Assembly: GCF_001194135.2 (NCBI RefSeq) | Contig: NC_069008.1 | Coordinates: 18,405,390 to 18,469,389, forward strand | Length of the DNA stretch: 64,000 nt | Direction of reading: 5' to 3' | Origin: Octopus bimaculoides | Lineage: Eukaryota | Part shown: positions 1 through 64,000 of the stretch, piece after piece | How positions within the stretch are numbered: position 1 is the first letter of the stretch | Layout: the number at the start of each line of letters is the position of its first letter | Program-made: the position numbers and the translations under genes | Notes under the pieces: generated by a model | Databases searched by the model: none | Told to the model about the DNA's origin: nothing | What the model saw: only the letters and a program-made list of their open reading frames with translations

Positions 1-345
1 CCCCCCCCCCGCCTCCATTGGTGCTATTTTCCTCACTCCTCCTCCATTTGTTTTTCAAGTGGCACCTAAAAACTTCAATGAAGGCCTCCACCAAAGAGGA
101 AAGTCTTTGCTTCATACCTTTCAATCTCATCAACTTCACAACCTCTTTTGATATAACCACCAGACAGAGGATAACTGTCTTCCCAGCCCCATTTAAAGGG
201 AGGTAACAGGGCAATCATTATGATTGACCTGGCTTATAACCAGATCTGTACCACATGTGACAGCAGCTATTCAACATAACTCCATGAGTCAGTAAAGCCA
301 GAACACTGAATGAGTGAATGCATGGTTTCATTGTTCAGCACCCAC

Positions 346-429
346 CTCACTTGTGTACCTGTAGAGTTTATCCCAATCTGCTAGCATCTCACTTGTGTAC
401 CTGTAGAGTTTATCCCAATCTATTAGCAT
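346..429. repeat. 42-bp tandem duplication
   Basis: CTCACTTGTGTACCTGTAGAGTTTATCCCAATCT(GC/AT)TAGCAT x2. Confidence 0.9.
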
Positions 430-1844
430 CCATTTGTAGTATAAGCAGGTCAAAGAATCCTGGAAGATATCCATGGAAGTCCCCAATCCAAAAGAACTCC
501 GTCACTTTTTTTCCAACCACTAAACCCCTTACAGATTGCTAAACTGGAACATCCACTGAACCGTTGCCTGACTGGTGGAGGGTGGTGAGCACCTACCCCT
601 ATTCTAGATGCCAGGTGTCCAATCCTAGTCTTTGCTTCACCCTGGACTGCAGCTCTGTCAGAAAATCAGGCTCCACAAATGGTGACCACACCTGTCCACC
701 ATGAAAGAATCTTAGCAGTTGGAGAAGTCTCAGGATGTGTCTACATGTTAGTAATCAGGACTTACCTGACCTACAACACAAAGGATACTGGCAGAAGATG
801 GAGCATCTGACCAATGGAATGTGTCCCTTCTACCAAAAGTTGAATAGAAGATGTTTCAAATTGATCAGCTGGTAACTGGAATATGGCACAAAGGTCAAGT
901 GGTATACAATAATGGAGGCATCTGCCTGACCTTTTACAGAGAGTTTCCCCCAAAGTTCATTTCTAAGAAAGACTGGTTTGTTATATCATCCCAGTTCTAA
1001 TCTATCACAAAGCAAGGACAGAACCAGAGCAGTTTAATTGTTGTTATTGACTTTCTGCAAAGACTCCCATCTTCCAAGAGCTGAGGCAAGCTGTCCATTA
1101 CTGTCTCCAGCCGATCACTTTGCCCTGAACTGTCATTGTCAATAACAATCAGGCAACAATAATAAAAAAAATAATGGATACAAATTCTGGCACAAGTTTA
1201 GAAAGTTTGTGGGAGAGGGCAGGTCAATTAAGTTGACCCCAGTGCTTAGATGGAACTTACTTTATTGACCCCAAAGGGATGAAAGGCAAAGTCAATGCCA
1301 ACAAAATTTGAACTCAGAACATAGACGGACAAAATGCTGCTAAGCATTTTGCCTGGCAGGCTAACAATTCTGTCAGCCTGCCACCTCAGTAGTAGTAGAC
1401 ACCCATGCTGGTGGCACATAAGCACCTTTTGAGTGTTGGGCCTCACAGAGGTAATGACAAATGACCAAGACCTTCGGCAACTTGCTGTGCTTGAGAAAAA
1501 GACCCATCAAGCCAAGCGAAATCGTAGTTGTGGCAGATACCAGTGTCATGCAGCTGGCACCTGAGCCAATGGCACATAAAAGCATTATGCACTTGGAGTG
1601 GTTGGCGTTAAGAAGGATGCCAAATCAGACTGGAGTCTGGTACAGCCTTCCAGCTTACCAGCCCTGGTCAAACCATCCCACCCATGCCAGCATGGACAAT
1701 GGACGTTAAATGATGATGACGAATAACAACAGTAGTAGTAGTAATTTCTGATTCTGTCAAAAGTGACAAGTGGTGATGGAGTTGGTGTGTGGTGGTGGTA
1801 GTTGTAGTAAATTTTAAAAAAAACTATTTTGAGCAAAATCTTAC

Positions 1845-1910
1845 CAGAATCTCCATGAGTAAGGAAAATATGTTGCGCACTTCGTTACAGGGAGCTGTTT
1901 GGTACTGGAC
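1845..1910 (-). CDS. USP24: USP24 exon 54 (66 nt; last exon found in window)
   Basis: TAG|..|GTAAG; [22 protein letters not shown]. Confidence 0.92.
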
Positions 1911-4900
1911 CTATGGGATACACACAGACAGACATTTAGTGGTGGTGATGGTGACAAAAAGTGTGTAGTGAGAAAAGAAATATGAAGAGGAGGTGGTTTG
2001 TACTTACCATCAAGCACTCGAGGACTGTCATACTGAAAGTGCTGTTGCAGAAACTACAGGCCAATAGCATATCGGTGACGGAGTCTAGATTTGAACTGAC
2101 TTCACGTACGGCATACACCACCTTGGCAGAATGAAAGAGAACAATTAAGGGTGTGAATATGTTGAGACTGACACAGTGGTCTGGAAGACATACAAAATAA
2201 TGTAGAACTTGGTGGTTAGGGATTAAATAATACGACGATGATTAGGACAACATGGTGGTAAGATATGATGGTATGAAAGAAATTTTGCAGTGGTATAGCA
2301 ATGGTATAAGAGTGGGATGGCAGTAGCATGACAGTGGGGTGGCAGTAGAATGACAGTGGGATGGAAGTAGTATAAACAGTACTCACCTCGTTGATGTAAC
2401 GGTAGGATCCTGCACCAAAGACGAAGTAAAACATGTCATCAGACATTTTAAGGTACAACTGTGGAGAAACAGTTTGTGGGGTGTAGACTTTGAAGGGATC
2501 AGGTTCTGTGAAAGAGATATGAGAGGATAATTATAGCAGCAACATGGCCATCGCTACAACAGGGCATCGACCAATATACAACAATATCAATCTGGGGTAC
2601 ATGCACCCACATCATAGTGTGTGTACATAATAGGAGTAAAGACATAGCTAAATGGTTAACAAGTTCAGATCACAACCAGCAGTTGCTGAGTTCAGTCTGA
2701 GCCCATGATATCTTGGACAAGTACCTTTACCATAGCCTTGGATCAACATAACAAACTCTGTAAGTGAAATTAAGCAGAAAGAAAGTGTGTAGAATTCCAT
2801 CTACAAGTCAGAAGTCCCCACTTGTCACACACACTTGAGAATTAGATTAAAGGTCCACTTGACAGAGGAATACACAACTACATGCTAATTCAAGGACTAA
2901 TTCTTCCAGTTGATCTAACAATGAGAAGCTTCTACATCAGAACTGAACATTGGATACAACAGAGATTAAATAACGCAATAGTGTCGCCTACCGTCAGTTC
3001 TGTAGCTGGAGACATCACAGTTCAAGATTAAAGTAGCAAGGGTCGTCTGCAGGTGGCCAAAATCTCGGGCTTGAATTGGTATCCATCGACGAGATGATAA
3101 TTCCTAAAGAAAACAGAGCAATTAGCAAATGGGGTTGGAGGGAAGGTTAGCAGCTGACCAGACGACCAAGTAATAGCTTGATAACAGTGGAGATAAGAGC
3201 CCTTAAACAGGTAAAAGATTTATACACTCATATAATGCAAGGTAGCCATGTATCTCTTCTACGGCAACGAATTTGTTCCTTCCTCTTCTTTTATACTTCT
3301 CAACATAAAGCCAACTCCTGCTCTGCTGCAACTCCATTCAGTTGAGACAGATTTTTCTTTCTCTTGCAAGTTCATTGGTGACCTCAACTGAGCAAGTGTT
3401 ATGAAAAAAAGCACTCAATACACACTGTAAAGTAACTGGCATTTAAAAAGGACATCCAGCCACAGAAACCTTGCCACATAGACATTAGGGCTTGAAGCAG
3501 TCTGTAACTTGTCAGATTCAGTTGAATAATCCAACTGATGTCAGTATGGATGTTCAGCAGTGATGATGATGTCACTGGACTAAGAAATGTTTGGTGGGTC
3601 CTGTTGAACTATCAATAAATGCGAGCAAGAGAAAGCAGAGAAGTATGCTGATGCTGATTGTGTGGGAGAGAGGAAGACTAGAGGTTTTAACCCTTTCAAT
3701 ACCAACCTGGCTGAAACCCCCTCTGGCTCTCTACTGCAAATGTCTTGTTTTCATAAGTTTTGAATTAAAATCTTGCACCAAACCTTAGTCACAATTTATG
3801 TTCCTAACACTAGCTGAATGATAACGAAGTTATTTTACTAAATTCTTTGTTATATTTAAAATTAATTGAAAGAAACACAGAACATCTCAAAAGAAATACG
3901 GTAAAGAAAGGGTGAAAACTTGTTTGGATATGTATTATATATTCAATGATTTGCAATTTTGCTGTTTGGGATGTTGTGTAGTCATCAGGGTATGTTGTAG
4001 TTTATCAGTGGTCTGTTGTTATACAAGTTGATACCTACTTCTTCTTTGTCGACGGTCCCAAGTAGAAAGTTGATCAGATGATTGAAGCCCTTCCGATGGA
4101 ACATGTGGCTGCAGGCCTTGGTACCCTGACAAAATATGAAGGGGAAAAGGATTTCAATTGAGAATATAAAGGAAGAGGGAAGAAAATACAACAAGGTATT
4201 TAGTCTGGAGCTGTAAGGATTCTCCCAGCTCAGAAGAGGAAGAATAAGAATCATTTGTAATTTGGGCAACCAGCCAGCAATTTTCAGGTTTGGTGGGTGT
4301 GCCAATTGATATCGCCTAGCCCCAGTACATGACTGGTATTTTAACAAGCCAACCTTGATACTCAATTTGGGTGTAGTGGTTTCAAAATGATGCAGAGACT
4401 ATTGCAACAATTCTTACCATCTGAACGTAACTTTTGAGAACGAGGAAATATTGAGTGGAGTTTTTGATGTTGTCAGGAAGATCTTTGTTTAGCATGTGGA
4501 GCAGATGACCCACCAACTGGTCAAAGGATTTGTATGTCTGAAAAATAGGACAAAAAAAAAAACAAAAAAAAACAATTAAAACACAATTTCTTATGGAAAT
4601 ACTGCTGTCAATCCCATCCAACAGACACACTTAAGATCAAGGAGGTTTCAGCCATGCCCATCCCAAGTTTTATTAAGACGTAAGTGTATCTAGGACTACA
4701 TTATCTAATGTGTCCTTCCTTGTTGTTGTTGTTTAGCCCCAGTTCAGTCCTGATTTCACTGCAATTTAAACAAGGAGCCACTCACTACAAATGACCATAG
4801 AACTATGTATTTGTTCATCTCCATTGTCTCAGTTCACTGGACTGAGTTACCCCAGCTGGACAGATGTCCTATCCATGGGGATATTAACTCACAAACCAAT

Positions 4901-7900
4901 GTAATATCAAGAGATAGCTATCAAGTTATGATAAATATTGCATCTATAAATATGTCCATATAACTATGCACCCTTCCCTTCACATATTACCCCCATAAAC
5001 CTTACCTCCATTTCACTGTTCACCACTAAACACTGCTCTTTTACCCTCAAATCCATTTATTTTGTTTTATATTAACTTACCATCGCTACATAAATACATA
5101 TTCACTGCTTACTTCAATATCACTTCTTGACAGCTCGCAATGTAACCCTAAATCCAACTAACCTATCATCATATATGTAACTGAAGGGGAGTAACCTTTT
5201 CCCTCCATATCCAGTCAATCATTAGCCCTATGCCCATAGCCCTCCTGCCTCATGTGACCCTTGTTGTGTCCAGCCCCTCAATATCAAGCAATGACCACAT
5301 GAAGAACATAAGACTCACAGCTACAGCACCATGTTGAAAGAAGCTATTCATCATACGTTGGAGGATTTTGGCCAGGGTAAGCCGAACATCTTTGTTTGGA
5401 CATTCCAGCAGAAAGGACCTACAAAAGAAAGAGACAGACCTTACAGTAAGGGTTTAACAAAGTGTAATTTGTGGGCAGTGATGAGGGTTGATAATGGGCA
5501 AAATAGGGAGTTAGTTGAGGGTTTGTTTTAAGTAATAAAGAAATCTGTGATAGTCTGGGTGAAGTACTTGACTGGGTAGGAGATTGATGAATCTAGTCTG
5601 CAGACTGTACCCAATGCCACAGATGCGTCATTGGTAGATGGTCTATAAATTGTAACCAATGCAGCATATGTGTCCACAAACATAATTATTAACCATACTT
5701 TTAATTGGAGAAAGTAGATCATTGAACAGATTTTCAAACTTGGTCTTTTAACGAAGGTCGTTAGTGAAATTAGCTTCAACACAATTAGATTCAGTTTTCT
5801 TGTAGTAAAGACCGTCACAGCCAAATGAAATTGATGTAACACAATTAATGCTCACAATTAACAGTGTTACCAAAATTAACGCTGCCACTTGTTCTATCAT
5901 TTATCACTGAAACAATTTTTTCAAAGTTCTTATTTCCTTTGAATTCTTCCCTTAATCTCAAATTTTTCTCTAATTCCATCAACATTGAACTTCCTTGTCT
6001 AAAATGAGAAACAAAAACCATTTTTCACGAATCTCTTCATGAAAATTCCATCAATAGCAACTCCTTTCACTTCATTTCTTCTACAATTTCATTCTGTTTC
6101 TCCAGAAAGAAGCTCATGTTTTTGGCTGAGCAATTCTTATAATTTCAACAGAGTCAAAAGATCACTTCTTGGATTGGTTTTGTAATTTAGAATTAGTTTT
6201 TTAATGAAATGCATGGAAATTCTGAGAAAATAAAATGCAATCCCAGGAATTTTCCACTGCATTTTTAATCCAATTTCCCAGGAATCGCACAAGAGAAGCC
6301 CTTAATATTTTAGGAGTGTCATAAGGCTGCTGGTGATGGGAGGAGAGCAGTGGTTGTGATTGGTAAGGGTAGGGAGGGAGTAGTATGGCCATGGCTTTTA
6401 AGAGGAGGCAGGGACCGTGAGGTGAGCAAGGGTAGAGGAGTGGAGGTTGGTTGCAGGACTAGGAGGAATAGTGAGAGGTACTTACTTGATGTAGGTGTAA
6501 CCATCGTCTTCTCCAATCATGTCGACCAGGCACAGGCAGGCTTCTTTGCAGCGGGTGACCAACATCTCAATCACAGTGACCCAGTCATCTAACTCAGCCC
6601 TGAACAATGACAACAACAATATTAAACCAAAGTTATGCCTTTCTATGGGAGGGGGGCGGGGGGCAGAGAGATTCAGTCGGATATAAAACTTGATAAATTG
6701 TACAGGCTGTCAATAAATTTAAAATTCATAGACAGAAATAATTACTGGTACACTAGAGATTAGTTAATTACTGGTACATTGGATATAGATAAATTACTGG
6801 GCTCTGTCCCTTCTTTATCAACGCTGGATGTTTTCAGTGAATCAGAAAATAAAAATTACACTTTCTTACTTTGTCTTCAGTTTTGCTCTGAAGTACGAAT
6901 TGATGAGGAATTTCATGGCCAGCTGGAGCGACTGTACACATAACTTACTGTAGTTGGGGTCAGTTTCATGAGCCTGTGGAAAGATGAATGGAGTGGTTTC
7001 GTCAAAAGGGGACAGTACATGGTTACAGAGGGAGAGGAAGAAGTATTTAGTTCCAAACACCAGCAGTCACGGTTCAGTTCTGATTAAAGTCAACATTAAT
7101 CTCCCAGCCCAGGGTTTAATAATTACCAATACTATACAACACACCCTGCCTCTCTTCGGTTGCATGAACTGGTGCCCTGTCATGCCTCAGAGCTAAATCT
7201 TTGGGAGTTCAATCTTATGAAGGTTGTAAAAGTTCATAGGCTGACCAAGATATTCTCATGGAATTTAACCGAATGAGGTTTATTTTTCAACAGTCTCCTT
7301 TGATGTCTCAGGAGAGACCTTTATGAATTTCAAATTAGTACAAAGCCCTGACCTCCTTCAATGCATCTGTTGTAGTGCTCCTGCCACTTTGTGAAGGTCC
7401 CACTGAAGTCCTCAAAAGGAAAGGGATCCAGCACCTTTCTCACAGCCTCCTTCAGCTTGAAGAACAACCAAATGTCACAGGAAGCAAGGTCTGGACTGTA
7501 AAGAGGCTGAGGGACAGGTCTGATGTTATTACAACAACAACAGTACAAACAACAACAACAACAACAACAACAACACCAACTTACTGCATTAACTGCGGCC
7601 AGGTTCTTGATGAAACGGAAATACTCATTGTTGTAAATGTCTCTGTTCTTGACAAAGATTATGTTCTCGGTGCCAATCACCTTCTCAATGCTTGCTGGCA
7701 TCTTCTCTGTGAAAATACCACGTTTTTCCCCTTTGTGGACCAACTCTGTTAACTCGACCAGGCTGTCAGAGTTCAAACTGCGTCTATGGTGGAGAAGATG
7801 AGATGACAATGGGATTATTAGAGAGATGCAAGTGTGGGAACAGGCTTCTTACAGTTGATCTAACACAAGGCTTTGGTCAGCCTCAGGTTAGAACCGAAGA

Positions 7901-8858
7901 CAAATTTATGGAAGTTTATCTGCTGAAAAATCATTATTGCTTACTGTTGAGGTTTCCATAGCAACAAACATTTTGGAAGGTTGTCATCGCAACAACATGA
8001 AGTCTGCACTGTCGTCCTTCTAACATTTCTTTCCTACAGAATAAGCTATTCTGTATATGTCATGCAGGCTGCCCTCCACACACACACAAGGTTTTCAGTT
8101 ATTAAAGTTTGTATTAATTTAAAAAACAAGAATGGAAAGACAAACACTTACCTTGGTTCAAAATGAGAACATTTAGACAGAGAAACTTTGGATTTCTTTG
8201 CAGAAACAGGTGTCTTTGGTTCATCCATTCGTTCATAGAACAACATATAACCATTCCAATAACGGATCCGATCTTCAGGGTAGGTCATGTCTGGAAGCAG
8301 CAGAAGAGACAGACGTTTTATATCTTACAATTGAACATAGAAATGAACTAAATCTCAGCAAATCACCCACATCCTTTCATGTCAGCTGCCCTCGAGTCAG
8401 TCAGTTACTGCTCCTCCTAGATGTGGGGTGGAGGCCCACATCTCTCTTCTACATTCTATTTTTGTGACTACTCACCCTTCTTAATATCAACCACTTTACA
8501 AATTGTCCTAGATACATTCTATCGAGGCACCAACTCTTACTTCTTTCCAAATAAGGTAATATTTTTCCTGTTTCCACAGAATATTGGAATTAAATCATTC
8601 TGCTCGTCTGACAGCATCAATTATTTTACAACTATCAGATGACATTGAGGCAAGGAGATAGTGACACACGGACATGTACACACACACACACACACACACA
8701 TATGCGACAGGCTTCTTTAGCCATATGTACATATATTTATACAGACACATACACACACATATATATTAGATAAATAGATATGTACATATTTATATACACA
8801 CACACACATATGCTAGCATGGAAAGCGGACGTTAAACGATGATGATATATATATTTAT

Positions 8859-8929
<71 letters not shown>

Positions 8930-11159
8930 TATTTTCCTCCTAGACATCTGATAAGACTTTTGTCACAGATATATGGCAATGCTTACTTTGGTCATAAACT
9001 TTTGCTTTGTAAAATCCACCAAAGCATTCAGCTTCAAGGTTGGCATCTGTCATGTGAAACTCTTCTACTGTAATGTCGTTGAATTTGAACCAGCAACCCT
9101 TCTTAGGATTTGTTGAGACTGTTCCTCTGCAACACAAAAAAAAAGGTTCATCAGATCAATAGGAGAATGTCGTGCATGTGTATAAAACACTAAGTCATGT
9201 GTCAATTCTTTGTCGTGCAGGAATAGGGAAAATAGTGGCTGTGCTGAGAGAGGTGGATTATTAAAGTGAGAAGTAAATTCGACAGACAGAGAAATGGTTT
9301 AGCAGACACAGAGAGATATATAGGTAAAGAAGAAAGAATTTTTTTGTTACCACTTAGGAGAGATGGAGGAAGTAGTCCTCAAATCAAAGACTTGGCCGCA
9401 ATACTTTCAACAATGACCCCAGGATTAAGTGAGGAGTTACATCTACTACACAACTCAGAACACAAAGTGAGAGATCAAATACCACAAGGTATTTCTAACA
9501 ATGTTCCAAGAACTCCCTGACCAGGGAATTGTTTAATTTGATTCCTGGAAGGGATGAAAAGTTAATTGATCTAGGTGGGATTTGAACTCAAGAGTTAGAA
9601 GATCCAGAACAAATACCACAAGGTACTTTGTGGTCTGCTCTAATGACTACTAATTAACCACTGGAATCGTTGGAGATAGCTTGTATTGTCTGTTTTTTCT
9701 CTTTGTGTTCTGAGTTGCTTTGTAGTAAACTTGATCCCTCAACTTGTCCTGGGGTCACTTCAGTGTGGAGGGGGGGGGGGGGGGGGTCACCTTGTTAGAA
9801 GCTTTGAGGCCAGGTCTCTGGTTTGAGGATCACACCATACTTCCTCTCCACCCACCCACTCCAGTTTCAGTGGACTCTGAAAATAAAAGGGGTCAAGGGA
9901 GCTGTTTTTCCCTCCCTAAAAAGAAAACGAGAAAGAAGGAATAACAGTAGCAACTGAAGTGGTGGTCATCCCCGGAAACACTGCAACTCACCTGCGGTCT
10001 TTAATAAAGGAGTAGTAGTGGCCAGCATTAGCTTGACCACTATGGACGACAATGCCAACAAGTTCATAATGTATTCGGTTTGGTATGACTTGGTTTGTTG
10101 AGGTGACTGGATCCACATACTGACCATCTGCCGAGTCTTCCTGACATGACGACCCCAACGTTGATTTCTCGCTAGTTTCCTCATCAGAATAATTGTGAAG
10201 GCTTTCACTTTCTCGCCATGCCATCCCTTCAGCTGTATAAGGCTCCATGTCGAGGACCCAGGGAAACTACAAAGAATCATTAAAAAAAAAAAGGGTCAAA
10301 GTCTACCACCAAAGTTTTATGATTTGTTGCTAGGGGTTCCACAACAGATTCCTGGTAGTTCTGTGAGAAGTCACTTGTAGTTCTGCAAGGGCTCATTAGA
10401 TTTTCCATGGAAGATTGCTAGTAATTCTACAGGAAATTATAATGGATCCCTTGAGGAGCTCTACAAGAGTTTGCTAAGGGTTTTGTGACACTTCAAAAAG
10501 GACTTTTGTGACAGGTTGCTAGGTCCCGCACAGGTCACTAGGCATTCAACAAGAAATAATGAGAAATACACTAATTCTATATCAATATAGTTTTGTATTT
10601 AATTATATGTTTGTAATTAACTGTCCAAATACTTTCACATTTTAACCCTTTATTTCTCAACATAAAGCTGTCTCCCCCAATTTTATTCCCTGGCAACAGA
10701 CCACGCTTGAATGTTGTTTTTCATGTGCCACCAGCACGTGCTGGTAAGGCGACACTGGCAACAATCACGCATATAAAATATACATATAGATATATATACA
10801 TCCAATTAAACCTTGGGAGAGGCATTATGCCTCTCCCAAGGTTTAATTGGATTTCTTTCAACACACGTATCCACATCAAGAATCTTGCACACGAAATACA
10901 CATACGAAATATATATACATCGATATATATAAATGTGCTACATATATATTCTTTTGTTCTTTTTACTTGTTTCAGGCATTTAACTGTGGCCATGCTGGAG
11001 CACCGCCTTTAATCGAACAAATCGACCCCAGGACTTAACTTTTGTAAGCCTAGTACTTATTCTATCAGTCTCTATTGCCGAACCACTAAGTTACGGGGAC
11101 ATATACACACTAACATTGGTTGTCAAGCGATGATGGGGAGACACACACACACATATATA

Positions 11160-11233
<74 letters not shown>

Positions 11234-14200
11234 ATGGGCTTCTTTCAGTTTCCATCTACCAAATCCACTCACAAGACTTTGGTCTGCCTGAAATTATAGA
11301 AAACACTTGCCCAAGGTACCATTCAGTGAGATTGAACCAGGAACCATGCGGTTGGGAAGCAAGTTTCTTACCAGACAGCCACTCCTATGCCTATATGTAT
11401 ATACACACACAGTGTGTGACAGACAACTAGAGCCACATATAGATATATACACACACATAATAAACATTACCTACCTTGAAATAGTCATCAAACTTCAATG
11501 CTTTCTGCGCCTCCCAGTCATAACCAAACCTCTTCAACTGGATGCACAACAATGGTGGCAGTGTTTTGATACACATACGTTTGATGGTGTTCCTCTGAAG
11601 TGGACAATATACAACACAATCAATAGATTGTGGGTTCAATTCTTACAAATGTAACAATACTAAAATACCAGCAGGACATTTATGAAAGACAGGGCGAGAG
11701 TGCTAAGCAGTGACACATTGAAATACAAACCAGGCATATTCGAAGCCATAAAAAAAGCCATTCTCTATCGTTTGTAAAACACTGAGTCAGCTGAGAGCAG
11801 CAGTGGCCGATCCAGGCTGTGGGGGACACATGCATTTCAGAGTGGGGTTATCTTCTTTGAAGTCTCTGTGGTTGAAGAGGAGATGACTACTTCAAACAGC
11901 ATGTATCCCACAACCTGGTCAGGTGATGTTGGGAGTAGATTCAGTATATTTACACCTGTCTTCAATGAAAAAATTTTCTCCATGACAATCCACAGTGAAT
12001 GAGCTTCTTGCATCAAACATATTCAAACTGGTAACAAGTTTGTATTCAGAAAACAAAATGCATTTCATAGAATGTTTAGGAGTTCAAAATCAATCACACA
12101 CCCACCTTACAACAAGATACATTTGACTGAGTTACCACTTTGTGAGGGAAGGACAGAGCCAGGGACCACAGTGGCAGTTAGGAAGGAGCAAATATGGAAA
12201 GGTATTTTTGCCAGATGTCAGATAATTGCAGGATGGAAGGGGGGGGGGGGTAAGAACAAGGAGAGAGAGAAAGAGAGAAAAAGAGAGAGACAGAAAAAGA
12301 GAGAGGGAAAGAGAGAGAGAGTGTGTGTGTGTGTGTGCATGAAATACTGAAAGCCCTCAAAACAGTGGGAAAAAGATGTGAGATAAATTTACCTTTTCTT
12401 GACATTTTTCACAAAAGTAAGCATTGTCTCCTTCCAGAAGTTCCCCTTTCACAAACTGGTCCAGAGAATCTTGTAAAGTGGCATTTTTGACTGTCAAATT
12501 CAGGGCAAAGAAAGCTTCTTCTCGTTCATAGCTTCAATAAAAATAAAGAAAACTGGAAATATTGTTTCAAGCAACAAATTAAACAAAGAAGGTTCTTGAA
12601 GAACTCAATACAGGGCTGTGTATGTGTTCAGTGGGTTACATCAACCCCAGTGCATAACTGGTATTCATTTTATCGACCCCGAAAGGATGAAAGACAAAGT
12701 CTACCCTGGCAGCATTTGAACTCAGAATGTAAAGTCAGAAGAAAGGTCGCTAAGCATTTTGCCTGGCACCCTAAACCCTAATTCTGCCAACTCACTGCCC
12801 TACTTTTCATATTAAACCTTTGAAAACCTGTGAAAAGCCTTTAGCAGGTGTGACTCCGTTTCTCTATCCCTGTTCTTACCAGATGCAAAAGCGGGGGCCC
12901 ACCATTTACGGCTGAAAATAACAGTGTTTCTGCCAATTATTAATTATCTTCATTTAACGCTCATGTTCCATGCTAGTATGGGTTGGACAGTTTGTCAGGA
13001 TCCAATGGGTTCAAGGACTGGATTGGGCTTCAGCTTCTGCTGTGACAGGGTTTCTATGGCTGGATACCCTTCCTAATGCCAAACACTTCAAAGAGTGGAC
13101 TGGCTGCTTTATTTCATGGCACCAGCACCAGTGACTTTATAGCTCAGAAGACTGCGAGCCACAAGCGACAGTGTGGTTCGCTTTATTCTAGGGGATGTGT
13201 GTGTGTGCTTGTGTGTGTGTGTGATCAACTCCCCCCATTCACTGCTGGCACCCCTGCCCTACTTGTTCCTACCTACCCCATACATTAAAGGCCCTCTCTG
13301 ACACCCCCATAGTAATTTCTAGTTCTGTCTCAAACCTTCCCTTCTAAAATGTGAGGTGCCATGCAGCTCCTCTTCAGCATGTGGCCTCTCCTGTGCCAGC
13401 CCTTTTCTCTCTGCTCCTTATTCTCTCCTAGTATAATGAAGTTCCTCCTCGACACATGAAGTTTACAATGTTGCAAGTTGCTAGGCAACCTCACAAAAAA
13501 AAAAAAAAGCACTCAATACATTTTGTAAAGTGAATGGCATTTGGAAAGGCATCCAACCATAGAAACTAAAAGAAAGTTGACATTGGAACATGAAGCAGTC
13601 CTCTGAACTGCTGGATCCTATCAAACTGTCCAACCATGCCAGGCCAGCATGGAAAATGGATGTTCAATGATGATAAAGACGATGGGCTTTTTTCTATCAT
13701 GGATGGACATCTTTACGCAGGAGACTGCAAAAAACACACCACTAACACACACAGAGCATGGGTTTGTTTTCAGATTTCATACTCCAAGAGTTTGGTTGGC
13801 CAAGAACTCAAGTAAAATATACTTGCTCAAGGTACCACATGGTGGTACTGAACCCAAAACCACGTGGTCAGGAAGCAAATTTCTTAACCAGGCAGCCACA
13901 CTTGCACTTCATCATTGATTATTATTTCAAGTCACTTGCCAAACAAGTTCACAAAGTGTTTTACACACACACACACACACACATGGAAGACTCTCCTACT
14001 GTCGACAACAGATGAGGGGTTTCTGCAATTTTTCTACTGAACAACCTCCACAGATGATTTGTTTCTAGCAATCAAATGCTTCTGCTGCACGTTAGCTCAT
14101 TCTTCCCTGCATCTAATCAGTGATTGCATAGCGAAATGAAATGAACCCATTAGACTGCTTGATCCAGCAATTGAAACTACGGTCTTACAATCACACACCT

Positions 14201-17200
14201 TGATGACAAAGCTCTCAGACAGAGAGATATGGATAGAAAATAATTGGTAAGGCCAAAGACTCAAATTTCATAGTTAAAAGGTTAACCTCTCCCTCTCTTT
14301 CTCTTTCTGGTGTCATGGCCAATTGGATCCAGTCTGAAGCAGATACATGGTTTGATTGCCATCAACGAGTTTGTTCCAAACAGCAAAACAATGATTAAAC
14401 CTTGATTCACTCATTCAATCATCATCATCATCATCATCATCATCGTTTAACGTCCGCTTTCCATGCTAGCATGGGTTGGACGATTTGACTGAGGACTGGT
14501 GCAACCGGATGGCAACACCAGGCTCCAGTCTAATTTGGCAGAGTTTCTACAGCTGGATGCCCTTCCTAACGCCAACCACTCAGAGAGTGTAGTGGGTGCT
14601 TTTACGTGTCACCCGCACGAAAACGGCCACGCTCGAAATGGTGTCTTTTATGTGCCACCCGCACAAGAGCTAGTCCAGGGGCACTGGCAACNNNNNNNNN
14701 NNNNNNNNNNNNNNNNNNNNNNNNNNNNNNNNNNNNNNNNNNNNNNNNNNNNNNNNNNNNNNNNNNNNNNNNNNNNNNNNNNNNNNNNNNNNNNNNNNNN
14801 NNNNNNNNNNNNNNNNNNNNNNNNNNNNNNNNNNNNNNNNNNNNNNNNNNNNNNNNNNNNNNNNNNNNNNNNNNNNNNNNNNNNNNNNNNNNNNNNNNNN
14901 NNNNNNNNNNNNNNNNNNNNNNNNNNNNNNNNNNNNNNNNNNNNNNNNNNNNNNNNNNNNNNNNNNNNNNNNNNNNNNNNNNNNNNNNNNNNNNNNNNNN
15001 NNNNNNNNNNNNNNNGCTTCTTATGTTCAGCTTTTCTCTCAAGATACTTACACTCTGACAGGTATGCACATTTACATTACACATCCAGCGGAGCATACTG
15101 GCTTCATTCCTTGCGAGCTTATGCATGTCCTCAGCAGTCACAGCCCATGTTTCACTGCCATGTAGCATGGCTGTTCGTACACATGCGTCATACAGTCTGC
15201 CTTTTACCCTGAGTGAGAGTCCCTTTGTCGCCAGCAGAGGTAAGAGCTTTCTAAACTTGGCCCAGGCTTTCTTATTCTAGCAGTTACACTTTCAGCGCAC
15301 CCACCCCCACTACTAACTTGGTCACCCAGATAGCGGAAGCTATCAACTACCTCTAGTTTTTCTCCCTGGAATGAGATAGAATGAAATCACACTCTGTTGA
15401 CTGAGAGAAAACGGGATAGATTGGGTAAGAGTGAGAGGTTTTCCTTTTCCTATACAAAGATAAAAACATTACTGAAAGCGAGTGGGATGGCCATAACTGG
15501 AATGCTTTAGATCATAAGTCTGATAAAAGAAAATAGTCTTTGACATACCGATGAGGGCAGTCCTTGCAAATTTTTTGGTCAGAGAAAATTCCTTGAAATT
15601 TACGTTTGAAGATTTCATCTCGTCCGATTCGCTGGAAATGAAAGACAAAAGGTGATTAAGAAATTCCTCACATAACAGAATCAATCGATAGATTACAGCC
15701 AACACTGCATTGGTAAATCAATTCAGATCAATTAATTACATTGAACAACTGTTGTTGTTTCCACACAAATTCCACATTGGACAGAAAAAGAGGGACCAAA
15801 GACTAGTTTCCATCCTTATGAAGATTCATCAGGAACAAACAACCCTTCTCTAAATGGCAGGCAAGAGAAAGCACATCAGACATTTTAAAAAATATAATGC
15901 TCTGAAAGTATTGCTTTTGAAGCCTGGTACTTGTTCCATCGATCTCTTTTGCTGAACCACTAAGTTATGGCGACATAAACACCAACAGTGCTTGTCAAGC
16001 AGTAGAGAGGGACAAACACAGACACACACACATAACTACATATATACACACACACAAAGAATAATGGTTGAAAGCTGTAAAGATTGCTACAGACTCATTT
16101 TTTTCATTTAATGGCCTAGTCATGCTGTAGCAACACTTCAAGGGAACAGCTGTGGCCCCTTGAGCAAATGTTTTTTAATATAAATACTAACATTAATTTA
16201 GCCAATACTAACCATACCCCTAATAATATTAACAAGGTTATTGTCTCTGAAGTCAATTCCAACAGAATTAAGTTTATGTCTAGTAATTCTAAGACTAAAA
16301 ACTCTATATACCAGTGTAAAATTACTTCCGGTACCTTTTTTATATAGGCAGTAGTTCTTCTCAGTTATCCAAAAGAATTTCTAATCATTACTCTACATAT
16401 AGGGATAGTAATAAACGCAACGGTACAGGGCTTAGTAAATTAATCTGGTATCTAAAAGATCATAATAAACAATTTAATTTAGATTGGTTGATTCTCTCCA
16501 TTTCATTCTCAGGCAGGAAAGGTAAGTGTGAAAAGCAAGGTTGGGCCAGTTTGAACCTAAAACAAGAATATTTGAGCTGGATGCAGCTGGTTTAAATGCT
16601 GAAGGGTCAATAGAAATAATAATTTCTAGAAATGCAAACCAATAAAAAGGCAGAGCAGTGAAATTGAAAGGCAGACCCTACTGTCTATATGAAGGCACAT
16701 CACACATTTGACAATGTTAAGAGGATGGGGAGGAGTGTCACTTACTTTCATATGTTCATCGACTTGATCAATAAGAGCTTGGAAGAAATCAAATGCATCT
16801 TGTTGTTCGTGGATATTTATCGTTTGACCCCACAGTTTAAATACTTTCCAAAAACTCTCTGGTTCGTGGTACTGAAGCTTGCTATCAGTCAGATGTCCGA
16901 AAATCTGTTGTACATGGTAATACACACTGCAACAAGAAAAAGATATCCGTGGCAATACAGTTACAGGGTTACTGTTTCTGTGTTAACTGTGAATGTGCCC
17001 CCCCCCCCCAGCTTTGGTGTTCCTTAATTTTGTCAGAGGAAAAAAAGATTTTTAAACCACCTCAGATTGTACAAGAGGAAAAATCATACTTCTTACCTGT
17101 CTTCATCTACTTCCTCTTCATCGACAGACAAAATAAACTCAGAGATGCCAGGTGCCATGTAGATCTGTTGTAGGACGGAGTTCATATAGCAGGTGGCACC

Positions 17201-17517
17201 ACCATTCTTCAGACCAACAAAACCACAATCTGCTCGGCCATCAACAGCAGGCATGTACTGTCAAGAAGGAAAACAGAAAGAGAACGTGTGTAGAGGGCAG
17301 TCAAAGAAATCAGATACAAAAAAAAAATAGAAAAGAATATTTATCTCTGTAAGTTTTCTTTTCTTTCATTCACATTTGGTGAGTGACCAGGAGGAATTGA
17401 TGCCACTGGATGGTGCACAACCACTGGGGTTCCAGTGTGTGTTACATCCACACATTCATGGGCCAGAACTGATGGCCAGACAACAACCCTTCTTTTCTTC
17501 CTGGCTTTTAGCTTTGC

Positions 17518-17556
<39 letters not shown>

Positions 17557-20500
17557 TTCCTGATATTACACACACACACACATATAGATATATTACTGTT
17601 AAGGTAGGATCAACAAAAAAATACTCTATCCAATGAGAGAGAAATATTATTTAGTTTCTTGCCATAGAGGTTCTGTGATTAGGCAGATTTATATAACGAG
17701 TCTTGTGTTGCCAAGCAATCTTCAGGCTCAGGGCACAGGTTAGTTCAATCTTCGGGCTCAGGTTAGTTCTATTTGAAACCCAGACACTTGTATCTCCATG
17801 GTAAGAAACTATTAGTAGTTCTTATTTTAATAGTGCGTACATTAGATATGCACACACACACACAAATTTATGTCCCTCTATAAAGAAAGCAAAACAAGCT
17901 GTGTGTTTACATCTCCTTAACTTAGCAGTTCAGCAAAAAAGTGATGAGAATTGGGGTCAATTCATTTGACAAAACATTCTCCAGGGTAGTACCCCAGCAT
18001 GGCCACAGTCAAATGACTGAAGCAGACAAAAGAGAAAGAGCAAGTGTGTGTGTGTGTGTCACTTACCTCCCACTCGTTGGCACAGTCAGGGTTCGGCATG
18101 TGATGCATCTGAATGAGGCGTTTACAAATCTCCTTCAAATTATTGAATGATTTCTTGGTCAACTCAGTGAGAAGGTCATAGGCTGCAACTCTGGATTCTT
18201 GATTGGTGCATCTGGAGAAAGGATGGAAGCAGCAAGGGAGGAGTTGAGGGTAGAGGCTTCATTGACAACAGGTCACACGGCAACAATAAGGGGCTACATA
18301 ACAAAGTCATATGCTAACAACCACAACAGCTGGGATCATATGTTGGATTCTGTCTGTCTGAATGAGGAGTATTCAGTTTTACAGCCAGCTGGGCCCCAAT
18401 TTAGGAAACTAATGCATAAGTGGCTGAGTATATCACAAACATGTGTACCCTTAACATAACTGAAAGGTAGAGTCAGTGTAAAGGTCTGTCATTTGAATTA
18501 CAGATACAATTGAATTAAAGCTCTCAGTATTCACACTCTCTTGTGCATGAGTGATCACTTAAATGAAGGCTGCCAAAACTCATTCCCGAGTGTGAGTTGA
18601 TATTGCAGCAAACCAAGAAATTATAATGTAATCCAATATCTTAGAAATAAAATCATAATTTATGCTACGAAAGAAACAAAGTCGATTTCAAAGCTCCATG
18701 GTTTGGGCTTTTTGTCCATCAAGGGGCAAAACAAAAGCTACATCTTCATCAGCAAATTTGGACTTAAGTTGTTCACTACAAATTGAACATAAAAAATATT
18801 AGATAATGGGGGAAAGAAGTAAAGCTGTAAATGAAGTTTCCAGCAGAAAAGATGTTCAATTCAATGGAACTAATGCATGTGTGTGTGTATGTACTTCCTC
18901 ATAAATGCATCAGACCACACACAGTCAACCAGTTAATAAGTGCCTTGAATAATGTTCCCTCTCATGTTTTGCTTTGGGTGTCCACAGAAATTAACTTGTA
19001 TGCAAAGTGTGTGTAAGTAACCATTGCTCAAATTTCTTCAACTAAAAGAATTTCCATTTCAATTTGAAAACCTTGTGTGCACAGATTTTTCCTTTGAGCC
19101 CCAGTCATACAACATGTGTGCGTACACAAGCATATAGCTTAGAGGGGACTTTGCCATCATTTTTGGTTTCCTATTGAATCAACCATCACCAGAATCTAGA
19201 CTATACAGGCCCCAACCAAGGGCTCATGGGGTCATCTACAGGGAACTACACTGGGGTCTTTATCCGACTGGAAAGAAGACCAAAGACTAACTGAGGATTA
19301 TTTTTAAGAAAAGCAACATCAGCTCTTCAAGAGTGGAGGCTGTCTCTACCTCCAAGCAGGTACTCAGAGTAATACCTGGTCTCTTCAACCAAACATTCAC
19401 ATGTTCTGCATAAAACTGAAGTTAAATATGAACAACTGAATTGTGCGGTGGATCAAAGGATTCATAATTAAAAGAGAAGAGAGTTTGTCACTGAATTCAA
19501 CAGAAAATCATAAGCAAGGAAAATGTTTGCATTTGAAAACATTATTTGTGAATGTGAATAAACAAATCAGCAAGAAACAATTTGGATTTCAATCCAGCAG
19601 ATAAAAGTGAGGTTGTTGTAGACAGTTTTAGGTACTGTATTGTCCAAATTCTATCAACTTTGGTAAAGGAACAGGCAGCGCATCAGTATGGAAGTAACAG
19701 CTTAAACCCTTACATATGGTAACACAAAATAATTCAGTTATGCAGTCAAAAAAAGTAGTACTCAGGGCTTGATATTTTGGGCTTTTAGCTCTTCATCAAA
19801 AAACAATGTTTAAATGCTGCTTATGCAGTAGGAGTTCAAGCATGAGTGTAGTTAGAGGCTGAGGGTAGCCTGAATAGAGCAATAAGTGAGAGTTTAGTGA
19901 TGGAGTTTTATCTTACTTGGGATTAAAATTATGGAAGAGTCTCTCCGATCTAACATGATTGAAATTGTCCATAATAAGTTTTGATGCTGGAAACAGGAAG
20001 TCATCAAGCAGCTCAGATATCAACTCTTTGCCTGAAAATGCAGAGGTATCAAATTCAAATCACAAGCAAACAGTACCTTTAGAAAATGGTAAGGGGTACC
20101 TCAAACCTTTTGTTGCTCGTCACCCTCTTTTGTCAAACAGTTTTTTTTTTTACAAACATTTATGAAACAAAAGAAAATCTTATTTTAATCCAACAGAAGC
20201 AAAAGTTTATTCTCCATATCTTTTTGCACCTACTCCAAAGGACAAATGTATCTTGGATGACAGGACAACTATATTGGCATTCAGAGAAATATTTGGAAAC
20301 TTACCAAATTCTTCTTTATCAACTTGTTCACAGGTAAACAGTGTTTTACACAATTTCAGGTGACCAGCCATCAGCATGTTTTCTGTGGTACGAAGCTCAA
20401 TGTACTCAGAGGTGACAAAATTACTGAGCCAGTCAATCTCATCACTCAACATAGCCGATGGGTTGACGCCAAACTGGCTTTGCTCAGTCACTGCACAAAA

Positions 20501-23500
20501 GAAAAGAGAAACCACAGAACTTCAAATGAACATTGTCAAGTAAATGAGGTGGGTGGGAGGCATTGAATGTAGAGAGAGAGAGAGAGGTCAACTTCAACAG
20601 AATGTTTTATGTGAATTAGTAAACTCGTTAGAGCAGAGAATAAAATACCTAGTGGTGTTCCGTTATGAGTTCAAATCCCACCAACATCATCTTAACCATT
20701 CATCCATTCCAAGGATCAATAAGACAGAATACCTGGCCAGCGAGTTGTTAGAACATCGTTAGAGATACCTCGTGGTGTTTGATCCCTCCCTTTCTGTTCA
20801 TGCAAGTTGTGTAGTAGACTTAATCCCTCACCTGATCCTGGGGTCACTTTAATGGGGAGGGAGGTACTGTGCTCGAAGTACTGAAGCCAGGTCTCTGGTT
20901 TGAGAATCATGCTTTCCCTCCCCACAAAGTGGACCCTAAAAAATATAAAATATCAAGGGAACTGCCTTTTCCTCCCTGATTAAACAACAATAACAAAAAG
21001 AACTAAAAACCTTCAAACCAACATGGGGTGGTCCCTACACAGCTGCTCAGTAGGCTAGACATAGCAGCCAGGTCTTCATCAGACACACTGAATAATGCAC
21101 ACACATATTATTATATAGTCACAAAAAAGTTTATAGCCCCGTAACTATGGAAAATAAATACTGTTATTCACTTTGCCCAGAAAAAGACAAAAAGACAAGA
21201 GATTGCCCTGACAATTTCATGGCAGTTTAGCTCCTTGCGAGAGGATACAAAAGCTTCATTCCTCTATCCGCACAAAAACCTCTCTGAAATAACAGTACAA
21301 ATTAGATAATTCAACCAAAACAGGGTAGATTCAACTATCTAAGATGAATTTAGTGAAGTTAGGTTATAAGCAAATGGATGTAAATACAGATTTCTCCTCA
21401 CACAACCCAAAAAAAAAAAAAATGGTTTTCTGTTTCTGTTTTTTTTTTTTTTTCAGCTACATTGAATAAAGATCATGGGACAATGGCAAAGGTAAGGGTT
21501 GAAACTATTACCTCATGATTATTACTGAGATGGAACAAAAAAAACAAAAATGAAGCAAAATTGAAGAGAAAAAGTGTAAAAACTTACAAGATAGGTTTTC
21601 CAGCAGACGACATCGAAGTTCAAAGTATTGCGAACATTGATTGAGTAACCTGGGAGGAGCAGGAGGAGGAGGAGGAAGAGGGAAAAAACAGGATTTGTCA
21701 TTAATTAACATCCTCGCTGTCACCATCGTCATCATCATCATCACTATTATTATGATCCCCATTGTTACTATCATCCTCATCATCACCCCACCCCCAGTCA
21801 CTGTCATCTTCATTATGATTCCCACCACCACCACCTCCACCATCATCACTATCTTCACAACCCCCACCCATTCTTCCACCACCGCTATTGCATTACAAAA
21901 GTGCTGTACCCCTACCCCACCCCATCGGGTACATACTACCCCTTACTGACAATGATGGAGCCTTTTTGTTTTCAGTTGTTGATAGCCAGAGAAAGGGCCT
22001 GATGCGCAGAGTGTAACAAAGGTCCACTTGCAACCCCCACCCCCACCCCAACCTTTGACCAATACAAATATTCCTGCAAGCCAAACATGAAACCCCTAAG
22101 GGATCAACTGAGATCAGCAAAATATCCCTGAACCCATTGTCTTAAAAGAGAAAAGGGACACATAAGGTGATGTAGTCTTAGATACACAATGTCAACAACA
22201 AAGAAGGACACATTAGATGATGTAGTCCTAGATACACAATGCCTGAAAAAAAAGATGGATGGTCATGACTGGAATATTTTTGATCACAAGTATGGATCAG
22301 GACTGACCTGGGGTTAAACAACAACAATGAAGGACACATTAGATGATGTAGTCCTAGATACACCATGCCTGAAGGAAGGATGGTAATAGCTCTTTGGTCA
22401 TAGGTCTACTGGATCGAGACTGACCTGGGGCTAAACAGCAATAATCTGAGGACAGTCATGCTAGTAGTTCAATTCTCAGGCAAAGTCAAAAGAACAGCTC
22501 TACCCTGGGACCATAAGACAAAACATTACAATGAGAAGTGATTAGTTGTTGTTAAACTGCACCCACCTTTGATTGCTGCCCCTGATTGTAGTGGAGGAGA
22601 CCCAGAACGGGAGTCGACTCTTGAGCAAGACCTTCAACATGAACTGATGAGGATTGATATTGTTGTCATCGATCTCAGCAGGCAACAGTTCAGTCTGGCT
22701 CAGCTGGTAGAACTGCTCCAGGGCTGCATTTCGAATGTCAAGTTGGGGTGAACCGACCAAAATGTCTGTAATGAAGTCACTGACACACGGCAAACTGTAG
22801 AAGACGGCTACATAAATACAGAACAAATAAAGACTGTTTTAACAACACACAACATGGATGCACACAGCAAAAGATTCATTTCTTAAGTTTTCAAAATTAT
22901 TGTCCCCCCCCCCTTTTCTCTGTTGTTGCTAAGTTTGTTCTTTCTCTTCAACTAAAAGGAAAATATCAGTTTAAAAACAATTATTTTAGTTTTTAGGTCA
23001 TCTGTCATTCAGTTTAGCAGAGCCATTTGATGGTCCCTCATTGCCCTTCATATGGGGCCCACTCTGTTGCAAGTATTAGGGGTCATGGCCCTGGTCTAAG
23101 GAAAGTTTTTTCCTTCCCCCAATTCTTGACCAGTCTTGGAGGCTTTATAAAAGCCATGACCAGACAATAAATGCTGGGATGGTCATGGCTGAAACATCTT
23201 TGATCATAGGTCTGTGATCAGGACTGACCTGGGGTTGAACAATAACAAAGAAGGACACATCAGGTAATGTAGTCCTTGATACACTAGGTCTGAAGACACA
23301 ATGGTCATAGCAGGACCCCCCAAACCCCAGTAATTTCCTAATATTCATCCCAATGATTTTTTTTTTCAGTCTGCAACCATGCTAGGGTACCATCATTAAG
23401 GGGTTTAGTCAATTATATCCCTTATTCTTCCTCTATCAAGAGGGAAACATAGGGTCCATGACTCTTTACAGGGCCACCAACACTGCAGGGAGTTGGAGGT

Positions 23501-26500
23501 GGGGGTGGAGAGGTAAAAATACTGTCACGGTTGACTTTGTCTTTCATCTTTCTGGGTTTGCACTTAAAAAGCACCTTTCGAGTGTGGTCGTTGCCAGTGC
23601 CGCCTGACTGGCTCCCATGCCGGTGGCACATAAAAAGCACCATTCAAGCGTGGTCAATGCCAGTGCCAGTGGCACGTAAAAAACACCCACTACACTCTCA
23701 GAGTGGTTAGCATTAGGAAGGGCATCCAGCTGTAGAAACCTTGCCAAATCAGATTGGAACCTGGTGAAGCCATCTGGTTCACCAGTCCTCAGTCAAATCG
23801 TCCAACCCATGCCAGTATGGAAAGCGGATGTTAAACGATGATGATGAACATAGTTCAAATTCCACCAAGATCAGCTTTGCCTTTCATTCTGTCAGGATTA
23901 ATGAGTACCATAGTCGAGCATTAGGCTCACTTGTCCCCCCGCTTCAAATTGCTGGCCTTGAGGCAAAATGTGAAACCAATATTTAAAAAGAAGACTAACT
24001 ACACTTACAGAGCAGCTCCTTTCGTAGTTTCAGGCAGGTTACAAAAATCTCCAGAGCTTCACATGCAATCTTACAATCTTTGGTACTTGTGTTGGCTTGC
24101 TGGGCACAAACCCCAGCATGAAGGGTTTGGCCCTCACCGTCACTTCCTGTACTACCAGTACTACCTGAAAATACCAGCAAAAGAAATCATTAATGAGATT
24201 TTCATTAATTCTACATAGTAATATATATTTAGCTTAACTCTAATTAATTTTATAATGAACTTTCATGGTTCATTAAAGATCTAAGAATAATGTTCAGTGA
24301 ATTGAATTTATTTTAAGCCGCAATACCATTGAAATCACGGAAGTTCTCTATGGCTCAGCTGTTTTAGCAACACAAAGAGCAGGCTTCCAAAATGACATTT
24401 AACGAAGGGTCTGTACACAGACAGCATAGAGTAGAAAAAGCCTGATGGTCTTGCTGAAGACAGGCAGCCTCATCAGTGCTGGTGCCATTCCACTTTGTAA
24501 AAGGAATGACAAACAAAAGAGACAAACATTAGGTAGACAGGACTCTAGTCTTACCCAGAGACAAAAAATAGTCAAGTACTAGGGCCACAACAGAATGCTT
24601 TGAGTATACTCCGTAAACGAGCAAATGAACAGAGACAATGTAGGGTTTGGGGGCAAGAGAACCCCTCATGTTAATGCCAGGAAAACACACACAGGACACC
24701 CTGTAAGGGGGCTGGTGAGAGAAAAAGAATGGAGTAGAGAGGACAGGACGACCTCTCCAGGGCTGGTGCAACAAGAAAATGCACAAAGCGCCATCTGTAA
24801 TGGGGTTGAAGTTAGGAAGAGGCTAAAGAATAATAGAAACACAAGGAAGATGAGCCCCAGGACCCATTTTCAAGGGCAATAATTTTAAATAAACAACGGT
24901 TTGGACCCTAACGATCATCCAAACCCTTGCCAACATCGAAAGCAAACATAAAAATGATGATCAATACACTACGGCCATGCTGGAGTACTGCAGTCCGACC
25001 CATGCCAGCATGGAAAGCAAACATAACATAATGGTGATACTAAGGGTCAGCTTGGTTGTGTGGTGAAGAAGATTGTTTTGCAATCATGTGGTTTTGGGTT
25101 CAGTCCCACTGTATGGTACCATCTACTAAAGCTTTGGGGCTGACCAATGCCTTGTGAGTAAATTTAGGAGATGGAAACTGTGTGGAAGCCCATCATATAT
25201 GTATGTGAGAGTGTGTGTCTCCACTGCTTGACAATTGGTGTTGGTTTGTTTACACCCCCATAATTTCGCTGTTCAACAAAATAGACCAATAAAATAATTT
25301 CCAGACCCATTTGAACTGGGGTTCAACTAAACTCCTCAAAACGGTGCCCCAGCATAGCCACAGTCCAATGACTGAAAGAAGATCATGGCCCCAAAACATT
25401 GGGCAACCCAAAAACATGACAAAACAATGTTGGCCTGAGGTGTTGCACAAAGACACAAATGGCTGCAAAGCGAAGTTCTTAATCCTATAAGCATAGCATG
25501 TGACTGTATCATGTGATCACACCACATTACCTGTACTACTTTGACGACTGCGTCGGCCTGTGGCAACAGTGCTCTCTCTAATTGGTTGGGGAACGCTCAT
25601 CAAATGAAGGCGACCTGCAGCTGCGGCCCATGTGATGCGCATCAGACAGGCCACTGTCTCTCCAAAATCTTCCACCGACATAGTCTGATAAATAGAAAGG
25701 GAAAAAGGATTAGCTTCATTAAAATCAATTAATTAAGCCCAATTTAAAATCAATTGCAAATTTGATAGTAATTAGATTCTCATGCATAAAGTAAGAAATT
25801 TTATATAAAAATATGAAATCTGAGTTGGGTGGGGGAGGGGATAATAAACAGAACAATAAACATCGGAAGAGAATGAATGAGAGCAACTAACAACTCGTGT
25901 ATACATTTATACATTTGCCTGTATTCTGTAAAACACCAAGAGGGTGTATAAAAGACGGGTGACAAATATCAGGCAATGAGACACAACCATACACGCAGGT
26001 ATGTGTGTGTATGTATGTATATATATATACATACATACATACACAAGTTCCCTTCTCATAATCCCTTGTCTTGTGAGTTACTTGGTGACCCTGCCTGTAC
26101 TGGTGCCACGTTAAAAACATCCATTCCACACTGTGAAGTGGTTGGCATTTGGAAGGGCATCCAAAACTAACTTTATCTGTGCTAGTGTCACGTAAAGAGC
26201 ACCAAGTCCACTCTGCAGAGGGGTTGGCATATTTGGAAGGGCATCCAGCCATAAAATCCCTGCCAAAACAGACACAGCAGCACGGGGTAGTCGGCTCCTG
26301 TCAACTGTCCTACCCATGCATTAATGTCTGTTTTCCATGCTGGCAAGCCAGAAGATTGCACCAGGCTTCAGTGTCTACTTTGGCATGGTTCTCTACAGCT
26401 GGATGCCCTTCAAAATGCCAACCACTTCAGTGTGGGCTGGATGCTTCCTACAAGGCACCAATACTGGTGGTGGTCACCAAGTAACTCAAGACAAAGATCC

Positions 26501-29500
26501 TTAGAAAGAGGGGGGGTGCATTGGAGAAAGTGGCCTCGTGCCAAGTGATGAGAGATTAAAGTGAGAGAAACAGGTGTGATGATGTAGAGGAGAAGATAGA
26601 TGGTCAGCCAGTGAGAGGGAGAGAGCAAGAGAAAGAAAGAGTGATCAAGAATGTGAAAGAGAGAGAGAGGAAGAGAAAGGAAGAAAGAGAAATGGTGGTG
26701 AAGTTGCAGGGATCAGAATATAAAAGGGATTTCATAGAATATGGTGAAGAGTGCCTGAATAAGGAGTAGGGGCTTCATATAGTAACGGATCTGAACAAAA
26801 AAGGTTAACAAAGAAAAATAATAAAAGACAAAAAGACTTGCAAAATGAATGGAATTGTGGATGTGAGGTACCTGGAGAGCTCTGCTACCGGCTCCAGTCG
26901 ATGGCTCTACATTCATACTACCAATCCAGTTGGCTCCACTGGGAGTAGTTTTCACCTGGGGGGACAGGGGGAAATACACTTCACCGGTCACTGTTTGACC
27001 GCACAACAGGAATCTAACAAAAGAGAAAACAGAGAATATACAACTGAGGGTCACCCCAGGGTATCACATTAACAAGGATAAACTGCTGAATGATGAAGGA
27101 AGAATTCTCGTTCAGATCAATCTTTCATACACACATTATAACAGACAGATTTCCTTATTGCCCACAGGGGGCTAAACATAGAGGGGAGAAACAAGGACAG
27201 ACAAAGAGATTAAGTCGATTACATCGACTCCAGTGCGTAACTGGTATTTATTTAATCGACTCCGAAAGGGGATTACAGATAGATTTTATAAGTATAAAAT
27301 ATATGTGTGTGTGTGTGTTTCAAGTGGTGTACAAATATTGTATATTAAGAAAAAGGAGGCAGTCAGAATTTTGGATAATCTAATAGATAAAAAGTAGAGA
27401 TGTGTGTGTATTTGCTTTTCACGTGAAAACGGCTTCACCACTTACTTCCATACTTGTGATGCATGAATAATTTGACCTCAGACAGATAATAGGATATTTT
27501 TTTTTTTTTTTAAATATCAAATATTGCTTTATATTTATGATTCACTTTTTTAAAAAAGGTTTCTCAATGACAACTTCTGGTATTGACATAAAAACGGCAA
27601 AGTCTCTCAGTCTTCATTTTATTGTTCACTATTTGTAAACAACTACGAAAAATTATTGAAAGAAATATTTAAAAATTCACAAATTTAAATATTTGGTACA
27701 AGATACTTTTTTAACATGCTTTTATTTATATGATTTTTTCATTCCATGTTTATCTCATTCATTGTTTGCAATATTCTATCTCTCTCTCTCTCTCACACAC
27801 ACACACTCTTTCTCTCACACACACACACTCTCTCTCTCTCTCTCTTACACACACACACTCACTCTCTCTTTCTCTCCAGGTTTCACTTTGTTCTGAACTC
27901 GCACCCTTCGTTAATTTCCGTATATATATACAGGTATGTAGATCTATTATATATCTATGCCTACTGTCAAGACATCACTGACTTCTTTCGTAGCTGTTCA
28001 CCCTTCTAAAAGTCTATCCTCTGCCCCCTTTTCCAGGCCCTTCACATCAAGTATCCCAATTATTGATATGTCCATTATCCATACTGCTGTCAACTACCCA
28101 AAAGACCTATGATCACAGATGTTCCAACCATGAGCTTCCCATTTACTACACCAAAGGCTACATCGTTCAAAGATCCCTTTTAGTTTCTAGAACAAAGTGT
28201 AATTTGAAGATTTGGTTCTTATTTCCAGCACACTGGGTGGCCCTGTAGAGGCAGTCCTTTAGGGTCCATGTGTGCATGAAGCTGTAAGGTATCTGAACTT
28301 ACTTGGTTAACTGTAAAGAGATGGAGTATGCTGCCTGACGTATGGCGTATGGTACGTCTGTTGCCATGGCTTCTGGCTGAAGGATGTGCATCACTAACGC
28401 CAGGCCACCAGCCAGCAGGAAGTCCTCACAGAAACGCTTGGCACTGTGCTGGACCCCAACCTCCTCACCTGTTGGCATCAATTTACTGCTCAGCACCTGC
28501 ACAGAAAGAGAGGAGAAAATAACATGCCGTGGCTATGTATCTATTTATTTAGATAAACAGAGATACATACATATACATGTACACACACACACAACATATA
28601 TACACACACACACACGATATATCAGGTGTTCTGAAAAACATGTATACACACATTGAATGATCATAAAGAAATTTTCAAAATTCAATAGAATCTACAGACA
28701 AAATTTGACATTTTTATGAATGCCAGATTCCAAACTGATGACCATTTCTAATCCAGACAATGTGAAGAAATGGACCCACAAACATCAAGAAACATTTCAT
28801 TTGCCATTTGTACTCCATGGCTGGCCTCAGTTTGTTCACTGTTGCTGGTTACAAAGTGTAACATTTCATCATTTAAGCATCCCCATGATAAAAAGGCCCA
28901 GTGGTGTAAGGTCTGATGAATGTNNNNNNNNNNNNNNNNNNNNNNNNNNNNNNNNNNNNNNNNNNNNNNNNNNNNNNNNNNNNNNNNNNNNNNNNNNNNN
29001 NNNNNNNNNNNNNNNNNNNNNNNNNNNNNNNNNNNNNNNNNNNNNNNNNNNNNNNNNNNNNNNNNNNNNNNNNNNNNNNNNNNNNNNNNNNNNNNNNNNN
29101 NNNNNNNNNNNNNNNNNNNNNNNNNNNNNNNNNNNNNNNNNNNNNNNNNNNNNNNNNNNNNNNNNNNNNNNNNNNNNNNNNNNNNNNNNNNNNNNNNNNN
29201 NNNNNNNNNNNNNNNNNNNNNNNNNNNNNNNNNNNNNNNNNNNNNNNNNNNNNNNNNNNNNNNNNNNNNNNNNNNNNNNNNNNNNNNNNNNNNNNNNNNN
29301 NNNNNNNNNNNNNNNNNNNNNNNNNNNNNNNNNNNNNNNNNNNNNNNNNNNNNNNNNNNNNNNNNNNNNNNNNNNNNNNNNNNNNNNNNNNNNNNNNNNN
29401 NNNNNNNNNNNNNNNNNNNNNNNNNNNNNNNNNNNNNNNNNNNNNNNNNNNNNNNNNNNNNNNNNNNNNNNNNNNNNNNNNNNNNNNNNNNNNNNNNNNN

Positions 29501-32500
29501 NAAACTTAATAAAATTTCATTGAGAGAATCGTCGTCTTCAGCCATTGAAATAGTGTTGCTGTGTAATTGTTCATTAAAACTTTTTGCCTAATTAAGAAAG
29601 TTATGAGGAAACAAAGTCAAATGGGTATGGAGGCAGAGGAATGTTTGTTTATGTTGTTGGAAATGTGTTATTATATAGTTTCTTTTTGTTGTTGTTTAAC
29701 CCTAGGTCAGCCCACACTGAACAGATCCATGATCAAGGGTGTTCCATATATCCAAACACCTCCAACTCTGTGCTTACATCCATCTTTCACTCACACCCCC
29801 ACACACTCACATCCTTGTTGATTCTACTCTCTTCTGTTTCCATGGGGATACAGGCTGCATTCGTTACTATCATTATTTATAAGATCACACAAGCAATCTG
29901 TCTTTTCACAGCACCTGATGAGAGCCAGAGCTCATGAAATAAAATATTCAGTTGTAGGGGAATGGAGTCTAAAGAAGTACCAAGCGTATCAACTCTTTCT
30001 CTCTCTTTGTCTTCAGACTTGTGTTACAACCATAAAGAATTCTGACATTTCAGGAACGCATGCTGAGAATCTTTGGTGGAAAATATCTTGCTATGGCTTA
30101 TAGCATACCCTGTGGACTACATGTCTCAGGACGGTGTAAGAGTCATATATATATTCATCCCGCCTTTCCTCCCATTTCAAACCTACCAGGGTCGACTTTA
30201 CCTTTCGTGGATTAGGGAAAGTCATTAGTGATACCGGTAACATACTAGGGGCAAGTTAATTCTGTGGCATAAAAGCCTCACTTAGAAACAGGTGAAGCCT
30301 TTATGTCTGTCAATGACATTTGAGTTTGATGTGACTTTTTAAACTTGATGAAATGATAAAGCCTTGGGCAATATACTCAACACCACCTCCCTTGCAACCT
30401 CACTTGTTTGCTTAGTTTTAAATAATGTTAAGTGGATGAGAGTTGAAGCTTCTCTTGGATGTGACACTTGTCTAACTTACTGGGGTGGATGTTATGCGAC
30501 AGTGCTTATTGCAGGGGGGGGGCGGTAGAAAATGAAAAAAAGAAGTGACTCACTCGTTGACTGATGGAATCAAAGGCGTCCGATATGGAAGGGTCAGTAG
30601 GGATCAACATCAACAGCTTCCTCACCCGACATGTGATTCTGGCCAACGGCACCACAACAGGGGACACGGAGACAGAAAGAAAGAGAGAGAGAGAAAAAAA
30701 GAGAGATACATTACATCGATATAAGAAAGGTTAAAGATGGTTTACATGTTACTGAAATATAGGAGAAGGGGAGGTAACTGTGAATGTTGGTGTTTGACAC
30801 TAGGTCAGTGTTAATCCCAAAATGTTCCAGCCATGACCATCCCATCTTTTATTCTGGCATAGTGTATCTAGGACTACATTATCTAATGTGTCCTTCCTTA
30901 CTGTTGTTGTTTAGCTCTGGGTCAGTGCTAATCCAACAAACTTATGACCAAAAATGTTCCAGCCATGACCAGCCCATCTTTCATTTAGATATAAGTGTAT
31001 CTAGGACTGCATGTATCTATTGTGTCTTCTTCTTCTTCTTCTCCTTGTTTAGCTCAGTCCTAGTTTAGGTGATAGTAGTAGTGGTGGTGGTGGTGGCAAG
31101 GGAGAAACTGCTTCAAATATCCTGGAGAAATATACAGTACAATCCAGACGTGACTAAATGGTTGAGATGAAGGGTGGAAAACCCAGGGACAGACAGACAT
31201 ATAAAGGATACATAAATACATATTGATAGGTATAAATGGGCAAACATACATACAGAGACAAACAGACAGACAGAAAAAAAAACAAAAACCAGAGAAACAT
31301 GGATAGCTGAAGCAGTGGGAAAGAAGGAAAAAGGCAAGCGAGAGAGAGAGAGGGGGGGGTAGAGTGGAGGGTAAGAGAAAGTGTGTGTGTGTGCTTACTT
31401 TGGCTCTTCCAGTTCAGCTAATTGATACAACATATCAAAAACTTGTCCACCAATCGCCATAATCACACCGGGAAGCATCTTCTCCTGAAAGCAATAACAA
31501 AAAAAATTAATGTTGACAAAGACATTGGACTGCTGAAGACTTGGTTTATGGATGAGTGGTGTCTGTTAGATTTCAAGTGATTCTGAGGAAATTGAGAAGA
31601 ATTTAGTAAAAATAACTTTATTGTAATTAAGCTGACATTTGGAACAGAAATTAATTTGGATGGAAGAATTGAAGATAATTTTAAAACAGGAAGTTTGTAC
31701 GATCGAATCAGGGAGAATTCCAGGTTGGTGTGAAAAGAGTTAATTGCTGAAGAGTGCCACATTTTCAGGACAATGACACCAGCACCACTGCTAGTACAGT
31801 GTCTCCCACTTGTGTTGGAGCTCACCTTATCATTTAACCCTGTCAACCACATTGTATCTTCTTATCCCTAACAAGACCCCCTATGAAATATTTTCAAATT
31901 TCTAATTTCCACCAACAGGAAATTGCAGAGAATGGCACGGCCAGCTGGGGCAACGATAAAACACACCTCATGCCATTTGTAAAGGAGTGAATGATAGAAA
32001 GGGCAAACAGCTGAAGGAACCAAACTGAAAATGGAACACTCGGGTGAGAATGTGGTCTACTGACCTTTTAAGGAGGTGTGAATAATAATTTCAAATAAAA
32101 AACTGATTTGGACAATTAGGACCTATCAAACCCAGTCAGGCATGGAAAATGATCGAGAAATGACAGAATTCCTTCTCTGTTCAAATATCTTCCCCCATAC
32201 AATCACTGGTATCTCCCATCAAGGTTAGCTTTCAACGGTAAAACATACAACAGTGTTCACATTAGTGATATACATATTTACACTGGTAATACAACAGTTA
32301 TATACCAGTGATGTATATATACACCTGTCGTACTCCAGTGACACCAAGTGATGTTTTGCTGAAGCCAAGTGTGTTGTGTATTATGGCCAGAAAACTAAAT
32401 TCTACATTCCCTCAGGTAAGCCAACTGGAATTGGTGAATGTTTACTCAGACAATTAGTATCCTTTCCAGTGGGGGGAAGGGGTTATCTGGCATTTGCTTT

Positions 32501-35500
32501 GCACCAATGCTAAGAGACATGTCTGAGAGGGATTGATTAAATGACAGTAATTAAAGGGTCATTAGTATTGATGAGGAAGTAACGACAATAATTAAAACTT
32601 AGTTCACATGATTTCCAATTTGTGGTTGTATATAAACAACAATAGTCGTTAATGATGGTCAACTCTATTTAATTATGTCTAATTAATATATATGCATGCA
32701 GGGCCAGCATTAAATCTAATTAGTAAAAAATACCATAACAAGGAGACTGATGGAGTTTGATGATCTCATCCCATGATTCCATTTAGCATTTTTAATAGTT
32801 GGGTAGTTTGGTGAAAGGTTATCGGGAAAAAGTAATAATAATAGAAAACAGTGAAGCTCACCTGATCCAAATCAAAATTCTGTTTAGATGATGGACTGGC
32901 ATGGGGCTGGAAGGAAACGGATTTCAAACAACAAAATTAAACACCTACATGACAGGTAAAATGCACATACATAATTTCTGCCCCCCCCCCTCTCTAAATT
33001 ACTCATGCAACAGAAATTTGAAAAGGAGTTCCTTCCTCTTCTCCAGCTTCATTTTACTTTAATCTTTTGCCAATTCTACACCTAAATGCTACCCTCCACA
33101 GACACATCGCATGCCTCTAAAGTCACTCGAGGGCCAGGTGTCTGCCACCCAACAACCCTCAACACAGAAGAACAACAAAAACAACAACAACAGCAAGAAT
33201 AATCCTTTCTCCCACATGCACAAGAGCAGAAATTGTGGGAGAGGGGACCAGCTGATGACAGTGACCCCCATGCTCAACTGGTACTTACATTATCAAGTCT
33301 AAAAGGATGAAAGGCAAAGTCGACCTCAGCAGAATTTGAACTCAGAACATAAAAACGGACAAAATGCCACTAAACATCTTGTCCAGCAATGATAACGATT
33401 CTGCCAGCTCTCCACATTAATGGTGATCATGATGATGATGATGATGACTGTTTCAAATTTTGGTACAAGGCCAGCTATTTCAAGGGGGGGGGGGTAGTTG
33501 ATTACACTGACCTCAGTATTTGACTGGTGCTTTATTTTATCAACCCCAAAGGGATGAAAAGCAAAGCTAGCCTTGGCAGGATTTGAACTCAGAACCTAAA
33601 GAGACACAACAAAAGCCACAAAGCATTTTCTTTTTTCTGATTCTGCAACAGTTCTACCAGCTCACCACCTTTATAGTTTCTAATTTAGTCACAAGGACAA
33701 GAGTTTTGAGGGGAGGGGCCTATACCAACAAGTACTATATTTTATTGAAACCACCCCCACCCCAGCCCTGGGGCCTCAAACATTGACGGCAATACAAGGA
33801 CAAAAATAAAGAGCACAACAAGTGAGATTTCCATCGAATAAGGAGAGGAACAAAAGCTGAACAAAAAGGCGGGGGAAGCATCGAGGAAAACAAAGTTTAC
33901 CTGGTCAAGTCGTAGACATTCTTGAATCTGGAAAGATTAAAGAGAGTACAGAGTGAGTACGAGGTTTACAAGTTCAAACCCCAGTGGAAGCTACTCCAAT
34001 TATTTCAAGAAATAACTTGATTAAAAGTCAATCCTACATCACAATCTTGTCACATTAGAGCAGCATTGTGGAGGGCATAGATTTCCACAAGCAAACGAGA
34101 TGTAATTTTCAGATGACAGGGAGTAATAACGAAACTGGCTGACCAAGGGCCAGTGAAATTGAGATACAAAATCTTTGACTTCTCCAATTTATAGGAACAC
34201 TGACTCCATCTCTTCCATTTCTAATTAAACTAATTATATTTTCCTTATATTAAATAAAAACACACAACATATATGACCATTATAAGTCACCTGGCCATTT
34301 TTTAGCATCTGAACTAATTAAGGTTTTAAAAGGCCACAACTATGTTGTGATGGCTTCTTTTATACTTTCATGAAAGGCAACACCTGGCCTAGTGGTTAGA
34401 GTGCCGGGTTCACAATCACAAAACCACAGGTTCATTTCTAGACCAGGGCAACATGCCATTTCCTTGAGCAAGGCTCTTCATTTCACATTGGTCCAGTCCA
34501 CTCAGCTGGAAATGTGTACCAGCCAAGTGTTGGTGCAGCTCTCTCTCATCTTCAACGATCTGCAGTATTAAGGAGATAAGGGCCAAGATGGTGTCTCTAT
34601 CTGCTTGTAACTACAAAGGCCCCTAAAAAGAAATTAGTGATCTACCCCTCCCCCAGTCAAAGTCATTTGTGAGTGACAGCTAAGCTTCATCTATAGAAAA
34701 AGTTACAAAAAAAATATTTGACTAAAAAAGCCGTTTTTATCAAAAGTTGTAAATTACAAGAGAAACAAAAGGTAAAAACGTGAAAGAAAATCAAGAACGT
34801 CTTTGTTGACCGTTTCGAAACAGTAAAATCCATCCAAATTAAACATTAACGATTGAACACCTAAACTCACTTAACGAATGACCGTTTTAACAGACACAAA
34901 CTTAATTAGATACATAAAAACCTTTGTTTTTCAGATTAACCCCTGTTCTTAACATGTGTTGTCTTTGGTTTAATTAATTATGAAAATAATGAAGAAATTA
35001 GCAAAATAATCTGGTATTTGGAACATAAATTAACAGGGAGTTTTGATGGGAGCAGGTTTTAATTAAGCACTTTTTAAAACAGCAAGTTTGTATAATATAA
35101 CCAGGAGTGGTCTCAAGGAGTTTTAAACCTTGTTGGAATCTAAAATTGAAAGATTACATAAAATATAAATTATACTGTAAAATATTGAAAAAGCTATCTC
35201 AACATTTATCCCAGAAACCTTGTATTTATAGAATAGGGGTTAAATCAAAGACCTTAATCTGAAATTGACTAACATTTTCTTCTAAGAAACAGAATTATTT
35301 CTAACAGGTCCTAATTCATAGAAGCCCTTAAATCTGATTTCATTATTTTCAGTGGAAAAAAGAAAATCATTATTTGAGAAATTGGAAAATTCTAATGCAT
35401 TTTGACTCCAGTTAACATTTAACTGGAGTCAGAGTCAATACGGTCTGACTGATTGTGACTCTAGAAACACAATATCTGTTTTAGGTGACACCTTTATAGA

Positions 35501-38500
35501 AATGGAAAAGGTGTCAGATGTGATGAAACAACCAAATTATAGGGTAATGTCAGCTGATCAGGTTTTGAAGTCATCCTATTGTGGGCCCTCATCCTTATTG
35601 CGGTGATGAGGTTAGGGTTTTGAGGGTTAGCAACTTAAAGAACAAAGAATATGTAAATATGGGGCCAGGCTTGAGGGAGATTTAGCTGCTACATTGAAAG
35701 AGTGCAGTGGTGGTGTAGAGGGTCTTTTAATGCCTTTGCAGGTTGACAGCAACAACGGTCAGGGGGAGAGGGAATAGGTTGTGTGTGATGGTTGTGCAGG
35801 AGGAGGGAGTATGCTTGTGGTGGTAGTGGGAGAAGCTGTCATGATAATGGAGGTGATGGCAGAGGTGCAGTGAGATCGCTACAGCAATAAAACCCTGCAA
35901 ATGTGCAGAATTAACAGCACCCCCACCCCACCGCCAAACCACATTCAGTAATCCAAAGGTAATAACCCACACTTACTTCTTTCACCTGGTTGTTTGATGC
36001 AGCGTTACTGGCAGAGCAGATACGCACTTGCAGAATCTGGTTGTCTTCAAAGTCTAATTGATGCAGCAGTTTCTGGTCCTTGTTACAGCTCAACTGGAAA
36101 AATCAATGGCAAAGTTCGTTAGAGAAACAAGACAGATTAACGAGGTGACAATTGAAAACTGGGAGAAGAGGGAAGCAAGCACAGAATAGCAGAAAGACTC
36201 AGGCCTGTAAATTGATTGACGAATGGTTTGTTATGTTGCTGGGTGGCTGTAGACATGACTGATGACTGGTTAACATGTTCACAGCCACAAGGTTCACAGT
36301 TCAATCTCATTACATGGCACTTGAAGCAAGTGATTTTATCAATCCCTTTAGATGGAATGTGACTTAATCTAAAGGGCCATCCTTGTCCCACTGTATTGAG
36401 TTAAGTGATTTCTACCCTAGCCCCAGACCACCGAGCAAGGGCTAAAAGCAACCCCATCAGATAGGATGGGACACAATACACCACTCAGCTTTCGATGTCA
36501 TCAGTGGGGTCCAGCAACAAACATTGACAGCAGTTCCTCAATAATTTACGGGACGAGGTGGTTTCCCCTTTGCTTATCTCTCTCTCCTGGAATCCCTATA
36601 AAAGGGATGGCTGATGCTGTGGTTCCTCATCTGACAAAACCATTAAATAAATCATGTCACATGTTATTGGTGTTAATTATTTGATTTATCAAGACGTAAA
36701 GCATCATCATCCTCATCATTTAACATCCGTTTTTCCATGCTGGCATGGGTTGGATGGTTTGACAGGAGCTGGTAAGGCTGGGAGCCACACCAGGTTCCAT
36801 TGTCTGTTTTGGCAGGGTTTGCTATGGCTGGATGCCCTTCTTAGTATGCCAACCACTTTACAGAGTGGCACTGGGTTGCTTTTTATAGAGCACCAGCACC
36901 AATGGGGTCACCAAACACTTGCAGGACAAAATTCCTTGGCTAGGAGAGGGGAGTAGTATTGAAGCAGGGGTGGCTTTGTGCAGGTTGAGAGAACTGAAAG
37001 GTATAGTGGTGACAAGGATAGGGGTCTTGTTGCAAAGTCAATACAGGGATATCCCAGTTGGAAAAGAAAAAGAAAACAAGTTAGAGAATAAGAAAAGAGA
37101 GTGAGTGAAGGAGGACTAAAGGAGGACTGGGGTGGCAACCGACTGGAGTCTCAACACAGGGATTTTTGCTTTTTTTTTTTTTGCATGATACTGGTGAGGG
37201 AGACATTATCACCATGGTGACTGGAAGATAGACACCCCCCACCCCACTTCCACACCAAACTACACAAAATGCAGAACAATTGTGCAAATTACCAAAAAAC
37301 AAAGTAACACAAACTATAAAAAAAATAAACAAGCAAAAACAGTTTACTTACAAGTTTCTCATTTGCATAAATCTGAATTTGATCAACAAACTGTCGGAGA
37401 TGGTTGGCAATCTTGATCCTCACCAACGCTAACATTTCATTACTATGGCTCTACAGATAGAAACAAGATTAATGCATGAAGATTAACGTATGAAGAATAA
37501 CGTATGAAGAATAATGTACAAAGATTAACACATGAAAACTAAAACACAGATTAATGTATGAAGATTAATGCATGGAGATTAATGCATGATGAAACTTGAG
37601 ACAGGAATACAGAGAGGAGAGAGGAAAGGCGGGAAAGAGCAGGAAGAGACTCAGGTGGGTGGGGGCAGCTAGAGACATGCAAGAAGAAATAGAGGGACAA
37701 ACATAGAGAGATATAATGGGGGACAAAAAAAAAAAAGGGCTGGCATCAATACTGACCATCAAGACAAACTCTTGCTTCTGTAATTCTGATGAGATGAACA
37801 GATTAATCTGTTGACCCTGGAATGAAGTCCCATGGGGTAGGATACTGCGCGGACTTACATGGACCTCCTCCACGTTTAGGATGTACGCCTCAGCTATCCA
37901 CAATAAACGTTCTATGTTCAGCAGCTTCACTGGTCTACAAAACACACAAACACAGGTTCAAATCACGTTACAGCCGACAGTACTAATATGCTTAGTATCA
38001 CCACCACTCCTAAAATACATGGATGTGTGTATATATGTATTTATATACATCATCGTTGTTGTTTAATGTCTGCCTTCCATGCTAGCATGGGTGGGACAGT
38101 ACCACCAGCACAAGACTTCTGTGATGGTTGTGGCAGGATTTTTACAGCTGCATGCCCTTCCTATAGTGCCAACCACTCAGCAGAGTGGACTAAGCATGCA
38201 TGTAAATACTTACAAGGCACAGATGTGGTGGTGCGGTAAGAAGCTGGCTTCTCAACTGCATGAGTTCAGTCTCACTACATGGGTAAGTGCTTTCTACTGG
38301 GCCAATCAAAGCCTTGTGAGTGGATTTGGTGGATGGAAACTGAAAGAAGCCTGCTGTATACATACATACATGTGTGTGTGTGTGTATCTTTGAGTTTGTG
38401 TTTGACCCCAACCACCACTTGACAACCGGCATCGGTGTGTTTCTGTCCTTGTAACTTAGTGGTTCAGCAAAAAAGACTGATAAAATAAGTACCAGGCTTA

Positions 38501-39783
38501 ATAAAAAAAAGTATTATGGTCAATTTGTCCAGCTAAAATTCATGGTATTGCACCAGCATGGCTATAGTCTAATGACAAGCAAGTAAAAGATGTGTGTGTG
38601 TGTGTGTGTGTGTGGTTTGTTTTGGGATTAATTTGGAATTCTTTTCTCTTTGGCAGAATCAAAGTCAATCACTGACAAAGTGACGAGACTCTTTTGTGTA
38701 ACTCAAGACAGTTCTTGGGGGTTTGTTGTTAGCTGCATTGGTTGAGGGTGTGTATGTGTGTGTGTGTGTGTGTGTTTTGATGCATTCATTCACCCAGGGA
38801 CCTCAAAAGGAGAATCCTTGAAAATTATGACAAATTTTCACTCTTTCTCTGATCGATTGTACGCAGACAATGTAAAACAATTTGCTTTGAAGAAGCCAAG
38901 TATTTAGCATGGTTTTTGAGGTTGGATGTTCGTCGTAGCACCAACCACTCCAAGAGTGCAATGGGTGCTTTTATGTGCCACAGGCACGGGTGTCAGTTGC
39001 ATGACACTAATATCTGCCACAACTGTATTACTTTTAAGCTTGAAGGTTTCAAAGTTGTGATTGCTTGTTTTTAATATGGCATTGCAAGGTAGGTGGGAGA
39101 GGCTGGATCTGGCCAGTCTGAAGATAAAACAGAATATTTGGGCTGGATATGGGTGGTTGAAATGCTAAAGGGTTATCAGCCAAGTGGAAAAAAAAAAACC
39201 AAGTTTTCTTACATACCGGAAGTAAATGGGGTCCCGGGAAGGGGGCCGCCTGGTTTCAACTGTGACTGGATTCTGGTCAGTTTTATTGGCACAGCTGAGA
39301 AAGAGACAGAAAATAGAAAATTCTTAAAGTTGAACGTTCCACACAATTCTATGAACACAAAATGTTCTGCAATATTGAGCAGACACTCATTATCTGTTAA
39401 TGAAATGTTAAAGTTGATCAATTCACATAAAAAAAGGGACAGCAACACACATTCATTGAAATATGAAGGTTGATCAACTCATCACCACCATCACTGGCTG
39501 GTTTAAGGTCCATTTTTCCATGGATCAGACAGAATTTGTTGAGGCAGACTTTCTACAGCTGGATACCCTTCCTGTCACCAACCCTCACCTGTTTCCAAGT
39601 AAGGTAATATTGCCCCTTGGCCAGACGTGTTTTCACAGAAGATTGGAAATGAATCTCCACTTTTAAGATGGAGACATTCATTTCATAAACATCATGTAGT
39701 GTCCAGACAAAAGAAGATGGACACACACACGGGTGCGTGTGCTTATGTCTCTGTGTGTGTGTGCATATACACACGCATACATA

Positions 39784-39863
<80 letters not shown>

Positions 39864-40152
39864 AATTATGTGTATTTCTTCTATCTTAATGAATAAAAAT
39901 TCTTCTGAATTCCAATTCTCTAACAGTATTTTTTCAAATGAATCAAGTCATAACCTTATCCATCTATTGTTTTCATAATCGGTCATAATGTCTTACGTTT
40001 AAGATGATTCCCATGCTTTCCCTGATGAGAAGGTTACAATTTTAATATCAAAGATCCCTATGGATCACACAGGTTGTAATCCTTTGAAACATATGTAGGA
40101 ATAAAGTATGCAATTATAACATGCGTTTTCTCCATTCCTTAAATTCTTATAG

Positions 40153-40184
<32 letters not shown>

Positions 40185-40604
40185 AATGAAGTCAAAACCC
40201 AATAACAATATTTTGAAATCACTCAAAATATTATTTGGTTTGATGTCATTGTTATAATTGATACAACTTGAGGCCAGCACAAGGCAGCCTGTCCTGACTC
40301 CATTTAGAGGGGGACTCGGACAAGGATTTCAAGAAGTCTGTTCTATTCGACTCAAGTCAAAAAACTGCTAATCTGCATCGCTTCTAAGCAAGTATATAAT
40401 AATAATAATAATAATATAAAATGGAGAGTTTGAATAGAGCCAAATCAACTCCATAATGTGTGTAGTACTAAGTGTATATTAAACACTAATAGCAACAACA
40501 CTACAGAATCAAATTACAGTAAATTCAAAGATAGATGGATAAACCAGAGGAAGCTTGGATGTAAGACATCCCTGGAAAGAGCAATCCCTTTCTTTACTCA
40601 ACCT

Positions 40605-40664
<60 letters not shown>

Positions 40665-43600
40665 GAAGAATTATTGCCATTATTAATAACATTAATAAGG
40701 TGGCTAAGCTTTATAATAATGTTTTTGGAGCATTGGCTCTGATTTTATCAAGTGGTATTTTATACCCTCCTACTGCTACTTCCAGTAAATAGTGGTGCAT
40801 CGTTGCATCACAAGTGGTACACCATCGGTTACAGCTATGAGGTTTCCAGCTGAGCTGAACAACAGAACAGCTTGCTTGTAATTAACATGCAAGTGGCTGA
40901 GTACTCCACAGACACAGCAAATGCACTGAGAAGGCTTTGGTTGACCGAGGGCCAGAAGGGGAAGACACTTGACCACGGTGTCGCACAATGGGGCAGCGAA
41001 AGCAGCGAGAAAGTGAAGGATGTGGAAATATGAAAGACAAAAGAGAAACATTGAAATAATTATGGTGGAGAGGATCAGTGGAGGTGGAGTGGAGTTAAGG
41101 TGGAGTGCAGTAGAGGTGGAGTGGAGTGGAGTTGAGTGGAGTGGAAGTGAAATTTCCTGACTTACTTGGATGGTACAGTCCCAGAAGCAACATCTGGTAC
41201 AATGACAGCAGTTAGTATTTTAGTGGCACTGAGAATCACTTGGCCCAGGGCGGAGCCACCAATTCCTATCCGGGCCACCTGAAATAACAATAACAACTCT
41301 TGTTAGTTTCACATTAAATTAATTACAGATTAATTAACCAAAGTTATACAGCAGCAGTCCTTAACGCTGATTACTGCTTCCCCTCAACACTTCAACAATT
41401 CACCATCCTGACTTCCTCACCATGACCACCACAGAAGAAAAGGCCAGTTTGCCTAGAACCCTGTCACAAAACATCTCACTGACCAATGCACTTTACTAAC
41501 CTCCAGTCTGTTGTAACATTCTGTGATGAATTTTTTGTGAAGGTTCACAGGATCCTGAAATGAAAAACAATGCTGCATTAGAGAAACAGTGAATGGTTGC
41601 CAACCCATAGCCTACCACCATTCACTTGCACTCAGCCTCTCCTTCATTCAACAATTCCTGCTCTAATTCGTTTTTCCTACAACATTTCTTGCATCCTTAC
41701 TTGTACCTGCCCCTAACTTTTAAACCGTAGCCCCCCCCCCCCAGTCCACTTCAGGGCACACTCACACAATACTGCAGAGTGACAGACAGTAGAGTTATGT
41801 AATATATTGAAAACAATACAAACAAATTGAGAGATACATGTGCTCAGGGAGAGGACACCAGTCTGCAGGTAATCTGACAAGTTCAACCAATGAAGGAGAC
41901 CTCTACATGGAAGCCAAATATGCAAGAAATAGCAGCCAAATCTCCCTGAAACACACACCCTCTCTGTGTGTGCATGTATGATCCAACAAGAGAAACCTCT
42001 ACATGGTAGCAAGACCCATCAAAAACAACAGCCAAATCTTCACATCACGCCTTAAATCACCTTAAATAAGAAACGGACACATTTGATGATGTAGTCATCC
42101 CTACCCACCACGAAGACAAGACGTTGGACAGTCTCTCAGCCACTTGTCGGTCTTTTGTCCTCTGCTAAACACTGCAACAAAGAAAACTGTCCCTCTTTAT
42201 GTTGTCACATCATTTTAAAGGTGGACGCTCTTCCTGTCACCAACCAATTTACAGCGTGATTGGAAGGGTGTTGTGTATTTTATCCTGCCACCAACACTAG
42301 AGAAGATATCAACCCCAGCATTTTTATTAAGGACTTGTCATGCCTTCAGATGGGTTGCCCAAGGTTTGGTTCTACACTCAACACCTCCTCAATTTGATCC
42401 CCTATTTGAGATGTAAAAAAGAAAGATAAGGTTTAAAATTCAGGTCCTGCATTTCACAGTATTGTATACCTTTTTTATTTTAGGAGTTAAATTTGAATAT
42501 GACATGTCAAGGAGTAATTGGATGGCTGCTGCTGCTATCGTCTCATTTGGGGTGTTCAAACAGGTCTCCCAGAGGAATTCGAGTCCACACAGGTCCGGTT
42601 TCTCAACAATCTGCAAAGAAAACATTAACGTGACTAACAATTGCACAACCATGTTAAATGTGATTCTAAAAATTACAACTACAAAGTTAAATGTGACTAT
42701 AACAGATGTCATAATCACATATGAAGAGCTGATATGAAAGGGGTCCTCCCCACACATCAAGGGCTACAAATAAAATCTACACATTTTAAAATAGGGTTTA
42801 AGGTGTTACCTGTGTTATTTTGTTGGGCCTCTGATAGTGAAAGAAGGAAGGGAGAAAGTGATCATTTATCCTCAAACCAGAGGTAAAAGGGTCAAATACT
42901 TCTCACAAAAAGGGTTTCCTTTACGACCCACATCACACTAAACAAATGCTAAAAGTTACAAGAAACCATTATCGTCTTTTTAAATATTTTACAAGAAACA
43001 AGCATTAAAAATGCTTTAAAACAGTTGATGGGTGCATGTGTTGCACCTTACACCAATAAAACCTTCTTGCATTTCTTGACTTGCTTAAAAAAAACCCTCA
43101 CAAAAACCCCTGCAACCCTCGCACGTATTGTGACACAGAGCCAAGGGTGGCAGTGTTAAACGGTGGCTCCAGTGAGCTTCCGCAGTTTCCATTATTCAAA
43201 AGGCTTGGGTTGCCTTTTGAACAATGTGGAAGCCATACCTTATACTGAGATTGAACCTGCAATCACACAGTTGTAAGGCAAACTTCTTAACCACGCCATG
43301 AGGTAATAAAATCTACACATCTGGAGTCATTCAGTCATGTAAAAATAACAGCAAAATTCTCCTCAAATCTTAGTACTCTGTCTTAAAAATATGACGGAGC
43401 ATTCGATAACAGACTCTTAGGTACACTATGCCTGGATAAAAGATGGGATGGTCATGGTTGGAATATGTGCAGGTGAGGGGGAGGAGCAGCACAATATAAA
43501 AAAATCTGAAAACTCACCAAACTAAGGCCTGTAGAAGATTTCTTCAGTTTATGCTCATAAAGGTTGGCAGATTCAAAAAAGTTCTTCACACAGGTAAAGC

Positions 43601-46600
43601 CTAGCAATTAAGATGAAGACGATGATGATGCTGCTCATACAATACATACATATAAATATATACATACACACACAAACATATATGCAGACAGACAGATATC
43701 TACACGCATATACACACACAATGTTCACTGAATTTAGTTCATGTGAAGTGGATTTCTTTCATATGTAGCACTCAATACATGCTACAAATTAGATTGTTTT
43801 TATTATTTCCTTTAAGGACACGCAAACAGGAGGCTGTGGGGATCAAGAAGTGGATGGAGCCCCATGAGGAAGCAGTGTTTATAGGGGATTCACCACCAGT
43901 TCACTGCAGCCCCGGGTGCTACAGGAAAACAATGAAGGCACCCTTAGGCCAGCAGTGTTGATAGGGGATTCACACACACTTGACGTGGGGCAAAACTCAG
44001 CTGATGTCAAAAGCAACAACACTGGTTTCACCAAATTTCTCAAAATCAAGCAGTCAGGAGTGAATGCCGTAAGAAATCACCAGTGGATGAAGTAGTAATG
44101 GATTTGAAATCATATTGCCAGATAGCTACAATGAGACCACTTTCATTTCACAGTATCAGCCAATTAAGCAACTCATCAAGCCATCGTGTTATTCAACTTT
44201 CTAGAACTTTCTCATTGAGCCCTAAATAAAGGTGGGGTTTTTTTGGCAGCTGCTTGACATCTCCAGTCTCATGGCTGTTAGAAGACACAGATTTTCTCAT
44301 CCTGCATATAGCAAGACTATTTTCCCCATGGTGAGGGGGACCAACCACACATTGCTTCTATACCAGTTAAATTGTCATAGATCCCAGTAGTATGTGTCTC
44401 CTCATGAGTAAGTGTTGTTGTTAGTTTTGGTCAAAAAACCAACACAGAAAATACTATGTGCAGTAAAGAAATCTTCTGTTAATTGTTTGTGAGTGTTGTT
44501 AATTACTTCTACATGCAGTCCTCGAAAACACCACTTCACAACAAGGTTTCATAGGATCTGCAATGGTGGTCATTTAGCAGAAAGAAAAGTGTGAGGTATC
44601 AGAGAAGGCTGTTGTTGTTAATGGCTGAGTCCATCACATTTCGGATGTGGGGAGTGAGTGTGATAGTAAGAGAGTGGTCAGGGTGTTGGACCTCTTGAGA
44701 AACTGACCGACTGTAGAGAGAGAGATTGAAGAGTTTGGTGAAGAAAGACGCCGGTATGGAATGGCCGGTTCAAGTATAAAGGAAGGGACATGATGAGGGC
44801 CTTTTTGTAGCAACCAGAGGTATTTTCATACTTGGCCCATATATGTACGTATATAAAGTGATGAATCCCTGAAGTGTTCAAGCAGATTTAGCTTATGTGC
44901 ACAGGATGCAGGTGGATGCAAAAATGGCAGAGGTTTCCATCATGGGATTATAGTATTACACAACCATTATATTTTAGGGATGTAAGGAAAGAGGGATTCA
45001 GTAAAGATGGAGGATGTCCTTAAAACAGAGAACCAAAATCTTGAGCTGCAGATTGGGAGGGAGGAAAGAGTGTGAGCATTACGCGGCACACAAGCACCCA
45101 TCACATTGCAGGAATCATGATGCTGGGTAAATAAAAAAAAGGTGGTTGTTATTGTAAAGGATGGGAGAAGATCATCTGCTGTTAAACTGTTGAAAGAAAT
45201 CTGAGGAATTCGTTTTAATAGCAAACTGAAACCAAACCCATTCAAACCACAACAAAAAGTTGGATATTAAGAGAAATTGGAAAAAAAAAAGAAAAAAGAA
45301 AAAGAAATTCTTTGAACGAAAATTACTGACCTTTTTCACTGAGAACCGAAGGATCTAATTTGAGCAGTTCTTTCTGGAACAACTGGCTGACAGCTTCAGA
45401 GTCTAAATCCTCAATTCCACGACTGAACCATTCGTAACATGTCTAAAACAGAGAACCAACAGTCAGACAAATTGGTCATATTCATTGCCAATGGTAAGAT
45501 ATACATAGACATCAAGGAACTATCTACAACATTGTTCCATCAGTCAATATATGAAGAGAAGTTATGCTTCTAACAACCTCAACAATGGAATAAAGGGAAG
45601 TGGGGAACACTTACTGAGAGAAACAGCATCCAAGTTTCCCTCAAATCACACCCGACTATTTTGTGTTTGTATACATGTGTGTATGAACTAATGAGGCACA
45701 TGGTTCAGTGATTAGAGCGTCAGGCTCACAATCATGAGGTAGTGAGTTCAATTCTCGAACTGGGCTCTGTGTTGTGTTCTTGAGCAAGACACTTTATTTC
45801 ACATTGCTCCAGTTCACTCAGTTGTAGAAACGAGTTGTGACGTCACTGGTGCCAGGCTGTATTGGCCCCTTTGCCCTTCCCTTGGATAACATCAGTCATG
45901 TGGAGTTAAGATATTGGTATGCAAGGGAGACTGCTGGTCTTTGATAAACAACTTTGCCCACACTTGTGCCTCGGAGAGGAACTTTCTAGGAGCAATCCCA
46001 TGGTCATTCATGACCGAAAAGGGTCTTTATGAGCTAATAAGGTAAACTTCTACTAAGGAGCTAGACTTGGTAGAAATAGCAGCCAAATCTCCCCCAAATT
46101 ACAAGGCAATCAGACAGAATGAAAATCTTCATTATGCTGAAACAATGTTATAGAATACAGTATTTGTAGAGGTGGTGCTAGTAGTTTGTGGAATTAAGAA
46201 AGAGGATGGGATTAATATGAGAAAGTTTAATAATGGGGCTGGAGATGGGTAACAAGAGACCTGTGGATTGTACAGGAATAATGAACAGGATGTTTAGGGG
46301 ACAGGGGAACTGAATGGAGAAGGAGAGATCTACGGGGTGTGGAGGGATGTGTGTTTAATGTAAGCACAAGAGCTGAATGTCTTGGGAGGGGTCTTGTGCA
46401 GAGAAAGGTTGTCATGGAAACAGAGTAATTGATGAGAAAAAGGAACAAAAGAGTATCGGAGGAGGGGAACTAGTGGCATAAGAAATGAGAATGCTAGTAA
46501 AGGAGGGGATGGCTCCTAGAGGTCACTCTAGCAGAGCTGACCTCAAAGAGGTTTAAGGACACAACAAAAAATGGGGTGGCGTTAGAGAATGTTATGTTTG

Positions 46601-48422
46601 TAAGACACACAAAGTAAACAACTCACCTCTTTGTCCCAATCACAAGCCTCGACATTAGCAACCAACGTACTCCAAATTTCCCGAGCTCGGTTCCAAGTTA
46701 AAGTCTGAATACCGACTTGAAGAATATACTGCAGGAAGTTCAGATGAGTTGACACATACTGGAGAGGAAGAGAGGAAGAGAGAGAGTGAGAGAGAGAGAG
46801 ATCACCATCATCATCATCATCATCGTCATTTAATGTCTGTTTTCCATTCTGGCATGGGTTGGATGGGTTGACAGGAGCTGATAAGAATTGAGGGCAGACA
46901 TCTTCTTCAGTCATGTTCTCATTCAACTTTTAAATTTCATGTGGAAAGGAAAGAACTCTTCTCCAGCAAATTTATCATAAGCTGGGTAACTGTTGCAGAA
47001 ATGCTAAGGGCAAAGGGACCAACCCTAAACATGTGCAACGGATTGGAGGACAACACTTAGGTGAGGGCTTGTACCCTTAATGGTCAGGGTGATCCTGGAT
47101 TGGCCCTAATTGGAGGTACAGGAAGACTGCTTCACCCATGTAATCACATACTTTGTACAGTTTGTATCACGTCTTTCCCCATGAACTTGATTTTTAATGT
47201 TAACCCCAACAAAAACTGTAACCTGCCTTTTTAAATGTTCCCCTCCTCATGCCAAATGAAATTATTATTCCCTTCTCCATTTCTTTTCTGGCAGAATTCA
47301 TTACTTCACTGGATAAAATGCTGAGGGACATTTTGTCTGTCTTTGCATTCTGAGTTCAGATTCTGTTGAAGTCGACTTTGCCTTTCATCCTTTCGGGAGT
47401 CGATAAAATAAGTGCCAATGGAACACTGGGGTCGATGTAATCGACTTACCACCTCCCACCAAATTTCAGGCTTTGTGCCTATAGTAGAAAGGATTATTAT
47501 CATCATTATTATTATTACTATTATTATTATTAATGTTATTATTAAGGTGGCAAGCAGGTAGAATCGTTAGCATGCTGGACAAAATGCTTAGCGATACTTC
47601 ACCTGTTGCTATGTTCAGAGTTCAAATTCCACCAAGGTCAACTTTGCCTTTCATCCTTTCGGGGTCGATAAAATAAGTCCCAGCTGAAGAGTGAGGTTGA
47701 ATGCAATCAATTCCCTTCCCCAAAATTGTGACCCTTGTACCAAAATTCAAAACCAATATTATTAGAGAAGAGAGTTGGCAGAATCGTCAAAGCATCAGAA
47801 ACGATGCTTTGCAGCAATATTTGTTCTGGTTCCTGATATTCTAATTTCAAATCCTGCTAGGGTCAACTTCACCATTCATCCCTCCAGGGTTAATAGAATA
47901 AAGTACTAGTCAAATACCAGGGTAATCTAAGCCCCTATAAAGGGTGATGGGCACTGCCTTCTCTACCCAGGATCCAAAAAGAACAGAATAATGAAATACC
48001 TCAGAGTGTGTATAGCGACCATCAACTATAGTGGCAGGGTTCAAGTTACCATCAACACTTGCTGCCATCTTGTGGCATTTTAATAAACTTCCAGTCACTA
48101 GTTTCACCACATCTTGATTGCGATTGAGTTCATAAAGGATGCCCTGAAAGCAGAAAATAACAAAAGGTCTTGGATTTGGGTTTTCTTCTTCTTTTATGTA
48201 AATAATGGGGCAGAGGGTTCAGAATTATTATTGCAGTATAAAGTTATACAAAACACACACACACACACACACATGCATACATATGTATGTATATATAAAT
48301 ACATACATATATATATATAATACGTATTAAATTAAGAGAAGAAAATGGAGAATTAGTGGTTAATATTTATTTATTAATCAATTGATAATCATTTCTTCCT
48401 ACAGCTGTTTCCTCTAACTAAC

Positions 48423-48516
<94 letters not shown>

Positions 48517-49655
48517 CCATCCGCACATATATACATCCATCCAAACACGCACACACAGCTTTAACCAAAAAATACTTCACTTACTTTGTCTGATTTGTTG
48601 AGATTCTGCTTGGAAATATTTTTACATAAATGCAGCAACTGTTTCAGGGCTGGCAACACCCAGGCACCCTGAAAAAAACCAAATACACACACAGACATCA
48701 TCTCAACCCAATGACCAGACATCATAACAGGCAGTTATTGGCACTAAGGCCCTTCCAAATTTAAAAGACGTCTTCATAAAATCTAAACTAAAGCGTGAAG
48801 AGTTTAGGAAAATCGAACAAAGCCAGCAATGTCATTTTTTTTTAAACCTGCCAAAGTGCCCCACCGCTAGTGAAGTGAGGCAGGTTCTGTGCCTTCATGT
48901 AGTTTCCACCAGGGTTCGAACCAGTGAACTCTATGTTCACTGTTGAAATGTTTTAGGATGAGTTTGTGACAAGTTTTTTGCAGCATCCTGTATAGTTTCT
49001 TTAAGTTTTAAATTTAAACAGTTTTCTGGCAAACTGTATCACAAATTAATCCAGAATAATTTGAGAGCTATGCAATCAAAACGATTAAGAACCAGCAATT
49101 TGGATGGAAAACTTGACCATCTGGGAATGGTTTAACTCCACAGAGCAAATTAACAATTCAAACTCACATTATGATTCTAACAATTGGAACAGAACAGACC
49201 ATGCTACAACATCCTCCACCATCAAGAGAATCTTCCACAGCTACGAGGAATGGTTTCCTGAGTTTTCTAGATGTGCCATGTTGTTCAATTGTTCATTGGT
49301 TTCGGTTACATAAGATTGAGGTGGCAGCAGGAGGAGGAGGAGGAGGATGAGTTACAGAAATCTCACCACAATATTAAGTTCTACTTAAGAATGAGAAGAC
49401 ATTTAAATGAAAAGAATAACATAAACATGTGTGTGTGTGTGTGTTGCATATGGTTATTCATGGTCTTAATGATAAGAGATGAGATATTTAATTAGGTGAC
49501 ATTTCATAAAGTCATTCAAATGGCAAATGTGAAGATGTAAGGAATCACCTGCCAAACATATCATGATGAACTAAACAAATCCAAACAATGTTTTACACAA
49601 AGACACCACAGGATGGACACAGGGTTTCATCAGGACATACACACATTAACACATC

Positions 49656-49701
<46 letters not shown>

Positions 49702-52700
49702 TTGTATGTAATAATATTAGGGAATAAAGAATTTATTCCAACCTTACAGGCAAAAATCGGTATAATATTATGCCAGGTTTCCTAATATATAATATATATG
49801 TATATAACTAATTTGGAGACGAACCACCACTCTACAACTCAGTCGACTCAGAACCCGTCCAAATCCATGCGGTGAGGCTTATACCATCTCATTATATCTA
49901 ATATTTTAATCTAAAAATTTTAATCAAATAACAAATTACATAAATATATCATAGAAATATTAATTTAAAGAATTTAAAAGTCAAATTTATAAATTGGACA
50001 GTAAAAATTAATATGATAATATACAGTATGGAAGTATAAATGTGAAAAGTTAGTACTAGTACATAGACTAAACGCGTTTCATAGTTGAAATAGGATCATA
50101 TAAAATCATAAGCAAATTCAATCCGAGTTCATTAGAACGGGGAAATGATTTTACTCCCAAATCAGTCACTGTTCAGGTCAAATCCCTAAGAAAATCCCTA
50201 AAATCATTCCAGGAATAAACATAAACATGAGAATTAAAAATATATATAAAGAGACAAAATCTGTAAACTAATTACCCTACATTAACGGTATTAATATAAT
50301 TATTAAGAGTTACAATCTAAAAATATTATAGTAAACAAGGTTAAAACATTATGGAATAAGTAGATAATAGTAAAAAAATGTGTTAGTGTACAAAGTTACT
50401 AAAAGACAGATGTCAATATTGTTTATAAAATTAAAGTAAGAAAACAGGATTTATTTGCCGGTGGGTAACTGAAGAACGAAAATCAAAATGGCTGTCCTAT
50501 AGAATTTATGGATCTAGTTTAAAACGGGGGCACCAGTTTTCATTAATGTTTTATGTAGTATTTTTGGTACCGAAAGACTTTCAAACTTCGTATACTTATC
50601 TATTTTGTGTTATAGAACAGAAAAAAATGTTTGTATTCGAATTTATTTCATGTAAAAAATTGTCTTATTNNNNNNNNNNTTAACCCTAACCCTAACTCTA
50701 GAATCCGAACTCTAAAATTGTTACACACATAGATACGCACAGCGTAATTTATTATATAATATATGCGTATAAATTACGATTAAACCGGATGAAATATGTC
50801 ACAGGGAATAACATTTTTATGACCGCCCAGCAGTAACTCTATTCAGCTGAATAGACGTCAGTGATTGGTTGAAATTACAGAAATACGGCAACTTTAACAT
50901 GGAATAACTTGCGAATTCCTTTTTTTTTGTTAAGAAAACTAAGAGTAAAAGAAGTTTTATATGACACATTCTACCAGTGTCCCAAGTTTCAAAGTGTTTC
51001 GTTAGTGTTTCGTTAAGAAAATACTGGTGCCCCCGTTTTAAACTAGATCCGAATTTATACTAAAAGGTCATGTGACAAATACAGCGTCAATTACCCAGAA
51101 GTACTTCTGGGTCACATGACCTTTTAGTATAAATTCTACAACACAGCCATTTTGATTTTAGTTCTTCAGTTACCCACCGGCAGATAAATCCTGTTTTCTT
51201 ACTTTAATTTTATAAACAATATTGACATCTGTCTTTTAGTAACTTTTTACACTAACACATTTTTTTACTATTATCTACTTATTCCATAATGTTTTAATCT
51301 TGTTTACTATAATATTTTTAGATTGTAACTCTTAATAATTATATTAATACCGTTAATGTAGGGTAATTAGTTTACAGATTTTGTATGGTGCAATGGTTCG
51401 TTTCACTTTATTTTCTTAAGACAAAACATCCCCTTTAATAATTTTCCAAACTAAATCTGGAGGAAGGTACAACACACATGGCAGGTTTCTGAGACCAGAG
51501 ATATTAGCATTTTGAAGAAGAGACATGTGCAGGGAGAGAATTCGAGAGGGATAACACTTTAGGGAAGAAGGACTGTGCACAGTAGTTAGTCTTGCATCAG
51601 AGGGTGGGGTTAATAACACATGTGATAGAAAGAGGAGAAAAGACTGAATGGCAAGGAAGAGAGGAGACAGGACAAGCCACTTGTAAGGAACAGAGACCAG
51701 AAGAGTAGCAGTAGAAAGGGGAAAAGGAAATGATGATGGATAGTGTAAGGGCCTTCTAAACTACACAGCTACATAGAGGTAGGGTTTGATCCTACAATAT
51801 CCTGGTGTAAATTTACACATACCTTCTTAATGTCTTCCACACACTTCATCACATAATGTCGCTTCACCTGTTCCTTGACGATGTAAGAATCACTGAGAAT
51901 GAGCAGGTGCTCATTAAGAGCTTGTTCTATGAGGTGGGTAGAAAGGGCAGGTAGGTGAGACAGGTCCCACAACAACTCTAACACCTGAAAACAACAACAT
52001 TAGAGAAACATTAAACAAAATGCATTTTATGTTGGGGCCCACAAAACTGCTCGCTCCATTACCTCACTGTGAAATCAAATTGTTTTAGTGTTTCCTACAA
52101 AAGATTTGTCCATTTTGTAGAAGCGAACTGTAACAACCATTTCATTATTAATTGAAATCCCTTAATGTCCCTGCGGGTGAGGACACACAAGAACTGAAAT
52201 ATTTGGATTAGAAAGGATCAGCTTCAATCAAATGTCCAAATAGTGGTTGTTTTCTTACAAGCTAACCACATTTGTTGACATCCAGGTAAGAAAAGGCATT
52301 TTTTCACCCTCATCACATATAAAGCTAAGCATTTAAAACTCCTCTACAAAGTGTAAAATATTATCACACACTCCAAAGCCTTGTTCATCCCTCACTCTAT
52401 TCAACCCTAACCCCATCTTTAAGTCTCTCTTCACACTCTCATTCCCTTCCATGAGCCACTGTCCTCTCTTACAATCACCTTCCTGTTCCTTGCTGTTTGA
52501 GAGTTTACTCCAGCACCCAATCGTTTCCTTCCTCTCGTCTCAGTCACCCATTATTTCCCCCCTATAACATGATACCTGTGCTTGCCTTTCTAGCATAGTT
52601 CGTTAGCCTTTTGACACCGAGCATTCAGTCATCTACCTCCACCTGCCCCTCCGCAATACTTCCTCTTTGTACTGGGAGCAATTTTCCCTTTCCTTATTCT

Positions 52701-52804
52701 AGTGATCTCTTTGGCCAAATCAAGTTAGAGACATAAACATACCAACACCAGTTGTCAAGTGGTGATGAGGAGAAAAACACAAAGACACACACACACAGAT
52801 ATGT

Positions 52805-52872
<68 letters not shown>

Positions 52873-55800
52873 GTACATATATCTATGTGTGTGTGTGTGT
52901 GTGTGTGCATAGCATAAACAGCTGTCAGCTAATGAAGTTCCTAACCTAATTATTTCCTTTGTCATCTCAATTCTTACTCTTCTCTATTTCACTGATGCTT
53001 CACACAAAAGCTTTTGTTTATTGAGTTCTAACCCCAGGGTGTTAGCATCACAATGCCTAAGTGAAATGTTGAGATATAAATACAAACACACACACAAAAA
53101 TATATTCCCATATCTGCTGCTTCATCTCTCATTCATTTATTTTTTCCTCTCACCAACTTTTTTCTTTTTCTCATCTTCCAATTTCTTTCCTCTTTCTTCT
53201 CATGAAGGACAAATGAGTGAAATGTCAAAACTCTTTCCTTCCTTTTAAGCATTAAACTAATACAGTATTTGGGTGTTAGTTTCAATTTGCATTTCTCCTT
53301 TAATCACTGAACTGGGTCCCATGACACTGCTACCATTTCCCATCAACAAATCCTCTGCTCCCTTTGTGCCTTGAGAGAAACTTTCCTTGCAAAACAGGGT
53401 TAGGGTTAGCAACAGGAAGGGTCCCCTGTCAGTAAAACAATGCCTCCAATATTATGTTGGCCAACTCCATTGCTAAACTGGAAGAGAAACAAACATACGA
53501 TAATTAATCTTGCAATAATGTGTAAGAATCACTGACCCGTGTTGTAGTTTTGGTAACACGAGCGTCTTTACCAATCTTGCCAATGAGACTCAATAATTTC
53601 TCTCGGACACGGTCATTGTCGTCCTGCCATTTCTGTAAAAGTAGAAGGGAAGAAATAGAATAGGGGACAGGGACAAGACTGTAGTCATTTCAACGGAGAT
53701 ACAAGGGAATAAGAAATACGGTTGAGCAAGTTACTACATAGACACACAGGAGGGGGGAGAGAGAGAGAGAGAGAGAGAATGGAAGAAGGCAACTAACCTT
53801 TTGTATGAGGAAGAACAACTGTTCTAACTGTTGAGCATCAAACTTCACAGCTGCAGCGGCTATGATGGAGTAGATGTTCTCTATCACATTGTTAGACTGG
53901 CCATTCTGCAGCAATAACAACAAAATTATCACACATTATATCTATCTATATAGGGAAAATTTACTGGCATTATTTATTCACCATTACACATGTATCATTT
54001 GCTAATAGGAACTGCAGGGTTTCACATGTTAAACATGTAAGGAATTTCCAATTAGATATTCTCCAGACAGAGAAATAACACGCACACACATATATACATA
54101 TATTTGAATATTAACAAAATTGGGGTGAAAATGCACAATTACATTAAAAGAATTTGTAAGACAAATCAGAGACAAAATCTGGTGTGATATTTCATCTAAA
54201 TGTATTAAATATTTTTAACTTACATCACCAGTTTCATCCAGGTGTGGCTGGTTTTATCAAATGAAAATGTTTATAATGGTTGCAATACATAAGAATGAAG
54301 TGTTGTAACTCAACAGAGAACTAGGGTATCCAATTACCAGACAAACAAATGGCATTTAAACAGTAAGCTAGGGAGTGTATTTTGTATCTACCATCTAACT
54401 TGTTCAAAAACTTCTAGCCGTTTGATACTATAGTTGTGAGAATCAGATTAGGTTGGGCAAAGTTTAGAGAGCCCCTGCCTCTGCTGACAACAAAAAGCCT
54501 CTCCCTCAGAGTGAAAAGCAGATTATATGATGCCTGTGTGCAAACAGCTATGCTGCATGGCAGTGAAACATGGCCTGTGACAGCCGAGGACATGCGTAGG
54601 CTTGAAAGAAATGAAGTTAGCATTCTTCACTGGAATCTAATATTTTAATCTAAAAATTTAAATTAAATAACAAATTACATAAATAAATCATAGAAAGAGA
54701 CTTGCCCAAAATTCCACACAGTGGGATTAAACTTGAAACCATGAGGTTGAAAAATAGATTTCTTAACTATACACACTCATGTTTCTTTACAAAACAACAC
54801 CTATAACTGTGAATGGTGTGAGGATTTCAGAAACTGACCCCAACATGTTAAAGGGTCCCCAAAACCCTAAAGATTTAGGACCAAGAAATAATAAAAAGAA
54901 TTTGAAAAAGTGTAAAGACACCACAAAAAAAGGAGGGTGAAGCGAAGACCAGGGCCGTCAGGGTGACCATGAAATCATGTCTATGGAACCAACGAGATTT
55001 GTCTTTTCTTCAGTAGAATCACAAGACATCATGGACACTGGAAATAGGTGACAGTAAGCAGTGGGAGCAATGTGAAATTGATGAGTGTTTTCTGTTTGAG
55101 TGAATTGGATATAACGAAGGGTTTCAAAGGGGAGACAGAATTAACGAGATGAAACAAAAACTAATGACATGGTGATGGTGGCAGTGAAACACCACCACTG
55201 CCACCCCCGCTCCATTTACCTGCATCTTCCAAATCATTGTCAGTTCATCCAAAGACAGTTTGGATCCCAAAAAGTCCACAATACCTTTCACTTTATCACA
55301 ATATTGAGCTTGATCAATGTTTCCTGTGAAGAAAAAAACAAAAAAAAAAAATTGTTAGATTTTCTCCTGATATAAGACAATGTTTCTGGGGTCAATAAAA
55401 TAAGGTACCAGTCACACACTAGGGTCAATGACATTAACAAACACCTCCCCTCAAAACTGCTGCCCTTTGAACTTACAAGAACCAGTTGAGTATTGGGAAT
55501 TGACTTGACCCTCCACCTACTATATTTATTATTACTATCGTTATTATTATCATTGGGGGGGGGGGACAACCTGGCAAAACGTTGAATGGCATTTCTACTG
55601 GTTCTTCATGCTCTAAGTTCAAATCCTTCTCAGCTTAACCTTTGCCTTTCATCTTTTTGGGGGTCAGATGAAATTAATTATGACAATGTAGTCTTAAATA
55701 CATTTATGTTGGAAAAAAATGAGATGGTCATGGCTGGAACCCCTTTAATCATTGGTCTGTTAAATCAAAATTGATCTGGGGGACTAAACAACATCAACAA

Positions 55801-58800
55801 CAAGGAAGGCCACATTAGATAATGTAGTCCTAGATACACTTAGGTCTGAATAAAAGATGGAATGGTCATGGCTGGGTTAAATAACAAGCAAAGACAGGGA
55901 ACTTACCTTCTAGGGCAATAGCCAGCACACGTTTGTCAACCAAAAAGTTGAGAATTCTGTCCGAGTGAATGGCAGTCTTTAACTTACTGACTGTGGCATC
56001 GTCAATGAGTTTGGAGACCTGGAAAGGTAAGCAGAGATAAGTAGACTGTACGGGGGGGAGGGAGGTAGAGTCATGGTTGGGTTGTCAGGGTGTGTAGAGC
56101 TGTCACCTGAGATAGAGATAATTATACAACTACAGCACAGTAGGATCAGATGTTTCTGAAAGTCAAAGTTGAAAAGATTTCAATAGAAATAAAAACAACA
56201 AAAATATATTCCAGTTTAATGATCCCACCCCCCTCCTTCAAATGTTGTATTGCCACAGGAAGTGCTCTGATGAACTTCTTCCCTTAGTTCCAGATCACTC
56301 TGGGGCCATCTCACCTGATTCAAAGCTCATCTTCATGCAGGTGCTGTTGTGCTTCCACTAATTATGAAACATTTTTATTTGGTCATGGCCCCTTTCTCCA
56401 AACTGCCAGACTTTAAAACCCTCCCCCACCTTATTGTTTTCCTTCTCCTTTCAAGTCTTAAATAAATTCATTCCTTTCATCTTAATTTCTCCTTCTTCAG
56501 AGTCCCTTACACTACGTGCCTTCTTATAAAATTTAAAAAAAACCCACTCAGGTCTTCAGAAGGTCATTCTGGCTAAACTCAGGACCTCAGAATGCTACAT
56601 TTAGCTGTTTCAAAGGCCATGCTCAGCCCACCACCAGGCCATGGGATCTACACTTCTCTTCTTACTCCACACCTCAACTTTTATCAGAAGAACCATCCCC
56701 AACATAACATTTTTTTTTATTTAAATCCTTATTTTTGAACCACAGTAAATGATCATTGAAAAAGGTTGTCATTTCTCTAATTATAAATTTCATTTATTTG
56801 AATCAAATCAAAGAACAAAAGAATTTTAAGCTTCAGGTCAACGGTTCCCACTGATTTAGACTTCAAAACACACTGGACAATGAACACACTGGACAGTGAA
56901 CACACTGGACAGTGAACACACTGGACAGTGAACACACTGGACAGTGAACACACTGGACAGTGAACACACTGGACAGTGAACACACTGGACAGGAAAGCAG
57001 TTCACATGGGAAGATTCAGTTAAGAATTGTTTTAAAGTTTAAAATTTCATTAAAAAAAACAGCCTCAGACTATTTGTGGAAAATTTTATGTGTTACCTCT
57101 TTTAGGGAATTCATTTTGGCATTAAAGTGAGGAGATTTGAGCATTCGGAGTGCCACATCCAATCGCAGATCATCAACAGCTTCCACATCCTGGGGCCACA
57201 TAGTCATACATAAAAGCTTCATGGAAGCCAGTAACTCAGAAACACTGCCAACTTTCTGTGGACCAAAACAAAATTAAGAAAAGTAATTAGCAGAAATTCT
57301 CGTTATATTCAAGTAAAACATGGGAAATAAGAGACAAGTGAAAGAAAGACAGACTCAAATGTTATGATAGGGTCCCTGCTCAGTGTCAGGTGAATAAATG
57401 TTAAAGATGGTGGTTTCATGGAATCAGTTTGTGCTTTTTGTTATAGCAACATCCCGAGTTCAAATCTTGCTGAGGTCAGCTTAACTTTCATTCTTTTCAG
57501 GGGTCAATAATATAAAGTAACATTCCATGGCACAAGATTGACAAAATATGTTGTCTGGTATTTCTTTACATTCTGAGCTTCCTAGCAAATTAGTGAAAAT
57601 GTCCCTTTTTAGATGACAAGCTGGAGCAACGGATAAAATAAAAACTGAAAAGAAAACATTAAAAAAAAATCTCTTTTATCTTCTTTCAAAGACACACCAC
57701 TTGTCTCAGGAGCCAGCAGTGGTTGCTTGTTATTTAACCCAGCTATGACCATCCCATCTTTTAGTCAGTCATAATGTATCTAGGACTACATTATCTAAGA
57801 TGTCCTTCCTGGTTGCTGTTTAGCACCAGGTCGCACCTGATCCACATTGTTTGTCAACTTGACAGGGCACACAAGAAGGAAGCCCTTATCTTTTCTAATG
57901 ACAAGGGACACATTACATACTGTCACCCTTAATACTCCTAAAAAATGGGATGGTCGTGGCTGGCAAATCTTTCCTCATAGGTCTGCCTAATCACAGAGTA
58001 AAACAACAACAATCACACACCTGTAGTTGAAGTCCTTCATGACCCCATCCATAAAAGGAAACTCCCAACATGTGTCGGGACCACGCACTCCCATACCATC
58101 TGCCTGGTCATGCAATTCTCGGTCATCGTCTCATCACGTCCTTCATTCAATCAGACGGAAACCAGAGACTGACTTACCTTTTCTTTAAAGTCTTTCTCTT
58201 CCAAACTCTGAACATATTTGATGGCCTTCTTTAAACCTGGGGCCAGAATATCCAACATCACCGAAGGGTTTAAAAAGTCTGCACAAGTACCAAATGGACG
58301 CAGAAGAGCTGCCATAGACTGAATAGTAGAAAGCAGAAAAAAAGATATATGAAGGAATCGTCTTTTACTTATAAGAGGTACAGCTGCCTCGAGTAGTTCA
58401 CCTGTCTGCAAATAACTTATTTTTTCACTGTTTATCATAAATTACAAAATTATTTTACTGATTGTAATTATCATGATTCATTATTAAGTACCAACGAGAC
58501 AAATACTCCAGCCCACTGCAGTCATATAATTTATGGGGTCTTAACGAGTCACAGAAGGTTTTTGTTTCTTGGTAATGAACAGGACAAGGAATCACCAACA
58601 AACAAAATAGTAAGAAGTAGACTTTGCCAGGAGGTATTTCACAGGTGAAATGACAGATCAATGACCTCAATTTGACAGCGAGAACAAAGTCTAAGATAAA
58701 AAAGACACCTTGTTTAATCACATGTGGAATTTTTTTTCATCCCAGAACTGTTAATTTATTTTGGGATCTAGTTTAGTGACAGCCGAAGTTTGTCAAACAA

Positions 58801-61080
58801 ACCACTTACCGGTGCATCTAAATCATCACTCTCCAAATGTTTTTTCACGTATTCAAAGCCCTTTTTGTAAGCAAACTAAAACAGAAGAGAAACAAAGATT
58901 TAATAGACAGAATATAGTAACCCACAACACCTGGTCCCTCACTGCTCCTTGCTTTGGACTGGATGAAGACAGTTGTGTATTGAATACAACGAGAACAACT
59001 AGAGCCATTCCAGTGGTTTCTAGTGTAAGATCAAGGATGGAGTAAATAAAGACAGCTAGACATGAATCTGTCTATATATAACATAGACATAAATATAATA
59101 TAACATATACATAACGATATAAACTTGCACTTAATAGTTTATATATAAAATACAACAGCTATATATACATACATACATATATATACATGTCTATATATAT
59201 AACAGTGTTTATATATATCATGGACTCTCCTACTGTCGACCACAAATGAGGAGTTTCTGCAATTTTTCTACTGAACAACCTCCACAGATGATTTGTTTCT
59301 AGCAATCAAATGCTTCTGCTGCACGTTAGCTCATTCTTCCCTGCATCTAATCAACGTTGTCCGAACAGGTGCACAGGTGTAACACACCTCAGGTGTTGAA
59401 GTGATTGCAGAGCAACGGGAGATGATGAAGTGCTTTGCTCAAGAACACAACACATCACTAAGTCCAGGAATCCACTTGTATTCATGAGTGCAACACCCTA
59501 ACCACAAGGCAATGCACCCTCACTCATTATATATATAAAATATATACACAACTATATACATACATATAACAGTGTATATATAATACAATAACAACAATAT
59601 AATTACACCTAACAGATTAAGCCATGAGATTGACTATAAAAGGGTAAATCAGGTCCATCAGTGAATGGTAAAGAAGACTTGACAAGGTACTTACCCTGTT
59701 AATGAGGTTGGTGAGCCAGCCATAAGGGTCCTACAAACAAAACAGAGAAAGGAAAAAAGGTATCAGTTTAACCCTTTAGCATTTAAATTTTCTTCCTGTT
59801 TTATGTTCAAACTGATCAGATCCAGTCTCTCACACCTACCCTACAATATCATTCAAAAATATACAAACACACCATTGAAATCTTGAAGCCATGGAATAAT
59901 ACATTCAACATATTCAGAACAATGTGAATAAATAAGCATCAAATTTAACGAAGAAATGTGAATGTTGAAGGGTTGAAGAAGTAAATGGGGTGGGGTATGC
60001 AGTAGTGATTGTCATTTCTTACGACGGTGGCAAGATGCTGCAGTCAACAAAGGGTTCAGTGGTTCAAAACCCACCGTCTCAAACACTGACATATATGTCC
60101 ATGACCAACACATCTCTAAAATGGATCAGTCCACCTAGCTGTGAATAGGCACCACAGCTTGGTGGTTTATGACCAACATGTCACTAAAATGGATCAGTCT
60201 GTTTAGTTCTAAATAGGTACCACAATATAGGAACAACAAGGTACAATAAGCAGTGGTAGCACAATAAAACTGCCAACTGTTTATTTGGGTTGCAGAGCTG
60301 GGAATTGGTAGGAGAAAGCTGAGATCTGCCACACTGAGATGCCCCCACCCCACCGCCCAACCCATTACACAAAGAGGATATTTTCTGTAAATGCCTTCTT
60401 TCTACCCCCAACAAACAAAGAAAACATTGAGTGGTGAAGACCCCCTCCGTTTTACAGAGAAGACACCAGCATTAGTGTTGGGGCCACAATGAAAACGCCC
60501 AATAACGTCTGTAAAGGGAAAGGCAAATGGGTGAGGACAATGTTTGGGCAGAGGAGATGTCATTGAAGACTTGATAATGTGTGTAGAAGCAATGCCAGGC
60601 AGTAACCAGAGAGTAGGAAGTGGTTGGTGATAGGAACAAGATGGCAGTCAAAGACCCCTGTCCACCCACCTCAAACAGAATATAGGAGTGAGATGTGGTT
60701 TGTGAAAGATGAATGAGTGCAAAAACAGGAAGTAAGAACTGACCAAAACAGGACCACTCCACCTTGTTGGGTGATTCCATGGAACATAGAAACAACATGG
60801 GAATTTACACAATAGGGAAAGGATATCAGGTGTGGAGAAGTAGTCTTACGTTTTTTCCTGCTCCGGAACAATTGACAGCATAAAGTTCTCCATTTGGAAA
60901 CTTGTCCTTCCAGTAGGTTTTGTCACATTGTCGGGCACGGTTCTTGAAGTGGAACACAGCATCTTGGTCAAACGCCTACAGAATATAAAAGAAGTGCATT
61001 GAGAACATGAAGCTTAGTCTCCAACACATCAAACATATACATACACACATATATACACTCAACTGTATGTATGTATGTTC

Positions 61081-61132
<52 letters not shown>

Positions 61133-62793
61133 TAAAGTAAACAGAAAATGGAGAAATATTGACTTCCATCAATTATTACTTTTTAATTCAATACAAATAC
61201 ATGGAGTTAAGTCAATTTTTATTGATCAATATTTCTCCATTTTCTGTTTACTTTAAATTTGATTGCTGATAAACTCCTGCTTTAAGGATTTCATCTGCTG
61301 TTGTCATTGGTCGCACACACACACACAACATCAGGCACCCCTCTATCACCTACAAATATGATCATTATATAAGTTTGGTCTCTTGAAATGTCAAGACATC
61401 ACAGATTTTTCCATTAGATCTTTTTCTTTATTATATAATCGGTATTTTGTGCTCCATTAAAATATATGCCGCAAGCCCGACTGTGCATGTCTACCTTGTA
61501 TCTCTATACAGAAATAGATAGCATCCTATCGAGTTCAAATCCCATGCTGGTATATGTTACACATACATATAAGGCTGTTCATAGTTTCCTTTTTCAATCT
61601 ACAGAGAAACAGTTAAATTTACCTGTTCATATAACAACTACATAGGTGACATATATTAACATACATACATAGGTGTGTGTGTGTGTGTGTGTGCGCGTGC
61701 ATGCATGCGTGTTGGTACAGGCATGGAAGTGTGGTAAAGCAGTTCACTTTCCAACCCTGTGGTTTTGAGATCAATCTCATTGCATGACAACTTGGCCAAC
61801 AGTCTTCCATCACATGCTATAGTGTCCGACAGTGATCCATAGGTCCTATAGAATGTTTTGGGTGTTCTACAATGTTCTGTAGTATTCCATAGTGTACGAG
61901 ATCAAACTCACCATCGTTAAGACATCAAGGAGTCCAATGGGGACAGGTAAATGTTTTAAACGAGCAACAACGAGGTCAATGAATAACTGCAACATGTTGT
62001 TGATTCCTTCTTGAATCTCAGACGTCCACCGATGGACTGCAGGGTATGTCATCAGCTGGAACATAGAAAGAGAGATATAACTGGATGTACATAAATACAT
62101 ATTTATTTCTTTATTGCTCACAGGGAGCTAAACATAGAGGGGACAAACAAGGACAGACAGAGGGATTAAGTTGATTACATCGACCCCAGTGCATAACTGG
62201 TACTTATTTAATCGCCCCTGAAAGGATGAAAGGCAAAGTCGGCCTCAGCAAAATTTGAACTCAGAATGAAATACAGGCAGACGAAATACCGCTAAGAATT
62301 TCACCAAAATATCAATGTTGTTCTCCTGCTTTTATAAATATGTTGTGTCTTGGAAAATTCTTTCAAAAGGCAGAAGTCTGTGACCTGAGGCCTATCCCCA
62401 CCCCTCACCACAGTGCCACTCCACCCATGACTTCCAAGTTACACAACAGAACTGGGTTAATCTGGGAGAATTGCACATCACAGCATGACATTGCTGGGGG
62501 GGGGGGGTGCTCGGAAATATAGACAAGATGGTCGTGGTTGGTATGTTGTGACCATGGTTCTGGTCAAGACAACAAGAACAGCATCACAAATCAGATAAGT
62601 TATCAAAAGATAGTCAAAGCTGCTGGCAACAATGTTGATGGGATTTGGATTACGTGGTGGTGGGCACAGGATATAACGAGAGAGAGAGAGAGAGAGAGGT
62701 AAATGCATATGGAAGATGAGTTTACCTTTTTAAAAGCTTCCGGCATACATTGTGTCATGAAGCGCTTACAGTGTTCATTGGTGTCAGCAAACC
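1845..62793 (-). CDS. USP24: Ubiquitin carboxyl-terminal hydrolase 24 orthologue (USP9X/USP24/USP34 family, peptidase C19); multi-exon, 5'- and 3'-truncated by the window
   Basis: 54 GT-AG exons join in one frame (junctions of exon 27 partly hidden by a gap). Peptides match my recollection of vertebrate USP24 rather than USP9X, e.g. [68 protein letters not shown]. Orthology is from recall, not a database search. Confidence 0.92.
2008..2121 (-). CDS. USP24: USP24 exon 53 (114 nt)
   Basis: AAG| acceptor, |GTAAG donor; [38 protein letters not shown]. Confidence 0.92.
2387..2505 (-). CDS. USP24: USP24 exon 52 (119 nt)
   Basis: CAG|..|GTGAG; [39 protein letters not shown]; phase 1 start fits exon 51. 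Confidence 0.88.
2992..3103 (-). CDS. USP24: USP24 exon 51 (112 nt)
   Basis: TAG|..|GTAGG; [37 protein letters not shown]. Confidence 0.93.
3687..3916. mobile_element. piggyBac-like MITE (TTAA-CCCTT...AAGGG-TGAA)
   Basis: CCCTTTC...GAAAGGG termini with TTAA and a degenerate TGAA flank. Confidence 0.5.
4039..4125 (-). CDS. USP24: USP24 exon 50 (87 nt)
   Basis: CAG|..|GTAGG; [29 protein letters not shown]. Confidence 0.9.
4418..4537 (-). CDS. USP24: USP24 exon 49 (120 nt)
   Basis: CAG|..|GTAAG; [40 protein letters not shown]. Confidence 0.93.
5319..5418 (-). CDS. USP24: USP24 exon 48 (100 nt)
   Basis: TAG|..|GTGAG; [33 protein letters not shown]. Confidence 0.93.
5540..6310 (-). mobile_element. 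Heavily decayed DNA-transposon ORF, possibly hAT-like
   Basis: Stop- and frameshift-ridden minus-strand frame: [21 protein letters not shown], ..[20 protein letters not shown]; resemblance from memory only. Confidence 0.4.
6486..6599 (-). CDS. USP24: USP24 exon 47 (114 nt)
   Basis: CAG|..|GTAAG; [37 protein letters not shown]. Confidence 0.92.
6870..6973 (-). CDS. USP24: USP24 exon 46 (104 nt)
   Basis: CAG|..|GTAAG; [34 protein letters not shown]. Confidence 0.92.
7218..7527 (-). mobile_element. Mariner (Tc1/mariner) transposase C-terminal remnant with probable TIR remnant
   Basis: [38 protein letters not shown] (YSPDL motif); AAAAGTTCATAGGCTGAC near 7228 resembles a mariner TIR. Confidence 0.75.
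7528..7576. repeat. (ACA)n microsatellite just inside the donor of exon 45
   Basis: Direct reading. Confidence 0.9.
7585..7783 (-). CDS. USP24: USP24 exon 45 (199 nt)
   Basis: TAG|..|GTAAG; [33 protein letters not shown]...[13 protein letters not shown]. Confidence 0.95.
8152..8290 (-). CDS. USP24: USP24 exon 44 (139 nt)
   Basis: CAG|..|GTAAG; [32 protein letters not shown]... Confidence 0.95.
8873..8920. repeat. (AT)n microsatellite; similar tracts near 11168, 39787, 40615, 48423, 52812 and 61083
   Basis: Direct reading; boundaries approximate. Confidence 0.9.
8987..9126 (-). CDS. USP24: USP24 exon 43 (140 nt), FND motif (Asp codon 9075-9077)
   Basis: CAG|..|GTAAG; [23 protein letters not shown]...[14 protein letters not shown]. 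Confidence 0.96.
9992..10266 (-). CDS. USP24: USP24 exon 42 (275 nt), His box; catalytic His codon 10018-10020
   Basis: TAG|..|GTGAG; [11 protein letters not shown]...[25 protein letters not shown]. Confidence 0.97.
10800..10852. repeat. Perfect inverted repeat, 26-bp arms, 1-nt centre
   Basis: ATCCAATTAAACCTTGGGAGAGGCAT-T-ATGCCTCTCCCAAGGTTTAATTGGAT. Confidence 0.97.
11475..11594 (-). CDS. USP24: USP24 exon 41 (120 nt)
   Basis: CAG|..|GTAGG; [40 protein letters not shown]. Confidence 0.96.
12393..12531 (-). CDS. USP24: USP24 exon 40 (139 nt)
   Basis: AAG| acceptor, |GTAAA donor; [46 protein letters not shown]. Confidence 0.94.
14421..15370 (-). mobile_element. 5'-truncated RTE LINE with 3' UTR and (ATG)n tail, interrupted by an N gap
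   Basis: [46 protein letters not shown]; 3' end ...CCATGCTAGCATGGAAAGCGGACGTTAAACGATGATGATG. Confidence 0.88.
14692..15016. other. Assembly gap (325 N)
   Basis: Run of N inside an RTE copy. Confidence 0.99.
15549..15631 (-). CDS. USP24: USP24 exon 39 (83 nt)
   Basis: CAG|..|GTATG; [27 protein letters not shown]. Confidence 0.95.
16746..16926 (-). CDS. USP24: USP24 exon 38 (181 nt), QQDA box
   Basis: CAG|..|GTAAG; [27 protein letters not shown]...[22 protein letters not shown]. Confidence 0.97.
17097..17257 (-). CDS. USP24: USP24 exon 37 (161 nt), Cys box; catalytic Cys codon 17189-17191
   Basis: CAG|..|GTAAG; [34 protein letters not shown]... Confidence 0.97.
18067..18211 (-). CDS. USP24: USP24 exon 36 (145 nt)
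   Basis: CAG|..|GTAAG; [17 protein letters not shown]...[17 protein letters not shown]. Confidence 0.94.
19917..20031 (-). CDS. USP24: USP24 exon 35 (115 nt)
   Basis: CAG|..|GTAAG; [37 protein letters not shown]. Confidence 0.94.
20305..20490 (-). CDS. USP24: USP24 exon 34 (186 nt)
   Basis: CAG|..|GTAAG; [21 protein letters not shown]...[23 protein letters not shown]. Confidence 0.94.
21588..21649 (-). CDS. USP24: USP24 exon 33 (62 nt)
   Basis: CAG|..|GTAAG; [20 protein letters not shown]. Confidence 0.93.
22150..22440 (+). repeat. Cluster of partial copies of the 'TGTAGTCCTAGATACAC' interspersed repeat
   Basis: GGACACATTAGATGATGTAGTCCTAGATACAC occurs about three times; the family recurs near 23150-23290, 30790-31050, 55700-55870 and 57740-57990. 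Confidence 0.65.
22567..22807 (-). CDS. USP24: USP24 exon 32 (241 nt)
   Basis: TAG|..|GTGGG; [20 protein letters not shown]...[15 protein letters not shown]. Confidence 0.94.
23550..23847 (+). mobile_element. SINE or short LINE copy with RTE-type 3' end and (ATG)n tail
   Basis: GGAAGGGCATCCAGCTGTAGAAAC...CCAACCCATGCCAGTATGGAAAGCGGATGTTAAACGATGATGATG; related copies near 1400-1720 (+) and 36700-36905 (-). Confidence 0.7.
24009..24164 (-). CDS. USP24: USP24 exon 31 (156 nt)
   Basis: CAG|..|GTAAG; [51 protein letters not shown]. Confidence 0.95.
25531..25684 (-). CDS. USP24: USP24 exon 30 (154 nt)
   Basis: CAG|..|GTAAT; [38 protein letters not shown]... Confidence 0.95.
26872..27013 (-). CDS. 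USP24: USP24 exon 29 (142 nt)
   Basis: TAG|..CAG|GTACC; [19 protein letters not shown]...GAGSRALQ. Confidence 0.88.
28303..28496 (-). CDS. USP24: USP24 exon 28 (194 nt)
   Basis: CAG|..|GTAAG; [32 protein letters not shown]...[12 protein letters not shown]. Confidence 0.95.
28924..29501. other. Assembly gap (578 N) hiding USP24 coding sequence
   Basis: Run of N. Confidence 0.99.
29502..29587 (-). CDS. USP24: USP24 exon 27, 5' part only (3' end lost in N gap)
   Basis: Acceptor CTTTCTTAATTAG|; open in phase 0: [28 protein letters not shown], then runs into Ns. Confidence 0.6.
30554..30638 (-). CDS. USP24: USP24 exon 26 (85 nt)
   Basis: CAG|..|GTGAG; [28 protein letters not shown]. Confidence 0.94.
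31399..31484 (-). CDS. USP24: USP24 exon 25 (86 nt)
   Basis: CAG|..|GTAAG; [28 protein letters not shown]. Confidence 0.95.
32862..32906 (-). CDS. USP24: USP24 exon 24 (45 nt)
   Basis: TTCCTTCCAG|..CAG|GTGAG; [15 protein letters not shown] leading into EKMLPG. Confidence 0.8.
33901..33927 (-). CDS. USP24: Candidate USP24 microexon (27 nt, phase 0-0)
   Basis: Branch-like TACTCAC, CTCTCTTTAATCTTTCCAG| acceptor, CAG|GTAAAC donor; IQECLRLDQ in frame. Confidence 0.55.
35977..36093 (-). CDS. USP24: USP24 exon 23 (117 nt)
   Basis: CAG|..|GTAAG; [39 protein letters not shown]. Confidence 0.93.
37352..37450 (-). CDS. USP24: USP24 exon 22 (99 nt; putative internal ubiquitin-like domain)
   Basis: TAG|..|GTAAG; [33 protein letters not shown]. 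Confidence 0.93.
37757..37934 (-). CDS. USP24: USP24 exon 21 (178 nt)
   Basis: TAG|..|GTCAG; [59 protein letters not shown]. Confidence 0.95.
39217..39294 (-). CDS. USP24: Candidate USP24 alternative cassette exon (78 nt, phase 2-2)
   Basis: TTTTCTGTCTCTTTCTCAG| acceptor, CG|GTATGT donor; open in the required frame: (N)[25 protein letters not shown](R). No homology recognised. Confidence 0.6.
41166..41278 (-). CDS. USP24: USP24 exon 20 (113 nt, ends phase 2)
   Basis: CAG|..|GTAAG; [37 protein letters not shown]. Confidence 0.9.
41501..41554 (-). CDS. USP24: USP24 exon 19 (54 nt)
   Basis: CAG|..|GTTAG; [18 protein letters not shown]. Confidence 0.92.
42470..42610 (-). CDS. USP24: USP24 exon 18 (141 nt)
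   Basis: CAG|..|GTATA; [47 protein letters not shown]. Confidence 0.94.
43518..43600 (-). CDS. USP24: USP24 exon 17 (83 nt)
   Basis: TAG|..|GTGAG; [27 protein letters not shown]. Confidence 0.92.
45331..45442 (-). CDS. USP24: USP24 exon 16 (112 nt)
   Basis: TAG|..|GTCAG; [37 protein letters not shown](G). Confidence 0.94.
45693..46030 (+). mobile_element. tRNA-derived SINE
   Basis: TGGTTCAGTGATTAG (A-box-like), GAGTTCAATTC (B-box-like), core GTGTTCTTGAGCAAGACACTT; related copy near 34385. Confidence 0.7.
46627..46758 (-). CDS. USP24: USP24 exon 15 (132 nt)
   Basis: CAG|..|GTGAG; [44 protein letters not shown]. Confidence 0.94.
47310..47760 (+). mobile_element. Two tandem copies of the abundant SINE family 'GTCGACTTTGCCTTTCATCCTTTCGGGGTCGATAAA'
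   Basis: Same motif in the opposite orientation near 1200-1383, 12630-12800, 33283-33665 and 62120-62310. Confidence 0.7.
48000..48143 (-). CDS. USP24: USP24 exon 14 (144 nt)
   Basis: CAG|..|GTATT; [48 protein letters not shown]. Confidence 0.93.
48585..48668 (-). CDS. USP24: USP24 exon 13 (84 nt)
   Basis: CAG|..|GTAAG; [28 protein letters not shown]. Confidence 0.92.
50510..51050. mobile_element. Non-autonomous TIR DNA element (MITE), 541 bp, 8-bp TSD; Merlin-, hAT- or P-like
   Basis: Perfect 28-bp TIR GGATCTAGTTTAAAACGGGGGCACCAGT at 50510-50537 and 51023-51050; TSD GAATTTAT at 50502-50509 and 51051-51058. Confidence 0.9.
50670..50679. other. Assembly gap (10 N) abutting TAACCC repeats
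   Basis: Run of N. Confidence 0.99.
51823..51984 (-). CDS. USP24: USP24 exon 12 (162 nt)
   Basis: CAG|..|GTATG; [54 protein letters not shown]. Confidence 0.96.
53537..53632 (-). CDS. USP24: USP24 exon 11 (96 nt)
   Basis: CAG|..|GTCAG; [32 protein letters not shown]. Confidence 0.93.
53798..53905 (-). CDS. USP24: USP24 exon 10 (108 nt)
   Basis: CAG|..|GTTAG; [36 protein letters not shown]. Confidence 0.93.
54430..54630 (+). mobile_element. RTE-clade LINE ORF2 C-terminal fragment
   Basis: [55 protein letters not shown]. Confidence 0.88.
55220..55323 (-). CDS. USP24: USP24 exon 9 (104 nt)
   Basis: CAG|..|GTAAA; [34 protein letters not shown]. Confidence 0.95.
55907..56018 (-). CDS. USP24: USP24 exon 8 (112 nt)
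   Basis: CAG|..|GTAAG; [37 protein letters not shown](G). Confidence 0.93.
56867..56992. repeat. 16-bp minisatellite (AACACACTGGACAGTG) x ~7.9
   Basis: Direct reading; one substitution in the first unit. Confidence 0.95.
57097..57255 (-). CDS. USP24: USP24 exon 7 (159 nt)
   Basis: CAG|..|GTAAC; [16 protein letters not shown]...[24 protein letters not shown]. Confidence 0.95.
58178..58318 (-). CDS. USP24: USP24 exon 6 (141 nt)
   Basis: CAG|..|GTAAG; [47 protein letters not shown]. Confidence 0.93.
58810..58875 (-). CDS. USP24: USP24 exon 5 (66 nt)
   Basis: TAG|..|GTAAG; [22 protein letters not shown]. Confidence 0.88.
59220..59522 (-). mobile_element. tRNA-derived SINE, near full length
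   Basis: Minus strand: A-box-like TTGTGGTTAGG, core GTGTTCTTGAGCAAAGCACTT, 3' end GTCGACAGTAGGAGAGTCC plus (TA)n; 3' ~135 bp also at 13986-14118. Confidence 0.7.
59695..59730 (-). CDS. USP24: USP24 exon 4 (36 nt)
   Basis: TAG|..|GTAAG; [12 protein letters not shown]. Confidence 0.9.
59768..59976. mobile_element. piggyBac-like MITE (TTAA-CCCTTTAGCATT...AATGTTGAAGGG-TTGA)
   Basis: Imperfect short TIRs with TTAA-like flanks; a solo end AATGCTAAAGGGTTA occurs near 39160. Confidence 0.5.
60850..60975 (-). CDS. USP24: USP24 exon 3 (126 nt)
   Basis: TAG|..|GTAAG; [42 protein letters not shown]. Confidence 0.92.
61912..62055 (-). CDS. USP24: USP24 exon 2 (144 nt)
   Basis: CAG|..|GTGAG; [48 protein letters not shown]. 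Confidence 0.95.
62726..62793 (-). CDS. USP24: USP24 exon 1 of window (68 nt)
   Basis: CAG|GG..AAG|GTAAA; (G)[22 protein letters not shown]. Confidence 0.92.
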
Positions 62794-63029
62794 CTGGAAT
62801 GGAGAAGAATGAGGTGAAGGAGAGTGGAGAGCTTGGATGTAACCCTTACTATGAGGGTTAAAAGGGGACTGGAAGGACATCTGGTCATGAAACACTGCAT
62901 CAGAGAAATCGTCCAACCCCTACCAGCAAGAAAAACAAACATAAAATACAAATGATTTCAAGGATACATTCAGTGTTGGGCCTCATGTATGAGAAGAAGA
63001 CCCGTCAAGCCGAGCAAAATCGCAGTCCT

Positions 63030-63745
63030 TTCTTTGATATTGCTGCACCTCTTATGTGTCCATAGCTTACACCAGGTACATCTTATGCAGTTTCTACCCA
63101 CGCCTTTTCTACAGATCAAGCAAGGCCATCTACATGAAGGGAATTGTGGTTTGTCTACCTTCCTACTTTGGTTTTTGCTAGATTAACTCTAAGGCCCTTC
63201 GATTCTAGACTTTGCTTTCATACCTGAAACTTCTCCTCTAGTTCTGATAGTGAATCAGCTATTAGACCAAGGTCACTGGCATAGAAAAGCTCCCAGGAAT
63301 ATCCTGTCTTGAATTCCTGTTATTGGCTGTAGGACTATAATGTATAAGAGGGGGCTGAGGACTGATCCTTTCTTGGTGGACCCTTACCCCTACCTGGAAT
63401 TCTTCACTGTACTTGTTGCCAACCCTCACCTTACTGACAGCCTCTCTGTACATGGCTTGTACAGCTCTCACTAACCACTTATCTATCCCTAGTTTCTGCA
63501 TTGACCACCAGATAAGGGATCGGGGGACCCTGTTAAAGGCTTTCTCCATATCAACGAAAGCCAGGTACAGAAGTTTATCTTTGGCTAGGTATTTCTCCTG
63601 CAGCTGTCTTACCAGAAATATAGCATCAGTGGTGCTTTTCCCTGGCACAAACCCAAACTGCATCTCATCTAGACTCACTCTCTCCCTAATTAGTTGGGCT
63701 ATGACCCTCTCCATGACTTTCATTACATGATCCAACAACTTTCAT
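63030..63745 (-). mobile_element. RTE-clade LINE ORF2 fragment (reverse transcriptase), inactive
   Basis: QFGFVPGKSTTDAIF, LAFVDMEKAFNRVPR; after a frameshift WELFYASDL (YADD decayed), LRVNLAKTKV, and a Cys-rich PCLICRKGVG..CTWCKLWTHKRC segment. Confidence 0.9.
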
Positions 63746-63877
63746 ATCTTGGCATTTGAAGCAGTTGGACATAGGATAGTTTGACCAAAAGAACCGGCTA
63801 TTGCATGCTAAATTAAATATAGAAAAAAACGCATTTGGCCAAATTTGGACATACAACAGTTTAACATAATAGCAACA

Positions 63878-63917
<40 letters not shown>

Positions 63918-64000
63918 GCATGCATATACACGCACATCCTTAGCATCTTTTTTACAACTTCTCTGGTGTTGATGCCATGATTAAAATGTATCCCAAACAC

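Follow-up and report, generated by a model that had tools for sequence, protein, structure and literature searches.

A probable lineage-specific, constitutively spliced 78-nt exon in the USP24 orthologue of organism A and its relatives

Gene and locus

The window, i.e., the whole 64-kb stretch of DNA that was analysed, carries on its minus strand a gene for a ubiquitin-specific protease (USP, peptidase C19), with the Cys box and the His box located in downstream exons at about 17260–17096 and about 10000, respectively. The window does not include the 5′ end of the gene and begins at approximately residue 180 of the toad protein. Comparison of the concatenated catalytic domain with the PDB gave matches to USP9X (3e-94) and USP34 (1e-46), with no match to USP24 itself. 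A spliced query of 385 residues around the 78-nt segment described below returned a frog protein and a “USP24-like” protein from the colugo (Galeopterus), and a search with the frog fragment (P0002) against 1.84 billion representatives retrieved full-length proteins, most of which are named USP24 or USP24-like by NCBI. The named USP24 matches come from Galeopterus, Bufo, Antedon, Exaiptasia, Pycnogonum, Limulus, Branchiostoma, and Varroa, and a krill protein without a name was also found. Judged by its domains and by its best named matches, which are to USP24 rather than to USP9X or USP34, the gene is a USP24 orthologue.

The Pfam domain UCH_UBL1 (PF22900, E = 7e-23) lies some 40 residues downstream of the peptide encoded by the 78-nt segment, and in the colugo protein the Pfam family ARM_UBP24_USP9X-Y is positioned upstream of the corresponding site. 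Because of this arrangement, the 26 residues encoded by the segment can be placed in the variable linker that connects the ARM-repeat region with UBL1, where they directly precede a conserved helix-like segment ahead of UBL1.

The introns of the gene contain two assembly gaps (runs of N at about 14650–15020 and 28870–29500). Long (TA)n tracts are present at 39790–39860 and 40630–40680. Minus-strand open frames at 63265–63741 and 14605–15276 contain reverse-transcriptase-like text, e.g., FGFVPGKSTTDAIF; judged by motif recognition, these frames may be retrotransposon fragments residing in introns.

The 78-nt segment is flanked by two exons that are referred to here, following the numbering of the initial annotation, as exons 20 and 21 (Table 1). 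Exon 20 starts in phase 0, encodes 37 residues plus AA, and ends in phase 2 at the donor CAA/gtaagt, where the slash marks the splice site; RNA read depth in this region is restricted to 41166..41280. A tandem (CTCCA/CCACT)-like pentamer satellite occupies 41060–41150, directly after the exon 20 donor. Exon 21 begins after ttgtag and encodes (R) and 59 further residues that include the start of the UBL1 domain. The initial annotation had described exon 21 as a 76-nt exon ending at the gtaagt at 37858, which has to be revised, since RNA contigs show that the exon is 178 nt long and continues to 37757. The short form is ruled out by the same contigs, which run through the unused donor cat/gtaagt (37853–37858, minus strand). 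Splicing from this donor would shorten the protein by 34 residues in frame, and the conserved PRSILPHG at the beginning of UBL1 would be among those lost.

Table 1. Coordinates of the 78-nt exon, its splice sites, and the flanking exons in the window
Feature	Position	Strand	Basis
Upstream exon (exon 20), 113 nt	41278..41166	minus	sequence; RNA depth; contigs of X1, X2, X16
Polypyrimidine tract and AG acceptor of the 78-nt exon (ttttctattttctgtctctttctcag)	39295..39320	minus	sequence; score
78-nt coding exon	39294..39217	minus	sequence; raw RNA joints; RNA contigs; 26-column gap in 7 orthologues
gtatgt donor of the 78-nt exon	39211..39216	minus	sequence; score; RNA joint
Downstream exon (exon 21), 178 nt	37934..37757	minus	X1 contig; contigs of X2, X3, X6, X8, X9; Pfam; L002

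Sequence and splice sites of the 78-nt exon

Read on the minus strand from 39320 to 39211, the segment and its borders are ttttctattttctgtctctttctcag/CTGTGCCAATAAAACTGACCAGAATCCAGTCACAGTTGAAACCAGGCGGCCCCCTTCCCGGGACCCCATTTACTTCCG/gtatgt, the exon beginning with CTGTGCC and ending with ACTTCCG. It is entered in phase 2, as (AA)C TGT GCC ... TTC CG(A), contains no stop codon, and adds 26 residues to the protein. The final CG combines with the first base of exon 21 into an Arg codon that is invariant among USP24 orthologues. A direct 41166–37934 join would be in frame as well, with phase 2 at both junctions and AA/A coding for Lys. The initial annotation had proposed a frame-preserving 78-nt exon with an acceptor and a CG/GTATGT donor at this position, and both the sequence and the RNA confirm it. 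As the initial annotation also pointed out, the list of open reading frames displays nothing but another frame over this segment; the coding frame is missing from this start-to-stop list because it has no start codon.

Splice sites were scored with a crude matrix derived from generic consensus frequencies, on which the acceptor and the donor of the 78-nt exon both reach 8.3 bits. The acceptors of the neighbouring exons score 0.2–2.2 bits on the same scale, and the donor of the 78-nt exon is at or above those of its neighbours. A pseudo-exon filter (30–300 nt, both sites at 8 bits or more, length divisible by 3, and an open phase-2 frame) was applied to the entire minus strand of the 64-kb window, and just two AG...GT pairs passed it, compared with 0.07 expected from first-order Markov simulations. 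The 78-nt exon is one of the two. The other pair, at 59695–59730 on the minus strand, spans 36 nt, has acceptor and donor scores of 8.5 and 10.2 bits, and is open in one frame.

The GC content of the 78-nt exon is 55%, compared with 37% across the surrounding 2 kb, and it contains three CpGs; of the “GC/CpG-rich island” seen by the initial annotation, the GC richness is real and the CpG richness is not. The unique sequence upstream of the acceptor extends over approximately 220 nt (39295 to about 39516) rather than the roughly 170 nt given before. The 26-residue peptide includes four Pro, three Arg, four Thr, and three Asn and has few hydrophobic residues, a composition from which we predict that it is probably disordered and forms a flexible surface loop. 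The R-P-P-S in the peptide is a weak match, at the level of sequence only, to an RxxS kinase motif.

Inclusion in RNA

With 37600–39700 as the reference stretch, the joint 37934–39217 was found in the raw reads of the RNA-seq runs X21, X22, and X23 (four, two, and two reads, respectively; eight in total), and is bounded by CT..AC on the plus strand, corresponding to GT..AG on the gene strand. All four reads in X21 that cross the acceptor edge of exon 21 enter the 78-nt exon with an agreement of 0.99, while the overhangs at this edge in X22 (two) and X23 (one or two) agree with the joint reads by count only.

Assembled RNA gives the same connectivity over longer distances. In a 1,484-nt contig from X1, exon 21 (37757–37934) occupies record positions 364–541 and is followed by 39217–39294 at 542–619; the contig continues at 620–734 into 41166–41280, i.e., exon 20, and its overhang at 41166 matches the first bases of the 78-nt exon in reverse complement. 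A 6.4-kb contig from X8 and one contig of 7.5–8.2 kb from each of X2, X3, X6, and X9, which represent four studies, read from exon 21 into the 78-nt exon, and in the X2 contig the record coordinates leave exactly 78 nt between exons 21 and 20. The X16 contig joins exon 20 to the 78-nt exon, and X16 covers the exon and not the intron. Of the sampled 31-mers, the RNA runs contain just those that fall entirely within the 78-nt exon. Inclusion junctions are thus found in ten RNA data sets, of which seven are assembled (from at least six studies) and three are raw, and the join to exon 20 is directly visible in three of the seven assembled sets (X1, X2, and X16).

None of the eight raw reads that cross a junction at the acceptor of exon 21 shows the skipping junction 41166–37934, which places the 95% upper bound on skipping at approximately 31%; this count applies to the exon 21 acceptor edge and leaves out about 18 raw reads that overhang the exon 20 donor. 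None of the seven assembled RNA data sets contains a skipping contig; each has a single inclusion contig, with no other contig at the edge of exon 21, bearing in mind that assembled contigs drop rare variants. A literature search on USP24 splicing returned nothing relevant to the 78-nt exon.

The segment is a genuine protein-coding exon of the USP24 orthologue, with canonical AG and GT sites, spliced to both neighbours and included in seven contig and three raw runs. With a length divisible by 3 and phase-2 junctions on both sides, it has the geometry of a cassette exon. A cassette should also be visible in RNA in both an included and a skipped form, and here no skipping was seen, with room for up to about 31% of it. 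The 78-nt exon thus behaves as a constitutive exon and not as an optional cassette. Counting junction reads is a check that the initial annotation had itself suggested for its cassette proposal, and the outcome (8 to 0 in raw reads) does not support the proposal: all eight raw junction reads and all seven assembled sets include the exon. Under constitutive inclusion it is, by the first half of the criterion set in that annotation, “simply an ordinary exon”; the second half of the criterion is conservation across molluscs, and the nearest relative with a non-identical sequence (locus L002, see below) has no such exon.

A separate cluster of RNA alignments is found at 38300–38800, where RNA reads align by the hundred to intronic repeats and GT/TA microsatellites and produce numerous spurious joints and loose ends. 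These joints are not splice events of the USP24 gene.

Comparison with close relatives and orthologues

Genomic contigs of relatives B (39146–39512) and C (39000–39512) align to the window without gaps. Within the 78 nt, B and C show one difference, at 39240, where CCT is changed to CCC on the gene strand (a synonymous Pro to Pro change); both splice sites are unchanged, and the frame is intact and free of indels. Over 218 nt of upstream intron there are five differences in B and nine in C, corresponding to an intron divergence of 2–4%. B and C are so close that purifying selection cannot be demonstrated from a single change in 78 nt. Relative D holds most of the sequence words of the 78-nt exon.

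In a MAFFT alignment of the protein encoded in the window with seven USP24 orthologues, all seven show a clean 26-column gap exactly at the inserted peptide, and the Arg that follows the gap is invariant in all eight aligned sequences. The gap comparison spans cnidarian, echinoderm, cephalochordate, vertebrate, chelicerate, and crustacean USP24. In frog, toad, and colugo, ...SVQSPY runs directly into RSTKLVIIERLL, which bears out the earlier remark that vertebrate USP24 has no counterpart to the exon; the alignment further supports its absence from all non-mollusc animals sampled. From “LTA” to “ERLL” the orthologues have 21–23 residues, and the protein of the window has 47 with the exon and 21 without it.

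A profile search returned mostly vertebrate fragments, together with P0177, a read-through open reading frame on a Logan contig of SRR34434907 (locus L002). This invertebrate locus is the closest sequence found, with an identity of about 62% in exon 21 by hand count. At positions 1642–2256 it contains an exon 20′ of 113 nt and an exon 21′ of 178 nt, whose lengths and phases equal those in the window. The intron between them is 134 nt long and contains no exon, and it splits the invariant Arg codon as AG/G. The homologues of exons 19, 20, and 21 in L002 have canonical splice sites except for an apparent GC donor after exon 21′ (CTG/gcaagt). Introns in L002 are very short, about 134–136 nt. In the window, the codon for the same Arg is CG/A, with its first two bases in the 78-nt exon and its third in exon 21; the last bases of exon 20 are AA.

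Since L002 has the same flanking exons with no exon between them, the ancestral structure was probably a single phase-2 intron. The gap in the orthologues and the lack of the exon in L002 together indicate, on comparative grounds, that the 78-nt exon is a lineage-specific gain. No identified mollusc USP24 was among the matches of the protein searches, and an 89-residue peptide across the exon matched just a genomic open reading frame over exon 21, on a contig that ends 164 bases upstream of the exon.

Copy number and repeats

Contig depth over 39198–39287 corresponds to a single copy in four of four genomic or mixed runs, and no other copies of the exon with its flanks were found in the 64-kb window by blastn or tblastn. 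A very high-copy interspersed repeat is located at 39037–39175, about 40 nt downstream of the donor; in genomic runs of three organisms, the contig word depth of this repeat goes up to 4.7e5, and RNA reads contain it in abundance as well.

Alternative explanations

Based on these observations, we consider it probable (about 0.85) that the USP24 orthologue has, in the 78-nt segment, a constitutively spliced exon specific to organism A and its relatives B, C, and D. A regulated cassette, in which tissue- or stage-dependent skipping gives two USP24 isoforms that differ by a 26-residue, possibly phosphorylated linker peptide, would be compatible with the phase-2 junctions, which keep the skipped form in frame, and with the length of the linker in such a protein, which at 21 residues would match the ancestral one (21–23 residues in orthologues). 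The sampling depth of raw reads is low, so that a minor or tissue-restricted skipped isoform is possible. The RNA points in the other direction, with no skipping among eight reads at the exon 21 acceptor and one inclusion contig in each of seven assembled sets from at least six studies, and the splice sites of the 78-nt exon outscore those of the neighbouring constitutive exons. Skipping would furthermore put Lys in the position of the Arg that is invariant in eight of eight aligned sequences, a replacement that would fit long-standing constitutive inclusion. A regulated cassette is for these reasons unlikely.

The timing of the gain and the source of the sequence allow further explanations. 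The 26-residue segment could date back to the ancestral lophotrochozoan or molluscan USP24, with loss in other lines. Cnidarian, echinoderm, cephalochordate, vertebrate, chelicerate, and crustacean USP24 all share the identical gap, L002 lacks the exon in spite of the same exon lengths and intron phase, and a single gain is more parsimonious; an ancient exon is correspondingly improbable, even with a comparison set that is without an identified mollusc sequence and a linker whose length varies in some arthropod lines with insertions of their own (P0019, P0021, and P0053). Exonisation of a transposable element inserted in the intron might be expected in introns that are full of repeats, as they are here, and with a high-copy repeat (39037–39175) only about 40 nt past the donor. 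This repeat stops about 40 nt short of the donor, the exon is single copy over 39198–39287 in four runs, and blastn and tblastn with the exon and its flanks gave no second match in the 64-kb window. On the single-copy depth and the lack of a second copy in the window, a repeat-derived origin was rejected and is regarded as very improbable. An insertion into exon 20 followed by the gain of a new intron is an alternative to exonisation.

Discussion

We propose the following route to a constitutive, lineage-specific exon. The ancestral gene would have had one phase-2 intron that split the invariant Arg codon between the 113-nt and 178-nt exons. Within this intron, a 78-nt piece bounded by a strong pyrimidine tract/AG acceptor and a GT donor of good quality would have come to be recognised as an exon, i.e., the exon would have originated by exonisation of intron sequence. 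Its 26 residues, rich in Pro, Arg, and Thr, lengthen the variable ARM–UBL1 linker, and the CG/A at its 3′ end now supplies the invariant Arg that opens the segment R-x-x-K/R-L-L-x-I-E-R-L-L. The most likely effect would be that a flexible linker became longer, a change that is tolerated or mildly adaptive.

More specific is a tentative scenario of a young, octopod- or cephalopod-specific exon, derived from an ancient phase-2 intron and fixed as constitutive. In this scenario, the 3′ end of the exon took over the invariant Arg and the old exon end drifted from AG to AA, so that skipping no longer restores the ancestral protein, and a residual tissue-specific skipped isoform may persist, with regulation through the phosphorylatable linker. 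We regard this full sequence of events as possible, and somewhat doubtful.

For annotation, the gene model must contain the 78-nt exon, and start-to-stop tracks of open reading frames cannot display it. Homology-guided prediction from vertebrate or other invertebrate USP24 would omit the exon because no orthologue has it. The locus provides a small, clean case in which a conserved intron of a large and slowly evolving deubiquitinase has gained an exon, and the gain falls in a linker that varies in other lineages too, among them some arthropods. A gained coding exon in a linker is a known kind of event, and no new mechanism or type of element is implied.

The gene in the window shares with USP24 orthologues the order of the ARM-repeat region, the linker, UBL1, and the USP catalytic domain with its Cys and His boxes. 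The identity is 38–52% over a 313-residue region around the site, and the R-x-x-x-L-x-x-I-E-R-L-L motif and UBL1 are shared features. The window differs by 26 extra residues, encoded by the extra 78-nt exon and placed directly ahead of the invariant Arg. Among paralogues with a solved structure, the closest is USP9X/FAF-X (PDB codes 7yxx and 5wch), to which the catalytic domain matches at 3e-94. The blocks that flank the insertion align to USP9X residues 783–845 and 862–1079. USP9X is not the orthologue; at this site it has a linker that is shorter still (about 17 residues) and without an equivalent of the inserted peptide.

For young exons that arise within ancestral introns, alternative splicing with a low level of inclusion is the usual pattern, and a transposable element is often their source. 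The exon described here resembles cases of lineage-specific exonisation in its conserved intron position and phase, in the preservation of the reading frame, and in encoding a low-complexity, probably disordered peptide in a linker between domains. It departs from the usual young exon in being part of all transcripts seen, in the strength of its splice sites, and in the lack of any indication that it came from a repeat.
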